64,000 bases of DNA, from NCBI GenBank assembly GCA_043745805.1, contig JAYTSD010000008.1:192001-256000 (forward strand). The letters are read 5' to 3'. This DNA comes from Fibrobacteria bacterium. Its GTDB lineage: Bacteria; Fibrobacterota; Fibrobacteria; UBA11236. Position numbers and translations under genes: made by a program. Under the pieces are notes generated by a model. The model searched no databases and was not told where the DNA came from. It saw only the letters and a program-made list of their open reading frames with translations. Each line of letters starts with the position of its first letter. Position 1 is the first letter of the stretch. Of this stretch, positions 1 through 64,000 are shown one piece after another.

Positions 1-1220
1 CCTTCAAGCTCAAAATTATCTTCAAGTTTTGTAGGAGGTTGATCAGGACATCCATCCTCATCCTTGAAATTATTTACAGTTTCAGGTTGATCAGGGCATT
101 TGTCAATTGACTTACAAGTGCTGGCATATTTACCTGTTTGGCCTTTTTCCGAAACCCATGGGTCACAAATTCCATCTTTGTCATTATCCGCATCAGGACA
201 TCCATCTTGATCTTCAAAACCATCAATATCTTCCGCATCATTAATGCATTTATCTTTGCTATCAGGAATACCGTCATTGTCATTGTCATAGTCAGGGCAA
301 CCGTCATCATCTTGGAAACCGTCCATATCCTCAGGTAAATCTGGGCACAAATCTTTCGAATCCACGATGCCATCATTATCTCGGTCACCATCAATTACTT
401 GAACAGCTTCTTTAGCGATAAGGCCAATGTCTTGGCTACCGTAACCACGACGTAACATGGGTGAACGGGAAGCGCAAAAAAAGTTAGGCGAAGCTAAACT
501 GGGGTTAATGAACATGGGCTCCAAGGAAATATTGGTTTTATTAACCTTGGTATAGCGATTAAAAGGGATAATATTTTGATATATGTTGTTGTAAGTAATC
601 TGACTTTGACCAGATGCGGGATCAGAATAAATGCCGTATTCATGGTTTTCCATGAATATATTGTCTCGCACAACTAAACGACAAGGACCTTTCATGGTAA
701 GACCACTATATCCATTGCGCACTAACACATTATGCTCGATGCGTGTATCCAAGGATTTAGCGCCCCAAGCTAAAATGCCTGACCACCGATTTCCATAAAT
801 CACATTGTTATAAATTTGTGGGAGAGAAATAAAAGCACCTATTCCAGCGCCCACATTATCAATAATCCAGTTGTGATGAATATATGGGGAAGCATTTTCG
901 CATAAAATGCCATCCACACCATTAGTAATGGTGAGTTTCCCAATTTCAGATCCCGTTACTGCATAAACAGCAGGACCTTTGCGCATTCCATCGATTATAC
1001 AACGTAATGGATCGGTTCCTAATAAAATGACGCCCTGTACCAAGGTCACATTTTCACGATAATGTCCCGGGCTTACTAAAACAGTATCCCCGTAATCAGC
1101 GCTGATTAATGCACCATTGATGGTAGGTTGGTTGGCTGGCACTCGAATCACTTTCGCTTGAAGTGCCTCCGGAGCCAGTAAGGTGCAACATAAAAACGCT
1201 GCGTATAAATATTTATGCAT
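1..1220 (-). CDS. Secreted right-handed beta-helix protein with thrombospondin type-3 (Ca-binding) repeats, probably continuing into an OmpA-like domain; 3' end outside window
   Basis: Manual translation (not in ORF track): MHKYLYAAFLCCTLLAPEALQA signal peptide, KVIRVPANQPTI...GDTVLVSPGHYRE beta-helix start, then repeats such as DRDNDGIVDSKDLCPDLPEDMDGFQDDDGCPD. The OmpA domain is inferred, not seen. Confidence 0.85.
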   Translation of the reverse strand, partial: MHKYLYAAFLCCTLLAPEALQAKVIRVPANQPTINGALISADYGDTVLVSPGHYRENVTLVQGVILLGTDPLRCIIDGMRKGPAVYAVTGSEIGKLTITNGVDGILCENASPYIHHNWIIDNVGAGIGAFISLPQIYNNVIYGNRWSGILAWGAKSLDTRIEHNVLVRNGYSGLTMKGPCRLVVRDNIFMENHEYGIYSDPASGQSQITYNNIYQNIIPFNRYTKVNKTNISLEPMFINPSLASPNFFCASRSPMLRRGYGSQDIGLIAKEAVQVIDGDRDNDGIVDSKDLCPDLPEDMDGFQDDDGCPDYDNDNDGIPDSKDKCINDAEDIDGFEDQDGCPDADNDKDGICDPWVSEKGQTGKYASTCKSIDKCPDQPETVNNFKDEDGCPDQPPTKLEDNFELE

Positions 1221-1525
1221 AGATTTCTATCCCTATTTTTCCTCAGTGGTACACACTACAGAATCTGCTAGTGACTGGAACAGTGTCCATCACCAACATA
1301 TCCCCGATCCTTTTTTAAGTCAAACGATTTTTAAAGATATTGTTCATGGCGTAAAAATATTTGCCAAAAACTATTGGGACCCCAACCCAAAATCAAGCAG
1401 TGTATACAAAAGAGCTACAATTTTTCCTACCTTGTATCTCTTGCAACTATTTAGTTCACCTAGCTTTCGCCAAGTGCGTATAACAATCCAAATCCAAGGT
1501 ACATTTTTTGAGAGATTTGTGTAAT

Positions 1526-3091
1526 ATGACAAAACAATTTTGGGTAATATTATTTTTTTTTAGTTTAATTATTTTTGGCTGCCAATCCAAAAATAAAGCC
1601 GAAAATCCTCCACTTAAAGTTATTAATTCTGCGGAGCCGGCAACCCTTGATTTACATCTAGCTACTGGTGCTATTGAATTTCGCATCATAGGTGCCTTGT
1701 TTGAAGGATTGGTTTTACGTGATCCACAGAGTCAAAATATTATGCCTGGTATTGCCCACAAATGGGATATTTCCACCGACAAAAAAAAATACACTTTTCA
1801 TTTACGACCAAGTTGCTGGTCAAATGGAAAGCGCTTAATTGCCAATGATTTTGTTCGTTCATGGCGCCGTTTGGCTGATCCCGTCACCACCTCGGAATAC
1901 TCCTCGCTATTGAATATTGTGGTCAATGGAAATGCTATTCGAGAGAAAAAAATGCCCGTTGACTCCCTTGGAATAAGAGCTGTTGACGATAGTACCTTGG
2001 TGGTTAATATCGAACACCCAGTAGAGTTTTTTTTAAATCTTTGCGCTTTTGAACCTTTATTTCCATTACTTATTGATAGCGTTAATAAATATCAAGAGCG
2101 TTGGACAACACCGGAACATATGATTGGCAATGGACCATTTCGCATGGTGAATTGGAAAAGAAATTTGGAAATTAATTTAGAGAAAAACAACTTTTACTGG
2201 GATACGGGTTCGGTAAAACAGGAAAAAATTTTAATTAAACCTGTGGAAGACCAATTAACTGCCTATAATATGTTTCTTTCGCATGAAGCAGATTGGGTTT
2301 TTGCCATACCACCTAGCAAACTAGAGGTGGCAATTAAATTACCTGAATATTTTTCTCAACCGGTTTTTGGCACCTACTATTATTTGGTGAATTGCAAAAA
2401 AAAAGGTTTTGATTCTAAAGCCTTACGCAAAGCTTTAGCTTATGCTATTGATAGAGAAAAAATAGTGCGACTAGTTTTAAAAGGTGTAGCTAAATCAGCC
2501 ACTGGATTTGTAGCCCCTCTCCCCAATTACCCTAGCTTCACACAATCGCTTTTTCAACCGGACTCTGCGAAATACTATTTGGCGCAAGCAGGTTATAGCA
2601 AAACCAATCCTCCTCCCCACTTTGAAATATTGTATAACAATAGTGAAACCAATAAAAGTATCGCCGAAGTGGTGCAGCAAATGTGGCACGAGGTTTTGGG
2701 ACTCGATGCAGAATTAGTAAATTATGAATGGAAAGTTTATTTGGAGAATACCAAAAATTTAAATTACTCCGCTGTAGCACGCGCCTCTTGGTTTGGTGAC
2801 TTCCCCGATCCCATCACTTTTTTAGAATTGGCGCAATCTACTAATGGAAATAATCGCAGCGGTTACAGTAATGTAGAGTATGACAAGAAAATTCAAGCCA
2901 CCTGGAATATCGCCGAGCCTTCGCAAAGGATGTTAGCCTTACAAGATTGCGAAAAACTATTGTTAGAGGATATGCCGATAATCCCTATATATTTTTACAC
3001 TTTGACCGAGTTGAGAAATCCAAAATTAAAAAACGCCGTCCCTAGTCCACTGGGCATGTATACTTGGAAAAACATCCATTTAGAAAAATGA
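1526..3091 (+). CDS. oppA: Oligopeptide ABC transporter substrate-binding lipoprotein
   Basis: Lipobox IIFGC; EPATLDLH, LFEGLV, GNGPF and RASWFGDFPDP family-5 SBP motifs; ATG at 1526 preferred over the track start. Confidence 0.92.
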   Translation: MTKQFWVILFFFSLIIFGCQSKNKAENPPLKVINSAEPATLDLHLATGAIEFRIIGALFEGLVLRDPQSQNIMPGIAHKWDISTDKKKYTFHLRPSCWSNGKRLIANDFVRSWRRLADPVTTSEYSSLLNIVVNGNAIREKKMPVDSLGIRAVDDSTLVVNIEHPVEFFLNLCAFEPLFPLLIDSVNKYQERWTTPEHMIGNGPFRMVNWKRNLEINLEKNNFYWDTGSVKQEKILIKPVEDQLTAYNMFLSHEADWVFAIPPSKLEVAIKLPEYFSQPVFGTYYYLVNCKKKGFDSKALRKALAYAIDREKIVRLVLKGVAKSATGFVAPLPNYPSFTQSLFQPDSAKYYLAQAGYSKTNPPPHFEILYNNSETNKSIAEVVQQMWHEVLGLDAELVNYEWKVYLENTKNLNYSAVARASWFGDFPDPITFLELAQSTNGNNRSGYSNVEYDKKIQATWNIAEPSQRMLALQDCEKLLLEDMPIIPIYFYTLTELRNPKLKNAVPSPLGMYTWKNIHLEK

Positions 3092-4008
3092 TAAGCACCT
3101 CCCATTGGTCGATTAAAATATTAATACGTCTGGGCATTAATGCCTTAACCCTTCTCTTCATTATCAGCTTGTCCTTTTGGATTATGAAAAATGCACCAGG
3201 CAAACCTTTTGAAACCGAGAAAGCCGCCAGCCCAGCGGTGATGGCCGAATTAAAACAAAAATATGATTTCACTTATGCGCAATACTTAAGTGGAATTTTT
3301 TTTCATGGTGATTTTCGATTTTCGTATTCTCATCGCGATTCTAAAGTGATAGAAATTTTATCCGAAGGCTTACCTATCTCTATGGAATTAGGCTTCTATG
3401 CCTTAAGCTTAGCTGCCATATTGGGATTGATTTCGGGGCTTATGTCTGCTTTATTAAGAGGACAGTGGGTTGCGAGTTTAATTATGGGCGTCGCGGTTTT
3501 AGGTATAGCCCTTCCCAATTTTGTTTTGGGTTCGCTGTTGCAGCTAGTATTTGCTACCCGTTTACGTTGGGTAGATGTAGCTGGTTGGTCTTCCTTTTCG
3601 AATAAACTCTTACCGGTTTTCACCTTAAGTTTAGCCTACTTAGCTTATATAACTCGCATTGCTCGGGGAAGTTTTTTGGATAATTTGCAAAAAGATTATG
3701 TGCGTACTGCACACGCAAAAGGACTTTCGGATTTTACCATATTTTGGAAACATCTATTACGCAATAGCGTGCTTCCCGTTATTAATTATTTGGGGCCGGC
3801 AGCCGCTTATATTTTAACGGGAACTTTAGTGGTGGAAAAAATTTTCAATATTCCAGGTATGGGTCGCTATTTTATTGAGTCGGTATTCCAAAGAGACTAT
3901 CCCTTAGCTTTAGGCGTCATTATCGTTTACTCTTGCTTTTTATTATTGTTCAACCTTATCACCGATATTGTACAAACCTTTATTGATCCTCGAATCCAAT
4001 TACAATAA
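3088..4008 (+). CDS. oppB: Oligopeptide ABC transporter permease
   Basis: APGKPF, DYVRTAHAKGLS, VEKIFNIPGMG and DPRI motifs; ATGA overlap with oppA stop. Confidence 0.92.
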   Translation: MISTSHWSIKILIRLGINALTLLFIISLSFWIMKNAPGKPFETEKAASPAVMAELKQKYDFTYAQYLSGIFFHGDFRFSYSHRDSKVIEILSEGLPISMELGFYALSLAAILGLISGLMSALLRGQWVASLIMGVAVLGIALPNFVLGSLLQLVFATRLRWVDVAGWSSFSNKLLPVFTLSLAYLAYITRIARGSFLDNLQKDYVRTAHAKGLSDFTIFWKHLLRNSVLPVINYLGPAAAYILTGTLVVEKIFNIPGMGRYFIESVFQRDYPLALGVIIVYSCFLLLFNLITDIVQTFIDPRIQLQ

Positions 4009-4853
4009 TGCGAACCACTTCTCCATTTTGGCTTGGACTCAAAACTATTTGTCGTGACAGGCGAGTTACTGTATCTTCAATGATACTGTTCTCCATGATC
4101 CTTGCAGTAATTGTTGGCCCCTGGTTTACGCCACCATTTGAAAAACAGATTCTTGAGCAGCAATTACAATCACCCACATTTTCCCACTGGTTAGGAACCG
4201 ATCATTTAGGTCGAGATTTATTAGCAAGAATTTTAACCGGGGGGCGTCTATCTCTGTCCATTGGCATTATTGCCACCGCCATTAGTATTTTTGTGGGTAC
4301 AATTTATGGTTGCATTTCGGGATTTTATGGTAAAAAAACCGATATGTTGCTTATGCGTATAGTCGATATACTCTATGCACTCCCTTATATGTTTTTAGTC
4401 ATTATTCTTATTTTTCAATTCGGGAAAAATATTTATGTACTCTTTGCTGCACTCGGCTTGGTACAGTGGTTGACCATCGCACGTATTGTACGTGGACAAG
4501 TGCTTGCACTAAAAAACGAAGAATTTATTTCGGCAGCGAAAGCATTAGGAGCAAGTAATTTGCGCATCATTTTTCGCCATATCATTCCCAATGTATTAGG
4601 TATCGTTTTAATTTATGCGACGCTAACGGTTCCCTCAGTAATTTTACAAGAATCATTTTTAAGCTTTTTAGGACTAAATGTGCAAAACTGCACTTGGGGT
4701 GTTTTAATTGCGGATGGGAAAGACTATATGGATAGCGGATGGTGGCTTATTCTATTTCCGAGCCTGACTTTGACGCTGTGCTTATTGTGTATGAATTTCT
4801 TGGGCGACGGCTTAAGAGATGCCCTCGACCCAAGTCTTTCAAAATCAAAATAA
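4008..4853 (+). CDS. oppC: Oligopeptide ABC transporter permease
   Basis: HWLGTDHLGRD, EEFISAAKALGAS, ESFLSFLGL and NFLGDGLRDALDP. Confidence 0.92.
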   Translation: MRTTSPFWLGLKTICRDRRVTVSSMILFSMILAVIVGPWFTPPFEKQILEQQLQSPTFSHWLGTDHLGRDLLARILTGGRLSLSIGIIATAISIFVGTIYGCISGFYGKKTDMLLMRIVDILYALPYMFLVIILIFQFGKNIYVLFAALGLVQWLTIARIVRGQVLALKNEEFISAAKALGASNLRIIFRHIIPNVLGIVLIYATLTVPSVILQESFLSFLGLNVQNCTWGVLIADGKDYMDSGWWLILFPSLTLTLCLLCMNFLGDGLRDALDPSLSKSK

Positions 4854-4860
4854 CGATAAA

Positions 4861-5040
4861 TTACTTCTCATCGCCTTTTTTTGAAGTTTGAATAGTTACA
4901 CGAATATCCTGCGATATTTTTTTGATATTCTGCAATACTTTACGAGCTCTTGTGCCCGCGCTTTTATTGCCACGTTCAAATTTTTCAAACTCTTCTTTGA
5001 GAGTTGCGATTTCATTTTCCAAAGCTAAAATATTGTTCAT
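4861..5040 (-). CDS. Small histone H1-like (Hc1 family) protein, 59 aa
   Basis: Manual translation MNNILALENEIATLKEEFEKFERGNKSAGTRARKVLQNIKKISQDIRVTIQTSKKGDEK; GNKSAGTRARK signature; GGAGG RBS upstream; too short for the ORF track. Confidence 0.85.
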   Translation of the reverse strand: MNNILALENEIATLKEEFEKFERGNKSAGTRARKVLQNIKKISQDIRVTIQTSKKGDEK

Positions 5041-5161
5041 TTATGACCTCCAAGTTAAACCAGACCTAAAATCTGGTCAAATTCGCCACTTTTAATTTGC
5101 AATTGAAAGCGGTAAATGTCAAACCCAAATTTTATTTTTTTTAAAATAAAGGGCATTTTCC

Positions 5162-6031
5162 TCACTCATTCTCAACTAAAATGGTCATTTCCTGCATTTT
5201 TTGCAAAAATGGTCGTCCAATTTCTAGATCCGAACATCCTTCTAAACCCACGATTCCCTTTGTGGAGCCATAAACCAAAATAGGGATGTTTAAGTCCGTT
5301 AGCCCCTCGAAAACTAACTGTTCATGCTCCAAAGTATCCACCTGTCCGTGCCAGCCTTTTATCAACTCTAAAAAATGAATTCCGCTATTTTTTAATAAGC
5401 GAAAGGCTATGGCGGTATCTTGATGACAATTATACTGTGCAGAAAAAATGGGTTTATCGATTTTTTTTCCCAAATAGTTTTCCGAATAAATTCTTTCCGA
5501 ATTAAGAACGCGATTTTGAAATAAAAAACTATCGAAAATTTTTGGTTTAGAGGGAAAGTTACTTATTTTTTTCAGGTTTTCTTGCACATACGTTTCAGGA
5601 ATAAAATCATGCGATGCTAGCTCGAGTTTCCCTAAGAAACTGCCTTGTGTAAAATAAACTGTATTGCCTTTACGGAAGTATTCGTTTTGAAAACAAAAAT
5701 TACTTTCATTCGATGCTTTGGCCAATTCACTAAACTCTTGATAGGCAAAGTAGTCTTTACTAAAACGAAACAAATTTAAAGTCATAGTATCATTACCGAG
5801 GAAAACTCGAAAGCTTTGATCAATGGGTTTTAAAAGCATAGAATTTTTTTCCGTAGAATCGTTAACCGGTAATAGCGACCCCGTTTGAGAATTCCAAGTA
5901 AAATGCTTAACCCATTCCCCTTCGGCTTCCTTTAACGCTTGCTCCCCACAGCCAATTATCCCAATCAAAATAAAAGGGGAAAGGAAAAAGCAAATGAAGC
6001 AGAAAGGGGAAAAAAATGGGGTTTTATGCAT
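5162..6031 (-). CDS. Hypothetical lipoprotein
   Basis: Long ORF, hydrophobic N-terminus ending IGIIGC; ATG overlaps the upstream stop (TAATG). Confidence 0.65.
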   Translation of the reverse strand: MHKTPFFSPFCFICFFLSPFILIGIIGCGEQALKEAEGEWVKHFTWNSQTGSLLPVNDSTEKNSMLLKPIDQSFRVFLGNDTMTLNLFRFSKDYFAYQEFSELAKASNESNFCFQNEYFRKGNTVYFTQGSFLGKLELASHDFIPETYVQENLKKISNFPSKPKIFDSFLFQNRVLNSERIYSENYLGKKIDKPIFSAQYNCHQDTAIAFRLLKNSGIHFLELIKGWHGQVDTLEHEQLVFEGLTDLNIPILVYGSTKGIVGLEGCSDLEIGRPFLQKMQEMTILVENE

Positions 6032-6858
6032 TATACTTTTGCCTCCGTGCAAATTTTATTTAAAGGGCATTTTTTACAACTTGCGAAAAATATTCGGCAG
6101 GCATAATCAGTAGCCTCTTTTTGTAAAAAAATTTCTGCTCCTGAATAAATTATCGTTGGGTTTTTGGGAAAAAGACTTTGAAAAAAAACATTAAAATATT
6201 GATGCTTTGCCTGTGGTGTTTCCCAAGGCAAAAGCTTTGCGTTTTTTAAAGGCCCTAAAGTAAAAACAATACGACTTTGATTTTGGGTAACCGGTAATTT
6301 AAAATCCACCCAATAGGCACTAGGCCAAGTAAAAATATCTATTTGACTTACTAGCCATAAAAAAAGACGGGGTTTATTTTGATAAGCCGAAGTTTTACCC
6401 ATTAAATATATTTCTTGGCTCAAAGGAGTAATGGCCTTTTCTGCCTGAGAAAACCTATTTAGCCACTTAGATAAACCTTTATATTGAAAAAAGAAATCAC
6501 AGACACTGCGCAAAATACCTGGAATCTTTTCTCTTAAAGGATGATTTCCTAAAGGTTTATACGCCAAGATAAAATTTTGCAAAGTGTTAAATTCCAATTT
6601 ATTTAATCGGAAAATATCATTTCCGTATTCTTTGAAAAGTGCGACTAAAAAATTGAGATTCGTGTCTTCTTTAAAACCGGAAAGCGCCGCATAAAAAAGT
6701 AAAATACCTGTGCCTTTATCATCATCTATTTTAAAGGGAAACTGAGGATTTGATCCGTCTTTAAAAGCAGTAAAGAGAGCTGGCTTTTGTTTTTGTACAG
6801 CCAAAAAATAATTTCGAAGAGCTTCCGCAATTTGCGGGTTTCTCTCCGTCCAATTCAA
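6031..6858 (-). CDS. Hypothetical protein with a C-terminal endonuclease III-type 4Fe-4S motif
   Basis: C-terminal CRIFFASCKKCPLNKIC matches C-x6-C-x2-C-x5-C; coupled to psd by an ATGA overlap. Confidence 0.65.
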   Translation of the reverse strand: MNWTERNPQIAEALRNYFLAVQKQKPALFTAFKDGSNPQFPFKIDDDKGTGILLFYAALSGFKEDTNLNFLVALFKEYGNDIFRLNKLEFNTLQNFILAYKPLGNHPLREKIPGILRSVCDFFFQYKGLSKWLNRFSQAEKAITPLSQEIYLMGKTSAYQNKPRLFLWLVSQIDIFTWPSAYWVDFKLPVTQNQSRIVFTLGPLKNAKLLPWETPQAKHQYFNVFFQSLFPKNPTIIYSGAEIFLQKEATDYACRIFFASCKKCPLNKICTEAKV

Positions 6859-7694
6859 TCGGCTAGCCCTTGACCCATTCTTAGCTTAACAGGACCATCG
6901 GCAAGGGAAACATTAAAGTTACCTATCAGATGTGAAGTGCCAATCAAAATAACCGTGGATCCTAATTCAAAACATCCGAGCCCTTGGCCCTTTTCTAAGT
7001 ATAGAGGTTGCTCAGGAATCCAAATTATTTCGCTACGCTTACCCCATTTATTGGCATGTAAAGTGGGCAAGAAATCTAAAGTAATGCGGCCTACATTGGT
7101 AGCACCCACCATAATAACTAAAATTTTTTCGCCAGCATTTTCCAACTCCACAATAATTCGTTCATTCACCGTGAAAAGACCATCAATATGCTGCACGCTC
7201 CACGTATTTACTGGCCATAAAGCACCAGGTAAATAGGTAACTTGAGTAATACGTCCGCCTATGGGCGCGTGAATGCGATGGTAATTGTAAGGGGCTAAAT
7301 AAATTGTTTGATAAAATCCATTTAAATAAGGCTCTGCATCGATTTGCTTACCGATTAAACCCTTTAAGGTATAATCTTTCCCTTTGATTTGGGTTAACTT
7401 AGGTGTTTCCCCCACTAATTTACCCATTTGCGTTAAAGTTCCATCTACCGGTGACACCAAAGTATTTTTAGCAATTGGCCTTGCGCCACTTTTTAATTGG
7501 CGAATAAATAAATCGCTCAAGGTCGCATAATGATCCTGAGGAAACTCGGCGTCACTCATGTCTAAGTGATAAGCTCTTACAAAAAAATCGCGAATAATTT
7601 TATTTAGGTCAAAGGGTAAATGCTTTCGGGTTAAAACACCAAAAGCATAACTCAACCAATTTTTGGGGACTAAATAAAGCAGATAAAAAAACAT
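6855..7694 (-). CDS. psd: Phosphatidylserine decarboxylase proenzyme
   Basis: SPVDG, YLAPYNYHRIHAP, VGATNVG and the LGST autocleavage motif (FELGSTV). Confidence 0.95.
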   Translation of the reverse strand: MFFYLLYLVPKNWLSYAFGVLTRKHLPFDLNKIIRDFFVRAYHLDMSDAEFPQDHYATLSDLFIRQLKSGARPIAKNTLVSPVDGTLTQMGKLVGETPKLTQIKGKDYTLKGLIGKQIDAEPYLNGFYQTIYLAPYNYHRIHAPIGGRITQVTYLPGALWPVNTWSVQHIDGLFTVNERIIVELENAGEKILVIMVGATNVGRITLDFLPTLHANKWGKRSEIIWIPEQPLYLEKGQGLGCFELGSTVILIGTSHLIGNFNVSLADGPVKLRMGQGLAD

Positions 7695-7727
7695 AAGGGG
7701 GAATTTATAAAAATGAAGGAGGTTTAT

Positions 7728-7811
7728 TGCGGTCGCGCGGACTTGAACCGCGAAGGGGTTGCCCCCACCAGCACCTCAAGCTGGCGTGTCTACCAATTTC
7801 ACCACGACCGC
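7728..7811 (-). tRNA. tRNA-Leu(GAG)
   Basis: Reverse complement GCGGTCGTGGTGAAATTGGTAGACACGCCAGCTTGAGGTGCTGGTGGGGGCAACCCCTTCGCGGTTCAAGTCCGCGCGACCGCA folds as a cloverleaf with long variable arm and GAG anticodon; CCA not encoded; classic position after secG. Confidence 0.97.
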
Positions 7812-7821
7812 GAAAACTTTT

Positions 7822-8211
7822 TTACTTACTTGGAGCTGGTTCGGAGGTTTCTACACCAGGAATAGCACCTGGAGCCGTTGGCAATGCAGAAGGCATAGTC
7901 GAAGTGGGTAAGCCACTCGAAAGACCTTTTTGAGCAGATTTCAATTCCGATTCAGCTTGTGTGCTATGCGAAAGCTTTGCAGAAATCACATTAAGTCCAA
8001 GTATAACCACGAATAACCCTACCGCCACCCAAGTGGTAATGGTGGTAATGAAAGTCGCTGCGGATGAACCGGAGAATGCAGCATTACTACCCATTCCACC
8101 AAATGCACCGGCTAAACCGCCACCTTTATCATTTTGGATTAATACCAAAAGTATAAGCAGCAAGCAAACTAAAACGTGAACAATAATTAAGATGTTGAAC
8201 CAGATATTCAT
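7822..8211 (-). CDS. secG: Preprotein translocase subunit SecG
   Basis: LVLIQNDKGGGLAGAFGG, two TM helices, tpiA-secG-tRNA-Leu synteny. Confidence 0.95.
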   Translation of the reverse strand: MNIWFNILIIVHVLVCLLLILLVLIQNDKGGGLAGAFGGMGSNAAFSGSSAATFITTITTWVAVGLFVVILGLNVISAKLSHSTQAESELKSAQKGLSSGLPTSTMPSALPTAPGAIPGVETSEPAPSK

Positions 8212-8233
8212 TTTGGCCTAGTTGGTTAGGATT

Positions 8234-8995
8234 TTAAACGGCCTGAATAATACCTAAAAAGCTATCGGCTTTCAAGGAAGCGCCACCAATTAATCCACCA
8301 TCTACGTCGGGTTTTTGTAATAAACCTTTAGCATTGTCTGGCTTCATGCTTCCACCATATTGAATGCGAATCACTTCCGCAGTTTGCGAGTCATAAAGCT
8401 TAACCAATAATTGACGAATAAATAAATGCACCTCTTGTGCTTGTTCATCACTAGCGGTTTTGCCAGTTCCAATTGCCCAAACGGGTTCATAAGCAATTAC
8501 CGTTTTTTGCGCATCAGCCGCACTCAAGCCAGTATAGGCTCCACGAATTTGCATCTCCACCACTTTTTCGGTAAGATTGCGTTCACGTTCCGCTAAAGTT
8601 TCGCCTACACAAACAATAGGCGTTAAACCTTCGGTTAAAACTTTTTTGGTTTTGCGATTTACTGTTTCATCGGTTTCATGAAAATAAGTGCGTTGTTCGG
8701 AATGCCCTAGTATCACAAATGTTACCCCGATGGCTTTAAGCATATCTACCGAAACTTTGCCGGTAAAGGCGCCTTGATTTTCCCAATGTGCATCTTGTGC
8801 GCCTACATGAATACCCGTACCCTGTAAGATACTAGCTACTTTTTCTAAAGCTAAAAAAGTGGGGCAAACGATAATTTCGGCTTTGTTTTGCCAATCGCCT
8901 TGTTTAGCTAAGGCTAAAATATCCATAGCCAACTGCGCCGATTCCGCAACAGTTTTATTCATTTTCCAATTACCTGCAATAATTTTCTTACGCAT
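8234..8995 (-). CDS. tpiA: Triosephosphate isomerase
   Basis: IAGNWKMN, LGHSEQR, AYEPVWAIGTG, YGGS and DGGLIGGASL. Confidence 0.98.
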   Translation of the reverse strand: MRKKIIAGNWKMNKTVAESAQLAMDILALAKQGDWQNKAEIIVCPTFLALEKVASILQGTGIHVGAQDAHWENQGAFTGKVSVDMLKAIGVTFVILGHSEQRTYFHETDETVNRKTKKVLTEGLTPIVCVGETLAERERNLTEKVVEMQIRGAYTGLSAADAQKTVIAYEPVWAIGTGKTASDEQAQEVHLFIRQLLVKLYDSQTAEVIRIQYGGSMKPDNAKGLLQKPDVDGGLIGGASLKADSFLGIIQAV

Positions 8996-9054
8996 TATTT
9001 CTCATTATTCTTTATCAATTATTTATCTGCTACTTATCTATTACTGTGGATGGG

Positions 9055-10254
9055 CTACTTTTTATCCGTAAGCGCTGCTACACCAGGCAAAATCTTGCCT
9101 TCGAGGAATTCCAAGGAAGCGCCGCCACCTGTGGACACATGCGAAACTTTATCTTCCAAATGCAACTGCTCAATTGCCGCTGCGGAATCACCACCACCAA
9201 TAACGGTGATACCACCCTTTGCGGTGGCTTCGGTCAAAGCTTTGGCTACGCCAAAAGTTCCCGCCGCACTCGCTTCAATTTCAAAAACGCCCATCGGGCC
9301 ATTCCAACAAACAGTTTTAGCTTCGCGAATAATATCGCTAAATAAAGTCACTGATTTTGGACCAATGTCTACAGATTCTTTATCGGTAGGGATGCCATTA
9401 TAATCCACGGCACTAATACTACCCAGAGTACGCGCACCAAAATCCAAATTGTCCGTAACTACAAAGTCAACCGGCAATTGAATTTTGCCTTTACCTTTTT
9501 CGAGTAATGATTTTGCTAATTCGAGTTTATCATTTTCAACCAAGGATTTTCCAATTTCTACGCCTTGGCTTTTCATAAAAGTATAAGCCATGCCACCGCC
9601 AATAATAAGCTTGTCCACTTTAGGGAGTAACGCTTGTATGACGTCAATTTTTCCGGAGATTTTTGATCCCCCGATAATCGCTACAAAAGGACGCTTAGGA
9701 TTATCTAAGGCACCGCCTAAAAAATCCAATTCTTTTTTCATCAAATAGCCAGAAGCATTTTGACTAAAATAATGGGTGATGCCTTCGGTGGAAGCATGCG
9801 CACGATGCGCGCTGCCGAAAGCATCATTCACATAAATATCAGCGAGTGAGGCTAGCTTTTTAGCAAACCCCGCATCATTAGCTTCTTCCTCTGCATAAAA
9901 ACGCAGATTTTCAAGCAACAACACTTCGCCTTCTTTTAATTCTTGCACGGCTTTTTCCACATCGGGGCCTATGCAATCTTTGGTGCTTTTTACCGAAATA
10001 CCAAGTAATTCACTCAGTGCTTTAGCCACTGGAGCCATGCGCATGCTTTCATTCACCTTCCCTTTGGGACGGCCTAAATGAGACATGAGTAAGGTCTTAG
10101 CGCCTTGGGCGATTAAGTAACGAATAGTAGGCAAGGACTCGCGTAAACGCTTATCACTTTCCACCGTTTCGCCTTTGAGAGGAACATTAAAGTCCACTCT
10201 CACAATTACTTTTTTGCCTTTTAATTGCAAATCTTCGATAAAAAGCTTGGCCAT
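9055..10254 (-). CDS. pgk: Phosphoglycerate kinase
   Basis: RVDFNVP, SHLGRP, LLENLRF, WNGPMGVFE and HVSTGGGASLE. Confidence 0.98.
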   Translation of the reverse strand: MAKLFIEDLQLKGKKVIVRVDFNVPLKGETVESDKRLRESLPTIRYLIAQGAKTLLMSHLGRPKGKVNESMRMAPVAKALSELLGISVKSTKDCIGPDVEKAVQELKEGEVLLLENLRFYAEEEANDAGFAKKLASLADIYVNDAFGSAHRAHASTEGITHYFSQNASGYLMKKELDFLGGALDNPKRPFVAIIGGSKISGKIDVIQALLPKVDKLIIGGGMAYTFMKSQGVEIGKSLVENDKLELAKSLLEKGKGKIQLPVDFVVTDNLDFGARTLGSISAVDYNGIPTDKESVDIGPKSVTLFSDIIREAKTVCWNGPMGVFEIEASAAGTFGVAKALTEATAKGGITVIGGGDSAAAIEQLHLEDKVSHVSTGGGASLEFLEGKILPGVAALTDKK

Positions 10255-10257
10255 GAT

Positions 10258-11268
<1,011 letters not shown>

Positions 11269-11297
11269 CTAGTGAGTCTTGTTAAGAACGCAAATAT

Positions 11298-11318
11298 AAA
11301 AAACGCAGGCCAGCCTGC
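11298..11318 (-). terminator. Possible intrinsic terminator after the FHA-SLT gene
   Basis: On the minus strand GCAGG-CTGG-CCTGC is followed by GTTTTTT. Confidence 0.45.
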
Positions 11319-11333
11319 AAGCCACTAATCGTT

Positions 11334-12926
11334 TTAAGGACTTAACCCATAGCGCGCACGATTTTTATCAATGATCATGGTTGCAATAATTTTTGGAACA
11401 TATTCATTAGTTTCAGCGGCAAGCGAACCCATGCGATAAATATACCAGAAGTCGCGATTATTAACGGGATCGTCAATACGGCGCAAAGCCTTGCGAATAG
11501 TGCCTTCCCCTGCGTTATAGGCAGCCATGGCTAAAGCAACATCTCCAAATTCAGCATAAAGCGTTTTTAAATATTTTACTCCCGAAGCGGTTGAAAGCAC
11601 TGGATCAGTGCGTTGATCTTCTTCTGGTGGCAAATTTTGCCAGTTCTCGGGCACACGTAAACCATAATCACGGCCTGTTTGCGGCATAAATTGCCAAATT
11701 CCTCTAGCGCCAGCCTTACTCACAATCACAGGATTTAAACAACTTTCATGCATGGCTAAGTACAAAAAAGCAATAGGCATACCCTGCTTAGTTAATTCAT
11801 TTTCGATAATAGTTTCATATTTACTTTTATTTGCAAAAGCACTTTCAATAATGCGGCGCGTGCCCGTTTTGGTAAAAGTGTAAATATGCTTTTCCACTTG
11901 GGAGATAAAAATATCCGGTACTATATAATTTTCTTTTCCAAAGCCTTGAAGGATGGTGTGAATCTCTCGTCCCAAGGGATTTTTATAGGTATTAATTAAA
12001 TCCTTAGAATTTAAATTGCTACGCACCGACATGAGTTGTCTTTCCGCCGCACGCAGCTTGGCTACAAGTTGCGCTCTTTCTTCATCGGTTTCACCACTAG
12101 CGCCATCAAGTGTTGGACGCACGGCTTGTTCGCGCGCGAGTTCATTTTCTAATTCATGTATGTCGGTTACCAAATGTTCTTGTTTTTTTAATTTTCCGCG
12201 ATAGCCCATGTTTTGATAAGCCAAAAGAGAAACAATAATCAAAGCCACACCGGTTATACTAAGAGTAATAGTTAAACCTTTTTTGCGTGAAGAAGAATAA
12301 GCCATTGAAGCCGATTGAATCATACGCGCATCTTTTTGTCCTAAGACACCACTTTGAACTAAGCGGGCCGCACGTTTTTTGTCCTTTAATAAATCATGTA
12401 CTTCCTGATGATCCACTTCATCATTTTTAAAACGATGAGCAAGGCCAATGGTATAATTGCCCGCATCCCCCAAACTCGAATTGGGTGGATTAGAAAAATC
12501 GGGTTTACTTTTGTTTCGAGGTCGATTTTCAGGAGGTGGAAAAGCTGCGGGAATATCTCTGCCGCGCACCAATGTTTCAGTGACCGGCATATTTCCTAAA
12601 ACTCTAAATTTGGGTCCATTCTGTCCCAAGCTCACAATGTCATTAAATTTTAATGCAACCCTATCTATTCTTTCGCCATTTACAAAAGTGCCATTGCGAC
12701 TTCCCATATCGGTGAGTATTAAATTATCGCCTTCGGGTGCTATGGAGGCATGCATACTGGAAACTAAGGTGCCATCTGGCCCAGAAAAACATAAAGTAGA
12801 TTCACCAGCTCTGCCCAAAGTGATCTCTCCTGTGACTTTCATTTTTTTTCCAACTTGATTGCCAGAAATCACTTGTAGAAAAAATTCATTCACTTGATTA
12901 TCACTCCCTAGATTTTTCAAAATCAC
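11334..12926 (-). CDS. FHA domain-TM-coiled coil-lytic transglycosylase (SLT/MltD-like) fusion
   Basis: FHA motifs TLGR, VSSMHA and DMGSRNGTFVNG; TM LTITLSITGVALIIVSLLAY; SLT motifs MHESC, AGARGIWQFMPQTG, AAYNAGEG and ETNEYVPK; start uncertain. Confidence 0.88.
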   Translation of the reverse strand: MILKNLGSDNQVNEFFLQVISGNQVGKKMKVTGEITLGRAGESTLCFSGPDGTLVSSMHASIAPEGDNLILTDMGSRNGTFVNGERIDRVALKFNDIVSLGQNGPKFRVLGNMPVTETLVRGRDIPAAFPPPENRPRNKSKPDFSNPPNSSLGDAGNYTIGLAHRFKNDEVDHQEVHDLLKDKKRAARLVQSGVLGQKDARMIQSASMAYSSSRKKGLTITLSITGVALIIVSLLAYQNMGYRGKLKKQEHLVTDIHELENELAREQAVRPTLDGASGETDEERAQLVAKLRAAERQLMSVRSNLNSKDLINTYKNPLGREIHTILQGFGKENYIVPDIFISQVEKHIYTFTKTGTRRIIESAFANKSKYETIIENELTKQGMPIAFLYLAMHESCLNPVIVSKAGARGIWQFMPQTGRDYGLRVPENWQNLPPEEDQRTDPVLSTASGVKYLKTLYAEFGDVALAMAAYNAGEGTIRKALRRIDDPVNNRDFWYIYRMGSLAAETNEYVPKIIATMIIDKNRARYGLSP

Positions 12927-13077
12927 TTTTCAATCTGAGGAAAATTATAGCTAATTCAAGATGGAGTGGGAAATTGGCGGCCTAGTCCGCCTGAATAATT
13001 TATAATAATTAGCATTCACCCTTTAACTAATTGGGGTTAGTATTGGTTTTTCCAAAAGCAAATTTTTACGCCTTTAA

Positions 13078-16000
13078 ATGCATATGACAAAAATGCTGAG
13101 GAAAAAATATCTCTATTTCCTTATTCGGTTTGGATTACTCCTTGGATTAATCGGTGCATTATTATTTAACTGTTCCCCACTACAAAAAAAACCCACCTCC
13201 CAAAACATATTCACAACACAAAGCACTGCTGTCGCGAGTAAAAAAAAACCACTTTATCCTCTTAAACCATTTTCCAGTCTAACTTTATTTTCCAAATACC
13301 AGCTAAAAGCAAAATCAGGAGCTTGGGGTGAAAATCCCATCCTTCGAGAAACTCAAGGTTACCCTATAAAAAGCTTACAGCATTTGCTTGCGCCCGAAAT
13401 GCAGTTAAAAATTTTTGCAACCACTTTACCCGCAGAAATGGGGCAGAAAGATTTAGCACGGGCCTTAGCCTATTTATTTAAACTCGATCCTCAAAAGGCA
13501 AATACAAAAAATCAAGAAGGGCCATCTTACTGGATACCTCCTAATGACACATTGAAGCATTTTGGAATTTCAGTGCAAAAAGATAGTCTTCTGTTTTTTC
13601 TCGAAATTACATCCCCTACTTTATTAAACCGCAATGACTTAGGAGTATTGCCTGATCTACAATTAGACTCTCTGGTTGGCGTTTTTAAAATTCCTGCCGA
13701 CACCTTATCCGATAGTTTTTTAGGGGCCATAGAAAATAGCTTAGGCTTAAGTGCTATTGAAGATTCGAGTTGGACACTGGCACATAAACATTTTAACAAA
13801 GCATTGGCCGCAGAAAATAATCCGGTATATTTAATTAATGCCTCGGCCTTGTTTCGACTGCAAAAACATTATGCGGAAGGGATTCATAGTCTATTAAAGT
13901 ATCCTCAATTGTTAGCGCAATCTTCGGAGTTATGTGGAATTCTCGGATCCATTTATGAGGAAGTTAGCGATTTTGAATCTGCCAAAATATGGGCCATTAA
14001 AGCCCTAGAAGGTGATCCACAAAATGCGGAGTGGTTAATTAATCTTTCGGATGCTTTATGGGGCTTAGGCGACAAGGTGCATTCCAAAAATGTGTTGTTG
14101 AAAACTTATCATGAAAGGCCCACCTTTCGTCTTTCAGTTTATTTGGCAGCCACCTATTTAGGCTTGGAAGAATACGATAATGCCAGACAAGTATTATTAC
14201 AAGCCCATAATGATACCCTTCCGTCTCCTCAATCCGCTGAATATTATTTACGCACACTTTATGGATTAAAAGAATATGAAAAAGCCTTGGCATTTTTTCA
14301 AGAAATGGATGAAAAAAATGCAACCGCTAATAGTTTTTTAATCAAAGCCTATTGTGAATTTCATTTAAAAATTTATCAACAGGCCGCAAACTCGGTTAAA
14401 AAAACTCTAGCCTTAATGCCTAGTTTAACGGAGGCGCAACAATTATCTAGTCAAATAGCCGCATTGATGGGAGGTCGCAGTAATCTGATTTTAAAAACCG
14501 CCATTATCCCTTTGAAAAGTGAAAGTACTTTGAAAAATGCTGTGGAAATTTTAGCCGAACCAGCCACGCAAAATCTATTAATGGAATACCCCTTAGTACT
14601 TCTCGATCAACACTATACCTTTGCTTACACCTTGGGACATAAATGGAAAAAAACCTGTTCACAAATTTTTATGATTCCCGATGGAAACAAACTCTTTCGT
14701 TTCTCAGAATTAAATTTTGATCTTAATCCCAACTATGCGCATTTTTATGTGAATACTTTTCGCATTTATAATTTGAATCTCAAGCTAATGGATCAAGGTA
14801 AGTTTTCAGACTATTATGTGACAAAAAATCACAATACCACTTTGCTTCCCGAAAATTTATTGATTCATCTTCCGTTGAAAAATCGTGGTGGACCTTTTTT
14901 ATTAGAAGTAGTAACCACAGAAGAAGCCCAAGCCAACTCGCAAGAATTTCCCTATTTGCGGTATTATCACAGCTACCCCTACCCTGCCTTGCGCAGTAGC
15001 TATGAAATTTTACACCCTCCTAAAGGCCTACTCTTGAATACCTTTGGAGAAACCGATATTGATTCATTGGGTGGTCATCTAATTGTGCGTATGCCTAATT
15101 TAAGTTTACCCATCGCCAGTACGTTTAGTCCCGATGTAGATGAATTTTCTAGTGGATTTTCACTGTCCCCTTTTAAAACATGGAAGGAAATTGGAAAAAA
15201 TTATACCGCCTTGCTTCCTAAAGCCAATTTATGGGTAGATTCTATACCACTTTCGGTACGCGAAAAGGCGCAAGAAATTCTCGACACACATCGGGGCATC
15301 GACCCTGTATTAGCGCTATTTCAATATGTAAGAGACTCTATTCATTACAATAATTTCGAATTTAATTTGAATGCTCTCATTCCCGAAAAACCCGAAGCTG
15401 TTTTGGTAAAAGGTTTTGCCGATTGCAAAGGCCATGCATTACTCCTCTATCAACTTTTACGCGCACGGAATATTCCCGCAGAACTTTGCCTTATAAGTTT
15501 ATCGCATATTGGTGATCCCGCTCAACCTAGTTTAGATCAATTTAATCATATGATTGTGCATATTCCTTCCTTCAGTAAAAACCTAGATGGGTATTTAGAT
15601 GCCACGGAAAAAATGGCCGCATTTAGACGGAGTCCCCTGGGCTTAGAGGGAAGAAACGCCTTAATTGTAGACGGAAATAATTCACGTTTAGTTACCCTAC
15701 CTATTTTAGATAGTATCGCCGAGCATCGTGTAGAAGTTTATCATAGCGTACAAATCGATAGATTTTTAATGGCTACGCAAAAAGACAGTATTGTACTTAC
15801 GGGGAAAATTGCGGCGGGATTTCGTGAACAACTTGTGCATTGGAATAACAATACCAAAAATCAAAAATTATTAAGCTGGCTCGCTGAAAGTTATCCCAAT
15901 TTTTCGGAAGAAAAATTTGAAATTTTGAATGGCGATAAACCCGATGAACCTTTAATTTTACAATTTCGCTGCAAAAGAAAATTTCTAATGCAAAGTAATA

Positions 16001-16356
16001 ATCAAGCCTTCGAATATTTTCCCAATTTAGAACTGAGTTTTTTGCGTTATCCCAAATCTAAAAATCGAAAATCTCCCTTTTATTTTCCCCATGCGGTGCA
16101 AATTCATTCGCAATGGATTTATCGTATTCCTCAAGGGTTTCAGTGGAAATCCTTGAATCTTGACCGTGAAATTAAAGAGCAAAATTTGCATTGGATGCTT
16201 TCAATTCAACAAACTCAAAACGAGCAAATTCAAATTGCACAAACTTGGGATATTGAACCTTTTATAGCAGAACCTGATGAATATGAAAAGATTCAAGCCG
16301 CATGGGATTCTATTCTCAGTCGCGCTGGACTCAAACTCATGCTCTCTAAGCTATAA
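13078..16356 (+). CDS. Large lipoprotein with TPR repeats and a transglutaminase-like (DUF3857-type) module
   Basis: Lipobox LLFNC; TPR-like helices; Cys-His-Asp triad in ADCKGHA, FNHMIV and YLDAT. Confidence 0.78.
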   Translation: MHMTKMLRKKYLYFLIRFGLLLGLIGALLFNCSPLQKKPTSQNIFTTQSTAVASKKKPLYPLKPFSSLTLFSKYQLKAKSGAWGENPILRETQGYPIKSLQHLLAPEMQLKIFATTLPAEMGQKDLARALAYLFKLDPQKANTKNQEGPSYWIPPNDTLKHFGISVQKDSLLFFLEITSPTLLNRNDLGVLPDLQLDSLVGVFKIPADTLSDSFLGAIENSLGLSAIEDSSWTLAHKHFNKALAAENNPVYLINASALFRLQKHYAEGIHSLLKYPQLLAQSSELCGILGSIYEEVSDFESAKIWAIKALEGDPQNAEWLINLSDALWGLGDKVHSKNVLLKTYHERPTFRLSVYLAATYLGLEEYDNARQVLLQAHNDTLPSPQSAEYYLRTLYGLKEYEKALAFFQEMDEKNATANSFLIKAYCEFHLKIYQQAANSVKKTLALMPSLTEAQQLSSQIAALMGGRSNLILKTAIIPLKSESTLKNAVEILAEPATQNLLMEYPLVLLDQHYTFAYTLGHKWKKTCSQIFMIPDGNKLFRFSELNFDLNPNYAHFYVNTFRIYNLNLKLMDQGKFSDYYVTKNHNTTLLPENLLIHLPLKNRGGPFLLEVVTTEEAQANSQEFPYLRYYHSYPYPALRSSYEILHPPKGLLLNTFGETDIDSLGGHLIVRMPNLSLPIASTFSPDVDEFSSGFSLSPFKTWKEIGKNYTALLPKANLWVDSIPLSVREKAQEILDTHRGIDPVLALFQYVRDSIHYNNFEFNLNALIPEKPEAVLVKGFADCKGHALLLYQLLRARNIPAELCLISLSHIGDPAQPSLDQFNHMIVHIPSFSKNLDGYLDATEKMAAFRRSPLGLEGRNALIVDGNNSRLVTLPILDSIAEHRVEVYHSVQIDRFLMATQKDSIVLTGKIAAGFREQLVHWNNNTKNQKLLSWLAESYPNFSEEKFEILNGDKPDEPLILQFRCKRKFLMQSNNQAFEYFPNLELSFLRYPKSKNRKSPFYFPHAVQIHSQWIYRIPQGFQWKSLNLDREIKEQNLHWMLSIQQTQNEQIQIAQTWDIEPFIAEPDEYEKIQAAWDSILSRAGLKLMLSKL

Positions 16357-16458
16357 ACCAAAACCAATCTCGCCTCTTTGTTACAACGACACCGCAAAAC
16401 CCACTACTTGAGCTTTAGTTTATTAAATTTCTTCCAAATCATAATTTCAGGAAATGTT

Positions 16459-18138
16459 ATGTCAAATCGTTTAAATAAATACAGTGCTCGTCTCACCCAA
16501 ACCATTTCACAGCCAGGTTCTAAAGCCATGCTTTATGCCACAGGAATGAAAGAAGAGGATATGGACAAAGCCCAAGTGGGTATTGCCAGCACAGGCTGGG
16601 ATGGTAATCCTTGCAATATGCATCTTAATGATTTGGCGAAGCATGTGAAGCAAAGCGTCAACGAAGAAGGCATGGTAGGCTTAATGTTCCATACCATTGG
16701 GGTTAGCGATGGAATCTCCATGGGAACCGAAGGCATGAATTTCTCTCTGCAATCGCGCGACATTATTGCCGACTCTATCGAAACAGTAACCTGTGCGCAA
16801 TGGTATGATGCGAATATTTCGGTTGTGGGTTGTGACAAAAATATGCCAGGTTCCGTGATGGCAATGGCGCGATTTAATCGCCCGAGTATAATGGTTTATG
16901 GAGGGACGATACTTCCAGGTTACTCTCATGGGAAGCAATTAAATTTAGTTTCAGCTTTTGAAGCCTATGGAGAATTCGTAGCGGGAAAAATTGAAGAGTC
17001 CGAAATGAATGAGGTTTTAAAAAATGCTTGTCCCGGCCAAGGCGCTTGTGGCGGTATGTATACCGCTAATACCATGGCTTCAGCTATTGAAACTTTAGGC
17101 ATGTCACTACCTTATGATTCATCCTCCCCTGCGGTGAGTGATGAAAAGTTTCGCGAATGTTTACGCTTAGGCAAAGCCATTCGTTTGTTGCTAGAACGCG
17201 ATATTAAACCACGTGATATTATGACGCCAAAAGCTTTTGAAAATGCCATGACCATGGTAATTGCTTTAGGCGGATCTACTAATGCCGTTCTGCATTTAAT
17301 TGCTATGGCCAAAGCTGCTCATGTAAAATTAACCATCGATGATTTTCAAAAAGTCAGCGACAAAACCCCTTTCCTTGCCGATTTAAAACCTAGCGGTAAG
17401 TATGTAATGGAAGATTTACATCGCGTAGGCGGTATTCCTGCGGTACAAAAATTATTACTCAAAGAAGGTTTTTTACACGGGGATTGCCTCACCGTAACTG
17501 GCAAAACCTTGGCCGAAAATGTGGAAGAATGTGCTGGCTTGCAAGCTGGACAAGATGTAATTCACCCCGTGTCCAAACCTATGAAGGCCACTGGGCATAT
17601 TCGCATACTTTATGGCAACTTAGCCAAAGAAGGCGCCGTGGCAAAAATTACCGGTAAAGAAGGCTTGTCTTTTACTGGCCCGGCTAAAACTTTTGATTCC
17701 GAAGAAGATTCATTGCATGCTTTAGAACGCAAAGAAATTGTGGCCGGTGATGTAGTTGTTATCCGCTATGAAGGTCCTAAAGGCGGACCGGGCATGAGTG
17801 AAATGTTAACGGTAACCTCGGCTATCATGGGAGCCGGACTCGGTAAATCCGTTGCCCTCATAACCGATGGTCGTTTCTCAGGCGGAACGCATGGCTTTGT
17901 AGTAGGGCATATTACTCCAGAAGCACAAGCTGGTGGTGTTTTGGCAATTCTTAAAAATGGAGATGTGGTTACCATTGATGCGGATAAAAATACTTTGGAT
18001 GTGGATTTAACCGAAGCCGAAATTGCTTCACGTTTTCAAGGCTGGAAAGCCCCTCCTTATAAAATCACTCAAGGCACTTTATACAGGTATATTAAAACCG
18101 TAAGTACCGCTTCTGAAGGTTGCGTTACTGATGAATAA
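16459..18138 (+). CDS. ilvD: Dihydroxy-acid dehydratase
   Basis: [34 protein letters not shown] and [11 protein letters not shown] at 16459 preferred. Confidence 0.97.
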
Positions 18139-18201
18139 TGCGATAAATAATTTTTTATCGCTAATACTATCGGTAGTCGATACAGGTTTAGCTGAGGCAA
18201 A

Positions 18202-19398
18202 ATGAAATTGCTTGCACAGCGTGCTTTACGCATTGAGCCTTCGCAAACCGTAGCTATAGATGCCAAGTATAAACAACTTGCCGCTGCGGGTGCTGATATT
18301 ATTAGCTTCGGAGCTGGTGAGCCGGATTTTGAAACTCCCGAACATGCGAAAAAAGCGGCTATTGACTCTATTCAAGCAGGATTTACCCGTTACACTCAAG
18401 TTACTGGAATTCCCGCTTTAAAAACCGCTATTTGCAAAAAACTTTTACAGGATAATGCTTTAACCTATGCGCCTGAACAAATCACCGTATGTAGCGGTAG
18501 CAAACATGCACTGTTTAATGCTTTACTGGCTTTGGTAGAAGAAGGCGATGAGGTTTTAATCCCTGCCCCCTATTGGGTTACCTATCCAGAATTAGTACGC
18601 TTAGCGGGCGGCACACCTATTATCCTTCCCACCACTTTAGAAAATGAATTTAAAATCACCGCCGCACAATTAAACGCCGCAATTACTCCACACAGTAAAT
18701 TATTGATTTTAAATTCCCCTAATAATCCTAGTGGAGCTGTGTATTCTAAGTCCGAGCTTTTCGCTTTAGCAGAAGTTTTAATTGCGAAAGATTTATATTG
18801 CCTCTCGGATGAAATTTATGAATACATCGTTTATGATGAACATAAACATTATAGCATAGCCGCGGTCCATCCAGAAATGCTGGCTCGTAGCGTAATTGTG
18901 AATGGTTTATCCAAGGCTTATGCCATGACTGGTTGGCGTATTGGCTATGTGGCCGCCCCGAAACCTATTGCTAAGGCTATTGCGGCTATTCAAAGCCACG
19001 GCACACATCATCCAGCAAATGTTTCGCAATATGCCGCATTAGCCTGTATCACCGGCGATCAAAATGGCGTGCAGGATATGGTGAAACAGTTTGCTCAACG
19101 TCGGGAATTTGTTTTACAAAACCTCGCACAAATTCCTGAACTAAAAGTCTTTGCGCCTCAAGGTGCCTTTTATGCCTTTTTCAATATTAAAGCCTACTTG
19201 GGAAAATCGCATGAGGGTATTCTCGTAAACAATTCCTTGGATCTCTGTAATTACTTGCTTGACAAATACTTAGTAGTGCTTGTTCCTGGCAGTGGCTTTG
19301 GTTTGGAGGGTTATTTACGCATGTCTTATGCTTCCTCATTGAGCAATTTAAAAAATGGACTAGAGCGCTTAGCCAAGGCTTTGCGGGCATTGCAATAG
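18202..19398 (+). CDS. aspC: Class I PLP aminotransferase (aspartate aminotransferase-like)
   Basis: GAGEPDF, NSPNNPSG, SDEIY and SKAYAMTGWRIG. Confidence 0.88.
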   Translation: MKLLAQRALRIEPSQTVAIDAKYKQLAAAGADIISFGAGEPDFETPEHAKKAAIDSIQAGFTRYTQVTGIPALKTAICKKLLQDNALTYAPEQITVCSGSKHALFNALLALVEEGDEVLIPAPYWVTYPELVRLAGGTPIILPTTLENEFKITAAQLNAAITPHSKLLILNSPNNPSGAVYSKSELFALAEVLIAKDLYCLSDEIYEYIVYDEHKHYSIAAVHPEMLARSVIVNGLSKAYAMTGWRIGYVAAPKPIAKAIAAIQSHGTHHPANVSQYAALACITGDQNGVQDMVKQFAQRREFVLQNLAQIPELKVFAPQGAFYAFFNIKAYLGKSHEGILVNNSLDLCNYLLDKYLVVLVPGSGFGLEGYLRMSYASSLSNLKNGLERLAKALRALQ

Positions 19399-19452
19399 TT
19401 TTTATCATATAATTTCTAAAACTTCAATTAAGAAGTTGCAGAGGATAAGCTT

Positions 19453-20913
19453 ATGGAAAATACCGCTCAAGGTACTCAGCACAAAAACAAACCTCCTGTG
19501 CGATTTGGTGGCTATGCGGTATTCGATCACTTAGGTAAAGGAGGAATGGGCGATGTTTATAAAGCCATTCAACTTGGACTTGATAGAACCGTTGCTTTAA
19601 AAATTCTTCCGCCAACTTTAGCGCGCAGCCGAGAATTTTTAGAAAGATTTTTTTCTGAAGCATATGCTATTTCACGCTTGCAACATCAAAACATTGTCAC
19701 CATATATGATTATGGTGAAGAGCAAGATCAAAAATACATTGCCATGCAATACATTCATGGCCCCACTTTAAGCCAACTCATTCAAGCTGAAAAGCAATTA
19801 GAGTATGGTCGTATTATAAATATTGTGAAACAAATTTGCCGCGGTTTAAAATATGCCCATCAAAACGATATTGTGCATCGCGATATTAAAAGTGGAAATA
19901 TTATGGTGGAACCAGGAGATAAGATTTACATCTCCGATTTTGGAATTGCCAAAGTAATAGATTCGCCTGGAATTACTACTGCGGGTATGACCATGGGTAC
20001 CCCGGAATTTATGTCTCCTGAACAATGCGAAGGCGGTGTGGTGGATGGACAAAGTGATATTTATGGATTAGGAATTATTCTCTATGAAATGGTTGCGGGT
20101 AAGCCCCCCTTTTTAGCAGATTCCCCATTAGCCGTCGCCTATAAACAAGTGCATGAAATCCCTTCTTTATTAGGAAAAATACGTAACGATATTCCACAAC
20201 GCTTGGAACTCATTGCGGCAAAATGCCTAAAGAAAAATAAAGCCGATCGCTACCGCAATGCGGACGAATTATTAAAAGATTTAGATTCCGTTTATTTGGA
20301 TACTCCAAAAAATGAAATGGAAGAAAAGCTTCCAACTACTCCAAATCAAAGAATTACTGATCGTCGTGAAATGCAAAGAAGAGATAGTATAGTAGCCTTT
20401 GCAAAAAGCCAATCTATGCTTTGGGTATTAATAGGCATAACCATTTTATTAGCCGGTATTTTGCTTAAAACTTTTTTCCCCACTTCCTCACAAGGTTTGA
20501 CTTGGGTAGCTTTGCATACGGTACAAGGTGATTTCTTAAATGCAGAAAATGGTCCGATGAAAACCGAATACCTATTCGATGGCAAAAGCAACACCGCATG
20601 GGCGCCTCCCAAGGACATTCGCGAAAATCGTATTTATGTGCAATTAAAAAACAAAACATTTTTAAGCGGCATACTTTTAGAAACCGGCTTTGAAGATGTC
20701 CATTCCGCTTTATACTCCGGTCCACGTTTTGTGACTGTAGAATTAGAAGGCCATAAAAGCATTAAATTATCACTCAATGACACTACTGAACCACAATACT
20801 TTGCATTGAATGGTTTAATCACAGATCATTTCAACTTGGTATTTGAGGGTGCATTTCCACCTGGTCCCATGGCTATTCGTGAAATAAAATTCACGGGCAT
20901 TTTATATGAGTAA
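19453..20913 (+). CDS. Membrane-bound Hanks-type Ser/Thr protein kinase with an extracytoplasmic discoidin/galactose-binding-like domain
   Basis: GKGGMGDVY, VALK, HRDIKSGN, DFG and GTPEFMSPEQ; TM LWVLIGITILLAGILL; LFDGKSNTAW discoidin-like motif. Confidence 0.9.
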   Translation: MENTAQGTQHKNKPPVRFGGYAVFDHLGKGGMGDVYKAIQLGLDRTVALKILPPTLARSREFLERFFSEAYAISRLQHQNIVTIYDYGEEQDQKYIAMQYIHGPTLSQLIQAEKQLEYGRIINIVKQICRGLKYAHQNDIVHRDIKSGNIMVEPGDKIYISDFGIAKVIDSPGITTAGMTMGTPEFMSPEQCEGGVVDGQSDIYGLGIILYEMVAGKPPFLADSPLAVAYKQVHEIPSLLGKIRNDIPQRLELIAAKCLKKNKADRYRNADELLKDLDSVYLDTPKNEMEEKLPTTPNQRITDRREMQRRDSIVAFAKSQSMLWVLIGITILLAGILLKTFFPTSSQGLTWVALHTVQGDFLNAENGPMKTEYLFDGKSNTAWAPPKDIRENRIYVQLKNKTFLSGILLETGFEDVHSALYSGPRFVTVELEGHKSIKLSLNDTTEPQYFALNGLITDHFNLVFEGAFPPGPMAIREIKFTGILYE

Positions 20914-20935
20914 CTCGGAATCAGCAGAGTAACTT

Positions 20936-21391
20936 GTGAGCACCACCCTCAATCAACCTGAAAATAGACGGCAAATCGGCACTCAAGGTGAAGAGCTTGC
21001 TTTGCAATACCTATTGAAAAAGGGTTATGTACTGAAGCAAAAAAATTATCGCGTTCCACGTGGCGAAATTGATTTGATAGTAGAAGATCCGCAAGGCGTA
21101 TTAATTTTTGTGGAGGTAAAGTCGGCGCAAGCAGATCAATTTGGTCCTCCTGCTTCAAGAGTTACGCGTGCAAAAATAAAGATTATCCAAAAGGTCGCTC
21201 AACGCTATGTCGCTGAAAATCATTACGAAAAAAGGGCTATGCGTTTTGATGTTATAAGCATCGACCTATCTTTAGCCCAGTCGATTGAGCGCACAAAAAC
21301 TTCCCAAACCGCCAACCCAAATAAAATTGAACATTTAGAAAATGCTTTTTTGCCCGATGGGAATGGGTATTATGCAGGTTACCTAGGTTAA
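20936..21391 (+). CDS. yraN: YraN/UPF0102 family PD-(D/E)xK protein
   Basis: GTQGEELA, GEIDLI, FVEVK and RFDV. Confidence 0.9.
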   Translation: MSTTLNQPENRRQIGTQGEELALQYLLKKGYVLKQKNYRVPRGEIDLIVEDPQGVLIFVEVKSAQADQFGPPASRVTRAKIKIIQKVAQRYVAENHYEKRAMRFDVISIDLSLAQSIERTKTSQTANPNKIEHLENAFLPDGNGYYAGYLG

Positions 21392-21399
21392 AAATTTTC

Positions 21400-22026
21400 A
21401 TGCGCATTGAATTACATTCCGAAACCCCACAATCGCGACATCTAAAAAACATTTTAGAAGTCTTTAAAAATGATGGCGTACTTATTTATCCGACCGATTC
21501 CGGATATTCCTTGGGCTGTAATGTGCATTCCAAAAAAGCGATTAATCGACTCTATCATATTAAGCGTTCGTTAAAAAAATATGTCATGGCTATTTTGGTT
21601 CCAGATTTTAGCATTATCAGTGAATTTGCACATGTCGATAATTTTGCTTTTCGCACCATGAAACTTTTGGCTCCAGGCCCTTATACTTTTATTTTACCCG
21701 CTACGGTTAAAGCCCGTCGCATACTGGATGTGAATCGCCCAGAGGTAGGCATACGTATGCCTAAATGCACATTTCTAAATGGAATGCATGCGCTTGATTC
21801 CTCACTTGTATTTTTAAATACAGCAGCCAAAATCAACACTGAAAATGAATATTGCGACCCAGATGATATTGAAAAAGTTTTTGGTCATTTGGTAGATATC
21901 ATCGCCGATATGGGAAATATTCCCTTAGCCCCCACAACAATTTTATCTTTGGTGGATGGTGGAATTGAAGTGATTCGCGAGGGCGCTGGCCCTTTGCCAG
22001 AACATAAGCATAAAAATAAATTTTAA
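21400..22026 (+). CDS. Sua5/YciO/YrdC family protein (YciO-like)
   Basis: YPTDSGYSLGC, PGPYTFIL, VGIRMP and IREGAG. Confidence 0.88.
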   Translation: MRIELHSETPQSRHLKNILEVFKNDGVLIYPTDSGYSLGCNVHSKKAINRLYHIKRSLKKYVMAILVPDFSIISEFAHVDNFAFRTMKLLAPGPYTFILPATVKARRILDVNRPEVGIRMPKCTFLNGMHALDSSLVFLNTAAKINTENEYCDPDDIEKVFGHLVDIIADMGNIPLAPTTILSLVDGGIEVIREGAGPLPEHKHKNKF

Positions 22027-22058
22027 AAAACATTAATGTTACCGTAACAGGAGAAGCT

Positions 22059-22529
22059 ATGGCTAAGCGCTATTGGTTAATGAAAACCGAACCCGATACC
22101 TTTTCGATTCAAGATTTACAAAAAAGACCTCAGCAAACCGAACCGTGGGATGGGGTACGAAATTATCAAGCGCGAAATTATATGCGTGATGACATGTCGG
22201 TAGGTGATGAAGTTTTATTTTATCATTCGAGTTGCACTCCAGCAGGTATTGTGGGCATAGCGATTATTGATAAAGCCGCGACTGACGATCCTGGTGCACT
22301 CAACCCAAAATCAAAATACTTTGATCCCAAAGCCACGCCCCAAAAAAATCCTTGGGTATTAGTGCATGTGCGATTCAAAAAGGAATTTAAGGTTATGGTC
22401 ACCTTAGAACAATTAAAAAGCGTTCCTGGATTAGAAGCCATGATAGTGATTAAACGCGGCATGCGTCTTTCCATTCAACCAGTTACTCCTGAGGAGTTCG
22501 CGATTATTCAAAAATTAGGAAAAAGCTAA
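22059..22529 (+). CDS. EVE domain protein (thymocyte nuclear protein-like)
   Basis: YWLMKTEP, WDGVRNYQARN, FYHS and RLSIQPV. Confidence 0.93.
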   Translation: MAKRYWLMKTEPDTFSIQDLQKRPQQTEPWDGVRNYQARNYMRDDMSVGDEVLFYHSSCTPAGIVGIAIIDKAATDDPGALNPKSKYFDPKATPQKNPWVLVHVRFKKEFKVMVTLEQLKSVPGLEAMIVIKRGMRLSIQPVTPEEFAIIQKLGKS

Positions 22530-22621
22530 GTTTTCTAAAATTAGGCAAAGGCCACTAATTTATGGGCAAAAACATTAATTCGTCCCTGCTAAAATAGCTT
22601 TGTCAGGCTTACCTTTTAAAT

Positions 22622-22939
22622 ATGCAAGATTTATACGCATTGCAAAAATTTAATCGGGATAAAGGGATAGACGCTGTTCAACCCATTAATACCGATATTT
22701 CTCAAGAAAACTTGGAGCGGGATGAGCAAATAGTGCAACGCCTGCAAAGTCGATTGCGTGAACGTAAAGACAAATTTCGTGAGGCCTTAAGACGCGGCTT
22801 AGCGGTTACCTCAGAAGAAATGCCCAATAACCCTGTCGATACCGATCATTATGAACCACAAAGATTAACGCGAAAAATTTGCTGGCAATATGACAAGGCC
22901 GCTAAAAAAGTGCCGTTATTTCGTCGTCATTATATCTAG
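22622..22939 (+). CDS. Hypothetical protein
   Basis: 105-aa ORF filling the gap, with natural charged/helical composition; overlaps the convergent gene by 24 bp. Confidence 0.5.
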   Translation: MQDLYALQKFNRDKGIDAVQPINTDISQENLERDEQIVQRLQSRLRERKDKFREALRRGLAVTSEEMPNNPVDTDHYEPQRLTRKICWQYDKAAKKVPLFRRHYI

Positions 22940-25045
22940 GTTCGTAACATTTTCTCCATTAAATACCCATAAGTCTGCGGGTAATTCTATCGGCCCAAAA
23001 CCTAAAGCCCCTTCCACACGGCCTGCAATAAAGACTACACGACCCATCGCACGATCGTATAAGCCAATTAAACGTTGATAAACTCGTTCACCTACATCCA
23101 GCAAAGATTCACTATCCGAAATATCGGGTAAATGTTCAAAAGCATAATCGCCTATGCTTAGGCTTAAATCCAATGCGAAAGGATGCGCTAAACTTTGAAA
23201 TTGATTTTTTAGGCTTAATAAATGAGCATGAATTGACCTAGTAATATCGGTTACTTGGCTTTGCCATGCCCTCACCAAGTCTTCGCCCGGAATAATTTGC
23301 GTAAATACAAAAAGCATTTGCAATTCATCGCGTAAAGTATGAACGTCTTGTAAATTATTACTTAACGTATGCAGGCAAGGTAAAAGTAGAGTTAATTCCT
23401 GCCCTAATTCGGTAGCATCTAATAAATGTTCATGTACCAAGGTACTAGGCAAACATTGTAAACTCAGGATTATGCGTTGATTAAATAACTTTTCGAATTC
23501 GGCTAAGGTTTGCCGGTTTATTTCCAATTCACTTAATCGCCCTGCATAAATAGCTTGTGCCTCTTCTAAATCTGGCTTCACCGGCCTTTGAAAAGCCCTT
23601 TTTGCAGCCGCAATTTGTTGCAAAGCCTGTCGCCGTTGTAATTCTAAACGATGAAACTTCTCGAATGCTAAAATCCATTCTCTAAAAAAACTTTGCATTT
23701 GTTCACGAATGCAACTTAATTTAAGAAGCGACTGATTCATTTCAAAATCGGTTTTCGAATTTTTTTGTGGCAAAAGTATGGGTAACAAATCCGTGTATAA
23801 ACCCAAAAAAAAGCCTTCTAAAGCGGCTTCACTTTCCCGAATAAGCGCATACTCTGCCATAATTTCTTCAGCGGGAAGAAAATTTCCGGATCCACTTTTT
23901 ACATTGAATTCATGACTATAATAGGCCTTCGTCAAATCTTCACATAAAGGCATAAATGCGACAAAAAAACTTTGTGCCATTCCACCCCATTGATATTTAC
24001 CCGCTTCATTCATTCCTTGAATATTGTTAATCCTATCGCCATCGGTGGGATGCATGTCATCTAAGGAGGACGATTTTTTAAAAAAATCTTGGCGAATTCG
24101 TCGACGCACTGAAGAAATAAATGGTCGACAATTCGAAAGGATTAGTGAGGGTAAATTTGCAGCCCATTTTCCTTCACTCAATGAATGTTGCAAGGACCGC
24201 AAAGCCAATGTCATAGCTTCATCCAATACCCGTAACTCTAAGATTACGCTTTCAAAAGCCTGTTTGCCTGCAATCTCAGCTTGATTTTTATCGGCATCAA
24301 ATTCCATTTGGCGATGTAAAAATCCACTGCATAAATTACACAAGCAAATCCAGCCTTGTAGAATTTTTCCTGCGCTCCATAAATGTATTTGGCAATACCC
24401 CAAAAATATCCGCGTAAATAGATTTGCCTTATGAGCGCGTTGCATCATCCATTGCTCCCACTCCGCTTTGGTATTCTTAGCTTGGCTTAAATTACGATAG
24501 ACCCAAGCAAAAAAATAACTAATACGCATACCCGACATTTGTTTATAGTGGCCCAGCTCATGCGCTATTACTCCGGCCAATTGTTGCGCATTTATTCCCG
24601 CTATCAGGGGTAACCCAATAGTTAACTCCACACGCCTTTGTAAAGCGCTAGTCAAAACGAGTCCAGCATTGATTTCCATATTTACATAAATTCGCGAAAC
24701 GCGAGGAACATGCATCAAATGACAAACTTGATCGACAAAACTAAAAAATCGTGGCTCATTTTCTCTCACTAATTCATATTGCCAAGTTATAGTTTTTGTT
24801 GCACTTAAAATCCGAATCCAGAAAAATAAAAGCAATAAGCTTTCTATTAATAACAACTCGTAGAGTGAATAAATTATCCATGATTGAAATTGACTTAAAT
24901 TTATGTGATTTAAAATCAAGGTAGTGAAGAGATACCCAATACTTATTAAGCACCCTATATAAAGTATTGGGAAAAGTATTAATCCAACAATACCAATCCC
25001 AAGTCCCAATATATATAATCCGTTACGATATGATTTTTTTTGCAA
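22916..25045 (-). CDS. M48 family membrane zinc metallopeptidase with long helical C-terminus
   Basis: N-terminal TMs, IAHELGH (HEXXH), MEFDAD and MHP..DRI. Confidence 0.85.
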   Translation of the reverse strand: MQKKSYRNGLYILGLGIGIVGLILFPILYIGCLISIGYLFTTLILNHINLSQFQSWIIYSLYELLLIESLLLLFFWIRILSATKTITWQYELVRENEPRFFSFVDQVCHLMHVPRVSRIYVNMEINAGLVLTSALQRRVELTIGLPLIAGINAQQLAGVIAHELGHYKQMSGMRISYFFAWVYRNLSQAKNTKAEWEQWMMQRAHKANLFTRIFLGYCQIHLWSAGKILQGWICLCNLCSGFLHRQMEFDADKNQAEIAGKQAFESVILELRVLDEAMTLALRSLQHSLSEGKWAANLPSLILSNCRPFISSVRRRIRQDFFKKSSSLDDMHPTDGDRINNIQGMNEAGKYQWGGMAQSFFVAFMPLCEDLTKAYYSHEFNVKSGSGNFLPAEEIMAEYALIRESEAALEGFFLGLYTDLLPILLPQKNSKTDFEMNQSLLKLSCIREQMQSFFREWILAFEKFHRLELQRRQALQQIAAAKRAFQRPVKPDLEEAQAIYAGRLSELEINRQTLAEFEKLFNQRIILSLQCLPSTLVHEHLLDATELGQELTLLLPCLHTLSNNLQDVHTLRDELQMLFVFTQIIPGEDLVRAWQSQVTDITRSIHAHLLSLKNQFQSLAHPFALDLSLSIGDYAFEHLPDISDSESLLDVGERVYQRLIGLYDRAMGRVVFIAGRVEGALGFGPIELPADLWVFNGENVTNLDIMTTK

Positions 25046-25451
25046 TTGGTTTCCTTAAACGAACTATTTAAGACTAAAGGCGGAAATTAATTTATTCCAG
25101 TTTTAAAGAAAAACCACAGCTTCATAGGATTATTAAAATGGAGCATTGCAACAATGTACATTGCTCTAAACTAAAATAAACCAAATGTTGTGAAAAATAA
25201 ATTCCAAGAATTAATCTTAAATCTTAGAAATCCTCAATAAAATGACGATTTATGGACTTTTTAACCGTAAATTCAATATTGTGTTTATAGCGCTGGTAAC
25301 GAAAGTGTTACGCTTTGATAAAATAGAATTCAAGCTCTAATAATCTAATTTTGAACAAAAAAATATTTATACAAAACTTGTTTCTCTAACTTTTCTCCCC
25401 TATACTCATAACACAAAACGCACCGCAGGCGAAAACGAAAAGTGAAAATTT

Positions 25452-25946
25452 ATGGGTTTAGCAAATAAAAACGAAAACATAAACCTGCTCCCAAAGGATA
25501 AGTCTAAGGAAGCCATTCTCCTAAAAATGCGTGAGAAATTAGCTGGTGTTTCACAATATGAAATGAAAACAGAATTGAAGCGTCAAAACCGTGTCTCCCG
25601 TCGAAATATTTACTGGGGATGGAAAGTAGCCATAGCTTTAACATTTTTAGTTGCCAACATTTTATTCTTCGGTCCCGAAATAGAGGCTATGCAATCTAAA
25701 GTAGTGCATAAACTACCGACGCTGGAATCTCCACAACCCACCTTAACAATTGATCAACAGGCTCTATACTGGGGCTATGCTTTATATGATTTTGAAGCCC
25801 TGAAAAAACAATTTCATGTTCCTAAAAATGTGGCGATTGATGGAAATATCGCAAAAAAAAATCTAGCTGAACTTTTACCAAAAACTGGAAAAGGAACTCG
25901 CTATGCTTTATCGGTTTATCTTCCTGAACTGAGGAAAACATTATGA
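25452..25946 (+). CDS. Hypothetical single-pass membrane protein, first gene of the pilin operon
   Basis: One TM (VAIALTFLVANILFF); ATGA overlap with the next gene. Confidence 0.65.
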   Translation: MGLANKNENINLLPKDKSKEAILLKMREKLAGVSQYEMKTELKRQNRVSRRNIYWGWKVAIALTFLVANILFFGPEIEAMQSKVVHKLPTLESPQPTLTIDQQALYWGYALYDFEALKKQFHVPKNVAIDGNIAKKNLAELLPKTGKGTRYALSVYLPELRKTL

Positions 25947-26326
25947 AAAATAAAAATTTAGGTTTTAGTTTAATAGAAATATTAGTGTCGATAACTGTAT
26001 TAGGTATTTTGGCTTCCTCCGTTACCTATTTCATAACCACCCAAAACAAATTTTCTGTATTTGGTAGCGACTCCGTTAAAGCCCTCAATTTGGGAAAATT
26101 AAAAATGGATAGCCTAAAGGTTTCGTCTTACGACAGTTTAAAATCTGGCGTTGACACAGTTGCAGATAGGTATATAAGAACGTGGGCCATTACTACACTT
26201 ACCAATGGTGGAGTTGCCACCGGGTTAAAACAAATTGATTTGAGTGTTTCCTTTCCCTTAACTGCGGAACACTTTTCATCCTTAGTATCCATGGTCAGTA
26301 ATGACAAATTCAAGGAGGATCCATAA
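25943..26326 (+). CDS. Type IV prepilin-like protein (PilV-like)
   Basis: Class III signal KNKNLG|FSLIEILV with E5. Confidence 0.88.
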   Translation: MKNKNLGFSLIEILVSITVLGILASSVTYFITTQNKFSVFGSDSVKALNLGKLKMDSLKVSSYDSLKSGVDTVADRYIRTWAITTLTNGGVATGLKQIDLSVSFPLTAEHFSSLVSMVSNDKFKEDP

Positions 26327-27087
26327 TGCGAAAGCTCAAATTTTTCCAAGTAAAAGGATTTAGTTTAGTAGAAATATTAATAGGTATGGTAGTCAGTAGC
26401 ATTGTTATGGGAAGCATTTATTCTCTATGGAAAAGAAGTGATACCGAAACGCGAAAATTGTCCGACAAAGCCGATTTACGCTCACGTATGACTTTAGTAG
26501 ATAAAATCATTCAAAAAACTATTACTAATGCAGGTTATGGCCTGTACAATGTAGTGGATATTTCTAAAGAAGATGCAATTGGATCCGACACTTTAACGGT
26601 TTATTCTAATTCGGCCGCAATCACTACATCCTTAGGAGTGACGCATGATAAGGATCATATTGTAATTACGGTAAGTAGCGCTAGTGGATTTACTGCCGGC
26701 GGATATATCGCTATTACTGATGGTACTAATAATGAAATTCGAAAAATATATCAAATTAATGATAAAGTTATCACTATCGCAACTAAAACATTAAATAATT
26801 ATGATAAAACCAATACCACTGCGTATCCAGTTACCAAGGAAAGATATTATAGCGATGAAACATTAAATAAAATGATACGGCAAACAAATGACGGTGACCC
26901 GCATTCGTTTGGGGATAAAATCAAAAATTTTCAATTGGCCTTTCTTGACAAAAATGGAGCGTCAACTAATATCTACACTAAAATTCGTTCCATAAATTTT
27001 TCGATCACTGGCATTTATCCTACTCCAAACGGAACCATTACCGCAGTGACCGTAACTTCTAATGCAATACCTAGAAATTTAATGTAA
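26326..27087 (+). CDS. Type IV prepilin-like protein (PilW-like)
   Basis: Class III signal VKG|FSLVEILI; I..AGYG motif typical of PilW. Confidence 0.88.
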   Translation: MRKLKFFQVKGFSLVEILIGMVVSSIVMGSIYSLWKRSDTETRKLSDKADLRSRMTLVDKIIQKTITNAGYGLYNVVDISKEDAIGSDTLTVYSNSAAITTSLGVTHDKDHIVITVSSASGFTAGGYIAITDGTNNEIRKIYQINDKVITIATKTLNNYDKTNTTAYPVTKERYYSDETLNKMIRQTNDGDPHSFGDKIKNFQLAFLDKNGASTNIYTKIRSINFSITGIYPTPNGTITAVTVTSNAIPRNLM

Positions 27088-27108
27088 AACAACCCAAGGA
27101 GCGCCATC

Positions 27109-27972
27109 ATGAAACCATTCAACCCTAATCCCGAACCAACCTCATACTCTGAGCAAAAAGGCGGGGGTCTACTCACCGTAGTAACTGCCGCTGCAGTTGT
27201 TTTTGCCTTAGTACAGGGATCCGTTTATTACAAAGCCAATGCGAGTGCAAAATTTGTATCAGGGGAAAAAAGTAAAGTCGTAGCCCTACAAGTAGCCGAA
27301 TCCGGCATTGAAACGAATATATCCGCTATTGGAAATAAATCTCTCAAGATAACCGCCAATATGAATAATTATCAAACTTATAGTGGCAAGGCCATAGGTA
27401 GTGGCAATTTTTCCTCCAGTTTAACCACAAAAAGCGTCTCACCTTCAGCAGACACCGTGGATATTACCTCTACCGGAACCATGAATAATAAATCACAAAC
27501 CATAAATGCCCGTTTAAAAATCAGAAAATATTTGGATACTGCAATTACCACGTCCCTGCTTACAGCATGGGACACTACATATACCTACTCCACGAAGACA
27601 GTAATGGATACAACTATTACAAATACTATAAAAGATCCTAATACCATGCCCGATCTGAATGTTACGCCAGCCTATATTGCCTGTTTTGCTTCCGCAGCAA
27701 AAAAATGCGATGTTTGTCATTTACCTGGAGGTGATGCTACTAAGTCCAATGTGATTAGTATTTCAAAATCAGCCATAAATACACATATTTCGCATCATGG
27801 GGATTATGTAACCACCGATGGAACTTGTGATATGTATAAGGCCGTGGTTACAAAAACAATAGCCAGCGTTAGTAAAACCGATACCACTAGAATTATAAAG
27901 CTAGATACGACTTTTGTTACAGCAAAAGTGATTGATACCGCTTATAAAACACAGGTATTATCTTGGAAATAA
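27109..27972 (+). CDS. PilX-like minor pilin with an inserted CxxCH/His-rich domain
   Basis: SEQKG|GGLLTV lacks E5; ALQVAESGIE, ITSTG and terminal LSWK are PilX hallmarks; CDVCH at 27706-27720. Confidence 0.8.
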   Translation: MKPFNPNPEPTSYSEQKGGGLLTVVTAAAVVFALVQGSVYYKANASAKFVSGEKSKVVALQVAESGIETNISAIGNKSLKITANMNNYQTYSGKAIGSGNFSSSLTTKSVSPSADTVDITSTGTMNNKSQTINARLKIRKYLDTAITTSLLTAWDTTYTYSTKTVMDTTITNTIKDPNTMPDLNVTPAYIACFASAAKKCDVCHLPGGDATKSNVISISKSAINTHISHHGDYVTTDGTCDMYKAVVTKTIASVSKTDTTRIIKLDTTFVTAKVIDTAYKTQVLSWK

Positions 27973-27998
27973 TGTTCGTGTATTTTGCTTAAACTTTT

Positions 27999-28025
27999 AA
28001 AGGGAGTCTTAGACTCCCTTTTTTT
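27999..28025. terminator. Intrinsic terminator, likely bidirectional
   Basis: AAAGGGAGTC-TTA-GACTCCCTTT perfect hairpin plus T tract, between convergent genes. Confidence 0.88.
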
Positions 28026-28070
28026 ATCTAAATAGTTTTATTCTGAAATTCACTAAAAACTGGAATTGAT

Positions 28071-28529
28071 TTAGAATGAATTTAATTGCCAAAAATAATT
28101 ACTCTCGGTTGTGTATACGTTTAAAATGTAAGACTTATTTTTAACAAATGTCTCAACCGGCCACGCATCGGCATTAAATAAAGCCTGTTGGCTTTCCATC
28201 AATCCAATAAGTCGATTAGCGCCATCCACATAACCCATACGATATGATCCAACAGGGATTCTAAATGTCTTCGACTTAGATTGCGAATATGCTACTGTAC
28301 CTACTAAAACTTCTAGTTTTGGATTATCTAATGAGCTTGAAGCTTTATTAAAAAACTTAAAAGTCAAAGGACCTGGATCAACATCTATCCTATTAAAAAT
28401 TTCAACGTTAACCGAGTCCTTAGCAATCGTAGTATCCGGTCCACTGCCCGTCACATCTGCCGCTTTGCAAGCAAATAAAATCAACGCCACAAAACCATAA
28501 GCCAAAAGTTTTGAAATCATTGTCTGCAT
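28071..28529 (-). CDS. Hypothetical lipoprotein
   Basis: Lipobox ILFAC; AAGGAG RBS before ATG at 28529. Confidence 0.72.
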   Translation of the reverse strand: MQTMISKLLAYGFVALILFACKAADVTGSGPDTTIAKDSVNVEIFNRIDVDPGPLTFKFFNKASSSLDNPKLEVLVGTVAYSQSKSKTFRIPVGSYRMGYVDGANRLIGLMESQQALFNADAWPVETFVKNKSYILNVYTTESNYFWQLNSF

Positions 28530-28583
28530 TTTAGCTCCTTTTAATTTATTCACAGTCATTAATATTTATAATAATTTGCATGA

Positions 28584-29726
28584 TTAAAGATAAATTCTTT
28601 CTACTCGAGATCCCAAAGAACAAATAATATCATAAGGATGAGTTTGTTTAATTTTAACCCAATCTTCAATAGTTAATTCTACTCGGCCCTGTTTCCCAAC
28701 AATAGTGGCAATATCCCCTACTCTGGCCTTAGGGCTAACGGTTAAATCCACGGTGATATAATCCATCGAAACTCGGCCAATAATGGGGCAAAGCTGGCCT
28801 CCTATTAAAATGCGTCCCGAATTACTCGCCGCTAAAGGAATGCCATCGGCATAACCCACAGGTAAAGTTCCTACCCAAGTATCCTTGAACAAAGTATGTG
28901 TACAGCCATAACCTATGGTATAACCTGCAGGTAACTTGCGCCGCGCAATGAGTCGAGTTTTCAAAGCCAAAGTTGGACGTAATTTATAAGCGCGACGACC
29001 TTGCAGATCGAATACTCCATAAAGATTAATACCCGTGCGCACCAAATTAAAATAGGCTCCGGGGAAATTATTAATGCCATCGGAATTCGCCATGTGAATT
29101 AATGGGAAGGTTAACCCATCGGTTTCCCATTGTTTGAGTAAGGTTTGAAAAATTTCCTGCTGCTCTAAACTTTTATGATGACTTGGATTATTTGCATTTG
29201 AGAAATGGGAATAAATACCCTCCAATTTTAACCCTGGCAATTTTGCAATTTTTTTAACCGACTCGTAGGCTTCAAAATACGGCAAACCCATGCGTCCCAT
29301 TCCCGTATCTATTTTTACATGCGCGGTCACCACTTTTTTTTGTCTCAGCGCTTCTTGTGATAAATGTTGCGCCAAGGAAATATCGGTTATAGGACAAATT
29401 ACACCTAATTTTACCGCTTCGGGGATTTCATCCGGCAATAAGCCACCTAAAATTTGTACAGGTTGGAACACAACTTGTCGAAGCTGCTTCGCTTCCTTTA
29501 ATTCGGCCACCCCAAAACGATCCACTTTCATAGTACTAAGGGCCTTGGCGATCGCTAATGCCCCCAAACCATAGGCATTGGCTTTCAATACGGCCATCAC
29601 TTTTGCTGGCTTCACGGTTATTTGGATTTGCGAAAAATTTTTCCCAATAGCCTCCAAATCCACCTCCAACCATACACGAGAGGGTGTGGCGAGTTTAGAA
29701 AGGTTTTTTGGCTTGCTAACTGCCAT
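28584..29726 (-). CDS. alr: Alanine racemase
   Basis: AVLKANAYGLG PLP lysine, KIDTGMGRMG, GYADG and GRVSMD; GGAGAG RBS before 29726. Confidence 0.96.
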   Translation of the reverse strand: MAVSKPKNLSKLATPSRVWLEVDLEAIGKNFSQIQITVKPAKVMAVLKANAYGLGALAIAKALSTMKVDRFGVAELKEAKQLRQVVFQPVQILGGLLPDEIPEAVKLGVICPITDISLAQHLSQEALRQKKVVTAHVKIDTGMGRMGLPYFEAYESVKKIAKLPGLKLEGIYSHFSNANNPSHHKSLEQQEIFQTLLKQWETDGLTFPLIHMANSDGINNFPGAYFNLVRTGINLYGVFDLQGRRAYKLRPTLALKTRLIARRKLPAGYTIGYGCTHTLFKDTWVGTLPVGYADGIPLAASNSGRILIGGQLCPIIGRVSMDYITVDLTVSPKARVGDIATIVGKQGRVELTIEDWVKIKQTHPYDIICSLGSRVERIYL

Positions 29727-29812
29727 AGTTTTTTTCTCTCCGCTAAAAAATGCCAATTATAATTCAAATTTAGAATTAAATTCATAAGGTCAAAATGATT
29801 CCGGGGACTAGC

Positions 29813-30991
29813 ATGAAAAGCTCATTGCCTTTTTTAATATCTGCTCTTTTATTGAGCAATGCCATGGCTCAAACCAAAATTGAGCATAAAAATGAAGACC
29901 TTTCTACCCAAAATTTTAGTGGTAAGGACTTAACCGATGCAAAATTCTTAAACTGCGTACTTGATAATACCAAGTTTAATCAAACTCTAGGCAACAAAGC
30001 TTCCTTCGAGGCTTCATCCGGCAAGGCCTTGACTTTTTCAACCGCACAACTTTATGAAACTAATTTTCGCAAAGTTAATTTTAACAGTGGCGATTTTCGT
30101 AATACAGATTTTCGAGGAAGTAATTTTTCTAAAGCCAATCTTGATGGTGCTAATTTTCAAAATGCGGTTTTGTTAGATGCTGTTTTTGAAGCCACCTCTA
30201 TTGTCAAAGGCAATTTCAAAGAAAGCAAGTTTAATGAAAAAGCCAATTTTGCAAAATCCAATTTAGAAGGCGTGCAATTCAAAAATAACAGTTTAGAACA
30301 AGCGGATTTTTCAAGTTCTAATTTAAAGGATGCGGTTTTTGCCTCGGTTAAATTTCAAGGGACGGACTTCAGCGATTGTAAAATGGAAAACGTAAACTTT
30401 GCCGAAAGCAATATGTCGAATGTTGAAATGCCAAAGTTAATTTTTGCCAAAGCGAATTTTGCCTCGGTTAATTTAATGGAAGCCAATTTAAAAAAATCTT
30501 CCTTCACGGATAGTCGATTTGAAAAGGCTGAGCTCGGATTCACCAACTTAAATGGTGCAAAATGCGAGCGCTGCAATTTCACCTATGCCTCTTTCTACAA
30601 AACCGATATTGAACATGCCGAGTTCACCAATTCCATTTTCAATGTGACCACATTTGATATGACTGAATTAGTACGGGTTAATTTCAGCGGCTCACAAATG
30701 TCTAAAGCAAAATTTTCAGTTGAAAAGATCAGTAATGTAAACTTCTCACATACCGATTTAAAAAATGCTGATTTTACCGGCGTAAAACTTTTTAACTGTG
30801 ATTTTTCCGATGCCGATTTAAGCAGTGCGCGTTTTGACAATGCCTTTATTACTGGATGTGATTTTAGCGGCGCCATATTAACCAGTGCTTATTGGGATGT
30901 AGATAATTTAAAGAAAAACTATTTCAGTACCAGCACACGCTTTCCACGAAACTATAGCCCCTTACCCAGCCAAATGCGGGTAAAGCAATAG
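29813..30991 (+). CDS. Secreted pentapeptide-repeat protein
   Basis: Signal peptide ending AMA|Q, followed by continuous A(D/N)(L/F)xx repeats over about 350 aa. Confidence 0.9.
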   Translation: MKSSLPFLISALLLSNAMAQTKIEHKNEDLSTQNFSGKDLTDAKFLNCVLDNTKFNQTLGNKASFEASSGKALTFSTAQLYETNFRKVNFNSGDFRNTDFRGSNFSKANLDGANFQNAVLLDAVFEATSIVKGNFKESKFNEKANFAKSNLEGVQFKNNSLEQADFSSSNLKDAVFASVKFQGTDFSDCKMENVNFAESNMSNVEMPKLIFAKANFASVNLMEANLKKSSFTDSRFEKAELGFTNLNGAKCERCNFTYASFYKTDIEHAEFTNSIFNVTTFDMTELVRVNFSGSQMSKAKFSVEKISNVNFSHTDLKNADFTGVKLFNCDFSDADLSSARFDNAFITGCDFSGAILTSAYWDVDNLKKNYFSTSTRFPRNYSPLPSQMRVKQ

Positions 30992-31059
30992 TCCACCCCT
31001 ATCGCTGATCAAGGCCCTTAAGCCCTTGTAAGCGTTTTTTTTATTGTTATAATCATTAA

Positions 31060-32367
31060 ATGAGAAGAAATCTATTGCATCCCGGTGCCACCGAATTGGT
31101 GTATGAAATTCGGGAAATTGTTAAAAAAGCTAATTTGTTTAAAAAAGTTGGCGTAGAAGTTTATTGGGAAAATATTGGGGACCCAATTCAAAAAGGATCT
31201 CCCCTACCCGAATGGCTCAAAAAAATCGTATCCGATTTAGCGCTCGACTCCAAAAGTTATGGCTATTGTCCCACCAAGGGCGTATTAGAAACACGTGAAT
31301 TTTTAGCCGAAAAGTGTAATAGCTTAAAGGGTGTGCAAATCACTGCCGAAGATATTCTTTTTTGCAATGGCTTAGGCGATGCTATTTCCAAGGTTTATCA
31401 ATATCTCGATCCAGGCGTAAGGGTAATTGGTCCTTCGCCGGCTTATTCCACGCACTCTTCTGCCGAAGGTGGACATGCAGGTCAGCCACCTATTACATAT
31501 AATCTGCTTCCGGAAAACAATTGGTATCCCGATATGCAGGAGTTACGTAACAAAATCAAATACAATCCTAATATTGTAGGGATTTTAATTATTAATCCCG
31601 ATAATCCTACAGGAATGGTGTATCCTGAAAGTTACCTCCGTGAAATAGTCGCTTTGGCCAAAGAGTTTAAGCTGTTTTTAGTTTCCGACGAAATCTATAC
31701 GCAAATCACTTATAATGGTGCGAAAGCCATTCCGCTTTCTGCGGTGATAGGTGAAGTTTGTGGTATTGCCATGAAAGGAATTTCCAAGGAATTTCCATGG
31801 CCGGGTTCGCGTTGCGGTTGGATGGAATTTTATAATACCGATAAAGATGCTGAATTTGCTCGCTTAGTTAAAACCATAGAAGATTCAAAAATGTTGGAAG
31901 TCTGTTCCACCACACTTCCGCAAATGGCTATTCCAGCTATTATGAGTCATCCCGAATTTCCTAAATATCGCGACACCGTGAATCAAAAAATTCAGCGTCG
32001 TGGCGATATAGTCTATGACACTTTAAAAGATATACCAGCCTTAACCTTGAACAAAACTTTTGGAGCATTTTACTCCACTATCATTTTCAAAAAAGGCACT
32101 CTTAATACTCGCCAAACTTTAAAAATTAAAAATCCCGAAGCACAAAAATTAGTGGAAAGCATGGTGGCTGGTACGCCTTTAGATAAACGCTTTGTGTATT
32201 ATGTGCTTGCAGCAACGGGAATTTGCGTGGTCCCCATTTCTTCTTTTTGTTCTGACTTGCTTGGCTTTCGTGTCACGCTTTTAGAAGAAGAAGAAGAGAA
32301 AATGGTGTGGTTATATCAGCAACTTCGCGAAGCTATTTTGGAATACTTGGCTTCCACACCCAGTTAA
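31060..32367 (+). CDS. Class I/II PLP aminotransferase (AlaA-like)
   Basis: ENIGDP, INPDNPTG, SDEIY and SKEFPWPGSRCGW; substrate inferred. Confidence 0.82.
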   Translation: MRRNLLHPGATELVYEIREIVKKANLFKKVGVEVYWENIGDPIQKGSPLPEWLKKIVSDLALDSKSYGYCPTKGVLETREFLAEKCNSLKGVQITAEDILFCNGLGDAISKVYQYLDPGVRVIGPSPAYSTHSSAEGGHAGQPPITYNLLPENNWYPDMQELRNKIKYNPNIVGILIINPDNPTGMVYPESYLREIVALAKEFKLFLVSDEIYTQITYNGAKAIPLSAVIGEVCGIAMKGISKEFPWPGSRCGWMEFYNTDKDAEFARLVKTIEDSKMLEVCSTTLPQMAIPAIMSHPEFPKYRDTVNQKIQRRGDIVYDTLKDIPALTLNKTFGAFYSTIIFKKGTLNTRQTLKIKNPEAQKLVESMVAGTPLDKRFVYYVLAATGICVVPISSFCSDLLGFRVTLLEEEEEKMVWLYQQLREAILEYLASTPS

Positions 32368-32371
32368 ATAA

Positions 32372-33400
32372 TTAAGGATTTTCCGCGGCAGAAGTATCTG
32401 CCGTGTTACTGTCGGTCGGCGAACTGGAATCAATCATCGGACGTGAACGCAAAGTTTTCCAGCGTTCTTCAGCAAGAGCCGAAGATAAAGAGTCGTAGGC
32501 ATTTACATGAATGGAATCCTTATCATTCGCTTCAGAACCGTCCTCGGCCCCATTCTCCAATAACTCGGAAGCTTTAATGCCTTTATACATGGTCCAGTTT
32601 CTCGTCACAAGACGTTTATGCTGTAAAAAACCATTAGTCGGTTTTAAAGGGTTCCAATGGGTGGGGCTAGGTAATAAACACACCAAGTTAAGCATTTCAT
32701 CGGGGGTTAAATCCTGCATTTTTTTCTGATAATATTTTTGTGCAGCGGCTTTAATGCCAAATAGGCCTTCGTCGAATTGAGCCACATTCAGGTAAATTTC
32801 TAAAATTCGATCCTTAGTCAATATTTCCTCTAACATTAGTGTCAGAATTGCTTCATGTGCCTTACGAGAAAGTTCTTTGTCCTTGTTGAGAAATAAATTT
32901 TTAGCCACTTGTTGCGTAATGGTGCTCGCGCCCCGCGCTTGTTTACCCGCCTGATGATTGGCTACTAAGGCATATTCTATTTGCTCTAAATCAAAACCTT
33001 GATGGCTATAAAACTTGGAATCCTCCGCCACTAAAGCCATTTCCTGAAGCATGCGTGGAATAGTTTTGAGCGGCGCCCAGTCCCAAATAATAGGGATATT
33101 TTTGGGACTGTTTTTAGGGGGAATGAGTTTGCCTTTAACCATTTTTGGAGTAATTGCCTCCTGCATTAATCGTTCTTTTTCGGCCTCAATAAAGGTGGTG
33201 GTTTTAGGATTTTGATCGCGTAAAGCCCGTATTTCAAAAATGGGGAAAAAATTGGTCACTTGAAAAAATCCCCATACTAGGAGTATCAGGGAAAGGCCCA
33301 AGGCGATTTGATAAAAAGCCCAAATAGTTTTCCCTATATATTTGCAAATTTGCAAAAAAATGGAGGACACTTTTATCAAGAATGACATAAACGACTGCAT
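32372..33400 (-). CDS. mtgA: Monofunctional peptidoglycan transglycosylase (GT51)
   Basis: AEDSKFYSHQG, RGASTITQQVAKNLFL, RKAHE and KDRILEIYLN. Confidence 0.92.
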   Translation of the reverse strand: MQSFMSFLIKVSSIFLQICKYIGKTIWAFYQIALGLSLILLVWGFFQVTNFFPIFEIRALRDQNPKTTTFIEAEKERLMQEAITPKMVKGKLIPPKNSPKNIPIIWDWAPLKTIPRMLQEMALVAEDSKFYSHQGFDLEQIEYALVANHQAGKQARGASTITQQVAKNLFLNKDKELSRKAHEAILTLMLEEILTKDRILEIYLNVAQFDEGLFGIKAAAQKYYQKKMQDLTPDEMLNLVCLLPSPTHWNPLKPTNGFLQHKRLVTRNWTMYKGIKASELLENGAEDGSEANDKDSIHVNAYDSLSSALAEERWKTLRSRPMIDSSSPTDSNTADTSAAENP

Positions 33401-33498
33401 AGGCTTCCTACTCTTGGAATTACACTCTGAGGGGATTTAATTAGGTTTTGCAACGTACAAAGTATAAAATGGATTTCAAAGGAAAGCATGACTCTTTT

Positions 33499-34272
33499 AT
33501 GACTCGTTTCCGACCTTGCATCGATTTGCATCAAGGCAAAGTTAAGCAAATTGTGGGCGGTTCGCTTACCGATTCTGGCGAAGCTCTAAAAACTAATTTT
33601 GTGTCGGAACATGCTTCGGCTTGGTTTGCCGAACTTTACCGCCGTGATGGCTTAACAGGTGGCCATGTAATTGCACTGGGGCTAGGCAATGATGACGCTG
33701 CTTTAGAGGCTTTAAAAACCTATCCTCAAGGTTTACAAATGGGAGGTGGAATTAATTTAGCTAATGCCGAAAAATATTTGCAAGCAGGCGCTAGTCATGT
33801 GATTGTTACCTCTTGGATTTTCCCCGAAGGGCAATTGGATTTATCAAGACTTGCACAACTTTCTTCCTCAATAGGAAAAAGCAAATTGGTATTGGATTTA
33901 AGTTGTCGACGTAAAGCTCAGGATTGGTTTGTAACTACCAATCGCTGGCAAACTTTTACGGCACAAGCTTTAACTTCCGAATTATTTACCGAGCTAGCCG
34001 CTTACTGCAATGAATTTTTAATTCATGCAGCGGATGTGGAAGGTCAATGCAAAGGCATCGATAGTGAATTAGTGAGCTTTCTTGGAAGCGCTTGTCCCTT
34101 GCCAGTTACCTATGCTGGCGGCGCACAGGATTTGTCTGATCTAAATAAAGTTCAACAATTAAGCCATGGCAAAGTAGATCTGACTATAGGTAGTGCTCTC
34201 GATATTTTTGGCGGCAGTTTAATTAAGTATGCGGATTGTGTGAATTATAATTCGCAACAAAAATCCCGCTAA
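33499..34272 (+). CDS. hisA: ProFAR isomerase, eukaryote-type (His6-like)
   Basis: FRPCIDLHQGKVKQIVGG, LVLDLSCR, HAADVEG and DLTIGSALDIFGG. Confidence 0.93.
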   Translation: MTRFRPCIDLHQGKVKQIVGGSLTDSGEALKTNFVSEHASAWFAELYRRDGLTGGHVIALGLGNDDAALEALKTYPQGLQMGGGINLANAEKYLQAGASHVIVTSWIFPEGQLDLSRLAQLSSSIGKSKLVLDLSCRRKAQDWFVTTNRWQTFTAQALTSELFTELAAYCNEFLIHAADVEGQCKGIDSELVSFLGSACPLPVTYAGGAQDLSDLNKVQQLSHGKVDLTIGSALDIFGGSLIKYADCVNYNSQQKSR

Positions 34273-35219
34273 TGGAAAATCCTAATCCCCACGCCTCACA
34301 AAATATTAAACCGGTTGAATCTAATGCCTCGATTGAGCTTGTCATTAGTTCGCTGCAAGCTAAGGTATTGGATTATTCTTTATTATTAGCTTCGCAGCAA
34401 ATTGATCATTGGATTGACTTTCGTGAAGGGAAATACATTCTTTGTGTAGAGGAACAAGATCAAACTCATGCACGCTCAGTATTAGCTTTATACCTTAACG
34501 AAAATCGGCATTTTTATAAAGCAGAAAGCTCCAGCGAATTGGATTTACTAATTTCTCCTTTGCTGTATTTAATTGTGCCAATTGCTCTTTATTTTTGGCA
34601 AGGAATAGATATCTCGGCACAATGGTTGGAAAAACGCGGTCGCGCCGATGCAGACTTAATTTTAAATGGGCAATGGTGGCGTACTTTTACCGCCTTGACT
34701 TTGCATGCGGATGCGCAACATTTATTAGGAAATTTATTATCGGGTTATTTTATTTTGAATTTATTAGGGCATCGTTTACGCATCGGAACACTTATGCTTT
34801 GTACCACTCTATTAGCGGCCTTAGCTAATTTTGCAGTGGCTTTAACTTCCACACCCAATCATGCCTCTTTAGGCTTTTCCACCGCTATTTTTACTGCCTT
34901 AGGATTATTAGCCGCTTGCGAAACGCAAGAACGTTGGGGAGTAACTTTTAGGTTACGAAAACTTACCCCTTTGTTTTCCGCTTTTTTTATCGCGGTATTG
35001 ATTGGCTTAGGAGAGAATGCGGATATTAAAGCGCATTTTTATGGATTTGGTTTGGGTGTTTTGGGTGGTTCTTTATTTCGCTTAATGCCTAGTCCGATAA
35101 AAACCAATGCACAAACAAAATCAAAACAGCTTTCGACTCAGAGTATGGCTATGCAAGGCCTATTGGTTGGCGCCTGCTATGCTTTGTTTGTAGCCGCATG
35201 GATGCTGGCGGCTCGATAA
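34272..35219 (+). CDS. Rhomboid family intramembrane serine protease
   Basis: QWWRTFTALTLHAD..HLLGN, catalytic GFS and AHFYG. Confidence 0.88.
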   Translation: MENPNPHASQNIKPVESNASIELVISSLQAKVLDYSLLLASQQIDHWIDFREGKYILCVEEQDQTHARSVLALYLNENRHFYKAESSSELDLLISPLLYLIVPIALYFWQGIDISAQWLEKRGRADADLILNGQWWRTFTALTLHADAQHLLGNLLSGYFILNLLGHRLRIGTLMLCTTLLAALANFAVALTSTPNHASLGFSTAIFTALGLLAACETQERWGVTFRLRKLTPLFSAFFIAVLIGLGENADIKAHFYGFGLGVLGGSLFRLMPSPIKTNAQTKSKQLSTQSMAMQGLLVGACYALFVAAWMLAAR

Positions 35220-35260
35220 ATCTCAGTTACCTCTGGGTTACTGAAGCAACAGAGCTCAGC

Positions 35261-36268
35261 CTAATCGTGTAAATGACCATGTACAATAGTGTGATCCACT
35301 TTAAATAGTTTAGCGAATATCGCCACGCGCATCCACATGCCATTGCGTTCTTGTCTCCAATATTTAGCGCGCGGATCCGTGTCAACTGCAGGATGAATTT
35401 CATCCCGGCGAGGAAGTGGATGCATGATGACACCATCGGATTTCAATAAAGGCAAATGCTCCACACCAAACTTGAATTGGGAAAGATCGATTTTATCGCT
35501 TTCTCCATTTTTATCATGTTCATTTTGAATGCGAGTAATATAAATCCCATCTAATTCGGGAAGGGCTTCGCGCATATTTTGCGTTTCGCGAAATTCTACA
35601 CCATGTAATTGTAAATGAGCTTTAATGTCCTCTTCCATTTTAAATTGTTCAGGCGCAATAAAAACTAATTTCACATTTTTATAATTTTTCATGAGATAGC
35701 ATAAAGAACGGACCGTGCGGCCACGTTTTAAATCGCCCATCATGCCAATGACTTTACCATCAATGCCACCGCGATGCTTGAAGCTACGTTCTAGTGTGTA
35801 AATATCCAGCAAGGCTTGTGTGGGATGTTGATCTTTACCACTTCCGGCATTAATCACAGGAACACGGCGTTGCACACTATCAAATAGCTTTGCTGCCGAT
35901 TCGGCAAGTCCTTCTTCATTAGTGCGCATTATCACAACATCGACATAAGAGCTAAAAGTGCGTAAGCTATCGAGGTGACTTTCACCCTTAACTTCAGAGC
36001 TGGTAGCCGAGTCGCGAATTTCACTGGTTTGCATACCTAAAATTTGACAGGCATTATTGAATGACAAAAAGGTACGCGTAGAGGGTTGCGTAAAATAAAG
36101 CATGGCCCGCTTATGCGCGAGTAGTCCTCGTAAGAAAAGTAAACCTTCTTTTTCTTTTGCAAAACGGCGTATAGCCGTAGTGAGTTCACATAAATCATCG
36201 AGCAAAGCACGATTAAATTGTTGAGTTTTAAGAATGTGGAAAAATTCGCCGTGAGGTGGATATATCAT
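35261..36268 (-). CDS. pyrB: Aspartate carbamoyltransferase catalytic subunit
   Basis: PSTRT, HPTQALLD, GDLKRGRTVRS and MHPLPR; start at 36268 preferred. Confidence 0.95.
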   Translation of the reverse strand: MIYPPHGEFFHILKTQQFNRALLDDLCELTTAIRRFAKEKEGLLFLRGLLAHKRAMLYFTQPSTRTFLSFNNACQILGMQTSEIRDSATSSEVKGESHLDSLRTFSSYVDVVIMRTNEEGLAESAAKLFDSVQRRVPVINAGSGKDQHPTQALLDIYTLERSFKHRGGIDGKVIGMMGDLKRGRTVRSLCYLMKNYKNVKLVFIAPEQFKMEEDIKAHLQLHGVEFRETQNMREALPELDGIYITRIQNEHDKNGESDKIDLSQFKFGVEHLPLLKSDGVIMHPLPRRDEIHPAVDTDPRAKYWRQERNGMWMRVAIFAKLFKVDHTIVHGHLHD

Positions 36269-36371
36269 AATGGCCTTGAAGATAAAACTTGGAGACCCCA
36301 ATGGCAATGGAGAGAATCAACCATTTTACTAACTTGTTGCGCATATTTTAAAACCAACAAAAGGTGTTTCT

Positions 36372-37607
36372 GTGGCAAAAATCAATAGTAATTATCAAAA
36401 ACTTCAAGCAGGCTATCTATTCCCAGAAATTGGCAAGCGCGTAAAAGCTTTTAGTACGGAAAATCCCTCTGCAAAAATTATTCGCTTAGGAATTGGTGAT
36501 GTAGTAAGGCCTTTGCCAAAACCCATTTTAGAGGCTATGCATAAAGGTGTTGACGAACTTGGCTCGCGTGAAAATTTTAAAGGTTATGGTCCCGAACAAG
36601 GTTATGACTTTTTATTGCAAGCCATCTCCAAACATTTTTATAGTCAAGGCGCAAAGATAGAGCCGGATGAAATTTTTGTTTCCGATGGTTCAAAATGCGA
36701 TACCGCAAATATTCAAGAAATTTTTGGCTTAGATAATATTATTGCCGTTACCGATCCCGTTTATCCCGTTTATGTGGATACCAATGTAATGGCTGGCCGC
36801 ACTGGCATTGCTGAAAATAGTCGCTATGGCAAATTAGTGTATATGCCGACCACCGCGGAAAATGGTTTTGATCCCGAATTACCCGATCAAACTAAAGGGC
36901 ATGTGGATTTAATTTATCTCTGCTCACCTAATAATCCTACGGGCGCAGTTATGCCACGCGCATCTTTAGAGAAATGGGTGAAATACGCAAAAGAAAATAA
37001 TGCCATAATTCTTTTTGATGCGGCCTATGAAGCTTTTATCACCGAACCCAATTTAGTGCATTCCATTTACGAAATTCCTGGCGCTCGTGAAGTAGCTATT
37101 GAATTTCGCAGCTTTTCTAAAACCGCAGGATTTACCGGCGTACGTTGCGCTTATACGGTTGTTCCTAAAGATTTAAAAGCCTTTAATGAAAAAGGTGAAT
37201 CCGTTGCGCTGCATGGTTTATGGAATCGCCGCCAAACCACCAAGTTTAATGGTGTTTCATATCCCGTACAAAAAGCTGCGGAAGCGGTTTTCAGTGAAGA
37301 AGGCGCAGCTGCGGTAAAAGAAGTTATAAGTTACTATATGGAAAATGCGCGACTTATTCGTGAAGGTTTGCAAAAAGCTGGTTTCACTGTTTATGGTGGT
37401 ATAAATGCGCCCTATATTTGGTTGCAAACCCCGCAAGGTTTAACTTCTTGGGATTTTTTCGACAAACTTTTACGCGAAGCCCATGTGGTCGGCACACCTG
37501 GATCCGGCTTTGGGAGTTGCGGAGAAGGCTTTTTCCGCCTTTCTGCTTTTGGCTGGCGTGAAAATGTTTTAGAGGCAATTGCCCGTATTCAAACTCAGTT
37601 GAAATAA
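36372..37607 (+). CDS. dapL: LL-diaminopimelate aminotransferase
   Basis: [28 protein letters not shown] and [13 protein letters not shown]. Confidence 0.96.
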
Positions 37608-37669
37608 ATTACTTGCGCAATCAACATTTTAACTTAAATTGCTTTTGTCAGGACAAATAAGGAGAGCCT

Positions 37670-38233
37670 ATGAAAATGTGGAAAAAAATTGTTTTAGTTT
37701 TAACCTTTTCCGTAAGTGCATTATGCGCGCAAGGAAAAGAAAAGTTTGGGATGGGTTTTCAATTAGGAAGTCCAACGGCTCTTAATTTTAAATACTGGTT
37801 AGATGGAAGTCATGCCTTGGATTTTGCTTTGGGCTCAGGGTATGGTCATGGAGGTTACGGAGATAGCCGATGTAATGGACGAGGGTACTATAATGACAAT
37901 ACCCATTATTGCAATGATCAATATGACCGCTATGATTATTATGGACACAACGGATGGGAAGGATTGCATTTTCATGCGGATTATTTAATTCATAATTTCA
38001 GCGTGTTTCATACCTCAGAACGATTGGCCTTATACTACGGACCAGGATTTTCCTTAGATACCTATGGAGGTAACAATAATTTTTTTGCAGGCCTTAGAGG
38101 GATGTTTGGAATTGATTGGATGCCACGTGCCATTCCATTTGATTTTTTCTTTGAACTCGGTCCTCATTTAAATGTGATTCCATTTTTTGATCTTGGTTTC
38201 GACGCAGGCATAGGCGCACGGTTCTGGTTTTAA
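37670..38233 (+). CDS. Small outer-membrane beta-barrel protein
   Basis: Signal peptide, amphipathic strands, C-terminal GIGARFWF BAM-type signal; GGAGAG RBS. Confidence 0.78.
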   Translation: MKMWKKIVLVLTFSVSALCAQGKEKFGMGFQLGSPTALNFKYWLDGSHALDFALGSGYGHGGYGDSRCNGRGYYNDNTHYCNDQYDRYDYYGHNGWEGLHFHADYLIHNFSVFHTSERLALYYGPGFSLDTYGGNNNFFAGLRGMFGIDWMPRAIPFDFFFELGPHLNVIPFFDLGFDAGIGARFWF

Positions 38234-38239
38234 AGATTT

Positions 38240-40594
38240 TTATAAACGGCTATAACAATCCAAAATTTGTTGAGCCGTTTTTTCCCAGCTAAAAGTTTCA
38301 TTTACATATTCACATAATTCTTTTGGCGAGTCCGAATCAAAGCTCTCCAAAATAGCCCGCTTGATACTTTCAGGTTGATCTGGTTCACAATAATGAATTC
38401 TATCTCCAAAATAATCTTTAGCAGTGCCCCAAGATGTACTCACTATGCGACAGCCCGCCGCAGCGGCTTCCAAGCTAACCAAGCCGGGTAATTCATACCA
38501 ACTAGGTAAAACATGCAGCCTTGCTGCTCCAAAGGCAGAAACTAATTCTTCGAAGGGCAATCGATTAAAAAAATACACATTGGAAGCTGCATAATTTTTA
38601 TAAACACTTACCAAATCTAAATCGTGAAAATCGCCGATCAAAACCAATTTTAAATGTGGTAATTTACGAAACACTTCAATCAATGTGCATTGATTTTTTC
38701 TCGGTTCAACTCGACCTACGCAAAGCACAAAATCTTTTAGCCCATATTTTTGAGTAAATAAATTTCCCTTAGCATTTTTAAAGGCTGAGTTAAATCCATA
38801 GGATATTTCTTGGATGGGAACTTTAATGCTAAACTTTTCAATAAGCAATTCAGATTCAGTTTTCCCACTAGTTAAAATCATATCCGAATAATTTAAAATT
38901 TCCTGTTGTTTTAATTTGTCGCCAATTCCAAAATATTTTGCGTACTGAGTAGCTAATGGATTTGAAGTTTCTAATTTATCAAATGCCTCTTTTATTTGCT
39001 CAAAACTAAAAACATGTTTATTCTTCGCCATAGCATGAAAAAGCATATCCATTTTATTTGAAGAAATTAAATAGCGATCCATATCCTCGTATAAAGCATG
39101 TACCACTATTTTTTTGTTTTGTCTTTTCGCATTTACAATTTGTTCATGCGTATCTTTGGTTCTACTAATATTATTTAATTGAACAATTTCATAATCTTTT
39201 AAATCGGGAGACAAGGATAAGGATGATGAAGCAGCGATACCAAATGATTTCATCGCTTTTAGAGTTTCATGGAAAACGGTTCCATCCCCACCGGGCAATG
39301 CATCCAAGTCTTCTCGAGATTGCCATAATACCTTGGTTTTTACTCTTAACAGCTCCTCTTTTTTCCTATTTGCATTAGTGGCAATTGTTTGAGAAGAAGG
39401 CCTTAGTCGAAAGCGCGTACTGTCTCCGAAAACAATTGCAGGCAATTTTTCCAAAATGGAATGTTGGAAATCAAAGAGTTTAAAATGGGATGCGTTGTCA
39501 TGTTTTTGAATACTTAAAAAGTTAGCAGCAATAGTTGGATTTGATTTATCAAGACGAGAAAAAACGCTTATGGCTTCTTCTATCTCGCCACTGAGAGAAA
39601 GAGCTATGCCTAAATTATTTAATATCTCAGGATTCGGTCCTCCCATTTCAATCGCTTCGCGATATCTAATTATTGCCTCTTTGTATCCTAAACGCGCCCT
39701 TGAATTAATTAATAGATTAGCAAAATCAGCAAGCGCGGTGGCTTTAAAAATTTTATCTTTATCATTTTCTAGTTCTGGATAAATTTCTTCAATCGGTATA
39801 TTAACCCTATAATATTCCAAAATACGATTCACTTCAGCTGTAACTTTAGCGGCATTTACATAGGAAAGATTTTTTTCATTTTCAAAATATAAAGCCAGTG
39901 GTTTGGAAATGTGGTAAGCGCCAGATTTACGTGAAGCACGAAGGAAAAATTCATAATCTCCAGCAACACAATAGCTTTCATCAAAGCTACCTACGGACTC
40001 ATGGAGAGTTCGGCGCCACATCACCTGACATCCAAAGGGACAATCAATTAAGGCCTGTCTTAAATTGAAATCAGGTAATTTCCAATGCACATTCGCCGTG
40101 TTTTGAGAAAAAGTTTCATTCTCTACATGGGTTAGCAAAGCATCAGAATAAACTACACCCTCAGTTCTAGCATCCAAAACTTGAGCCATAATTTCGAAGG
40201 CGTGCGAATGCTGTCTATCATCTGTATTCGCATTGGTTAAATAGCTAGCTTGAGAAAGTTTTATCGCGCGATTCCAAGCCGCATAAAGCGTTTCTCTGGA
40301 AGTACGTAAATATTGAATATGAGGATATTTTTTCTGAAATTCCAAAGCATATTTACCTTCGTTTTGCTGCGATCCGCTGTCGATAATTAAAATTTCTAAT
40401 TGCCCATTCAAATAAAGGGTTTGGGCTAAGAGATTTTCCAAACAACCCTTAAAATAAAGTTCCGAATTATAGGTTGAAACGATTGCGGTCACCTTATACT
40501 TATTATTTTTCAAAGGTATTATTGGATCTATAGACTGAGAAAGACTAATATTTTCCAGCACCAATTTACAGGAGGTGGCTTCAATGTTTTGCAT
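38240..40594 (-). CDS. Multidomain glycosyltransferase GT2-TPR-GT4
   Basis: IVSTYN, IIDSGS and NANTDD (GT2); ILNNLGIAL (TPR); VGRVEPRKNQ and ELPGLVSLEA (GT4). Confidence 0.9.
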   Translation of the reverse strand: MQNIEATSCKLVLENISLSQSIDPIIPLKNNKYKVTAIVSTYNSELYFKGCLENLLAQTLYLNGQLEILIIDSGSQQNEGKYALEFQKKYPHIQYLRTSRETLYAAWNRAIKLSQASYLTNANTDDRQHSHAFEIMAQVLDARTEGVVYSDALLTHVENETFSQNTANVHWKLPDFNLRQALIDCPFGCQVMWRRTLHESVGSFDESYCVAGDYEFFLRASRKSGAYHISKPLALYFENEKNLSYVNAAKVTAEVNRILEYYRVNIPIEEIYPELENDKDKIFKATALADFANLLINSRARLGYKEAIIRYREAIEMGGPNPEILNNLGIALSLSGEIEEAISVFSRLDKSNPTIAANFLSIQKHDNASHFKLFDFQHSILEKLPAIVFGDSTRFRLRPSSQTIATNANRKKEELLRVKTKVLWQSREDLDALPGGDGTVFHETLKAMKSFGIAASSSLSLSPDLKDYEIVQLNNISRTKDTHEQIVNAKRQNKKIVVHALYEDMDRYLISSNKMDMLFHAMAKNKHVFSFEQIKEAFDKLETSNPLATQYAKYFGIGDKLKQQEILNYSDMILTSGKTESELLIEKFSIKVPIQEISYGFNSAFKNAKGNLFTQKYGLKDFVLCVGRVEPRKNQCTLIEVFRKLPHLKLVLIGDFHDLDLVSVYKNYAASNVYFFNRLPFEELVSAFGAARLHVLPSWYELPGLVSLEAAAAGCRIVSTSWGTAKDYFGDRIHYCEPDQPESIKRAILESFDSDSPKELCEYVNETFSWEKTAQQILDCYSRL

Positions 40595-42789
40595 TATAGC
40601 AGCTTAACTACGGCATTATTTTTATAGGCCTCAATATACTTCGAGTGAATAGCTTTGATCTCATCCGCTGCGTTTTGTTCACCCGATAATGATTCCTTGC
40701 TTAACCATACTAATCCAGTAAATATTGGAATATGCCTTAGCGGATAATGCCATCCTATACGTAACCAAAAATCTTGATCTCCAATAGCCTTATATCGTCC
40801 ATCAAAATATCCAATATGCGCATGTAAAGTTTTACGCCAAATTGGATGAGGACCAACCAAACAGCTTAAAAGCATATCTTCATATTTATATTCAGGCCAA
40901 ACAAAAGCACCATTATACTCGTGAGAGGGTTTATGTTGACCAAATTTCTCATGAGGGTTATCCGTTAAATAGGAATCGCCATAAATTAACATGACTTCCG
41001 AATTATTATCTAATGCTTCGCATAAAATTTCATAAGCCTTAGGATTTAATACATCATTAGTACTAAATGGTGTGAGATAATTTGCAGAAGCTACATGAAT
41101 AGCCAAATTCCATGCGGGATAGATACCTATGCGCTCCGGAGTGCGTAGGTATTTTATATTCGAATAACGCTTTTGATACGCTAAGACAATACTTTTTTCG
41201 TTCTGATTTGAATGCGCATCAACAATAATAATTTCAATTTGATCGAAAATGGATTGGGCAATTAAGTTTTCCAAACATTCTTGCATAAACTCTTCTGAAT
41301 TATAAGTAGATACTAATACTGACAAACGATAGTTTCGTGATACATAACCTAATGCAGAAACATCGCATTTAAGAAAAAAATGCTGTAAATATTTGTTTTC
41401 TTTATCGATCAAATAATTTGTCATTTCTAAATCATCAGGGTGTTCGTCGAGAAAACAATAAACCATAGCAAATAAGTCATTATATAATCCAAAATCTGGT
41501 AATAAATCTCCGCAGTTCATTAAAGCATTGCGATCATAGGGATCGGCCTTAACGGCCTCAAAGAAATAACGCAAAGCCATTTCATTTTTTCCACTTACTA
41601 AAGATATCACCCCTAAATTATTAAGAGTGCGGCTATGTATGGGCTGCTTTTTTAATACATCGAATAACAAACTTTCAGCCAAGGAGAAATTATTTTCTGA
41701 AAATGCTTTTTCTGCCAATTCATTTTGTTCGTCAAACCAATTTGACTCTTGAGCGGTATCCAGATCAACCGCTGTATAACAGATCCAATCTTTATTCATG
41801 GGAATTAATTGTATTGGTAAATTCTTTAAATCGAGCTGTAATTCTGCACTTCCTAAAAAGGCTTGCTGTCCTAATGGTATGTCTAAATTTTCAATCCCAA
41901 AATTAAACTCAGGTAAAATATTTTTTATTTTGGCTGACATAAACTTTAGTGCACTGGCATATTCAACATAACAATATTCTAATACTTCTCGAGTAATAGG
42001 ATAATGAGAATGTTTGTTGGGAATAATAATATTATTATTAACCATCACTAAAGCATGAAAATGAAAAAATATCAAAGGATATTTTTTATTTAGTTCAACA
42101 GTTCCATGATCATTTCGACGGATATTATATTGCTCATGATTCCAAGGTGCAACACCTGCACCAATATGTTGTAAAACTTTCACACCCGAAAATCTTTGTG
42201 GCCAATCATTCAAATACATTTGATCACCCATTTTGCCATCAGAATATTGCTCATAGCACCATTCTAAACAGCGTTCACGCCACCATTGCAGAACCCTCAT
42301 CCCTTCTAAATTGTTGCGGAAACCTAAAAGGCCGACATTGTATTTTCCACTTTGAACTTCTAATTTCACCAAGCCTCGAGAAAAACGATGCTCATGAATT
42401 AATACCGAAGCCTGATTAAATTCATCAAAAATAGGAGCGGGAGATGAATAAAAGAATAAATCGGAATCAACATAAGTTAAAGCATCAATGCTTGGATATT
42501 TTTCCAAAACCCATTTAATAATGGTGGGAGTGCAAGTCCAATAATATTCGACCAAACTGCGATTTTTTTTTGCATCCTGAAGTGGCATATCATTATGCTC
42601 TACTTCATGAAAGGCAATAATAGTAATATTTTGAATTTTTAATTTAAATAATACAGCACGACTAATTTCATCCAAACAAATTACATAAACATGAAACGAA
42701 GACTCTTCCCAATGTTGCAATGATTCAAGTAAGGCCAAGCCTTTAGCCAAATAATTACGATCAAAATAAGTACAATAATAGCGAGCCAT
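40594..42789 (-). CDS. Multidomain glycosyltransferase GT-A(GT8-like)-TPR-GT2
   Basis: YCTYFDRNYL, YVDSDLFF, YNVG, GDQMYL; TLNNLGV TPR; second domain LVSTYN/IVDAHS. Confidence 0.87.
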   Translation of the reverse strand: MARYYCTYFDRNYLAKGLALLESLQHWEESSFHVYVICLDEISRAVLFKLKIQNITIIAFHEVEHNDMPLQDAKKNRSLVEYYWTCTPTIIKWVLEKYPSIDALTYVDSDLFFYSSPAPIFDEFNQASVLIHEHRFSRGLVKLEVQSGKYNVGLLGFRNNLEGMRVLQWWRERCLEWCYEQYSDGKMGDQMYLNDWPQRFSGVKVLQHIGAGVAPWNHEQYNIRRNDHGTVELNKKYPLIFFHFHALVMVNNNIIIPNKHSHYPITREVLEYCYVEYASALKFMSAKIKNILPEFNFGIENLDIPLGQQAFLGSAELQLDLKNLPIQLIPMNKDWICYTAVDLDTAQESNWFDEQNELAEKAFSENNFSLAESLLFDVLKKQPIHSRTLNNLGVISLVSGKNEMALRYFFEAVKADPYDRNALMNCGDLLPDFGLYNDLFAMVYCFLDEHPDDLEMTNYLIDKENKYLQHFFLKCDVSALGYVSRNYRLSVLVSTYNSEEFMQECLENLIAQSIFDQIEIIIVDAHSNQNEKSIVLAYQKRYSNIKYLRTPERIGIYPAWNLAIHVASANYLTPFSTNDVLNPKAYEILCEALDNNSEVMLIYGDSYLTDNPHEKFGQHKPSHEYNGAFVWPEYKYEDMLLSCLVGPHPIWRKTLHAHIGYFDGRYKAIGDQDFWLRIGWHYPLRHIPIFTGLVWLSKESLSGEQNAADEIKAIHSKYIEAYKNNAVVKLL

Positions 42790-45419
42790 TAACCCACCCC
42801 GCTTTCAATCAATTGCTGTAATCTTGCAATAGACTGTTCAACCTTATTACTAAATTTTTCGATTTTTTTTTCATCTTGCAAAAATTGTGGATGTAAAGCC
42901 AAGGATTTTTGTTTTCCTGCCTTAGCAATTATTTCTCTCTCCAAAGGATAGCGAATAAAGTACTGAATTAATGCGATACATTCTTCAACAGTGCGGTAAG
43001 AAATAATTTCTTTCCCAATATCAAATGATTTTGATAAACCTTCATGATATTCTGTAATTAATAAAGCGCCGTTATTTAATACCTGTAAAAAATACGCGTT
43101 AACTTCATTATTTTCAAAACGAAAACCAGGAGGAACCACAATTATTTGAGATTGTTGTATAATGTCATGTTTATTTTTTTCACTGATTTCACCCAAATGT
43201 TTTAGCAAAATTGCTGAATCGTTATTTAAAATATTTTTATTTTTACCCCAAAATTTAATTGGCAATTTGCTCGCTAGTTTTTCCAAAAAAGCAATCTCAT
43301 TAGCATCTGTTAAATTGCCAATAAAGGTAATGGGATGATTTTTTTCGGTTTTCGAAATAATCTCTGCTTGAGAACATGTGATTTTTTTTAGAGTATGGAA
43401 TAATTCAACGTTATATGGAAAGTCGCTTGCTTGCAAAGAGTTTAAATTTTCTTTACCAGCATACTCTAATGTAAATACAAATTGACTGGATAATCTGCCA
43501 AGCCGGTCTCCCATGCGAGACAAGCGATGTATATGTTGACCCTGGTATAAATAATCCACATAATTTTTACTACTTAATAAAATATGTAAACCTAAGTTAT
43601 TATATTTTTTTAACTCACCAAAATTAATTTCCAAGTTAGGATTTACCTCTACCCAAATCAAAGTAAAATCATTTTCCTTGTCTTCACCCGACATTAACCA
43701 ATGGACGGTCCGACGAAGTTGGATACATAGCGCTTCCAGTTCATTTATTTTAGAATCAGAATTTTGTTGGTCTTGTAACCGAAGCCTTTTGTTTTCGCAT
43801 ATATCCGATTTTGCAAAAACTGTAGACTCAATTAAAGGTGCTTCTTTGGTCATTTTAAACGGAAGCACACCATTAAATTTTTTATCTGAATTAATATCGC
43901 TTATATCAATAGCCCAAACGGTGTAATAAAAATTATACCATCGAAATGCATATAAAATATTTTCTAAGCTTGGAGTTTGCTGTAATAAGCTTTCTAATTT
44001 TGAAAAATAGCCTGATTGATTATCGGCCCATTCCATAAATATTTCATGCGGCCAGAATCCCACACCATGAGTTGATTTTAATACAGGCACGCCTAAGCGC
44101 GCCATTTCTAAGCCTATAGTGCTCCATGTAGTGAGTACTACATCCGCTATCTCTCCCAAATCATAACTGGAAATATTTTCTTCTGGCCAAATAATTTGGC
44201 AGTTTTTAAATACCTGATTTGCAAAACTATTTTTTAATAATTCTAAATGTTGAGAACGTACTTGTTCACGTTTGTTTGCCCCTTCGCGAGGATGGATACG
44301 TACAATTAATTGAATATCGTCTCTTTTTTCTGCAAATTGAATTAGCGCTTCAATCCAAGGAATTTGCTCATCTCCAAAAGGCAATTTGAAATCCTTCATA
44401 GTAACATGTAATGCATCTATCATGGCCTTACTCGCCATTCGTTCATCTAAACTACTGGTAAAGGCTACTAAAAGTTTTTTGTTTGGAAGCAAACCAAGTT
44501 TAGTATGTAGATCGATTGGATTAGTATTTTTTGCTGGTGAGTATACATGAGAGGCCGTTGATGAATTCATGCGTATTAATACATCATCCATAGCACTCTT
44601 TACTTGAGTTTTATTTAAAGCTAATTCGCGCCATCCCGCCCATAAATCAAGTGACCTATTTGCTTCATGCCATATTGAATCAGGGTAGAGACACAAAAGT
44701 GTTTTATCACCGGTTAAATGTTGGGATGTGGTTGTAGTGATACTGGGAATGCCGTGCTTACGTCCAGCCAAACGAGTTGCAACTAATAGACTATATTCTT
44801 CATGATACATTATTGCAGAAATAGGAAGCCTGGCACATATCTCATCCGCAATTTTGTAACTTAATATTGCGCTTAGGGTATACTGCTTCCAGCCAGCACT
44901 AACTTCTTCTGATAAATTTTCAAGATCAAGAATTTTTTGTGATTGCACTAATGCAGAAATACACATTTTGCCGAATGCAATGCCTTCATAAACCAAATCT
45001 TGTAAATGTTCTTCATATTGTTGGATTATCATTGTGATTTCCATTATCATTTGCGGAGTCACAAAATCATGAATATCTAAAAATTTCAGGCCATAATATT
45101 GTTCCAAGGCAACTGAATGCTGAAGACAATTTTCACATACTTTCTTTTTATTTTCCTGTAACTCGGTATGCGGCAAATTATACATATCCATTACTGGACA
45201 TCGAGTAAAAACGGATTGACAACGCACCATCAATACAGAGTGACCCATTTCTTGTAATGTTTTCGCTAACAAAGCCTGTGCGGCAAAATGAGGAAGTACG
45301 CCTGCTTCAGGAGTAAAAACGAGTATATGTTTTTTTTCTGATGGGTTAGCGGGTAAATGGTTGCTCAAATTAAACCTTCCAATTCTTGGGAAATAATGCG
45401 TTTGCTTAAATTCTAGCAT
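42789..45419 (-). CDS. Capsule-biosynthesis/GT-B protein (candidate nonulosonate transferase) fused to a CgeB-like domain
   Basis: VRIHPRE and STIGLE motifs as in KpsS/sialyltransferase-like proteins; C-terminal GALLITE..FDIGKEIISY..IAKAG. Confidence 0.7.
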   Translation of the reverse strand: MLEFKQTHYFPRIGRFNLSNHLPANPSEKKHILVFTPEAGVLPHFAAQALLAKTLQEMGHSVLMVRCQSVFTRCPVMDMYNLPHTELQENKKKVCENCLQHSVALEQYYGLKFLDIHDFVTPQMIMEITMIIQQYEEHLQDLVYEGIAFGKMCISALVQSQKILDLENLSEEVSAGWKQYTLSAILSYKIADEICARLPISAIMYHEEYSLLVATRLAGRKHGIPSITTTTSQHLTGDKTLLCLYPDSIWHEANRSLDLWAGWRELALNKTQVKSAMDDVLIRMNSSTASHVYSPAKNTNPIDLHTKLGLLPNKKLLVAFTSSLDERMASKAMIDALHVTMKDFKLPFGDEQIPWIEALIQFAEKRDDIQLIVRIHPREGANKREQVRSQHLELLKNSFANQVFKNCQIIWPEENISSYDLGEIADVVLTTWSTIGLEMARLGVPVLKSTHGVGFWPHEIFMEWADNQSGYFSKLESLLQQTPSLENILYAFRWYNFYYTVWAIDISDINSDKKFNGVLPFKMTKEAPLIESTVFAKSDICENKRLRLQDQQNSDSKINELEALCIQLRRTVHWLMSGEDKENDFTLIWVEVNPNLEINFGELKKYNNLGLHILLSSKNYVDYLYQGQHIHRLSRMGDRLGRLSSQFVFTLEYAGKENLNSLQASDFPYNVELFHTLKKITCSQAEIISKTEKNHPITFIGNLTDANEIAFLEKLASKLPIKFWGKNKNILNNDSAILLKHLGEISEKNKHDIIQQSQIIVVPPGFRFENNEVNAYFLQVLNNGALLITEYHEGLSKSFDIGKEIISYRTVEECIALIQYFIRYPLEREIIAKAGKQKSLALHPQFLQDEKKIEKFSNKVEQSIARLQQLIESGVG

Positions 45420-45497
45420 TATCAAATTGCCGAATTCATCTTAGGAATGAATAATATTAATGAGTTAAAAAAAGTACTATAAAAGTTAATGTATTTA

Positions 45498-45526
45498 ATA
45501 AAGTGATTTACGCGAAATCGCTTTAT
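45498..45526. terminator. Intergenic hairpin, possible weak terminator or mRNA stability element
   Basis: ATAAAGTGATTT-ACGCG-AAATCGCTTTAT inverted repeat. Confidence 0.35.
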
Positions 45527-45549
45527 AGTTCAGTATAAGTACGTGCTTA

Positions 45550-47538
45550 TCAAAAATTGAACTTACTGAAAATATCAGGAAATGCTTTTGTCATCTCTTT
45601 AATGTCAGGAATAATCTTTTCCGGTAAACGAGTGTTACGTGGAAATGCCGTTCCACAAAGGGTATTCGCATATTCAATTTCCAAAAGTAATCGATGCCCT
45701 TTTGTAGGATGTTTTCCTTTGTGAAATCCTCGTGTGTCCTCAGCAATGATTAATCCTCGGGGTCCAGTATATTCATGAAATTTATTTTCAGCATAATGCT
45801 TAAGCATATCTTCATCAGAAATTCTCTGATAACCCCTTTGTAATAGTTCCGGCGGCTTCTGACCTCTTTTATGTGATTCTTCAACGAAACAATGAGGTCC
45901 AGTGTCACTTTCGACATCAGTAAGGTAAACAAACCATTTAATCCATTTAATCCAATCCATATCGAAATGATACAGTTGTGCCACCTCAGTCTCTGGACTT
46001 TTAGCATAAAGAGTACTCCACCACATTACTAAAGTAGAGAGAATAGGATTTGTACCCAAGTAGGCTTGAGATATTGCTAATAAGTTTGGATCGGAAATTA
46101 GTCTTTGTACTTCTACTTGAGCGAGTAAATCTTTTGATCCAAATTGATATTTATCCGCAAGTATTTTTTCAGGATTATAAACGGCATATTCTGGTACACC
46201 TTCGCGTGGGGGTATTAATTCGGCTTTTTCAGAATAAGCAAAGGACATTAATTTTTCAATAATCGAATCTGCTAATTGGTTCTCAAATACAAAAAATCCT
46301 TTGTCGCGAATTTGATTGGAAATGGCATGTATTTCTTTTGCATTTAATGGCCCAAGTACACTTTTAACTTCTGAATTGGCTTTTACTAAGGGTAATGTAT
46401 AATTCGGTTTAAATAACATTAATAAAAAGACTAAAAAATCATTAGACCATCCATTAGTTTGGCAATATAAATTAATCACTTGTCCAAATGCATCTGGAAT
46501 ATTTTTTCCCGTTGAAACATATTGTTTCGCTCCAGAAATAACTGATTTTATTTCCTCTAAAATCAAAGGGTTTGCAAAAGCATCCATGCCAATCACATCT
46601 GCAAATAAACGTGGTAATAAATCCAAATTTTGAATAGCAGCGCTTTCGCATTCACGGGAAAATTGCTGAGATAGATTTTCACTAGAATCATTTTCGGCGA
46701 TGGAGAAAGTTAATCCCTCGCTTAGTGAAGTTGGAAAGGCATAATTTGCACAAAGTACTGAAGCTTGAAATTTTTCCAAGGAAAAATCTAAAGACTTTGT
46801 TTTAACCCTATCCACAATAAACCATTGTTCATCAACTCTCCAAAGAATAATTAATGGCAATGCGGGTGAAATCGTATCCAAGGGTAATATGGAGGTGACA
46901 TTCAATAATTTTGAGAATGTTAATAAGGAAGATTCAGCTATTGAATTATTTGCGGACTCCAGTTTTGTGGAATTGATTACGACTAGGTTATAGTCCTCCC
47001 TTGCCTCGTTGCCCATAAGGGAATGAATTAACCATTTTCGTAAAAGCTTACGGAGAATAGAAATTTGTTTTTCAAAACCTTTTTGAGGAAGGCATAAAAA
47101 CTTTTCTAGTGCTGGCAAATGCTTTAGTAAATCGATCCAAATTGTGGTTTCAGGAGATATCGATAGTGCTTTAATCATTAATTGGAAGGCCAAATTATAT
47201 TGCTGGCACTGAAAAGCTTGGAAAGCCAAGCTCAATTTAAACCGTGCCGCATTATTAATATTTCCTAATGACTCATAACATTTAATGATTTGTTGATAAA
47301 AAGCTTCGCTTTTCGCGCCTTCAGAATAAGCCTTTTCTAAGGCCCATATTTCTAAATCAGGGCTAAATTTTTGACAAGCAAAGGCAAATCCCTGATACCA
47401 TTCCAATGCCAAATCTGCAGGAGGATTAATCGTTTTTTCTAAATACTCAATAATTTGAGTATCATTCATTTTTTGTTTATCAAATAAAGCGAGCAAGCTT
47501 TCAGCTTGTTGAACAAGGCTATTATTAATATCAGTCAT
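45550..47538 (-). CDS. TPR-like N-terminus fused to a PhyH-family Fe(II)/2-oxoglutarate dioxygenase
   Basis: YHFD (HxD), FVYLTDV..DTGPH and DTRGFHKG..R facial-triad motifs. Confidence 0.82.
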   Translation of the reverse strand: MTDINNSLVQQAESLLALFDKQKMNDTQIIEYLEKTINPPADLALEWYQGFAFACQKFSPDLEIWALEKAYSEGAKSEAFYQQIIKCYESLGNINNAARFKLSLAFQAFQCQQYNLAFQLMIKALSISPETTIWIDLLKHLPALEKFLCLPQKGFEKQISILRKLLRKWLIHSLMGNEAREDYNLVVINSTKLESANNSIAESSLLTFSKLLNVTSILPLDTISPALPLIILWRVDEQWFIVDRVKTKSLDFSLEKFQASVLCANYAFPTSLSEGLTFSIAENDSSENLSQQFSRECESAAIQNLDLLPRLFADVIGMDAFANPLILEEIKSVISGAKQYVSTGKNIPDAFGQVINLYCQTNGWSNDFLVFLLMLFKPNYTLPLVKANSEVKSVLGPLNAKEIHAISNQIRDKGFFVFENQLADSIIEKLMSFAYSEKAELIPPREGVPEYAVYNPEKILADKYQFGSKDLLAQVEVQRLISDPNLLAISQAYLGTNPILSTLVMWWSTLYAKSPETEVAQLYHFDMDWIKWIKWFVYLTDVESDTGPHCFVEESHKRGQKPPELLQRGYQRISDEDMLKHYAENKFHEYTGPRGLIIAEDTRGFHKGKHPTKGHRLLLEIEYANTLCGTAFPRNTRLPEKIIPDIKEMTKAFPDIFSKFNF

Positions 47539-47649
47539 AGTAATATATCCATTTTTAATATCATCAAAACTATTTATATGCTCGTTCTATTTTAGAGTTA
47601 TGTAATTAGTATAAATAGATTAACCTTAATTTTATTTAGAGTAAAGATT

Positions 47650-48906
47650 TTATAAATGAAAAAATGACAAAAAGTTTTGTGCTTCTCGATTAAATGTATC
47701 GGGAATACGTCTTACAAAAAATTGAGAGCCAACCTCAGCATTATTCCAATGAAAAACGCCGGTAACTAACCCGTAGAGATAGCGAGAATCGATAATAATT
47801 TCGGATCGTGGAGATATTTTTTCGATTGCTTTAGTGAACTGAAATTCACGTTTTTCTTTGTTGGCATTACATACAAAATATCCATCAATAATTTTAATAC
47901 AAAAGAAAAAATCCTGGGTACATTCAGATTTCCTCAATGCATTTTCTCCACATTTAGGAAGCAACGTACGAAAAGGAATTATATTGTCAGGTAGCTCACG
48001 AAAATATTTTTCATAATGCATTTCCCGATTCAAAAGTGATTCTACAAATTTTTCAACATCCTCAGGATGATAAGCTTTTTTTCTTTCGCGATTTACCTTA
48101 AGCGTCTCGGTATCAATATAAGCATCACCGCCATCATCCAGCACTATCGCAGTATTGTCAAAAACCGTAACCTCAATTGCATCAGCAACTCCACGATAAG
48201 CATTCAATTTGGCAAGCTGTCCGCCAAGATAATATTTTCCAGCAAATGGAATTACCACTTTGGCTGCTAATACATCTCTAGATTTTATATAACGCTCAAA
48301 GAATGATTTTTTTTTCTCTTCCGCTTTTTCCTTAAGGCTTGGCCCAATATCAAAATAAGTTTGCGGATAGGGTCCAGCGCCTGTATACCCCAATAACGCC
48401 ACAGTAGGTGAACCTTTTACAAAAGATTTAATTTGGTTTAAAAAAACCAAATTAAAAAGATTATCATTCAGGTTAACAACTGAATGTCCCGAACTTTTTT
48501 CAACTACCGCCAAAGCAGAATCTATATCATAAATATGCTCTGTCTCATTAGGGAAAATTCGTAAGACTATGTCCTCAATTTCCAGTTCGGAAAGGATAGT
48601 ATGTGAAATTCCCGCGCCTGTCATTTTTTTGCTTAAAAAGTTATTTTTAAAATCGGCAATAACTATTTTCGCATTAGGGTAATAACTCAAATATTCCTTG
48701 AGAAAAATGGGATCAAAATGATCGGGATGAATATGGGAAATATAGATATAGTCATATTTCCCAATTACTTTAATTGGATCAGCTAGTTTTGGATATTGAT
48801 ACCAACTACCATCATACGCTCCCTCGGTAAACCATGGGTCACATAAAATCGAAAAATGAGTTGTGCGAATTCCGATGCAAGCTGAATAATAATAGTAGAC
48901 CTTCAT
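47650..48906 (-). CDS. Metallo-beta-lactamase fold protein resembling the CMP-Neu5Ac hydroxylase catalytic domain, without a Rieske domain
   Basis: LCDPWF..GAYDGSW, YIYISHIHPDH, NLND, GAGPYP and PFAG. Confidence 0.75.
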   Translation of the reverse strand: MKVYYYYSACIGIRTTHFSILCDPWFTEGAYDGSWYQYPKLADPIKVIGKYDYIYISHIHPDHFDPIFLKEYLSYYPNAKIVIADFKNNFLSKKMTGAGISHTILSELEIEDIVLRIFPNETEHIYDIDSALAVVEKSSGHSVVNLNDNLFNLVFLNQIKSFVKGSPTVALLGYTGAGPYPQTYFDIGPSLKEKAEEKKKSFFERYIKSRDVLAAKVVIPFAGKYYLGGQLAKLNAYRGVADAIEVTVFDNTAIVLDDGGDAYIDTETLKVNRERKKAYHPEDVEKFVESLLNREMHYEKYFRELPDNIIPFRTLLPKCGENALRKSECTQDFFFCIKIIDGYFVCNANKEKREFQFTKAIEKISPRSEIIIDSRYLYGLVTGVFHWNNAEVGSQFFVRRIPDTFNREAQNFLSFFHL

Positions 48907-48951
48907 CGATTTATTTTTCCTTCAAATATTATAAAAAGTGTTTTTTCAATG

Positions 48952-49686
48952 TTAAACTGTCTGTTGCTTTGTGATATAACTATTTAACATTGACCAATCC
49001 TTATGCTCATCCAACAATTTTAAAATGTCATACATATCAAAACACGGGTTAATGGGATATAGAGATTCATATATTCTCTTGATTAATTCGAAATCTTCTG
49101 GATAATCCAAAGTCCATCGATGATGGCTCAAGGCGTCTCCATGTACGACACTCGCCACTCTAAATATTTGTGGGTTCCGATAAATGTATGGGGTAACATT
49201 TTCTCGCTCTATGGAATCGATTGATTCGCGATTTGCTCGTTCAAGAACTGGAAATGAAAATATCTCTGTATGCATTCCAATGGGATAACTTGTTTCTAAA
49301 ATATTGGAGGCATAATCTAACTCTACTATATGATCTAAAAAATGCTGTATTACCTTTTCAGCAATTGCTGGATCAATCAGGGGACAATCGGAATTTATTC
49401 TTACAATATTATCGGCCTCAAAATATTTAGCTGCATCATAAAATCTTAACAATACGTCAGATTCAGATCCTCGGAAATAATCTATTGAAGTTTTTTCACA
49501 CAAATCGGCAATCAGTAAATCATTCGGATTATTCGTTGTAGCAATAACAACTCGACTTGCATTTTTGATTCTGCGCAATCTTAAAACCAAATGTTCTAAT
49601 ATAGTTTTTCCAGCTATTTCCTTTAAAATTTTTCCTGGTAACCTTGTTGAACCTAGCCTAGCCTGAACGAGAATAACGGTATTCAT
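48952..49686 (-). CDS. SpsF-type acylneuraminate cytidylyltransferase
   Basis: QARLGSTRLPGKIL, FRGSESDVL, DCPLIDP and RWTLDYPED. Confidence 0.88.
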   Translation of the reverse strand: MNTVILVQARLGSTRLPGKILKEIAGKTILEHLVLRLRRIKNASRVVIATTNNPNDLLIADLCEKTSIDYFRGSESDVLLRFYDAAKYFEADNIVRINSDCPLIDPAIAEKVIQHFLDHIVELDYASNILETSYPIGMHTEIFSFPVLERANRESIDSIERENVTPYIYRNPQIFRVASVVHGDALSHHRWTLDYPEDFELIKRIYESLYPINPCFDMYDILKLLDEHKDWSMLNSYITKQQTV

Positions 49687-50717
49687 ATTTCTATACTTTT
49701 TCCTTCAATAGCTGATTTTTTTGCGGCTATTACTACTTCAAGAGAATGTCGAGCGTCTTTAAGGCTTGTGGGAATAGTGGAACTTACCGATTCAGTTGCT
49801 AAAGCATGCAAAAAATTATCGGCTTGATTCGACAAAATTTTTTCCCAATCGCCATCGATCCATTCTTCAGTCCATGTTGGGCTGTCTGATTTATTCCATG
49901 CCAAAATCCCGGTGACTCTTTCATAACGAATATTTCCTGCTGTTCCAACTAATTCGATTTGATCCATATTGGGTTTTTGGAATTGATTTCCTACCATATT
50001 TCCAATGATCCCATTTTGAAAGTGAAGTGATAAAACGGCAGTATCTTCACCCTCACAACCTTCAAATACCTGTCGATTTGCCAAAGCATAAACCGATTTT
50101 ATAGGACCAGCAAAATAGGTTACCAAGTCCACATGATGCGTAAGCGCATCCAATAATAATCCTCCACCGGTAGATAATTTCGCATAGTAGGTTTGTTGAT
50201 AATCAGGCCTATACTTTCTAAAATCTTGGCTGAAATTACTAAGAATCATTTGGAGGTCTCCGATAAAACCTTCGTTTAGCATTTTTTTTATTTTTTTTAC
50301 TGCCTCAGAATTTCTACGCGGATAAGCTACTCCAGCTATTATTTTTTTTTCCTTAGCTTTTTGAATGAGTTCCGTAACGCGATCCAAATTATTGCTAATT
50401 GGTTTTTCTAACAAGAAAGGGATATTTCGATTGATACACCATTCGGCAAATTCGATATGCGTATGGGTAGGAGTAACAATTACTGCTCCATGAATATCCG
50501 CTAGAGGTAAATCCTCCAGATTTGTAAAACATGTAATGGACGAAAATTCATCTTGAATATTTTGTAGTCTTTTAGAATCAATATCAAAGCAATAAATTCG
50601 GATATTATTCATTTCGGAAAATACCTTAATATGCCTGCGACCCATTCCTCCCAATCCAATAATCAAAATATTTTTCATTTTATTTTCAAACCTAGGTAGA
50701 ATTAAATTATAGTCCAT
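49683..50717 (-). CDS. Gfo/Idh/MocA family oxidoreductase
   Basis: IIGLGGMG, LEKP, GGGLLLDALTH; alternative start at 50678. Confidence 0.88.
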   Translation of the reverse strand: MDYNLILPRFENKMKNILIIGLGGMGRRHIKVFSEMNNIRIYCFDIDSKRLQNIQDEFSSITCFTNLEDLPLADIHGAVIVTPTHTHIEFAEWCINRNIPFLLEKPISNNLDRVTELIQKAKEKKIIAGVAYPRRNSEAVKKIKKMLNEGFIGDLQMILSNFSQDFRKYRPDYQQTYYAKLSTGGGLLLDALTHHVDLVTYFAGPIKSVYALANRQVFEGCEGEDTAVLSLHFQNGIIGNMVGNQFQKPNMDQIELVGTAGNIRYERVTGILAWNKSDSPTWTEEWIDGDWEKILSNQADNFLHALATESVSSTIPTSLKDARHSLEVVIAAKKSAIEGKSIEI

Positions 50718-51481
50718 CCACCGTCCACAGGTATAACCGCTCCAGTGATATAACTAGAAGCTTCCGAAGCAAGAAAAACGGATACGCCTTTCATATCATC
50801 ATGATAAGCCATTCTTTTAAGTGGAACTTTATTTATATAATTGCTAAGAAATGGTTCTTGTTGATTGTTATAAAATCCCCCAGGCGCTATGCAATTAACG
50901 CGCACGCCACTTTTCGCAAAATATGACGCAAGGTATTTAGTAAACATAATTGTACCGCCCTTAACAAAAGGATAATCAGGTTCCGTTTCGAAATTAGATC
51001 CTTCATAAATTTTCATGTCGGGTGCTACCAAACCATATATCGACGCAATATTAATAATACTACCATGTCCTTGTTGCACCATCGCCTTCCCAAAGGCGCG
51101 ACAAGTGATAAATAATCCCCTCGCGTTGACATCCATGGATCGATCCCAGTTCTCAATGGAATCGTTAAAGAATTTTTTCATAGGTCTTTCATAACCGGAA
51201 TTGATCAGAATATCAGGAATTTTGCATTCAATAGAAATTTTCTCTATTGACTTTAAAACATCCCCTTCATCGCTTTGATCCATACAAAAACCACTAACTT
51301 GAAGATCTTGATTTTGTAATTTTTCAACAGCTTCTTGATAATGTTCTTCTTTTGTAGAAGTGATATAAACTTTAGCACCCGCTTCAGCCAATGCTTCAGC
51401 CATTGGAAATCCTATTTTCCCTGCCCCTCCAATAACCACTGCGCATTGGGATTTAAGAGAAAAAAGTGCATTAGTATGCAT
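50702..51481 (-). CDS. SDR family oxidoreductase (PtmA/ElaC-like)
   Basis: GGAGKIG, NIASIYG, YPFVK (YxxxK), VRVNCIAPGG and VDGGW. Confidence 0.88.
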   Translation of the reverse strand: MHTNALFSLKSQCAVVIGGAGKIGFPMAEALAEAGAKVYITSTKEEHYQEAVEKLQNQDLQVSGFCMDQSDEGDVLKSIEKISIECKIPDILINSGYERPMKKFFNDSIENWDRSMDVNARGLFITCRAFGKAMVQQGHGSIINIASIYGLVAPDMKIYEGSNFETEPDYPFVKGGTIMFTKYLASYFAKSGVRVNCIAPGGFYNNQQEPFLSNYINKVPLKRMAYHDDMKGVSVFLASEASSYITGAVIPVDGGWTII

Positions 51482-51495
51482 ATAAATCCAGTCGT

Positions 51496-52437
51496 CTAAA
51501 TTAAAGGTTGTAAAGTAATAGGCGAAATCTCAACTCCGCCATTTCGCTTTGATATATCGCCAGCTAGTATCACTTTGGCTATTGTAACTATTTCTGCCAA
51601 GGGAATTGGCTGCCTTCTTGTCTCAATCATTTCCGTGAATTTTATCAACATTTGCCTGAAGCTGTAAAAAAAATCAGAGAAAGGAACTGAAAATTTTTCC
51701 GATCCTTCAGAAAAACATGTGAACTGAATCGGCAAAGAAATATTTTTGACGAACTCCAATATCACATTCATTCCCGAAGCGAATTTGATTTGCACAATAT
51801 CATGGTCCACTTCATTATTTAACGAGCGCACCGAAAGTATGTCGAAACCCCAAATACAGGAAATTCCTTCAAAGACATGGTGTCCGTAACGCATCCAATT
51901 TACTCGACTCATGCCATGAATGGATTTAACTTGTGCCCATGGTTTCTGTGCTTTTGCATCGATTAAGTCACGACAAAACCGAATTGGAGAACCCGCCATT
52001 ACGGGATAATCTTCACCCATTAAATCGAGTAATGCATTTAAATCTTTTTCCGTAGCAGCAAGTTGCTTATCAATAAAAATCGGCAAACCTTTTTCTATGA
52101 ATGGCTTTGCCATTTCAAAATGATTTTCTGGATCATCTCTTGCTAAAAGAATACCATCTACGTTACCTATCATGTCCGTGTAATTTTTAACAATATTTGG
52201 AATTAGGCAGACTTTAGCGATGTCTTCTGAAAGCTTAGCATCCTGAGTCCAAACATGAGTTACTTTTGCCCCATCGATGAAAATTTCATTTCTATGATCT
52301 CTCGGAAGATATTCTTTAATCAATCCAAAAGGACATCTTTTATTAAGTTCCACAGGATCATATCCATTGAATATAGCGGAATATGAAAATGGATGTCCAT
52401 TCCCTTCATTCATTCCAATTATACCCAGCTTGATCAT
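51496..52437 (-). CDS. Gfo/Idh/MocA-like oxidoreductase
   Basis: KLGIIGMNEGNGHP, PIFIDK and YGHH. Confidence 0.75.
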   Translation of the reverse strand: MIKLGIIGMNEGNGHPFSYSAIFNGYDPVELNKRCPFGLIKEYLPRDHRNEIFIDGAKVTHVWTQDAKLSEDIAKVCLIPNIVKNYTDMIGNVDGILLARDDPENHFEMAKPFIEKGLPIFIDKQLAATEKDLNALLDLMGEDYPVMAGSPIRFCRDLIDAKAQKPWAQVKSIHGMSRVNWMRYGHHVFEGISCIWGFDILSVRSLNNEVDHDIVQIKFASGMNVILEFVKNISLPIQFTCFSEGSEKFSVPFSDFFYSFRQMLIKFTEMIETRRQPIPLAEIVTIAKVILAGDISKRNGGVEISPITLQPLI

Positions 52438-52443
52438 AATGTC

Positions 52444-52983
52444 TTACTCATTTTTCAAGTATGAATCAGCTAACATGGAAATTATAATTGAATCCCAAAA
52501 ACGTCCCTCATAAAAATAATTCTTCCGTAATAAACCATCTTTTTTTAGCTTTAATTTTTTATAAAGCTCTTTCTTTTTTTCATCGAATTCATAGATCTCC
52601 GTCCATATTTTATTTAAACCCAATTCTTTAAAACCATAATCAAACAGCAACTTACAACTTTCTTCAGCATATCCTTTATCATCGATATACGCATCGTCCG
52701 CGCCTATATATAAAGAGAGATCAGCATGACGATGTACCCAGTTGACATAGACAAAGCCACAGCATCCCAGTAAAACATTATCCGTGATGCGTCGGATGGA
52801 AAACATAACCGTAGTCGGATCCTTCATCACTTTTTCATTAAACCAAGCCTCTTGGTGACTCATATTTAATTCTCGATATTCTCGAAAGTATTTTCGGAAA
52901 TCCGAATTATTGCGCCAATCCCGAAGTTGTTTTAAATCCTCTTTTTCTACCGCTGTCAATCCAACAATTTTTCCCTTAAGCAT
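52444..52983 (-). CDS. GNAT (RimJ/PseH-like) N-acetyltransferase
   Basis: LRDWRN, HQEAWF, YGFKELGLNKI and DGLLRKNYF. Confidence 0.83.
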   Translation of the reverse strand: MLKGKIVGLTAVEKEDLKQLRDWRNNSDFRKYFREYRELNMSHQEAWFNEKVMKDPTTVMFSIRRITDNVLLGCCGFVYVNWVHRHADLSLYIGADDAYIDDKGYAEESCKLLFDYGFKELGLNKIWTEIYEFDEKKKELYKKLKLKKDGLLRKNYFYEGRFWDSIIISMLADSYLKNE

Positions 52984-52985
52984 TC

Positions 52986-54050
52986 CTAGGCATCTTCCTT
53001 TCTTAAATAATCATCTGCATTTACACTTCTCTTAAGCGTTTTGCCTATCCATTTTTTTTTGTCGTATGGCGCGATGCCATTTGCATTTCTGGGTCTAAGG
53101 GGAAAAAGATCTTCTTCAACCAATTCATGTCCTGCGGGTAAATCTTTCGTAAACCAAAGTGAACGCCTTTGAACGACAGATGTATCTACTTCATTCGCCT
53201 CAATTCTTTTTATTCCATCGCCCATAGCCAGAAATATTTCATTCGCACAGGTAACCATCTCTTGCCATGATTTGGGATTCATGGCAAATTTATGATCAGG
53301 GCCTCCACGATCGTTGTCGTCGGTAAAATGTTTTTCAAAAACTTTAGCTCCCAAGGTTACGGCACCAGCTACTGTGGCATGGCCATAAGTATGATCTGAA
53401 AGTCCTAAAATGATATCGGGATATAATTCATGATATAGCTTCAACACATTAAGATTTATGTACTTGAAGTTTTCCATACTTGCGGTGTAGTTGGTGTTGC
53501 ATTGCATGAGTACTACCTCTTTGGTTTTTTGCAAAAGAACATCCATTGCCAACGTTACCTCTTCGAAAGAAGAAGCTCCTGTTGCCATTAAAACCGGCTT
53601 ACCTTTGCTCGCAACATAATCAATAATTTCATGCCAGGTAATATCCCCAGATCCAATTTTATATACGTTAACATAGGGGTCAACATGATCCACCGATTCA
53701 AAATCATAGGGGCTGGAAAAATATTCGATGCCGACTTCATCGCATTTTTCTTTTAATTTTGAAGTCCAATCCATTGAAATACTTGCATCTTCATAAACTT
53801 CAAAAACCGATTTTTTCCAGGCATCTTGATGACTTGATATACTTTGCAAAGAATCAAATCCCGTTTTACTCACAATTTTACCTGCTTTAAAGTTTTGAAA
53901 TTTTGCAGCGTCAGCACCGGAAGCTTTTGCCAATTCAATTAATTTGTAAGCCCGTTCCAAATCTCCATCATGATTGGCCGCAATATCTGCTATGAAATAC
54001 AAGGGGCTATCATCGCCAATTGTTTTGTTTCCAATTTTTATTTTACACAT
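52986..54050 (-). CDS. NeuB/PseI family nonulosonic acid synthase with SAF domain
   Basis: IADIAANHDGD, AKFQ, KIGSGD, GLSDHT, EKHFT, PDH and RRSL. Confidence 0.93.
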   Translation of the reverse strand: MCKIKIGNKTIGDDSPLYFIADIAANHDGDLERAYKLIELAKASGADAAKFQNFKAGKIVSKTGFDSLQSISSHQDAWKKSVFEVYEDASISMDWTSKLKEKCDEVGIEYFSSPYDFESVDHVDPYVNVYKIGSGDITWHEIIDYVASKGKPVLMATGASSFEEVTLAMDVLLQKTKEVVLMQCNTNYTASMENFKYINLNVLKLYHELYPDIILGLSDHTYGHATVAGAVTLGAKVFEKHFTDDNDRGGPDHKFAMNPKSWQEMVTCANEIFLAMGDGIKRIEANEVDTSVVQRRSLWFTKDLPAGHELVEEDLFPLRPRNANGIAPYDKKKWIGKTLKRSVNADDYLRKEDA

Positions 54051-54930
54051 AATTTAAAGTTTTAAATTTTTGAGTTAAAATATCGATAGTATCAAAGACA
54101 TTCGGAAGCTTACGCTGAGACATTGATTCATACAAAGTTGAATCCAAGGTTTGATCCTTGGATCGTCCCGCCCTTAGGGGGAAATCACCAATACTGGCTT
54201 TACGAATCAAAGCAGTATTCAATCCTAAATTTTTGCAGAGTTTAAATCCGAAATCATATTTTGAGATAGGCTCAATCCCAGTAACATGAAAAACACCTTT
54301 CACTGGATTATCGATAATCCATTTCAGCTCTTCAGCTAAATGCCAAATGGCAATTGGAGTAAAAATTACGTCACAAAATAAATCGATTGCTTTATCTTGA
54401 ACTAGAGTATTAATAATCCATTCCGTAAATGATTGCTTGCTTGGATTTAAATTACGCCCCACAATAGTTGTGCGTATCGCACAATGCGCTCCTTCAGTTT
54501 CCTTTATAAAATGCTCTCCCAATACTTTTGATTTTCCATAAATATTATTGGGCGACGGCGGTTCAAGCTCCGTTGCTAAATATTTTTCATCAGCAAACAC
54601 GGCATCCGATGAGATATAAATGATTCGTGCTTTGGGCGCATAGTCCATAAATTTTTTCACCGAATATCCATTTACGCAGAGTGTATGGTCTTTTTCCTCT
54701 TCACACAGATTAACATTTATTATGGCCGCACAATGAATAATGACATCTGGTTTCGCCCAATCAATTAATTCCCCAAAGGACTCCTCCGCAAGATCGAATT
54801 CCTTAAAGTTTTTAGCTTTATTATTTCGGAAATCATAATTCCCCGTGGCATAAATATTCATGAATTCTTGATAATGTTCCACTAAAGTGGCTCCCAACAT
54901 ACCAGAGGCACCTGTTATAAGAACTCTCAA
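54043..54930 (-). CDS. RmlD-like NDP-4-keto-6-deoxyhexose reductase
   Basis: ITGASGMLG, HCAA, YISSDAVF and YGKSK; TTG start. Confidence 0.87.
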   Translation of the reverse strand: MRVLITGASGMLGATLVEHYQEFMNIYATGNYDFRNNKAKNFKEFDLAEESFGELIDWAKPDVIIHCAAIINVNLCEEEKDHTLCVNGYSVKKFMDYAPKARIIYISSDAVFADEKYLATELEPPSPNNIYGKSKVLGEHFIKETEGAHCAIRTTIVGRNLNPSKQSFTEWIINTLVQDKAIDLFCDVIFTPIAIWHLAEELKWIIDNPVKGVFHVTGIEPISKYDFGFKLCKNLGLNTALIRKASIGDFPLRAGRSKDQTLDSTLYESMSQRKLPNVFDTIDILTQKFKTLNYV

Positions 54931-55174
54931 AATATCCTCATACTCTCAACCTCAATAAATTACGGTAAAGGAAAATAAATGCCTTTATGCTTTTTTAGAA
55001 TATCACTTACAACGCTAAAAGATCAACTCAAGATAAATACATGGTTTACCATTAAAGCTGTTTTATAGACTCCGTAATATTCATTTCTTGTGGAGTTTTA
55101 GCTTTAGGAATACCTGTAATTATGCATCAAGTATAGAGTAAACAAATCCGATAATTAAATAAATAGATGCGTAG

Positions 55175-55204
55175 AAAGTAAAGCTTAAAGTAAAGCTTAA
55201 AGTA
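55175..55204 (+). repeat. 12-bp tandem repeat (AAAGTAAAGCTT x2.5)
   Basis: Seen directly in the divergent intergenic region. Confidence 0.75.
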
Positions 55205-55280
55205 GTACAAATACTTGCGCAATGGTTGCTTAAATGTTACTCTGAACAAACCTGAAATATATTAATCCAAGGAAAGTATT

Positions 55281-56369
55281 ATGAATCTCGATAATAAATC
55301 CATACTTGTTACCGGTGGAACTGGCTCTTTTGGACAAAAATTTATTCGTATGACCTTGGAAAAATTTACCCCGAAACGTTTGATTGTTTATTCTCGCGAC
55401 GAAATGAAACAATGGGATATGGCCAATCAATTTAAAGACCACCCTAAAAAAGATTTGATTCGTTTTTTTATTGGTGATATACGCGATAAATCTCGTTTAC
55501 ATCGCGCCTTAAGCGGAATAGATTATGTTATCCATGCTGCTGCCTTAAAAATTGTACCTGCTGCTGAATATAATCCTTTTGAATTCATCAAAACCAATGT
55601 TGAAGGTGCGATGAACATTATAGACGCGAGCATTGACCAAAAAGTAAAAAGAGTTATTGCTTTGAGTACGGATAAGGCTTGCAATCCAATCAACCTTTAT
55701 GGTGCAAGCAAACTTTGTTCGGATAAATTATTTGTTGCCGGAAATGCATATAGTGGAACGAACGATACCCGATTTGCTGTTGTACGTTATGGAAATGTAA
55801 TGGGAAGCCGCGGTTCCATTATACCTTTATTTAAATCCTTAGCCCCTAGTGGTGAAATTCCTGTAACGGATCCTCGCATGACTCGTTTTATGATAACGTT
55901 AGAACAAGGTGTGGAATTGGTATGGCATGCTTTATCCGATGCTATCGGTGGCGAAATTTATGTACGTAAAATTCCATCCATGAAATTACCTGACATTGCC
56001 AAAGCAATTGCTCCCGATGCAAAAATCAAATACATTGGCATAAGGCCAGGTGAAAAACTTCATGAACAAATGATAAGCGTAGAAGATTCGGCGCATTCAT
56101 ATGAATACGAAACTTATTACAAAATTTTGCCTTCTATCAATGGTTGGGATGCCGATCCAAAACGTATTAGAAAAGGACGTAAATGTCCCGAAGGATTTTC
56201 TTATTCTAGTGAAACCAATACCGATTGGTTAAGTGCCAAAGCTTTACAAAATTGGTTAAACCAAGAATATGAAAACTCTGATTTGAAACCAATCAATAAA
56301 CCAGAAAAGGTTGATTGGCAAGCCATTCCGGCATTAGCACACGGCCATAAAATCCCCATACTTCAGTAA
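55281..56369 (+). CDS. pseB: UDP-N-acetylglucosamine 4,6-dehydratase (inverting)
   Basis: TGGTGSFG, SRDEMKQ, AEYNPFE, LSTDKA, YGASK, RYGNV and GIRPGEKLHE. Confidence 0.92.
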   Translation: MNLDNKSILVTGGTGSFGQKFIRMTLEKFTPKRLIVYSRDEMKQWDMANQFKDHPKKDLIRFFIGDIRDKSRLHRALSGIDYVIHAAALKIVPAAEYNPFEFIKTNVEGAMNIIDASIDQKVKRVIALSTDKACNPINLYGASKLCSDKLFVAGNAYSGTNDTRFAVVRYGNVMGSRGSIIPLFKSLAPSGEIPVTDPRMTRFMITLEQGVELVWHALSDAIGGEIYVRKIPSMKLPDIAKAIAPDAKIKYIGIRPGEKLHEQMISVEDSAHSYEYETYYKILPSINGWDADPKRIRKGRKCPEGFSYSSETNTDWLSAKALQNWLNQEYENSDLKPINKPEKVDWQAIPALAHGHKIPILQ

Positions 56370-56644
56370 AGCAAAAATTATAGCTATTTTTATTTGCGAA
56401 GTAGATTTAAATCTATTTCTTTCAACCTATGTCTCTCTAACTCACAAAAAGATGAAAATTAAAATGCCCATTGGATATATCAATTGCCCATGCTCAAATT
56501 GAGGTTTAATCGGCTCAATTAAATTGAAGATTGCTAATTTTCCTACCAAAATACCTTTCCCCATTTACATCGAAAAATAGTTTTGTACGCTCAGTTTTAT
56601 TACTTTAAAAAAAAACAGTTTTTCCTCTATCCTTGAAGTACTAA

Positions 56645-57826
56645 ATGGCCAACTATCCTTCCCTTGCACTCAAACCTGAACGCAGCAAAAATGTCATCGC
56701 AGGTCATCCTTGGATTTTTTCCGGAGCTTTATCGCAAAAGCCCAATATTGATGACGGAAGTTTGGTAAAAATTATTGATGGGAAAAATTTCCTCGGTATT
56801 GGCTATTACAATTCCAATACTGATATCGCCGTGCGCATGCTGACACGCAAAGACGAAGAAATTGATGTACAATTTTTCATCGAACGTATCACGCAAATAA
56901 AAATCCAAAAAGAAATTTGGTTACCCACAAATACCAACGCTTATCGCGTAATTTTTGGAGAAGCCGATGGATTACCAGGTCTAGTGGTAGATAAATATGC
57001 CAACGTTTTAGTGGTGCAACTGCATACCTTGGGCATGAATGTGTTAAAAACACAAATTGTCGAGGCTTTAATTGAAGTTTACAAACCGTTATCAATTGTT
57101 GAACGCAGCGATATTGCTGTGCGCAAATACGAAGGCCTAACCGATCAACCTATAGGTAACTTATATGGTACCGAAACACCAGAAGTCGAGATTTTGGAAA
57201 ACGGTTTTAAATTTATTGTTCCCGTACTAACCGGACAAAAAACCGGATTCTTTTTGGATCAACGTGAAAACCGTGCGGCCTTACAAAAATATATTGCTGG
57301 CCGAAGCCTACTCAATGCATTCTCCTATTCTGGAGGCTTCTCGGTATATGCGGCCAAGCTTGCGAAAGAAGTGGTAAGTGTCGATGTATCGGCACCAGCC
57401 ATGGAATATGCTCGGAAAAATTTTGCATTAAATCATATTCCCTTAGACCCGCATGGCTTTGTTCTTGAAGATGTTTTCGATCATTTGAAGAATTTACCAG
57501 TAGGTAAACATGATGCAATTTTACTCGATCCGCCTTCATTTGCGAAAAGCAAACATCAAGTGCCAGGCGCCATCAAAGCCTATATAACGCTTAATTCGCA
57601 GGCTTTAATGAAACTGCCAGATTATGGACTCCTAATCAGCTCATCTTGCACGACACATGTAGACCCCTACACCTTTATTAAAATACTGCATCAAAGCGCC
57701 GCCGAAGCACGCTGTACAATCAAGCTACTCGAAGCACGCGAACAACCGTTTGATCATCCTTATAATTTGGCGTTTCCCGAGGGACGCTATCTAAAGTTTT
57801 ATATCTTACAGAAATGGCCTCTGTAA
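56645..57826 (+). CDS. rlmI: 23S rRNA m5C1962 methyltransferase family (PUA plus SAM MTase)
   Basis: GHPWIFS, EADGLPGLVVD, GQKTGFFLDQRENR and DPPSF. Confidence 0.88.
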   Translation: MANYPSLALKPERSKNVIAGHPWIFSGALSQKPNIDDGSLVKIIDGKNFLGIGYYNSNTDIAVRMLTRKDEEIDVQFFIERITQIKIQKEIWLPTNTNAYRVIFGEADGLPGLVVDKYANVLVVQLHTLGMNVLKTQIVEALIEVYKPLSIVERSDIAVRKYEGLTDQPIGNLYGTETPEVEILENGFKFIVPVLTGQKTGFFLDQRENRAALQKYIAGRSLLNAFSYSGGFSVYAAKLAKEVVSVDVSAPAMEYARKNFALNHIPLDPHGFVLEDVFDHLKNLPVGKHDAILLDPPSFAKSKHQVPGAIKAYITLNSQALMKLPDYGLLISSSCTTHVDPYTFIKILHQSAAEARCTIKLLEAREQPFDHPYNLAFPEGRYLKFYILQKWPL

Positions 57827-57930
57827 AACAATGCTTTACCCTCAAAATATATCAACTCATTTATTTTTTCTTCAGCCTGCTTGTGGGACTGAAACGGAAA
57901 ATATTTTTTATTAAACAGGAGATTAACCCT

Positions 57931-58386
57931 ATGCTAGAAATCGGAACCACCTTTCCTATTGAAAAACTCAGCGATGCCAAAGGTCCCATTGCCTTGAATC
58001 AAAGCGCTTATACGGTAGTGTATTTTTACCCTCAAGACGACACTCCCGGATGCACCATTGAAGCCAATGAATTTCAAAGATTAAAAGCAACTTATGATCA
58101 ACGCTTAATCCGCATCCTAGGCGTTAGCGTAGATAATACAGAATCCCATAATGCTTTCTGCGAAAAATTTTCTTTAGCCTTTGAATTAGCTACGGATAAA
58201 AATGGAGTAGTGGGTCAAGAATTCGGAATTATGAAAGGCAATGTTCACATGCGTGTTACTATTGTTTTAGATGCTGGTGCAAAAATTATTTTGGCTTATC
58301 AGAATGTACGTCCTACTGGTCATGCACAACAAATTCTTTCGGATATTGAAAAGCTTGCTGCATTAACTGACGTAAGTGTATTGTAA
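57931..58386 (+). CDS. bcp: BCP/PrxQ peroxiredoxin
   Basis: YFYPQDDTPGCT (PxxxTxxC); AGGAG RBS before ATG at 57931. Confidence 0.9.
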   Translation: MLEIGTTFPIEKLSDAKGPIALNQSAYTVVYFYPQDDTPGCTIEANEFQRLKATYDQRLIRILGVSVDNTESHNAFCEKFSLAFELATDKNGVVGQEFGIMKGNVHMRVTIVLDAGAKIILAYQNVRPTGHAQQILSDIEKLAALTDVSVL

Positions 58387-58462
58387 GCTTTGAATATTAA
58401 GGTTTATCTAAAATATTTTAATCAGCTTACCATAAAAATAAAATATGCATTTTAGTCATTAG

Positions 58463-58493
58463 CCTTGGCGGTGCCTCACCGAATAAGGTTTTT
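58463..58493 (+). terminator. Possible intrinsic terminator after bcp
   Basis: CCTT..CGGTG-CCT-CACCG..AAGG followed by TTTTT. Confidence 0.4.
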
Positions 58494-58524
58494 GCAAAAA
58501 CTTATTTTCCGATTTTGGTCTCTT

Positions 58525-60075
58525 TTAGAATACAATTTTTGCAAAATTGTTGCTCTTCAATGTCTGTATAGACACAAATAAAACTCCGGATAATTTATTT
58601 GTTATATGCCTTAAATCGTATTCCTTATTTGTTTGAGTATTTTCTTCAAATTTAATGTTACCTTGAATATCCCTAATCATTAAACGATACGGTTCCTTGT
58701 ACGTTACCAATAGCTTGTGGCCTATAAGCGAGAAAAGGGATGGAGAAAACAATTGGGTTCTTGTACTGCTGACTGCTCTTTGACAATCTCCAGCATACTC
58801 GATACGTAACAAGGATGTTTCTAAAGTGGAACCTAAAAACCCAGCATAATTAACCAAGTATAAAGCGCCATCAGGGCCAAATAGTAAATCGATTGGATTC
58901 TTTAATTTGAAATTAGGAAAGGAATGTCCACGTGTACTTAAAAGTCCAGATGACAAAACGGCAAGAGTATCAAGCTGTCCCGTATTAAAATCCGTTAAAA
59001 ACCAGAGCGCATCAAATTGAGGTGGAAATTTGATAGAAGAGGCCGCATAATCATCATAACGGTATACTGGGCCAGCGATAGGGCAGTTTTGACCCACCGA
59101 CAAGGTAGCAGCAATTGCTGGAGGAAGGCTTATATTTCCTTTTATGCTATCCATTAAAATGGGATGAAGTGGATCCTCACCTGCTTTTAAAACCGTGTTT
59201 GGGCCACTAAAATATGGCCATCCATAATTCCCAGCCTTATCAGATAAATTATATTCGTCGGTAATTGCGGATCCATTATCCAATCCATAATCGGCCCATG
59301 CAGCCTTCTCGGTACGCGAGTCAAAATTTATAGTATAGGGATTGTAAACTCCCATAGCGTAAATTTCAGCACGTGTTTTTGAAGTGTCGGCATTAGGGAA
59401 AAGATTTCCAGCCGGTATCGAATAGCTGCCATTTGCTAAGGGATGTATACGCAAAATCTTCCCTAATAAATTGTGTGGATCCGCGGAGGAATTATTGAAT
59501 TTATAATTTGTTCCTTGGGATATTTTTCCATCGCCCACAGTAATCCAAAGATCTTCCTTTGCATCGAAACGCATCCCACCACCAGTAATATATAGAGTAG
59601 GTGTTTTTATAATAAATAAAATATGTTCAGAACTGCTATCCAAATAATTATTTACAATGGTGAAACGAGAAATGTGCTGAGTATAATTAAGTTCATTGGA
59701 AGGCGTGTAATACAAGTAGATAAATCCGTTTTCATGAAAATTTGGGTCTAATGCAAGTCCAAGCAAACCCATCTCCCCCTCTGTTTTAACATTAAGTGAG
59801 CCTATGGTATAAACTGAATTTGTAGCAGCGCGGTAACAACGAAGCTTCCCCTTTCGCTCAGTGAAATAAACATCGACCCCTGCAGCGGAGCGAATTAAAT
59901 CCAAATGGGTAGGTTCGTCCAAACCATCGTTCGAAACACCCGCTAAGATAGTCTCATGAAAATCGGTATCGACCAAGGTGCGGCAACCAATTGGATTAGG
60001 TGCTGCATTTGAAATTTGCGGCAAATAGAGAAGTACGGAAAAAACCAAGGCTAGCTTGCAGCAATCGTATTTCAT
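58525..60075 (-). CDS. Secreted PQQ-dependent sugar dehydrogenase-like (GSDH) beta-propeller with T9SS-like C-terminal domain
   Basis: Signal peptide; EMGLLGLALDPNF, GKILRI, GNYGWP and FGPDGALY; CTD-like tail IRDIQG...SGVLFV. Confidence 0.82.
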   Translation of the reverse strand: MKYDCCKLALVFSVLLYLPQISNAAPNPIGCRTLVDTDFHETILAGVSNDGLDEPTHLDLIRSAAGVDVYFTERKGKLRCYRAATNSVYTIGSLNVKTEGEMGLLGLALDPNFHENGFIYLYYTPSNELNYTQHISRFTIVNNYLDSSSEHILFIIKTPTLYITGGGMRFDAKEDLWITVGDGKISQGTNYKFNNSSADPHNLLGKILRIHPLANGSYSIPAGNLFPNADTSKTRAEIYAMGVYNPYTINFDSRTEKAAWADYGLDNGSAITDEYNLSDKAGNYGWPYFSGPNTVLKAGEDPLHPILMDSIKGNISLPPAIAATLSVGQNCPIAGPVYRYDDYAASSIKFPPQFDALWFLTDFNTGQLDTLAVLSSGLLSTRGHSFPNFKLKNPIDLLFGPDGALYLVNYAGFLGSTLETSLLRIEYAGDCQRAVSSTRTQLFSPSLFSLIGHKLLVTYKEPYRLMIRDIQGNIKFEENTQTNKEYDLRHITNKLSGVLFVSIQTLKSNNFAKIVF

Positions 60076-60298
60076 AGTAAGTCCTTTTTAGTCTCAAATG
60101 ACTTCTTAAATTTGCTCTCGAATACATTTTTATGCTGCTAAAATTAAATCTTGATGAGGATTTTTTGTCCTCACCTAGAATAAGGTTAATGCCTTTGACT
60201 AAAGGATCGATTTTACGCGTCGAAAACTTTCAATCGTGTAGACATAACTTGAAGCAGTTTTTCTGTATGTTCTTGGGGTAAAAAACTATGCTCATTAT

Positions 60299-60356
60299 TA
60301 TACCTGAACGGGTATACTTACTTTAAGTTCGCACAATTTATACCTAATCGGGTATA
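60299..60356. promoter_or_regulatory. Two palindromic operator-like sites TATACC-N6-GGTATA, 40 bp apart
   Basis: TATACCTGAACGGGTATA (60299-60316) and TATACCTAATCGGGTATA (60339-60356). Confidence 0.7.
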
Positions 60357-60395
60357 AACATTAATAAAGTTATAACTGTGCAAAGTGATTAAATC

Positions 60396-60479
60396 CTAAA
60401 ATTCAAGTCTAGCCTTCTTTGCGATGCTACCACCGGTCTTGCCTGCTTGGGCATTTTCAACCATACCTTTAGCCCTTAT
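60396..60479 (-). pseudogene. Fragment resembling the C-terminus of BRO-N/phage antirepressor-like proteins
   Basis: Minus-strand translation IRAKGMVENAQAGKTGGSIAKKARLEF* with no start or N-terminal domain; family recognised from memory. Confidence 0.55.
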
Positions 60480-60710
60480 ACTGATTTAAAGACAATTTTT
60501 TATGGGTCAAATTGCCTTTCTTGGTTAACAAAAAGACAAAGGTGTGGGTAACTTTCATCGCTCAAAAGTATGTTCCAAAAAAGTTTTTGAACAATTACAT
60601 AAGTCCATGATTTTTTAGAGTATAACTATTATTAGTTCAATAAAACCACAAAAAGAATTTTGGAAGCAGAAACATCGGAGCTAATTAACCATCATAAAGA
60701 GGTTTCAAAC

Positions 60711-60816
60711 ATGGCGTTTCCCGCGTGAGGGATGGTAAGGGTGGTCAGTGCGCAGTACCGTAGCGCAGCGAAGCCCTGCACAGCCCGACCTCCTAGAGGC
60801 GAACATTATACGCCAT
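60711..60816 (+). ncRNA. GC-rich structured element, Flavo-1-like RNA motif or dispersed repeat
   Basis: Closing stem ATGGCGT/ACGCCAT; core GCGTGAGGGAT...AGCCCGACC recalled from Bacteroidota intergenic elements; internal hairpins TGCGC/GCGCA and CCTC/GAGG. Confidence 0.5.
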
Positions 60817-60944
60817 CAAAAAAATCTATGCGCCTCTAGGTGGACACGTCAAATAACAAAAAACTGAATTCGCGGAATTTTAAATATCTTGCTCGGGACA
60901 AACCAATACTAACCTACGATGTTCGCAAGCTTCGCTATATTAGT

Positions 60945-61325
60945 TTACAGTTTTTTCTTAGCATTGGGATGAGCCACAGGCTTGGGATTTTTTTTGATCT
61001 TATTAATATATTTATTACTAGGCTTAGTAATAGTTTTGAGTAGTGGCTTTACAACTACCGTAGGGGTTATTGCCGCTTTTTTAAGTAAAACCGAAAGTTC
61101 ACGATACAAAGGGAATTCCGCATTCAAAGCAAAAAATTTGCGATGACCTTCTTTCCAACCTGCAACCACATTTCCTTCTTCTAAATGCTTCAATTGGGTT
61201 TGCACAGCAAATAGTTGCAGGTCGAGTTTTTCTTCGAGCTCGCCTAAAAAGGCTTTTTTATTCAAAGCCAAATACACTAAGATTTTGCATCTCGCGTCCG
61301 AACCAATAATTGAACTTAAAATCAT
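60945..61325 (-). CDS. Winged-helix (ArsR-like) DNA-binding protein with Lys-rich tail
   Basis: GSDARCKILVYL..ELEEKL..VQTQLKHLEEG..N..FPLYREL. Confidence 0.78.
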   Translation of the reverse strand: MILSSIIGSDARCKILVYLALNKKAFLGELEEKLDLQLFAVQTQLKHLEEGNVVAGWKEGHRKFFALNAEFPLYRELSVLLKKAAITPTVVVKPLLKTITKPSNKYINKIKKNPKPVAHPNAKKKL

Positions 61326-61386
61326 ATTTTCCTCAGACCTAAGATAATGCGGTTTACCTTATTAGCCCGTGGAAATGTGATCTTTT

Positions 61387-62433
61387 TTACATTGAACGTT
61401 CAATCATCAAGCGACAAAGTCTTTGTAACTGATAAGTAGAGGAAGAGGCCGGAAGCTTTTGTAATACTGGCAAGCAAGCTTCGATTTTTTCTAAAGCCAT
61501 GTCTTTAGCTTTTTGAAAAGCGCCTTGAGTTTCCAAAAGGGTTTTGATTTTTTGTTGATTATGCGTCGCCTTTGCATCGGCTAGTAGCACCAGCATAGTT
61601 TCTTTTTCCAAAGCATTTGCATGATTGAAAAAAAGAATTAAGGGCAAAGTGAAAAATCCATTTTGCAAATCGGAAAAAGTTTTTTTATCGAGATTTTTTG
61701 CCCCATAACCGAAGTCCAATAAATCATCAATGATTTGAAAAGCTAAACCAAAATTTTTGCCGAGTTCGCCGCAAGCCTTGACCATGGCGACATCGTAGCC
61801 GGCAACCATAGCGCCGCATTCACCGCAAGCTTGTAATAGTGAAGCCGTTTTACCTTCAATTACTGTAAAATATTCTTCCAAGGTAAGCTGTGCGTTGCCT
61901 GCTTGCTGCACTTCCAAAGCTTCCGCCGTAATTAAACGGCAAGAGGCTTGCGATAAGCTAAGAGGAATACGTGTATCGCTATCGCTCCAAATCATTTCCA
62001 TGGATTTTGCCAAGGCATAATCGCCTAATAAAACCGCCGCGCGATTACCCCATTGCTTATGCGCGCTGGCTTCATTGCGACGCATATCGCTTCCATCAAT
62101 AATATCATCATGAACTAAGGAGGCTAAGTGAATCAATTCTACTGCGGCGCAAATTTTAGCGGCGCGCGATTGCTGATCTTTATTTTCAATACCAGCCAAC
62201 AACAATAAAAAGGTAGAACGTATACGCTTACCTTGGCGACTCAATAAATGCTGTAATTGTTCGGCGATTTGACCTGGAGCCAAGTCTGCCACATTGAGCA
62301 TCTCTTGTTCCACTTCCTCTAACCCAGTCATTACATTGGCACGAGCTTCCTGTAAAACTTGAGCGTAATTTACGGTTTCCAACTCTTCAGCCCCATTCAT
62401 GAGTTTGGTCGAAACCTCATTCTCAATATGCAT
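61387..62433 (-). CDS. Polyprenyl diphosphate synthase (IspB-like)
   Basis: GKRIR, HDDIID..RR, GKTA and FQIIDDLLD; start uncertain (62433 or 62400). Confidence 0.92.
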   Translation of the reverse strand: MHIENEVSTKLMNGAEELETVNYAQVLQEARANVMTGLEEVEQEMLNVADLAPGQIAEQLQHLLSRQGKRIRSTFLLLLAGIENKDQQSRAAKICAAVELIHLASLVHDDIIDGSDMRRNEASAHKQWGNRAAVLLGDYALAKSMEMIWSDSDTRIPLSLSQASCRLITAEALEVQQAGNAQLTLEEYFTVIEGKTASLLQACGECGAMVAGYDVAMVKACGELGKNFGLAFQIIDDLLDFGYGAKNLDKKTFSDLQNGFFTLPLILFFNHANALEKETMLVLLADAKATHNQQKIKTLLETQGAFQKAKDMALEKIEACLPVLQKLPASSSTYQLQRLCRLMIERSM

Positions 62434-62611
62434 TCGTAATTCCCAACAAAGTAACCTGCAAATATAATTAACCTCTCGGCATTGCATGGAAAAAAGCCAG
62501 TGAGAATGAGTTTGTTGCGTTCTTTTTTATGAAAGGACATTTATAACTTCTCACTTTTGCAATAAAAGCACCCCTTCTCTCACTAAGATTCCTTCTATAT
62601 TTAAACGGTTT

Positions 62612-63496
62612 ATGACAAAAACTGATAAACATTTTTTTTGGTGGATTTCTTTTCCCACCAATACAGCCCTAGCCGAGCTTGAATCCAGTCAATTATTTGA
62701 TTTGGGAGCTGCGGGAACCGAAGAACAAAATACTTTTCCGGAAATTGTAAATCCGGTGGGCGATATGCTCCTTAAAGCCTGCTTTATGGATAAAGATAGT
62801 TTTGAGGCCGCAAAAGTTTTTTTTCAAGAACGCGAAGGCTTGGCCTTTGGTGAAGAAGAACAGGAAGATTGGGATCAAAGCTGGCGCTTACAACAGAAGC
62901 CCTTGGCAGTGACCGATCATCTCACCGTAATGCCGCCTTGGCTTGATGCCGAGCCTCATGGCGTGACTTTAAAACTTGAGGCTAAAATGGCTTTTGGCAC
63001 GGGTTCGCATGAAACCACTAGGCTTTGCGCGCTTATGCTGGAGGAATTGGATTGCAAGGATAAAACCGTTTTGGATATTGGCACCGGCACCGGCATACTG
63101 GCTTTGTATGCGGCCTTTTTAGGCGCCAAACAAACTATCGCCCATGATATTGATCCCGTGACCGGTCCTTGCTTACGCGAAAATTTTGAATTGAATATTC
63201 CTCCTCAAGGTCATGAAGTCATTTTTTTTGTGGGTGGACTCGAAGCTCTTAAAGAAAGTTTTCGCTTTGATATTATTCTTTGCAATATGATTCGCACCGA
63301 ACTTTGGCCTTTTCGCGAGGAACTTTTTGCGCAATTAAAACCTAGTGGCTTGGTAATTGTGTCCGGTCAATTGCATCAAGATCGCGAACATTTTGTGGAA
63401 TTACAAAAAACTATTCCTTTTCATTTTGTGCAAGAGAAATCATTGAATGAATGGTGGGGATTTGTAGGCCAATTAAATTCGGATATAAAAGCTTAA
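62612..63496 (+). CDS. prmA: Ribosomal protein L11 methyltransferase
   Basis: EDWDQSW, MAFGTGSHETT, LDIGTGTGIL and DIDP. Confidence 0.92.
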   Translation: MTKTDKHFFWWISFPTNTALAELESSQLFDLGAAGTEEQNTFPEIVNPVGDMLLKACFMDKDSFEAAKVFFQEREGLAFGEEEQEDWDQSWRLQQKPLAVTDHLTVMPPWLDAEPHGVTLKLEAKMAFGTGSHETTRLCALMLEELDCKDKTVLDIGTGTGILALYAAFLGAKQTIAHDIDPVTGPCLRENFELNIPPQGHEVIFFVGGLEALKESFRFDIILCNMIRTELWPFREELFAQLKPSGLVIVSGQLHQDREHFVELQKTIPFHFVQEKSLNEWWGFVGQLNSDIKA

Positions 63497-63505
63497 AGGA
63501 AATTT

Positions 63506-64000
63506 ATGAGCACCATTTTAAATACCACCATGCTCGATGTTTTTGCAGGTAACACTCCCGCCCATTCTCCCGTATGGATTATGCGTCAAGCAGGGCGCTA
63601 CTTAGCGGATTATCGTAAGGTACGTAGTCAATTCAAATCCTTTATGGAATTTTGTCGTACGCCGGATAAAGTTATGGAAGTAACCATTCAACCTGTGGAT
63701 CAAGTGGGTGTGGATGCGGCGATACTTTTTTCCGATATTTTAGTGCTTCTGCCACCTTTAGGCTTGGAATTGGATTTCTTAGAAAAAAAAGGGCCAGTGA
63801 TTGCGAATCCTATTGAAGATGCCGCACGGATAAAAGCGTTACCTGATTTCGATATTCATACGGAATTAAAATATGTTTTCGAAGGCATTAAGCTCACCAA
63901 ACAAGCTTTGCAAAATCGTGTGCCTCTTATTGGCTTTGCGGGCGGTCCTTTTACAGTGGCGTCGTATATGGTCGAAGGAGGCTCGTCAAAAGAGTTGGCT
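63506..64000 (+). CDS. hemE: Uroporphyrinogen decarboxylase, partial (runs off the window)
   Basis: Manual translation: PVWIMRQAGRYL, VTIQP, DAAILFSDIL and PLIGFAGGPFTVASYMVEG; AAGGA RBS. Confidence 0.95.
   Translation, partial: MSTILNTTMLDVFAGNTPAHSPVWIMRQAGRYLADYRKVRSQFKSFMEFCRTPDKVMEVTIQPVDQVGVDAAILFSDILVLLPPLGLELDFLEKKGPVIANPIEDAARIKALPDFDIHTELKYVFEGIKLTKQALQNRVPLIGFAGGPFTVASYMVEGGSSKELA

Follow-up and report, generated by a model that had tools for sequence, protein, structure and literature searches.

Our main finding is that an open reading frame of a Fibrobacterota genome, located on the plus strand at 27109..27972 of the window (by which we mean the whole stretch of 64,000 nucleotides that was analysed), encodes a 287-aa protein which, judged from its sequence, is a modular pilin: it combines a pilin module with an extra module that is not specific to pili, since the latter is also present in secreted proteins other than pilins. 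Our overall reading, to which we assign a probability of about 0.6, is that this protein is a minor pilin of the tip of a type IVa pilus, where it presents a binding module stapled by disulfides and carries no heme. Modular pilins are already known; what is new here is a variant of the modular cap pilin, together with a mini-domain that is widespread and uncurated. Tip minor pilins decide what a type IV pilus binds, and the locus provides a concrete case, that of a cap-type pilin bearing a mini-domain on a beta-ribbon stalk whose arms co-vary.

The architecture that we propose is as follows. The 287-aa protein would be the GspK/PilX-class cap member of a set of three minor pilins belonging to a type IVa pilus. 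Its insertion between the last two pilin strands would form a Thr-rich, two-stranded beta-ribbon stalk of about 30 residues per arm, at the end of which a 72-residue knob would be held. The core of this knob is predicted to be a strand-turn-strand-helix-loop mini-domain, the generic form of which has two Cys, three His and one Asp. A C203-C240 bond would close the generic module, while a C192-C200 bond would act as a staple, specific to the family, between helix 187-194 and the first strand. The CxxCH motif of the knob would then be a by-product of the placement of C200 three residues before the module's own C-H, with no heme attached. The knob may serve as an adhesion or sensing module displayed at the tip, and the invariant H204/H226/H229/D232 cluster, its likely functional site, may chelate a divalent metal.

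The start codon of the open reading frame is preceded at 7 nt by AAGGAG (27096-27101); position 27535, at which a previous reading of this DNA made from the sequence only had begun the feature, is the codon of D143. The relevant stretch reads ...YIAC(192)FASAAKKC(200)DVC(203)H(204)LPGGDATKSNVISISKSAINTH(226)ISH(229)H(230)GDYVTTDGTC(240)DMYK...VLSWK(287), which gives the Cys/His pattern C192-x7-C200-D-V-C203-H204-LPGG...T-H226-I-S-H229-H230-G-D...G-T-C240. All the motifs that had been reported there (C-x7-C, CxxCH, HHGD, GTC and the terminal LSWK) are found in the frame, and the Thr-rich flanking arms with mirrored DT motifs are confirmed as well, with three motifs per arm (DTA at 143, DTT at 155 and DTT at 167 in arm A; DTT at 258, DTT at 266 and DTA at 276 in arm B). 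Thr accounts for 30% of arm 128-173 and 24% of arm 246-286, versus 9-10% of the remainder of the protein. Within residues 199-240, the predicted order of elements is strand KCDVCH, turn, strand NVISIS, helix, HHGD loop and GTC. The features of the gene and of its cluster are collected in Table 1.

Table 1. Coordinates, in the window, of the pilin gene, its predicted parts and the neighbouring genes of its cluster
Feature	Position	Strand	Basis
Opening gene of the conserved cluster of four, 164 aa, with one hydrophobic segment and without a family match	25452..25946	+	ORF list, Pfam/NCBIfam
Prepilin-type minor pilin, 127 aa, PilV/GspI-like size	25943..26326	+	N_methyl PF07963 E 1.9e-07 and TIGR02532; syntenic
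Prepilin-type minor pilin, 253 aa, PilW/GspJ-like size	26326..27087	+	N_methyl PF07963 E 4.3e-06; syntenic
Modular minor pilin, predicted GspK/PilX class, 287 aa	27109..27972	+	Homologues, AF2 model, fold matches
Predicted long N-terminal alpha-1 helix, residues 18-75, conserved QxGGG just before	27160..27333	+	DSSP of model; G18 at least 90% conserved
Predicted pilin beta-sheet strands, residues 88-142	27370..27534	+	Model; aligned to GspK, XcpX, ComZ and S. sanguinis minor pilin
Predicted stalk arm A, residues 143-173, rich in Thr, with three DT-led units of 12 residues each	27535..27627	+	Model, Thr content, arm-length covariation
Knob front part, family-specific, residues 174-198, predicted helix 187-194 and C192	27628..27702	+	Model, alignment; generic module without it
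Generic C-H...H-x2-H-G-D...C module, residues 199-240	27703..27828	+	HMM match, phmmer matches, conservation
Predicted stalk arm B, residues 246-276, Thr-rich, DT at 258, 266 and 276	27844..27936	+	Model, Thr content, covariation
Predicted terminal strand back into the pilin sheet, residues 277-287 (...QVLSWK)	27937..27969	+	Model; conservation
Intrinsic-terminator-like hairpin and T-run at cluster end	27999..28031	+	Hairpin 27999-28021, 10 pairs, 5 G-C

Homologues were collected by a word-indexed search at E <= 1e-3, which gave a family of 63 proteins, the query counted, that are 39-57% identical and 221-305 aa long. Most of them are unnamed or labelled 'hypothetical'; two bear Fibrobacterota/Fibrobacteria MAG labels, and one, P0047, is labelled 'Tfp pilus assembly protein PilX' by JGI. 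Invariant among the 63 members are C203, H204, H226, H229, G231, D232, Y233, T236, D237, C240 and W286, and C192, C200 and H230 are at least 90% conserved, as are Q282, L284 and S285 next to the invariant Trp of the terminal strand. Such conservation, taken with the Thr enrichment and the covariation of the arms described below, shows that the pattern did not arise by chance. H230 is dispensable, being V, Q or T in five members. A survey of the phylum, the tallies of which take in one unpublished genome (G254), gave a match in 40 of 296 genomes. Full-length members are confined to the window's own family, where they occur in 18 of 31 genomes (G000 left out); among the same 296 genomes, none was found in the 12 of genus g6 or in the 151 of the largest family, f6. 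Tandem duplicates are common in relatives and this genome has one copy. In relatives there is, in addition, a PilX-like paralogue (P0078) some 500 aa in length, in which a large insertion is followed by one module.

As for the fold, an AlphaFold2 model, which the sequence-only reading had suggested as a check, was built on the 63-row alignment of the family and predicts a pilin fold plus a hairpin with a knob. For the full 287-aa protein its pLDDT is 89.5; its pTM is no more than 0.52, which makes the orientation and straightness of the stalk uncertain. The predicted elements are a helix at 18-75, strands at 88-96, 99-110 and 114-125, a very long strand at 128-173 and a long strand at 246-286; between the last two, residues 174-245 form a compact knob with a helix at 187-194, strands at 199-204 and 214-219, and a helix at 220-226. 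When compared by VIA with 48,161 representative PDB chains, the model had pilins in all of its top five rows: S. sanguinis PilA (Z 9.0), GspK (3ci0_K, Z 8.7, rmsd 3.3, 97 aligned), ComZ (Z 7.7), XcpX (5vtm_X, Z 7.2) and a Thermus competence pilin (Z 6.8), where a Z near 8 is borderline by the tool's own note. Because these five rows are all pilins, the modelled scaffold is supported as a GspK/PilX/ComZ-type cap pilin, with its insertion between the last strands. Foldseek returned no match to the 287-aa model at E <= 1e-3 (ComZ had a probability of 0.90), no family of Pfam, PilX_N included, or of NCBIfam matched the frame at E <= 1, and the A1 profile searched against PDB sequences retrieved only a flagellin (E 0.045) and a hydroxylamine-oxidoreductase-like chain (E 5.5). 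The PilX-like minor pilin first proposed from the letters is borne out, as a PilX/GspK-like one, by the fold matches, by the place of the gene after two prepilin genes and by the PilX label of P0047. A location of the protein at the pilus tip is predicted.

In the model, strands 128-173 and 246-286 are continuous. A paired hairpin predicts, independently of any model, that its two arms change length together, and this is what was found: the arm lengths are (34,45) in 50 of the 63 homologues, (32,43) in five, (35,45) in four, (33,43) in two, and (35,46) and (31,41) in one each, and they co-vary with r = 0.92, a value obtained on related and hence not independent sequences. The Thr enrichment is also family-wide (31% and 27% in the two arms versus 10% in the N-terminal part, over the 63 homologues). 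The model and the covariation of arm lengths together bear out the long beta-hairpin carrying a knob that had been imagined at the outset. With about 30 free residues per arm and about 3.3 Å per residue, the stalk would measure roughly 9-10 nm if straight.

A two-stranded ribbon of this kind may not be free-standing, and could pair with a second hairpin, provided by a tandem paralogue or another subunit, or else lie along the filament. We consider this unlikely. The pTM of 0.52 and the two tandem copies of many relatives are in its favour, as are a hydrophobic face on arm A that can be read from the sequence (I146, L150, W154, Y158, M166 and I170) and weak Foldseek matches to barrel-forming hairpins (phage tail knob, MspA and lysenin, E 5e-3 to 1.2). 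However, the copy is single in this genome, the arms are Thr-rich and do not strictly alternate hydrophobic and polar residues, and in the GspK model the cap subunit is present once per filament.

The genomic context bears on the kind of filament involved. Synteny of the four genes and of their flanks is seen in all four relatives examined; a gene of about 165 aa holds the position of the first gene (for example, at 5097-5597 of L026), and the two prepilin genes followed by the 287-aa pilin gene are in the same order in L025-L028. The conserved flanks consist of an EVE-domain gene upstream and, downstream, of a small lipoprotein-like open reading frame and alanine-racemase-like, pentapeptide-repeat and aminotransferase genes. 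Elsewhere in the genome there are genes for a prepilin peptidase, for four secretins and for two platform proteins. One platform gene lies within a PilB(MshEN)-PilT-PilC cluster, retraction ATPase included; the other, of GspF type, is on contig C8 and has two N_methyl pseudopilins of its own and three small open reading frames directly downstream. Because a PilB-PilT-PilC cluster is present and the GspF cluster has its own pseudopilins, we infer that the minor-pilin set with the 287-aa member most likely serves the type IVa pilus and not type II secretion.

It is conceivable, if improbable, that the protein is instead a true GspK capping the pseudopilus of a type II secretion system, in which case the knob would reside in the periplasm or in the secretin vestibule. 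GspK and XcpX are indeed among the best fold matches (Z 8.7 and 7.2), the sizes of 127, 253 and 287 aa resemble those of GspI/J/K, and a GspF-type gene and four secretin genes are encoded. Against this, the GspF cluster on C8 already carries two N_methyl pseudopilins and three further small open reading frames, a PilB/PilT/PilC set with its retraction ATPase is available, a stalk of about 10 nm would seem poorly suited to the tip of a pseudopilus, and the same module is borne elsewhere by a PilY1-domain protein.

At the core of the knob lies a single copy of an extracytoplasmic mini-domain that is widespread and for which neither Pfam nor NCBIfam has a model. A phmmer search against 1.84 billion cluster representatives retrieved 70 proteins and, beyond the pilin family, residues ~197-241 matched a unit that is repeated 2 to 10 times in unrelated proteins of 148-2,896 aa. 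This generic unit reads xVTICHxPPGNPxNxxTIxVxxSAxxAHLxHGDxxGxC, and acidic or Pro/Thr linkers separate successive units. Among 438 unique units delimited by HMM in 148 proteins, the key residues are kept in order as C (430), H (429), H (432), H (419), G (417), D (429) and C (404, with 34 end gaps at this last position). All six module residues are present in the pilin, as C203, H204, H226, H229, D232 and C240. An HMM of the generic module, made from 138 distinct generic units with pilin-family sequences left out, matches pilin residues 197-235 with an E of 1.6e-10, the sole match among the 8,714 open reading frames of the genome; exactly two Cys are present in 130 of these 138 units. The front part of the knob (174-198) is specific to the pilin family and absent in the generic module. 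Modelled in isolation, residues 174-246 gave a pLDDT of 94.1 and a pTM of 0.82.

The module is also abundant. When one carrier, P0080, was used as the query, at least 4,383 of the 8,000 candidates scored matched at E <= 1e-3. These proteins of 203-648 aa originate from MAGs of Gemmatimonadota, Planctomycetes and Bacteroidia, and their labels are either 'hypothetical' or taken from a CarboxypepD_reg domain that accompanies the module. Many carriers are proteins of surface type, and the other domains found with the module are DUF5666, DUF4114, DUF4215, FecR, Big_9/cadherin repeats and the T9SS sorting domain. Moreover, several carriers are linked to pili, namely the prepilins P0106, P0126 and P0210 and a 1,228-aa PilY1-domain protein, P0102. 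This repeated capture by pilus proteins, together with the tandem arrays on linkers, suggests a binding module exposed on surfaces, in agreement with the modular-pilin concept of Raynaud et al. 2021 (PMC8179133).

Searches for an existing description gave the following results. No Pfam or NCBIfam model covers the module in 49 carriers, and the PDB sequence search with P0080 had no match. For the fold of the knob, the best Foldseek match in the PDB had an E of 3.4 and the best VIA match a Z of 2.6, 18 of the 48,161 chains reaching Z >= 2; weak rows to ribosomal proteins and BRK domains in this search were set aside as noise-level. The ESM Atlas gave no usable match for the knob, and a generic carrier led there to unnamed 'hypothetical protein' clusters below the score bars. 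A literature search on the motifs of the module found no description, and other journals may hold one. In two relatives, the genes around those that encode the module (for S8 peptidase, acyltransferase, VWA, amylase, ThuA and Ig-like proteins) offered no metal or redox clue. A reading of the module as an HNH-like beta-beta-alpha-metal nuclease was dropped in view of its tandem repeats, the lack of a nuclease fold match in these searches and a motif spacing other than that of HNH enzymes.

A caveat of the sequence-only reading, that the region recalls a small disulfide/His module of secreted proteins, is thus the part of it that is now favoured for the knob, by the generic-module matches, the two-Cys units and the HMM match. 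The two Cys that are additional to the generic pair behave in a distinctive way. C200 is absent in three of the 63 members (P0011, P0023 and P0030), each of which also lacks C192, and no member lacks just one of the two. These three proteins do not form a clade: in a quick FastTree topology, P0023 is nested among members with both Cys and P0030 is in another major branch, so that two or more lineages have undergone the joint loss. Neither residue has a counterpart in P0076, a remote carrier of pilin type. Because joint loss is expected of two mutually bonded Cys, C192 and C200 behave as a disulfide pair would, a pairing drawn purely from covariation. On grounds of parsimony, two disulfides, C203-C240 and C192-C200, are the most likely arrangement from the alignments; together with a His3Asp cluster (H204, H226, H229 and D232), they would account for all invariant Cys, His and Asp.

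Alternatively, the knob could hold a Cys/His metal cluster without disulfides, in which some or all of the four thiolates would bind Zn, Fe or Cu with His, for example in a C2H2-type site. The resemblance of the order of elements to the beta-beta-alpha layout of zinc fingers and the equal invariance of Cys and His are compatible with such a cluster, as is the outcome of the search for partner oxidases: neither DsbB nor VKOR was found in the genome, which is 99% complete. We nevertheless give it little credit. C192 and C200 are lost as a pair with all else kept, as two bonded Cys would be; H204 and D232, which are just as invariant, would remain unaccounted for in a C2H2 site, whereas one disulfide plus His3Asp would cover all six residues; and zinc-finger folds are absent among the fold matches above Z 2.6. 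The genome encodes a DsbA-like protein that is exported and has a CPYC motif, and even Cys counts are favoured in exported proteins in a crude parity test (even/odd 252/230 in exported-like versus 273/349 in cytoplasmic-like proteins, Fisher OR 1.40, p 0.006), the exported-like set by itself being 52% even and not different from 50% (p 0.34).

The two-disulfide arrangement also bears on the CxxCH motif, in which a heme c site had been seen at first. From the alignments and the models, this motif is probably not a heme site. The sequence-only reading had proposed that the conservation of both of its Cys be checked in homologues, and the outcome differs for the two: C203 is invariant, while C200 is missing in the three members named above and has no equivalent in generic units. 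Indeed, the corresponding position (-3) in the 438 units is occupied by V (302), I (74), A (21), T (12), a gap (8), L (6), Q (6), F (3), E (3), M (2) or G (1), never by Cys, and CxxCH is found in none of 151 carrier proteins; it is thus the pilin clade that has added the first Cys to the unit. Moreover, KCDVCH (residues 199-204) is a predicted beta-strand in both the full-length and the isolated-knob models, with pLDDT >90. Along a strand, residues i and i+3 point in opposite directions; the CxxCH motif of cytochromes c lies in a helical turn. No cytochrome was present among the Foldseek and VIA matches of the knob model, the best of which are uninterpretable (E 3.4, Z 2.6).

The genome could nonetheless mature cytochromes c. 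Maturation genes, another proposed check, are present: ResB (34.1 bits) is encoded directly upstream of a CcsA-type open reading frame (84.6 bits) on contig C4, which corresponds to system II, and a second Cytochrom_C_asm open reading frame is on C46. CxxCH occurs in 55 of the 8,714 open reading frames, 17 of them with two or more motifs, and is kept in 60 of the 63 family members. The C-terminal domain of prepilins faces the periplasm before assembly, and the invariant H226 and H229 could serve as a distal ligand. These are the points on which a redox-active pilus tip could be built, with heme attached by CcsBA to C200 and C203 and H204 as axial ligand, but we judge it highly improbable: a thioether Cys has no reason to co-vary with C192, with which C200 is lost each time, the ancestral module never has Cys at -3, and the predicted strand conformation and the lack of cytochromes among the fold matches of the knob would weigh against a cytochrome. 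The case calls for caution, as a CxxCH in an exported protein is not necessarily a heme site.

What the disulfide-stapled knob would bind can be proposed at two levels. Within our main reading, a divalent metal is the leading guess for its predicted ligand, because of the His3Asp cluster; we hold this guess tentatively, at somewhat less than an even chance. A broader and more doubtful proposal is that the mini-domain, with one disulfide and His3Asp, represents a new family of extracytoplasmic metal-binding domains with thousands of carriers and no solved analogue, and that the copy of the pilin clade, held about 10 nm past the tip, is a probe that binds or senses metals or minerals. If true, the fact that prepilins and a PilY1-domain protein have captured the module repeatedly would mark a general 'metal-tipped pilus' strategy. 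The boldest form of this proposal, that the clade-specific extra Cys lets CcsBA attach a heme, seems very remote to us. In any case, the family defined by the mini-domain is large and uncurated (at least 4,383 proteins, six near-invariant Cys/His/Asp positions, no PDB analogue). Defining its chemistry would annotate thousands of hypothetical secreted proteins, and would also explain why pilus proteins have captured it repeatedly.

The protein can be compared with several known systems. With c-type cytochromes it shares the C-D-V-C-H pentapeptide, periplasmic exposure and the presence of a maturation system in the genome; it differs from them in that conservation of the first Cys does not extend beyond the clade, inside which this Cys is co-lost with C192, in the strand conformation of the model and in the absence of a fold match. 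The likeness to GspK/XcpX and to PilX-class pilins is more extensive, and includes an N-terminal hydrophobic helix after a conserved Gly, without Glu at +5 in the sequence, a predicted pilin fold with an extra element in the beta-sheet, and a gene that comes last after two smaller prepilin genes. Compared to GspK and XcpX, there is no match at the sequence level, and a predicted beta-ribbon stalk with a 72-residue Cys/His knob is found where GspK has an alpha-domain. ComZ, the competence minor pilin of Thermus thermophilus (99 residues aligned at the Z of 7.7), also has a large insertion between pilin strands, but that insertion is a large beta-rich domain in a chain of 518 aa, unlike the hairpin stalk and mini-domain predicted here.

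Finally, pilins with grafted modules are an established concept, of which the S. sanguinis proteins PilB, with a vWA module, and PilC, with a lectin module, are examples (Raynaud et al. 2021, PMC8179133). According to that paper, many of the modules of such pilins are without database signatures, and modular pilins are thought to be under-counted for that reason. The protein described here resembles the S. sanguinis examples in that a functional module would be grafted on a pilin for display at the tip; it differs from them in that their modules are appended by a short C-terminal linker, whereas here the module, for which there is no database signature, would be inserted within the sheet and carried by a long beta-ribbon.

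The module carried by the knob of the pilin encoded at 27109..27972, a generic C-H...H-x2-H-G-D...C mini-domain, is not confined to that protein. Beside a second set of prepilins, relatives encode another PilX-like protein, about 460-570 aa long, in which a large insertion, weakly matching the DUF6923 repeat (seen in P0084), is followed by one copy of the module and then by the terminal ...ISW strand. Moreover, the module is present in a 1,228-aa PilY1 beta-propeller protein (database protein P0102) and in three other N_methyl prepilins of other lineages (P0106, P0126 and P0210), which suggests that it was recruited repeatedly to pilus proteins.

Arm A, a Thr-rich strand of the predicted stalk (27535..27642), reads as three units of 12 residues, each starting with DT: DTAITTSLLTAW, DTTYTYSTKTVM and DTTITNTIKDPN. 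One face of the arm bears a hydrophobic residue at every fourth position.

Judging from its genes, the organism clearly produces c-type cytochromes, since its genome encodes both a small ORF with five CxxCH motifs and, on contigs C20, C33 and C44, a family of paralogues of about 810-870 aa that have similar N-termini and two CxxCH apiece. As for disulfide formation, a single exported DsbA-like lipoprotein with CPYC was identified, and neither DsbB nor VKOR was found across the whole genome (completeness 99%).

Main features, with window coordinates unless a genome and contig are named (G000, the window's own genome; G249, G250 and G253, related genomes; C, contig)
Feature	Location	Strand	Remarks
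709-aa membrane protein	22916..25045	-	M48 peptidase domain; between EVE-domain gene and pilin cluster
164-aa ORF	25452..25946	+	single hydrophobic segment
398-aa ORF	29795..30991	+	signal-peptide-like N-terminus; pentapeptide-repeat-like sequence
Five-CxxCH ORF, 224 aa	G000:C31, start near 32155	+	
DsbA-like lipoprotein	G000:C11:4447-5208		
PilB(MshEN)-PilT-PilC cluster	G000:C17:100781-106598		followed by histidine kinase and STAS protein
GspF-type gene	G000:C8:69614-73099		downstream: two pseudopilins, three small ORFs; separate from PilB-PilT-PilC cluster
Second PilX-like protein	G249:C50, G250:C129, G253:C20 and others		P0078 (504 aa)

Upstream of the minor pilins, the M48 peptidase gene looks like a local insertion; no reverse-strand ORF of comparable length is listed at the matching place in L026, a relative's locus with a syntenic cluster. 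The ORF that opens the cluster has no Pfam or NCBIfam match and keeps its position in relatives (~165 aa in L026); its product may be an unrecognised partner in assembly or regulation. On the other side, synteny between the cluster and the 398-aa ORF is conserved in relatives.
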